Below, in pieces: positions 1-12,393 of a stretch of DNA of 12,393 bases (positions within the stretch are counted from its first letter, which is position 1; every line of letters starts with the position of its first letter). The notes beneath the pieces were generated by a model that searched no databases, was not told the DNA's origin, and saw nothing but the letters and a program-made list of their open reading frames with translations. This DNA is from Candidatus Heimdallarchaeota archaeon (GTDB lineage Archaea > Asgardarchaeota > Heimdallarchaeia > Heimdallarchaeales > Heimdallarchaeaceae): contig DAOVET010000079.1 of the NCBI GenBank assembly GCA_030668825.1, positions 1 to 12,393 on the forward strand, given 5' to 3'. The position numbers were made by a program, and so were the translations under genes.

Positions 1-1
1 A

Positions 2-538
2 GGATTGGTCATCTTGGCAACTCATCGATGCTTAGCTAAGGTCTCCGTAACTGAAGAAAAAATGAATGAACTCAAGATGTTCTTTGACATGAATGAAATT
101 ATGAAACCTGAAATCCCTAAATTTCTTGAAGAGAATAAGGATAAACATGCTTTTGTTATGTATCAGGAGAGTAGAGCTATTTCCTTGATTATGAAAGACA
201 TTTCTGCAATCAATAGATATGTCAGCGATGTAAGTGAGGAATATAAAAAACTAGATGTAGTCATTTTGAGAGATATGATATTCCATGGAATCATGGGTCT
301 TGAAGAACTTCACATCGATGATGACATTTTCTATGAAAGATGGTGGAATGAAGTTGTTGAAGAGGTGGATAAAGGTACTTACAAAGTAGCTTTTATTCTT
401 AATCCAACTAGTGCTGATGAAGTACTAAAAGTTTCTAAGAACCATGAAAGAATGCCTCAAAAAGCCACAGACTTCTATCCTAAGATGATAAGCGGTTTTA
501 CAATGTTAAGTTTAGAAGAAGGAGAAAAAATACTTTAA
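2..538 (+). CDS. DUF1015 family protein, C-terminal part (5'-truncated by window edge)
   Basis: The frame is open from the window start. GLVILATHR resembles the DUF1015 'GLxILPTHR' motif, and the C-terminal AFILNPTS...ERMPQKATDFYPKMISG matches the typical 'MPQKSTYFYPK.SG' ending. The TTG at 5 is not a real start. Confidence 0.85.
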   Translation, partial: GLVILATHRCLAKVSVTEEKMNELKMFFDMNEIMKPEIPKFLEENKDKHAFVMYQESRAISLIMKDISAINRYVSDVSEEYKKLDVVILRDMIFHGIMGLEELHIDDDIFYERWWNEVVEEVDKGTYKVAFILNPTSADEVLKVSKNHERMPQKATDFYPKMISGFTMLSLEEGEKIL

Positions 539-563
539 ATCCTTCTCCATATCAATCTTTTAT

Positions 564-806
564 CTATCTTCCCCTTTCTGCTTCAATAAGACCAACAATT
601 TCTCCAACGGTGCTAAATTCCTTGAAAACTTTTTTAGGTAACCTAATGTCGAATTCATCTTCGATTCTTTTACCAAGTTCTTTTAGATCATTTTTACTGA
701 GTTTTAAGTCATCTTGAAAGTAAGTATTTGTTGTAACAACATGACTTTGAACATCTGCCACTTCAGCGATTAATAGTCTTAAGCGTGTTAATACTCTTGA
801 ATACAT
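564..806 (-). CDS. Acyl carrier protein-like protein with a non-canonical attachment site
   Basis: Aligns without gaps to E. coli-type AcpP (VTTNTYFQDDL..ELGKRIEDEFDIRLP..FSTVGEIVGLI vs VTNNASFVEDL..ELVMALEEEFDTEIP..ITTVQAAIDYI). The minus strand reads TAA-GAGGA-ATG-AAA-ATG, so the SD-like GAGGA is best spaced for the ATG at 806. The alternative start is 812. Confidence 0.8.
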   Translation of the reverse strand: MYSRVLTRLRLLIAEVADVQSHVVTTNTYFQDDLKLSKNDLKELGKRIEDEFDIRLPKKVFKEFSTVGEIVGLIEAERGR

Positions 807-817
807 TTTCATTCCTC

Positions 818-1750
818 TTACATTACTTTATCATAGAACATCTTAAGCGGATCCTCAATGGTATCAGATTTTCTTATAGCAATTACCATCTTATTAATCC
901 CCAGATCTTCATATTCTTTTATTTTCTCTTTGATATCTTCAGGATATCCTATAAATTGATTTTTCAACACTTCTTCGCGGGATGGTTTTGCATCTTCTTT
1001 TGCCCTATCAATAATGGCAGTTACAAGATTGTCAATTTCTTCTTGACTGCTAACTAGGTCTATTCCACCGAAGTATGAGATTTCAAATTCTTCATGAGTT
1101 CTGTTAAATTTCTCTAAGTGTTTGTGAATATTTTTAATTGTCTTAGGTAAATCATCCTTTTTAACATATGGTAGATTTATTCCATCTGCTTCCCTACAAG
1201 CGATTTCAGTCATTCTTTTACCAGTAGTACCTAAAACAATCTGTGGATGAGGTTTTTGGATTGGTTTGGGATAGTTTCTATTATTTTCTAATTTCCAGAA
1301 ATTTCCTTCAAAATTTGTAGAATCTTCAGTGAACAATTTTTTATAGATAGCTAAGGATTCTTCCAACTCATCAACTCTTTGTTTTCCATTTGGAAAGGGA
1401 TATCCATATGCTTTGTATTCTTCTTCATACCAACCAGCCCCTAACCATAGAAGAGCTCTTCCATTTGAAATATGATCTAGTGTACTAACCATCTTTGCTA
1501 GATATGCTGGATTTCGGAAGGAATTACAAAGAACAATATGACCCAATTTTATTTTTTTAGTTTCAATTGCTAAAGAGCTCATTAACATTAGAGCTTCTAA
1601 ATAAGATTCTTTTTTCTCTTGCTTTTCATCAAAACCAATTAAGTGATCGTTAACATGAGCAGATTCAAAACCAAATTCCTCTGCTCGAATAGTCAAATCC
1701 CTTATCTCAGGATACGTGTGAACTGTTCGAACATAGTAACCAAACTTCAT
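818..1750 (-). CDS. LLM class flavin/F420-dependent oxidoreductase (luciferase-like TIM barrel)
   Basis: Motifs AEEFGFESAHVNDHL, FRNPAYLAKMVSTLDHISNGR, GAGWYEEEYKAYG, PKPIQKPHPQI and ADGIN are characteristic of the family. Confidence 0.93.
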   Translation of the reverse strand: MKFGYYVRTVHTYPEIRDLTIRAEEFGFESAHVNDHLIGFDEKQEKKESYLEALMLMSSLAIETKKIKLGHIVLCNSFRNPAYLAKMVSTLDHISNGRALLWLGAGWYEEEYKAYGYPFPNGKQRVDELEESLAIYKKLFTEDSTNFEGNFWKLENNRNYPKPIQKPHPQIVLGTTGKRMTEIACREADGINLPYVKKDDLPKTIKNIHKHLEKFNRTHEEFEISYFGGIDLVSSQEEIDNLVTAIIDRAKEDAKPSREEVLKNQFIGYPEDIKEKIKEYEDLGINKMVIAIRKSDTIEDPLKMFYDKVM

Positions 1751-2012
1751 GAATATTCCTAATATTTAGAATATTTAACATTTACTTGTGTTGTGATTTC
1801 TTCGAAAATATGCTTCATTTATTTTAAGAATCTACAAAAAGGAAACGATAAATTCTGTTCGAACATACTATTTTTATAGTTGAATAAATCGGATGTATTC
1901 CAGCAATAAAATCTCTAACTACCTATTTTCAAGCTCACTTTGGCTGTCCGCTTGTTAATATTAGAAACAGATTTTTGTGCTATCAAAAATAACAAGTTTG
2001 AAGTGAAAAAAA

Positions 2013-2426
2013 TTGAGTGAAGAAATCAAATTCATAAAAATAAGCGAACTGTCTCCAAATATCAGAGATATAAATCTTGTCGCAAAAGTAGTAGAATTAG
2101 GTGAAGTTCGTGAAGTAACCAGTAGAAATTCTGGGGAACAACATCAAGTCATGGATATTCTCATTGGTGATGATTCAGGCGTTGTTTATTTCTCTGCTTG
2201 GAATGAACAAATTGAAACAATCAAAAATGAAGAAACATACCAGTTTCGATCAGCAAAAACCATTCTTTTCCAAAAAAATATCCGATTATCCTTAGGGAGA
2301 CAAGGTACTATTGAAGATTCAGAAGAAAAAATTGAAGCTGTAGAAGAAACTAATAATTTATCTGCTGAAGAACATGATATTCCACGAAGATGGGATACGC
2401 CACAAAGTGGGAACAGAAGATATTAA
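2013..2426 (+). CDS. ssb: Single-stranded DNA-binding protein (single OB-fold, archaeal SSB/RPA-like)
   Basis: KISELSP..INLVAKVVELGEVREV..V.DILIGDDSGVVYFSAWNEQ..LSLGRQGTIE is a typical archaeal SSB/RPA OB-fold, followed by a flexible charged tail. The TTG start is preceded by SD-like GAAGTGA. Confidence 0.88.
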   Translation: MSEEIKFIKISELSPNIRDINLVAKVVELGEVREVTSRNSGEQHQVMDILIGDDSGVVYFSAWNEQIETIKNEETYQFRSAKTILFQKNIRLSLGRQGTIEDSEEKIEAVEETNNLSAEEHDIPRRWDTPQSGNRRY

Positions 2427-2445
2427 CGATAAAGAAATCAAACAA

Positions 2446-2476
2446 TTCTTTCTTTATTTATTTTTCAAATTTTTTT
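2446..2476 (+). terminator. Archaeal-type oligo-T terminator after ssb
   Basis: T-rich run (ttctttctttatttatttttcaaattttttt) about 20 nt after the stop codon, with no hairpin. Confidence 0.5.
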
Positions 2477-2565
2477 AACAAATATAATAATATGTAAGTG
2501 CTTCAACTAGATTTGAAGTTTCATAAATTGCCATTATTGTTTATCTGTTCTTCAATAAGTTTAAA

Positions 2566-4221
2566 ATGATTCGTCAGTCTTTTAGAATGAAATTCATGGT
2601 TGATTTAAGAGAGAAAGAGATGAAAGCAACTTCCTATCTAGGAGATTTGAAAAGCAAAATAACTTCAAACTTGATAGTTACAGTCATTATCTCAATTCTT
2701 ATCTTAGTTTCAGCAATTCTTGTGAAGTTAGAGATGTCTGAATGGATATTTAGCAATATTGGATCAGCTTTTACTCATACCTTGGGTGAACCAATAAATG
2801 GAACAGTTTATTGGTATTTTGAAACCTATAGTGATGCAGATTACTACTATGAAGCCTATTTAGATGCTTTCCGAGGTGGGTGGAACCCATATAAAAGATA
2901 CTCAGACAGGCTTGATTTTTATGTATATGGACCTATTTTTATCTATGGTTTGTATTTTACATCTCTTTTGGTGCAGTTATTCAACCCAAGTATGACTTCA
3001 ACTATTTTGATGGAGGAATCAGTTAAATGGACAGCAATCAATTTTGATGCTTTATCAGCTGTTATGGTTTATCTTATAATTGTAAATTTCAGTTTTACAA
3101 AGGATAGAAAAATCTACAAACATGTGCTTGGATTAATAGGTACGTTTGCTTTTATTTTCATGCCTTTCAATTTATTTTATGTTGACACTTATTATCTTAA
3201 TATACCACAGATGACGTTTTTCACATTAATTGGATTTCTGCTAGTTATGAAGAAGAAATACAAGTTATCGGCATATTCTCTTACTTTAGCTTGGTTAACC
3301 AAACAAATGCCCTTATTCTTGATTATCCCAATATTCTCAATGATATGGAAGGAACATGATTTGAAAACAGCTGTTAAAAGATTTCTACGACCATTCTTAT
3401 TATCTACTCTTCTCTTCTCTATACCGTGGATATTCATAACTCCTCTCCTATACATAGGAAGAATACTTGCAGCTGGAAGACCTCTTTGGTATGCAACTTT
3501 GGACTCAATAGGTAATGCACATGGTACAACACTTGCACATTCTATTTTATACGGGGGCTCAGAATCTTTGGCACAATTTTATGTGTGGATTAATATACCA
3601 ATGATTCCGTTTATCCTGTTCTATGGTTTTTCTCTTTTCATAGGTCATTTTAATGGAAAAAAACTAGCTAACGATGATAAGATGTTTACTATTTATATTA
3701 CCTGGGTAATCATGATTACTCATACTTTTATTTCACGGGGTTTATTCAAATATTATGACGCATTCTTTACGCCATTCTTTATACTTTCAGCGATAGTATT
3801 ATCGAATACATTAATCGAAAAACTAAGAGATTATTTCAGAAAGAGAAAAAACAAAGACATCACAACAAAAGTAGAAGAAAGCACCTCAAGAAAAAATGGC
3901 CATATAGGAAAGGGTGTATCAGAAATTCTTTGTATTCTGATTCTTACTCTTGGTATATACTATTATAGTTGGATTATTATGATAAAAATACGATTTCTGC
4001 ATCCACTTTTCCTGCTGCTCCTAACAATGTTCATATCACTTTTTATCCCATGGAGATATTATAAAGAAATAGGCAAAAAAACAAACTACAAGCAACTGAA
4101 GCAAGATTTCAAGGATTTCTTTAAATATGTGAAGCAAAGTACAATTAATTCCTATAGAATTATAAAAAATATAATTATTAGATTCTTTAAGAAGCTAAAA
4201 TCTATTTTTAAGAAAAAATAG
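2566..4221 (+). CDS. Multi-pass membrane GT-C fold glycosyltransferase (GT87/PIG-M-like)
   Basis: About 10-12 hydrophobic segments. The first extracytoplasmic loop has YSDADYY..GWNPY..YVYGP (DxD, NPY, YxP), and KQMP follows a TM helix. The true start could be the ATG at 2587, 2596 or 2620. Confidence 0.7.
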   Translation: MIRQSFRMKFMVDLREKEMKATSYLGDLKSKITSNLIVTVIISILILVSAILVKLEMSEWIFSNIGSAFTHTLGEPINGTVYWYFETYSDADYYYEAYLDAFRGGWNPYKRYSDRLDFYVYGPIFIYGLYFTSLLVQLFNPSMTSTILMEESVKWTAINFDALSAVMVYLIIVNFSFTKDRKIYKHVLGLIGTFAFIFMPFNLFYVDTYYLNIPQMTFFTLIGFLLVMKKKYKLSAYSLTLAWLTKQMPLFLIIPIFSMIWKEHDLKTAVKRFLRPFLLSTLLFSIPWIFITPLLYIGRILAAGRPLWYATLDSIGNAHGTTLAHSILYGGSESLAQFYVWINIPMIPFILFYGFSLFIGHFNGKKLANDDKMFTIYITWVIMITHTFISRGLFKYYDAFFTPFFILSAIVLSNTLIEKLRDYFRKRKNKDITTKVEESTSRKNGHIGKGVSEILCILILTLGIYYYSWIIMIKIRFLHPLFLLLLTMFISLFIPWRYYKEIGKKTNYKQLKQDFKDFFKYVKQSTINSYRIIKNIIIRFFKKLKSIFKKK

Positions 4222-4468
4222 AAGAGTAAGATAAAAGCTGTAATACTTCTATGATTTAACAAGAAATTTATTTGAGGGTAAAAAATAGCTAGAAAAGATT
4301 ATTTGAAGATTAATTATTCTTCGTATTATTCAATTATTAATTGAAGAAATATAATCGACAAAAAGCGTAAAATGGAAAGGTAGTTGTTTTCCGACAAAAA
4401 TCATTAGGTTTTCCATAACACGAAAGTATTACATCATGTTATAAGAAGAACCCACCTTTTTGGAAACT

Positions 4469-5218
4469 ATGCATGTTAATGTAGTTACTTATGTTAGGGT
4501 TAGTACTTCAGATCAAGAATCTGGTAGAGACACACAGTACGACGTAATAGATAAGAAAATCAACACTGTTGGATATAGACATGTTCTTGAGTCATTCATA
4601 GATGAGGATGTTTCTGGGGACAGTCATGTTCAAGAAAGACCTGGTTTTAAGAAGATGTTGGAATTTATCCAAATGCATAATTCGCAGAGACCTGAAGATC
4701 CCGTCAAAGAAGTTTGGGTACAAACACGTGACAGGATTTCTAGAGAAGTAGATATGTTAGGATATGCTTCTGTGCTCTTACGAAGCAAAGGAGTAGAAAT
4801 TCGAGCAACTGAAGAATCTGATGAAATGCTTGTAACAAGAATTTACGATCTTCTAGGAGAGGAAGAGCTCAAAAAATATAGACAGAAAAGAATGTATGGA
4901 ATCAAGAGAAGAATCCAAGATGAAAAAATCATGTCTCGTCCGCCTATAGGTTACAAAATTGAATCTGGCAAGCTACTAATTGACGAAGAAATGCGCCCCA
5001 AACTGGTTGAGATTTTCCAGATGTTTGAAGACAATGTAACTATGTCTACTATAAGCAATAAATATGATATTCCTCGAAGTACTTTAGCTTATTTAAGAAA
5101 AAATCCTATTTATCGAACTGGTGAATACTTCTGGAAAGGGAGAGTTGTTTATCAAGTTGAACCTATAATAAAAGAAGGAGACGTTGAAGTCAGAGATGAA
5201 GACGACTTCTATAGTTAA
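4469..5218 (+). CDS. Serine recombinase (resolvase catalytic domain plus short recombinase DNA-binding domain)
   Basis: YVRVSTSDQ (catalytic Ser), DEDVSG...RPGFKKML, RDRISR, then PPIGY and KNPIYRTG..EPII of the recombinase domain. The ATG at 4469 is preferred over the TTG at 4460. Confidence 0.9.
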   Translation: MHVNVVTYVRVSTSDQESGRDTQYDVIDKKINTVGYRHVLESFIDEDVSGDSHVQERPGFKKMLEFIQMHNSQRPEDPVKEVWVQTRDRISREVDMLGYASVLLRSKGVEIRATEESDEMLVTRIYDLLGEEELKKYRQKRMYGIKRRIQDEKIMSRPPIGYKIESGKLLIDEEMRPKLVEIFQMFEDNVTMSTISNKYDIPRSTLAYLRKNPIYRTGEYFWKGRVVYQVEPIIKEGDVEVRDEDDFYS

Positions 5219-5220
5219 TC

Positions 5221-5263
5221 TTACTTTTTACTTTTTTTCTTCTATTTTTTATTTTCCATTTTT
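5221..5263 (+). terminator. Oligo-T terminator after the recombinase gene
   Basis: Several T5-T7 runs immediately after the stop codon. Confidence 0.55.
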
Positions 5264-5318
5264 CTAAAATCTCGGAACTCTTTTAAGTAATTGCACAATT
5301 GTTCTAGTTGAAAATAGC

Positions 5319-6545
5319 ATGAAGAGTAGTTTGAGAAAGTGTGCTCTTATCTTCTTCTCATGTATTTTATTCATTTCGATGTCTTACTCTGTCAAATCAG
5401 AAGATTCAGAATTTCCTTATGAATTATTAGAATTTTCAGATTCAAGTGTTCTTATTTCTATCACAAGTGATCAAGGGTTTATTGATTATGGATTCTCAGG
5501 TTCAGGAACTGCTTTAGATCCATATCTAATTGAAAACTATGTAATTGACTCATTTGATTATGGTGCAGGGATACATGTTGAGGATACTACAAAACACTTT
5601 GTTATTAGAAATTGTTCAATTAAAGCACTATGGGTTTGTATCTTTATCCGTGATGTATCTGATTATACTGCAACTATAACAAATAATACTTGTTATACAA
5701 CTTATACAAATCAATTAAGTAATAGAGGTATAGATATAAGAAGAACTAATGGTGCTATAATAACAAACAATATTTGTAAATACGAGAACTATAATTATTT
5801 CGATGAATATGGAGATTTTGGTATTTATTTGGCATATACCAATAATATGTTAGTTGATAATAATATCTGTTTGAATCAAAGTGCTAGTGGAATTTTTGGA
5901 GGGGGTGAAAATAACACTTTTACTAACAACTTATGTTCTTTCAATTTCTGGGGTTTAATGGTTGGAGGAAGAAATACTATCATAAAAAATAATATCATTA
6001 CTAACAATATCGAAGGATTAGATACAGGCGGTGCTGAAGTAGAGATAGATAACAATACAATTGGATTCAATGAAAGAGATGGAATAATGACATATGGTTT
6101 AGTAGATTCAGAAATTACAAACAATGTAATTGAATTCAATGGGTGGTATGGAATCAGATCTTGGGATACGCACAGAAGTAAATTTACCTACAATCTAATT
6201 AGAAACAATACAAAATATGGGGTTGCATTAGATGTTGACTCGAGATTCAATACTGTTCATCACAACTACTTCATTCATAATCATATAGATGGAACATCAC
6301 AAGCTTGCGATTCAGGAAGAGATAACTCCTGGCATGATACTGAAACAAAAAAAGGCAATTACTGGTCTGATTGGGATCAAAATAGTACATATCATATCAA
6401 TGGAAAAGCAGAAAACAATGACCTTTATCCCCTGAATGAGAATCTAGAAAGAACTTCTACTACAAAATTATATTATCCAGTGACAATGATTTTCTTGTTG
6501 GTAATCTTACTACATTTAAATAGACGAAAAAAAATTAGGTTTTAA
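5319..6545 (+). CDS. Secreted right-handed parallel beta-helix (NosD/CASH-like) protein with C-terminal membrane anchor
   Basis: N-terminal signal peptide, an ISITSD..GFSGSGTALDPYLIENY cap, repeated IxNNxC/IxNNxI coils and GNYWSDW..DLYPL. The tail is Thr-rich, then hydrophobic, then RRKK. Confidence 0.85.
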   Translation: MKSSLRKCALIFFSCILFISMSYSVKSEDSEFPYELLEFSDSSVLISITSDQGFIDYGFSGSGTALDPYLIENYVIDSFDYGAGIHVEDTTKHFVIRNCSIKALWVCIFIRDVSDYTATITNNTCYTTYTNQLSNRGIDIRRTNGAIITNNICKYENYNYFDEYGDFGIYLAYTNNMLVDNNICLNQSASGIFGGGENNTFTNNLCSFNFWGLMVGGRNTIIKNNIITNNIEGLDTGGAEVEIDNNTIGFNERDGIMTYGLVDSEITNNVIEFNGWYGIRSWDTHRSKFTYNLIRNNTKYGVALDVDSRFNTVHHNYFIHNHIDGTSQACDSGRDNSWHDTETKKGNYWSDWDQNSTYHINGKAENNDLYPLNENLERTSTTKLYYPVTMIFLLVILLHLNRRKKIRF

Positions 6546-6569
6546 TCTTAGAGTTATCTCTCTAGCTTA

Positions 6570-7001
6570 CTAAATAAAATATCTCCCTGTAAATCTTTCA
6601 TATTCACCTGGTAGTTTACCTATTTCTTGCAGATGAAGTAACCAAGCATGAGCTTCTGTTTCAACTTGAGGTTCCATTGCAGATCTATCGCCTCCACCTG
6701 TTCCCATTTGCATCTGGAATGGCCCCCAAGGACCTATCCCCTGCATGAAACTTGCTTCAGCTAAAACAACCGCTGCAAGATCTTTTAGATAAATTTCATC
6801 AGTTACGTTGACTAAACAGCGAGTAAAAGCTCTAACTAGCCAAGTAACATAATCGTTAATCCAATTGCCCATCATCCTTTTGGCCATATTCATAGCTATT
6901 TTTCCCATTGGAAAATTAGTTTTATAGTTGTCAAGATCAAATCTGCTTAAAGCAAAAGGAATGAGTATTTTTTCTAACTCTTCAACTTCGTGTTCACTCA
7001 T
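6570..7001 (-). CDS. Hypothetical protein
   Basis: 143-aa ORF filling the intergenic space, with protein-like composition and its own TATATAAA box 23 nt upstream. No family recognised. Confidence 0.75.
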   Translation of the reverse strand: MSEHEVEELEKILIPFALSRFDLDNYKTNFPMGKIAMNMAKRMMGNWINDYVTWLVRAFTRCLVNVTDEIYLKDLAAVVLAEASFMQGIGPWGPFQMQMGTGGGDRSAMEPQVETEAHAWLLHLQEIGKLPGEYERFTGRYFI

Positions 7002-7024
7002 GAAATAAAATAAGTATTTTACTA

Positions 7025-7032
7025 TTTATATA
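7025..7032 (-). promoter_or_regulatory. TATA box for the hypothetical gene (leaderless)
   Basis: TATATAAA on the minus strand, 23 nt before the ATG at 7001. Confidence 0.55.
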
Positions 7033-7045
7033 TTATTCCACTCAT

Positions 7046-8233
7046 TTAAAACCACAGCATGAATGAGCATGGCATTACTGGGAACAAATCTTTATGTTTC
7101 CATTCTTCAGGAATTTTTTTTCCAGTATGCTCTAGAAGATGTTCAACTTTAGAATAACCAATAAGAATTTGAGAAAGCTGATTAATTGATAGTTCTAGAA
7201 TTTTCTCCTTGGCAATATTTTGACCTTCGTTTTTTGATACTAAACATTTACCATCTTTTATTTGTAAATTCCAAATACCACTATTTTCTGGAAGAACATT
7301 GTCCTCGACTTGAAAATACAGTTTTTCATTCAATACAGAGTGATAGTCTAGTTGTTCGAAAGACTTCTTAATATCTAAAATTCTAAACATTGCTGGCCAT
7401 TGACTAAATTTGTGAGTGTCCTTTACACCATCTAAATAACCTTCAATTTCTTCTTGAACTGGGAGAGTTAAAGATATTTGATTTATGTCTGCTTCAAAAT
7501 TTCTTAAGAAAGCAAAAAGATTATGCTTTGCATCTATGTCTACATAAGCAAAATCCATTATTTGCATGTTGTGTTCCCATTCTTTTGCTTTTCTGAATTT
7601 CAAGGAAATATAAGCAATAGGTTTTTCGTCTCGCTCCATGAGATATATTTTGAAATAACCTTGTAGTTCTCCTCTGAGTAACCAAGCATCAACATCTCCT
7701 ATGACTCTTGTATATTTATTTAATGCATTTTTAGCTACTTGAATCAGAGGAGCGAAATCCTTCTTACCAGTTACTTCACTTATTTTGATATTATCTTCAA
7801 GCTTAAAGCTAGATTTTATATCACTTGGTTTGAAATTGTAATGGATAGCTTTTTCAGCATTTTCAAATCCAAATTTCTGATAGAAACCATGATCAAAAGG
7901 CCAAAGAGCTGCAACTGGATAACCTTGATTCTTCTTATCTATAATCAGTTTATTCATTAAATCCTTAACATAACCTTTTCTTCTTTGTACTGGGTTAGTC
8001 ATAACATAAGCAATTCCAGCACAGTCAAACAACATTTCTCTAATGAACATTTGAAATTTATATGAACCAGCAGCTGCCAGAAGAGTATTTTCTTCAAAAG
8101 CTCCTAACATTTTCAACTCTTGAATACCTGCAAAGAATTTTTCCATTTCTTTAGCTGGTTCATGGAAGCATAATACAGCTAACTTGACAGCTTGGTCTAT
8201 ATCTTCTGAATCTTTGAACTCTCTAATCATCAT
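7046..8233 (-). CDS. Eis-like GNAT N-acetyltransferase (tandem GNAT plus C-terminal SCP2-like domain)
   Basis: GIAYVMTNPVQRRKGY (acetyl-CoA motif A), AALWPFDHGFYQKFGFE, MFRILD, VEDNVLPENSG and LSQILIGY, at about 395 aa as in the Eis family. Confidence 0.88.
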   Translation of the reverse strand: MMIREFKDSEDIDQAVKLAVLCFHEPAKEMEKFFAGIQELKMLGAFEENTLLAAAGSYKFQMFIREMLFDCAGIAYVMTNPVQRRKGYVKDLMNKLIIDKKNQGYPVAALWPFDHGFYQKFGFENAEKAIHYNFKPSDIKSSFKLEDNIKISEVTGKKDFAPLIQVAKNALNKYTRVIGDVDAWLLRGELQGYFKIYLMERDEKPIAYISLKFRKAKEWEHNMQIMDFAYVDIDAKHNLFAFLRNFEADINQISLTLPVQEEIEGYLDGVKDTHKFSQWPAMFRILDIKKSFEQLDYHSVLNEKLYFQVEDNVLPENSGIWNLQIKDGKCLVSKNEGQNIAKEKILELSINQLSQILIGYSKVEHLLEHTGKKIPEEWKHKDLFPVMPCSFMLWF

Positions 8234-8413
8234 AGTTCAAGCAAACTTCAAGAAAAGTGCTATATCAATTTAATGATTAAATACAATAAAGAAAAATAAG
8301 GTAAGAGAGGGGTTAAAATCAGTCTTTATGAATGTTTATAGGATTTAAAATATCCCTAAACAATAAACTTTCTCAATAACGATTTGAAAACCTACTTAGA
8401 GTGTCGAACAAAG

Positions 8414-8421
8414 TTTTTAAA
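8414..8421 (+). promoter_or_regulatory. TATA box for plsY
   Basis: TTTTTAAA preceded by purine-rich GAACAAAG (BRE-like), about 22 nt before the ATG at 8444. Confidence 0.5.
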
Positions 8422-8443
8422 GAAGCTTAGAAGAGATTCTGAC

Positions 8444-9190
8444 ATGATATCTATTGATGTTCTTTGGGCAGCAGGAATAGGTTATCTTTTAGGTTCAATT
8501 CCAATTGCTTGGATTGTTGTTAAATTATGGTTAAGAATAGACATACGTACAGTTGGTTCTAAAAATGTAGGAGGTAGAAACGTAATTCGAGCATTTCAAG
8601 CAGAAGGAAAACCAAAAGGATTGGCTTATACTGTTGGAATGATAGAAGCTATACTTGATATGTTAAAGGGTTTCTTTGCCATGTGGTTAACTGTATATAT
8701 CTCGTTCGCATTTAGTAATAGTGATCTCTGGGTAGTCGCTTTTGCTGGTCCTGCAGCAATTCTAGGTCATAATTGGCCCATATGGCTTTGGGGTCCAGGA
8801 GGAAAAGGTGTTGCATCTACCTTGGGTTCTATGATATTCTTTAATCCAATATTCTTACCTATATGGTTAGTAATGTATTTCATTTTGGGATCAGCTATCA
8901 TGTATAGTGCAATAACATATTTAGTAAGTTTCATCGTTATGGGTGTTCTCTTCATCTTTTGGGGAACATACATTTGGACTTGGGTTTCTCCAACAACCGG
9001 TATTGCGGATTTAAATAATCCAGCTGTAACTGGCATATTTGGTTGGGTAGCATTCGCCACAATGATAGCTATTACTTTAGTTGTTCTTTCACGACAAGGA
9101 GAAAACTTCAGAAAGATTAAGACTGGTGAAGCTAAAAAGATGAAACTATGGAAAATATTCCAAGGAAAAGCAGATGAAGCTTTAAAATAG
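8444..9190 (+). CDS. plsY: Glycerol-3-phosphate acyltransferase PlsY family protein
   Basis: GYLLGSIP, DIRTVGSKNVGGRN (motif 1), LDMLKG, GHNWPIW..GGKGVAS (motif 2) and RQGENFRKIKTGEA (motif 3 variant). The ATG at 8444 is favoured over the TTG at 8384 by homology length and TATA position. Confidence 0.9.
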   Translation: MISIDVLWAAGIGYLLGSIPIAWIVVKLWLRIDIRTVGSKNVGGRNVIRAFQAEGKPKGLAYTVGMIEAILDMLKGFFAMWLTVYISFAFSNSDLWVVAFAGPAAILGHNWPIWLWGPGGKGVASTLGSMIFFNPIFLPIWLVMYFILGSAIMYSAITYLVSFIVMGVLFIFWGTYIWTWVSPTTGIADLNNPAVTGIFGWVAFATMIAITLVVLSRQGENFRKIKTGEAKKMKLWKIFQGKADEALK

Positions 9191-9197
9191 CTGACAC

Positions 9198-9220
9198 TTT
9201 CCTTTTTTCTTCTTTCTTTT
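9198..9220 (+). terminator. Oligo-T terminator after plsY
   Basis: Pure pyrimidine, T-rich tract starting about 7 nt after the stop codon. Confidence 0.55.
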
Positions 9221-9347
9221 ATGATATCTTTATAACAAAATGATAAATAGAAAAAAAAATATCTTGGATACTTGAAAATAATCTATCCAAAATCTATTTC
9301 TCAATAATTTGATTACACCAAATTAGATATTAAATTGAAGCAAATAA

Positions 9348-9355
9348 TTTTATAA
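9348..9355 (+). promoter_or_regulatory. TATA box for the S8 peptidase (leaderless)
   Basis: TTTTATAA preceded by GAAGCAAA, 23 nt before the ATG at 9379. Confidence 0.55.
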
Positions 9356-9378
9356 GTTACTTTAGTCAGCTAATAATT

Positions 9379-10575
9379 ATGAAAAAAGGATTCAAACATG
9401 TTTTAGCTACTTCATTATTAATTGTTCTATTTTCACTAAATTACAACTCTGCAATGAGTAAACCTGACATAGCTCTACCTCCAAATATGAAAGCTAATGA
9501 TGAAGGATGGCATCTTTCACATATAAGTATTCATGGGGCATGGGAGAAGACATATGGAAATGAAAGTCTAACTATTGCAGTAATTGATTCTGGTATAGAC
9601 TTTTCTCATCCACAATTAGTAGGAAAATCCTGGAATAATGCAGATGAAATTCCAGAAAATGGGTTAGATGACGACAGTAATGGTTATATTGATGATACAG
9701 CTGGATGGGATTTTGTTTCCAACGATAGTATTCCTGGACCAGATGTTGTAGATCCTATTCATTGGCATTCTACTTTCATTTCAGGTATCATAGCAGCTCC
9801 ACTTGATGGAGTTGGTGTTGCAGGAGTTGCACCTAATGTGACTATTATGGATATAAGAGTCCTTAATTTAGATAATTATGCTGGGACAACATATGAGGAA
9901 TTTGGAGATGCTATACGTTATGCTGCAGATAATGGTGCAGATATTATTAACCTAAGCCTTCATTATTATAACGCGACTGAAGATTATCATGATGACATTA
10001 TATATGCTATTAATCAAAACATTCCTGTAGTATCTGTAACAGGTAACACTTACTTATCGTATGGGGGAGGAAGATATTTCCAATCATATCCAGGAGGTTA
10101 TGATGAAGTTATTTCAGTTGGTGCAACTAACGTCCATAAAGAAAAAGCAGATTATAGTAACTATGGTCCATGGACTGAACTCGTAGCACCTGTTGGAGAT
10201 GAAGCACCAGGAACTAAAATCCAAAGTTCATTTCCTCCCGATACTTATGTATCAGCTTATGGCACTTCTTTTGCTTGCCCTCAAGTTGCTGGAGTTATTG
10301 CTTTAATGAGATCCATAAATTATTCCATGTCTGTTGGTGAAATTAGAGAGATTCTTCATGAAACAGCTGATGATTTAGGAGATGAAGGTAAGGATGACTA
10401 TTTTGGGTATGGAATGGTAAATGCAACAGCAGCAGTTCTTGAAACGTATTATAGAGTATTTGGTTATCCAACAACTACAAAAACTAGCGCACCATATGTT
10501 TTACTTAGTTTTGCTGTCCTAATCCTTGTTGCCATACCAATAACTGTTAAAAAATTCAAAACAATGGAGAAGTAG
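9379..10575 (+). CDS. S8 family (subtilisin-like) serine peptidase, secreted and C-terminally anchored
   Basis: Triad motifs IAVIDSGID, HSTFISGIIAA and GTSFACPQVAG, oxyanion TGN, the NGLDDDSNGYIDD..GWDF insertion, a signal peptide, and a C-terminal TM segment followed by KK. Confidence 0.93.
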   Translation: MKKGFKHVLATSLLIVLFSLNYNSAMSKPDIALPPNMKANDEGWHLSHISIHGAWEKTYGNESLTIAVIDSGIDFSHPQLVGKSWNNADEIPENGLDDDSNGYIDDTAGWDFVSNDSIPGPDVVDPIHWHSTFISGIIAAPLDGVGVAGVAPNVTIMDIRVLNLDNYAGTTYEEFGDAIRYAADNGADIINLSLHYYNATEDYHDDIIYAINQNIPVVSVTGNTYLSYGGGRYFQSYPGGYDEVISVGATNVHKEKADYSNYGPWTELVAPVGDEAPGTKIQSSFPPDTYVSAYGTSFACPQVAGVIALMRSINYSMSVGEIREILHETADDLGDEGKDDYFGYGMVNATAAVLETYYRVFGYPTTTKTSAPYVLLSFAVLILVAIPITVKKFKTMEK

Positions 10576-10615
10576 AAACAACTTCTTCCCTTTAGCTTTT
10601 TCTGCTTCATAAATA

Positions 10616-11917
10616 TCAAGAAATAGAATATAGAATATCAAGCGCCTTAGGAATATTTTCTTCACTTATGGAACAAAATGCAACTCTTATTCCATTTAAG
10701 TCATTTACTGTATTTACAAATGGAATCGTTCCTAATCCTTTTTCTAAAAGCTTTGTTGATATCTCTGTAGCTGTCTGTTGATTTTTTATTAGATAATAAC
10801 CAAAGAATCCTGAGTTGAATTTTACAGGTTTAAGTACCTCACTAGTTATTTCTTCTCCGAGTTTCTTGATTAATTTGTATCTTCTAGAAAGAATATTCAG
10901 ATTTCTCAATTTCTCTTTTTTTATTTGTTCTTTCTTTCCTTCATCTGTTAGGACATTAGTTAATGCTTCTTGAATACCTCTAGGTGCGCTTGAAGTGTTA
11001 GTTCTTGCCGCTTTAGCCATTAGTTCTCTGACTTGAGCTTTTTCCTCTTCATCCCTTTCTGATCCAAAACCTACTGTCATTGTACCCAATCTTGCTCCAT
11101 AAGCACAGTATCTTTTTGAAACTCCATCGATTTTTACTGCAACTACATTATCATTTAAACCTACTAAATAGGGGAAAATGGAATGGTTAACAACATCATC
11201 TTCATAACAATAATTTTCGTACGCGTCATCAAGAAATAGAACTGTTGGAACTGTAATCTTTTCCAATGTTTCTTGTAATTCTTTAATTTGATCTAATGTA
11301 GGGCTAATTCCAGATGGATTGTTAGGAAAATTAAGATAAACCCCTATTTTTTTCTCTGTTTTTTGACATTCAATTAATTTATCACTCAAATTTGAGAGAG
11401 AAAGATTACCTTCTTGGTCAACTAGCTTATATGGTATTTCTTTTAGTTGCTGATTCTTGAAAAAAACATTATCTACGTTTCCCCATCTTGTATTTGGAGC
11501 TAATAATGTGTCACCTTTGTCAAAGAAAATTTGACCTGCTAACATCAATCCTCCAGTTAAACCACCACATGCAGTTATCGGAAGAGTTGAAAGATCTTCA
11601 GTTTTTTTTCTTAATTCAGTAGGATAGCTTTCTAGAGTATCTTTTTTCCAAGCTTGAACAAAAGTATGTAATCCTCTCATATTTGCATATGCGAATAATT
11701 GATCTCCTGTTAATTGTCGAAGTTCATCATAAAGAGTTGGTAGAACCATCAACCTTCCATCATCTTCAGTTGCTGTTCCTGTTGTAGCATTAATAAAGTC
11801 TGAACTCTCCTTTGCTCTTGTTTTGGCCTTTAATCCCCAAGCTATAGTGCTTGCTGAAAGATCAACATTGTTCTCTAAATATTGACCTTTTTTTGATAAA
11901 TACTTTTCAAGAATCAT
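10616..11917 (-). CDS. PLP-dependent aminotransferase class I/II
   Basis: INATTGTAT, NFPNNPSG, DDAY, DGVSKRYCAYGARLG (PLP Lys) and IRVAF. The ATG at 11917, with TTTAAATT about 25 nt upstream, is preferred over the TTG at 11941. Confidence 0.9.
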   Translation of the reverse strand: MILEKYLSKKGQYLENNVDLSASTIAWGLKAKTRAKESSDFINATTGTATEDDGRLMVLPTLYDELRQLTGDQLFAYANMRGLHTFVQAWKKDTLESYPTELRKKTEDLSTLPITACGGLTGGLMLAGQIFFDKGDTLLAPNTRWGNVDNVFFKNQQLKEIPYKLVDQEGNLSLSNLSDKLIECQKTEKKIGVYLNFPNNPSGISPTLDQIKELQETLEKITVPTVLFLDDAYENYCYEDDVVNHSIFPYLVGLNDNVVAVKIDGVSKRYCAYGARLGTMTVGFGSERDEEEKAQVRELMAKAARTNTSSAPRGIQEALTNVLTDEGKKEQIKKEKLRNLNILSRRYKLIKKLGEEITSEVLKPVKFNSGFFGYYLIKNQQTATEISTKLLEKGLGTIPFVNTVNDLNGIRVAFCSISEENIPKALDILYSIS

Positions 11918-11968
11918 CGATGTAACCAACACTAATTTCAAAATTTAAACGTTGAGTATGCTACATGG

Positions 11969-12391
11969 CTAATATGCTCTACAAGCGCATCTATCGCTTT
12001 TAAAATAATCTTCTATTTGGAAAGCATGCCATCCCTCATGACCTAGTCCCCGTTTTCTATATTCAAAAAATGATTTAACAGTAATAGAATCTCCACTTTT
12101 CCATTTATAATCAGATCTGAAATTCCATTCTTCCTCAGATAATCCTTCAATTTTTTCAATGAGTTGATTAAATGAATATTCCAATTCATCGATTATTTCT
12201 GCTACACTTTTAGACTTTCTTAAAGTAACTTGAATTTTATTAAACTCCTCTTCATTTTTTGTTCTGAACCAAACGTCTTTTCCATCCAAAAGGCTATCAA
12301 TTGATTTCATCAATTCCTTGTTCCACGCAGCTAAATGTGCAAGAATATCTTTAATATTCCAAGCTTTTACAATATGGTATTGAACAAGTTC
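11969..12391 (-). CDS. DinB/ClbS-DfsB-like four-helix bundle protein (5'-truncated by window edge)
   Basis: The frame stays open beyond the listed TTG at 12313: ELVQYHIVKAWNIKDILAHLAAWNKELMKS. WxIKDILAHL, LSEEEW and HEGWH (HxxxH) are DinB superfamily hallmarks. Confidence 0.8.
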   Translation of the reverse strand, partial: ELVQYHIVKAWNIKDILAHLAAWNKELMKSIDSLLDGKDVWFRTKNEEEFNKIQVTLRKSKSVAEIIDELEYSFNQLIEKIEGLSEEEWNFRSDYKWKSGDSITVKSFFEYRKRGLGHEGWHAFQIEDYFKSDRCACRAY

Positions 12392-12393
12392 CT

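Follow-up and report, generated by a model that had tools for sequence, protein, structure and literature searches.

A serine-less acyl carrier protein-like family in Heimdallarchaeaceae, putatively a cofactor-free binding module

[quoted passage not shown] We came to this family through one gene in a 12,393-nucleotide stretch of a Candidatus Heimdallarchaeota assembly (the window, meaning the whole stretch that was analyzed), in which Lys40 occupies the attachment position. Judged from the comparison of homologs, the loss of carrier function is close to shown. We favor, with some confidence, a putative role as a non-carrier, cofactor-free binding module with an ACP fold. Within this reading, the pattern of constraint and the precedent of a mitochondrial ACP suggest both a mode of action, the binding of other proteins, and the face that would be used. 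The original prediction for this gene had offered three readings: a cofactor-free ACP put to new use as a binder or interaction module, a carrier modified on a shifted Ser (Ser39), and a Lys-linked carrier. The first of these stands as far as it concerns carrier loss, given the confirmed fold, the missing Ser, and the purifying selection described below, and its binding part we can only infer. The other two did not hold.

The features of the locus are given in Table 1. The gene had been described as an 82-residue open reading frame. Its position, its strand, and the codons of Lys40 and Ser39 were as described; the start needs revision. The second ATG is probably the real start, yielding a protein of 80 residues, because the Shine-Dalgarno-like GAGGA abuts the first ATG (812) and lies 6 nt ahead of the second (806), because the first residue of the 82-residue frame is Ile in one ortholog (L010), and because public members of the family are mostly 80 residues long. 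Residue numbers throughout follow the 82-residue form. The gene is neighbored by that of a luciferase-like (LLM class) oxidoreductase and by a gene that, judged from its motif, is DUF1015-like; the window also encodes an archaeal-type SSB. PADLOC defense-system models gave no match for the ACP-like protein.

Table 1. Coordinates of the serine-less ACP-like gene and adjoining features in the window
Feature	Position	Strand	Basis or remark
CDS of the Ser-less ACP-fold protein, 80 aa (probable start)	564..806	-	ATG 806-804, stop 566-564; PF00550, AF2 four-helix model, Foldseek, VIA
Listed ORF with the first ATG (812-810), 82 aa	564..812	-	ORF list; 82-aa numbering used for residues
Codon AAA, Lys40; phosphopantetheine Ser position (predicted), first residue of helix II	693..695	-	Plus strand ttt
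Codon AGT, Ser39; helix II N-cap position, at the Asp of the canonical Asp-Ser pair	696..698	-	Plus strand act
Residues 53-82: helix II end, helix III, helix IV, and C-terminal tail; proposed binding face	567..656	-	Consensus EF...P.....EFnT.GEi.G.iE.E.gR
11-nt gap from the oxidoreductase stop (TAA, 820-818) to the probable start, with GAGGA at 817-813	807..817	-	Sequence reading
Upstream luciferase-like (LLM class) oxidoreductase gene, 310 aa, probably F420 dependent	818..1750	-	PF00296, 157 bits

The host metagenome-assembled genome comprises 2.76 Mb and is 90.6% complete, so absences from this assembly are not proven. The stretch itself recurs in independent data. A metagenome contig of 3,719 nt (X5) matches it with 8 differences, and it is also present in independent cold-seep and marine-sediment assemblies. 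In one population variant (X9), a T>A change at position 693 turns Lys40 into Asn. Two sequencing runs that might be of RNA but are probably of DNA each yielded one short contig; these contigs covered the SSB gene and a portion of the oxidoreductase gene, with no coverage of the ACP-like gene.

The assignment of an ACP fold with Lys at the Ser36 position of AcpP was borne out both by sequence and by the structure model. The PP-binding profile PF00550 matches at 23.9 bits (cutoff, 20.8), with residues 10 to 76 on profile positions 2 to 67 of 67. The AcpP equivalog model TIGR00517 scores 45.1 bits against a cutoff of 70.45, and all other ACP equivalog models likewise remain under their cutoffs. 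A phmmer search against solved structures returned 57 distinct ACP sequences at an E value of <=0.01. In ungapped HMMER alignments, the query segment DDLKLSKNDL lies over EDLGADSLDV or EDLNADSLDI of solved ACPs, a register in which Lys40 coincides with the attachment Ser and Ser39 with the Asp before it. The AF2 model, built from an alignment of 24 orthologs, has a pLDDT of 93.5 and helices at residues 2 to 19, 40 to 54, 62 to 65, and 69 to 80; helix II begins at residue 40, with column 39 immediately before it. Foldseek gave 50 PDB matches at an E value of <=1e-3, and those among the matches listed were all ACPs or ACP-containing complexes (best match, 6lvu_A, with a TM score of 0.85 and an rmsd of 1.3; TM scores to ACPs, 0.85 to 0.90). 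VIA-align superposed the model on ACPs with Z scores of 13 to 15.4 and rmsd values of 1.0 to 1.6 over 74 to 81 residues. In these superpositions, residues 5 to 81 of the model fall on residues 1 to 77 of Escherichia coli butyryl-ACP (1l0i; 77 of 77 aligned), and residues 5 to 78 fall on residues 1 to 74 of Bacillus subtilis ACP (1f80_E). This makes Lys40 equivalent to residue 36, the cofactor-bearing residue of both proteins. The sequence and structure registers agree, and the protein is modeled throughout as a four-helix ACP with Lys40 at the phosphopantetheine Ser position.

A further feature that had been pointed out, 15 Lys/Arg residues against 14 Asp/Glu residues, is counted correctly for the 82-residue form. 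The nonacidic character, however, belongs to this allele only, as the net charge among orthologs ranges from -9 to +4 and the pI ranges from 4.2 to 9.5.

We then considered how widely the protein and its two site columns are shared. Matches occur in 25 of the 31 genomes of the host's taxonomic family, and 24 of them are orthologs with 46 to 100% identity. In a profile search of 83 Heimdallarchaeia genomes, the family was found in 24, all from two genera: the host genome, 21 of the 24 other genomes of its genus, and both genomes of a sister genus. A collection of 5.8 billion proteins contained 75 clusters at an E value of <=1e-10. When 1.8 billion representatives were scanned exhaustively with HMMER, only three proteins passed the same threshold, and the others among the matches listed were generic ACP relatives. 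According to record names, near-identical proteins come from Candidatus Heimdallarchaeaceae MAGs, including Heimdallarchaeota AB_125, and the most distant member (P0006) is also from Heimdallarchaeaceae; the locus of P0006 was not found in genome or metagenome contig collections. A Ser-bearing canonical ACP in one related genome (G003) was considered as a close homolog with the normal motif and was rejected. It has 30% identity to the query and lies on a 1.9-kb contig of a 6%-contaminated assembly, together with the genes for RNase III and smc, in an order (acpP, RNase III, smc) that is presumably typical of low-GC bacteria. We read this ACP as a bacterial contaminant.

Column 40, the Ser position, holds Lys in 14, Glu in 6, Asn in 2, and Asp in 2 of the 24 genome orthologs and thus Ser in none of them. 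The 75 public clusters have Lys in 33, Asp in 23, Glu in 16, and Asn, Gly, and Ser in 1 each, leaving 74 of 75 without Ser. The sole exception (P0223) is a single sequence with Asp-Ser, whose long branch arises from among Asp-Lys rows, and this cluster counts against the cofactor-free reading. Column 39 is equally mixed, with Asp (10), Ser (8), Asn (3), and Thr (3) in the orthologs and Asp (26), Ser (23), Asn (18), Thr (7), and Gly (1) in the clusters. On a 64-row tree, the distribution of Ser at column 39 needs at least three changes, and the four-row Ser39 clade that contains the query sits inside a well-supported 14-row clade with mostly Asp. Lys and Asn at column 40 differ even between near-identical strains. 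Neither the 24 orthologs nor the 75 clusters contain an invariant Ser, Thr, Cys, or Lys column. Asp, Ser, Asn, and Thr are the preferred N-cap residues of helices. Ser39 does no more than cap helix II at its N terminus, and Lys40, a polar residue on the surface, is free to vary. The Ser-Lys pair is therefore not a conserved trait of the homologs, and since both of its residues are unconserved, neither the shifted-Ser nor the Lys-linked carrier reading is tenable.

The gene is under purifying selection, which is strongest in the C-terminal third. The median pairwise dN/dS is 0.26 (range, 0.035 to 0.55), with the median taken over the 91 of 253 pairs that had a dS between 0.1 and 1.5. Codons 51 to 80 have a median of 0.14, versus 0.35 for codons 1 to 50. 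The open frame is intact in all 24 genome copies. Eleven columns (L36, L43, E53, F54, E65, F66, G70, E71, G74, E77, and E79) are invariant across orthologs whose identity goes down to 46%, and the C-terminal G81 and R82 are nearly so. Conservation in the family peaks at residues 53 to 82, which include five invariant Glu and two invariant Phe residues. Helix II, which serves classical ACPs for recognition, varies in charge and is not consistently acidic across the family. Purifying selection implies that the gene is not decaying, and the concern that the query might be a degenerate allele of an ordinary carrier gene is put aside by this and by the family-wide absence of Ser from the column.

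As to origin, the family profile scores free-standing ACPs at 54 to 61 bits and the ACP domains of the lineage's own megasynthase at 8 to 32 bits, and BLASTP aligns the ACP-like protein with a megasynthase ACP domain at 19% identity. On these values, we rejected an origin by duplication of a megasynthase ACP domain. The most economical reading of the sequences is a bacterial-type free-standing ACP that was acquired by transfer and lost its Ser later.

In the reading that we favor, a free-standing bacterial-type ACP would have given rise to a lineage-specific descendant whose attachment site is permanently lost and which carries nothing covalently. The descendant would have kept the compact four-helix fold and would act as a small binding module, either an adaptor or a regulatory subunit. 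Contact with a partner would be made through the surface that residues 53 to 82 form, from the end of helix II through helices III and IV to the C-terminal tail. Our alignments show that E53, F54, P59, and the T68-x-G70 region are partly common to ordinary ACPs, so part of this conserved face may reflect maintenance of the fold and not an interface. A search of the host genome for LYR-motif proteins (PF05347) gave no match at an E value of <=0.1, which means that the only experimentally understood class of partners for a Ser-less ACP is absent. This agrees with a published survey, the consulted portion of which reports no LYRM in prokaryotes (PMC11293456).

The gene neighborhood suggests a more specific possibility. 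The ACP-like protein could be a dedicated noncatalytic subunit of the upstream oxidoreductase, forming a stoichiometric complex in which it stabilizes or regulates the enzyme or presents its substrate. Besides its PF00296 match, the oxidoreductase scores 203 bits with TIGR03560, under the cutoff of 231, and the two CofE (F420 ligase) homologs in the host genome make F420 plausibly available to it. The oxidoreductase gene is directly upstream in 22 of 24 ortholog loci. The short gap between the genes leaves no space for a promoter, so the two are probably cotranscribed as a rule. The pair is retained with equally tight spacing in the sister genus (g2), where both outer flanks are different. On the other hand, oxidoreductase orthologs with 68 to 69% identity in three further genera (g3, g4, and g5) have no ACP-like gene behind them. 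Two genomes (G010 and G028) have kept the ACP-like gene although the oxidoreductase gene is deleted, the best remaining match being 35% identical, and the ACP-like genes of these two still differ with a dN/dS of only 0.04 (0.029/0.758), a mark of strong purifying selection. As far as can be told from these genomes, the function of the ACP-like protein is independent of the neighboring oxidoreductase. Comparison of the 15 partnered oxidoreductases with the 3 unpartnered ones singled out just one position that is invariant in the former and different in all of the latter, which amounts to no signal of coadaptation in the enzyme. Fused or longer forms were not found with the family profile, although this search was a weak one. 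We consider a dedicated subunit rather unlikely, and with evidence on both sides, the oxidoreductase is one candidate partner and not the explanation.

A second candidate comes from the ACP chemistry of the lineage. The original prediction had started from the premise that the host lacks such chemistry. This premise does not apply to the lineage, whose genomes specify a type I megasynthase that contains ACP domains and an integral phosphopantetheinyl transferase (PPTase). In the host, contig C129 carries a megasynthase gene with ER, KS, AT, and KS-like domains and two ACP domains; the gene is interrupted by a single in-frame TAA, and the contig ends before the gene does. The intact megasynthase of a relative (G024) has 3,350 residues in the order ER (NMO type), KS, AT, KS-like, two ACP domains, KR, DH, and Sfp-type PPTase, and it is flanked by genes for biotin ligase, carboxyltransferase, alpha/beta hydrolase, BCCP, and biotin carboxylase. 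PPTase domains occur in 28 of 31 genomes from the host's family and, across the class, in 62 of 83 genomes, mostly within frames of 3,200 to 3,600 residues. None was detected in the 90.6%-complete host assembly, in which the contig expected to carry it ends early. The two KS matches of the host genome both lie inside the megasynthase frame, PlsX was not found in the same incomplete assembly, and no type II FAS partner genes were found beside the ACP-like gene. In many of the megasynthase ACP domains, Thr stands in place of the attachment Ser, and the PPTase domain of the lineage appears to tolerate Thr for Ser on its own ACP domains. A phrase search of the literature found no paper on Thr replacing Ser at carrier sites, and our literature searches likewise gave no paper describing either the Heimdallarchaeia megasynthase or the Ser-less ACP-like protein. 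The real ACP chemistry of the lineage resides in the class-wide megasynthase, which is of more direct relevance to fatty acid synthesis in archaea than the small protein.

The ACP-like protein might act on this fatty acid synthase-like megasynthase, for example, as a decoy or regulator at the ACP docking sites of its KS, AT, or PPTase domains. Such docking domains are present in the megasynthase (about 3,350 residues) of the host genome and its relatives, every sufficiently assembled genome of the family that has the ACP-like gene also has the megasynthase, and an apo-type ACP fold would be a natural ligand shape for the docking domains. The genes are unlinked, however, and the megasynthase occurs without the ACP-like gene in genera g3 to g5 and in families f3, f4, and f7. 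Moreover, ACPs usually dock through helix II, and in the ACP-like family it is this helix that varies. Action on the megasynthase is thus improbable, and more so than a subunit role in the oxidoreductase. A broader formulation, in which a transferred bacterial ACP became a cofactor-free adaptor that binds and controls either the oxidoreductase or the megasynthase through a new interface of helices III and IV and the C-terminal tail, can be put forward tentatively as the possible specific form of the binding module.

Three other explanations fared worse. The protein might bind or carry a hydrophobic small molecule (a lipid, aldehyde, or cofactor) noncovalently in its core. ACP cores can sequester acyl chains, and the family of the neighboring enzyme often acts on hydrophobic substrates, but to our knowledge, ACPs hold chains only when these are tethered through the prosthetic arm. 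The invariant Phe54 and Phe66, together with Phe or Leu at position 63, would also lie where the pocket is expected, and we regard such a binder as quite improbable. The gene is very unlikely to be a functionless, decaying relic of a transferred bacterial acpP: it has lost the attachment Ser, is confined to two genera, and evolves faster than its neighbor (49% versus 77% identity between genera), but its intact frames, its eleven invariant columns, and a dN/dS that falls to 0.04 to 0.14 in subsets speak against decay. Least credible of all is a protein that is still a covalent carrier through Ser39, Lys40, or another residue, for although Ser39 adjoins the canonical site in this allele and the lineage has an apparently Thr-tolerant PPTase domain, Asp or Asn fills column 39 in 44 of 75 clusters, Ser or Thr stands at column 40 in just 1 of 75, no nucleophilic residue is invariant, and the Ser39 clade arose recently from among rows that bear Asp.

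The absence of the attachment Ser has consequences for how these genomes are read. Public records label members of the family "acyl carrier protein" or "phosphopantetheine-binding protein," and the family is therefore likely to be taken as evidence that Asgard archaea make lipids in an ACP-dependent way, a matter that bears on the lipid divide and on the origin of eukaryotic membranes. With the loss of carrier function close to shown, it should not be counted as such. There is no curated model that separates Ser-less ACP folds from real carriers, and a phrase search of the literature for Ser-less ACPs found no paper. Ser-less ACP folds as such are not unique. What is new here is a coherent and selected archaeal family, confined to two genera and mislabeled in public records, which gives a prokaryotic entry to the very short list of ACP folds kept without their prosthetic group. 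If the adaptor reading is true, the family would be the first prokaryotic counterpart of acylation-independent ACP scaffolding, which has so far been seen only in apicomplexan mitochondria.

Among known systems, the bacterial type II ACP (AcpP; PF00550, TIGR00517) is the closest. The ACP-like protein resembles it in the four-helix fold, the length, and the ungapped register, as well as in several short motifs (D-L preceding the site, E-F where helix II ends, the Pro that follows, and T-x-G ahead of helix IV), and its best sequence matches are free-standing ACPs. It differs in the absence of the attachment Ser, in a TIGR00517 score under the cutoff, and in a helix II that is not consistently acidic. 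The helix III region reads K-N-I-F-K-E-F, whereas the aligned solved ACPs have acidic residues, for example, D-E-D-A-E-K-I. Classical ACPs use the acidic face of helix II, while the face proposed here is made up of residues 53 to 82.

The ACP domains of the lineage's megasynthase share the superfamily and the genomes of the small protein, and they too depart from the norm at the attachment position. They differ from the small protein in sequence, as described above, and in having kept a Ser or Thr hydroxyl at the site, which leaves them plausible carriers. Attachment Ser is also missing from scattered bacterial ACP-like proteins (for example, P0025, P0034, P0057, P0107, and the tandem-repeat protein P0007). 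Among the best 150 representative matches, 20 have no Ser at the column, and 17 of the 147 proteins outside the family lack it in every aligned domain. In contrast to the archaeal family, these proteins come from unrelated lineages, carry Glu, His, Tyr, Gln, Ala, or Pro as the replacing residue, and lack the C-terminal signature; they score only against generic "acyl carrier protein" models.

The nearest functional parallel is the mitochondrial ACP of Plasmodium falciparum, in which, according to the consulted part of the published account, Phe replaces Ser and the protein binds Isd11-Nfs1 without the phosphopantetheine group (PMC8547962). As far as that account goes, both proteins have an ACP fold, have replaced the attachment Ser (with Phe there and with Lys, Asp, or Glu here), and are kept under selection. 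The Plasmodium protein is eukaryotic and organellar with a demonstrated LYR-motif partner, and no LYR-motif protein was found in the host genome. The replacing Phe is conserved in the Plasmodium protein and forms part of the interface, as described in the same part of the account, whereas the replacing residue varies freely in the archaeal family, and any interface of the ACP-like protein must therefore be elsewhere.

Carrier domains in the host's lineage also occur in a megasynthase some 3,350 aa long. Its domain order is ER(NMO)-KS-AT-KS-like-ACPx2-KR-DH-PPTase, and its gene is flanked by those for a biotin ligase, a carboxyltransferase, an alpha/beta hydrolase, BCCP, and biotin carboxylase. 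We found a PPTase domain in 28 of the 31 host-family genomes and in 62 of the 83 genomes of the class, mostly within frames of 3,200 to 3,600 aa. In the own-genome copy, the KS domain is interrupted by a single in-frame TAA (locus L006, 5762-5764), which divides the frame into open reading frames at 3401-5764 and 5870-10663; either a nonsense mutation or an error of assembly could account for it. No PPTase was detected in the own genome because the contig carrying this copy stops short of the KR, DH, and PPTase parts.

The ACP domains of the megasynthase frequently carry the motif D-L-G-I-D-T-[VI]-K, with Thr at the expected phosphopantetheine Ser position. The carrier-site residues were T,T in the host's own genus, T,T,T in the sister genus, and T,T,T,T in a genome from another family (G033). 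Ser and Thr can also be mixed within a single protein (S,T,T,S in genome G003 and S,T,S in genome G006). This interchange inside one protein suggests, at the sequence level, that the built-in PPTase accepts Thr.

In the Ser-less ACP-like protein, Lys40 occupies the phosphopantetheine Ser position and is naturally polymorphic. A contig from run X9 has a T>A change at window position 693 that turns Lys40 into Asn (the contig also differs nearby at 639, 642, 663, and 701), and the public proteins P0001 and P0002 show the same K/N difference at position 40. Of the 150 best representative matches, 147 came from outside the family, and 17 of these had no attachment-column Ser in any aligned domain. 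These Ser-less proteins (e.g., P0007, P0025, P0034, P0057, P0064, P0102, P0106, and P0107) matched generic ACP models only, and one of 295 aa contains two ACP-like repeats (D-L-G-A-K-P-A-D and D-L-K-A-K-A-A-D). Only one canonical, Ser-bearing free ACP was found among the genomes of the host's family (L031; G003:C585, 1-1933). Its contig is 1.9 kb long with the gene order acpP, RNase III, smc, the contamination of the G003 assembly is 6%, and the contig is probably a bacterial contaminant.

The convergent gene downstream of the ACP-like gene encodes a 427-aa protein that we take to be DUF1015-like from its A-D-G-H-H-R motif; the 178-aa fragment in the window, scanned alone, had no Pfam match. 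This gene and the ACP-like gene are neighbours in the host genus; in the sister genus they are not. In the two genomes that have lost the oxidoreductase gene and kept the ACP-like gene, a 352-aa gene stands between the ACP-like and DUF1015-like genes. The copy in L018 has an N-terminal Rossmann-type motif (G-A-G-S-I-G) and is presumably ketopantoate-reductase-like.

Elsewhere in the window, a PlsY-type homolog is encoded, here in an archaeon; PlsX (PF02504) was not found in the 90.6%-complete assembly of the own genome. The serine recombinase possibly marks a mobile element.

Coordinates of features in the window and in loci (L) drawn from Heimdallarchaeia genomes (G, with contig C; G000, own genome)
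Feature	Position	Strand	Remark
Megasynthase, own genome	L006 3401-10663 (G000:C129)		
Megasynthase, G024	L046 2520-12572 (G024:C146)		
ACP domains with Thr/Ser site	L006 about 9990-10300		Own genome; also L046, L055, L056, L057, L039
427-aa gene, 3' part	window 2-538	+	Convergent, downstream of ACP-like gene
427-aa gene, full-length copy	L010 1775-3058	-	
352-aa gene	L018 1091-2149 (G010:C119)	-	Convergent to ACP-like gene
Multi-pass membrane protein, 551 aa	window 2566-4221	+	No family match
Serine recombinase	window 4460-5218	+	Resolvase domain
143-aa protein	window 6570-7001	-	No family match
Eis-like acetyltransferase	window 7046-8233	-	GNAT + SCP2
PlsY-type glycerol-3-phosphate acyltransferase homolog	window 8384-9190	+	PF02660, 108 bits

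Our literature search found no paper on this megasynthase and none that speaks of "threonine instead of serine" at carrier sites. According to a preprint, archaea are without FAS I/II and without ACP synthase. The megasynthase described here is fatty-acid-synthase-like or PUFA-synthase-like.
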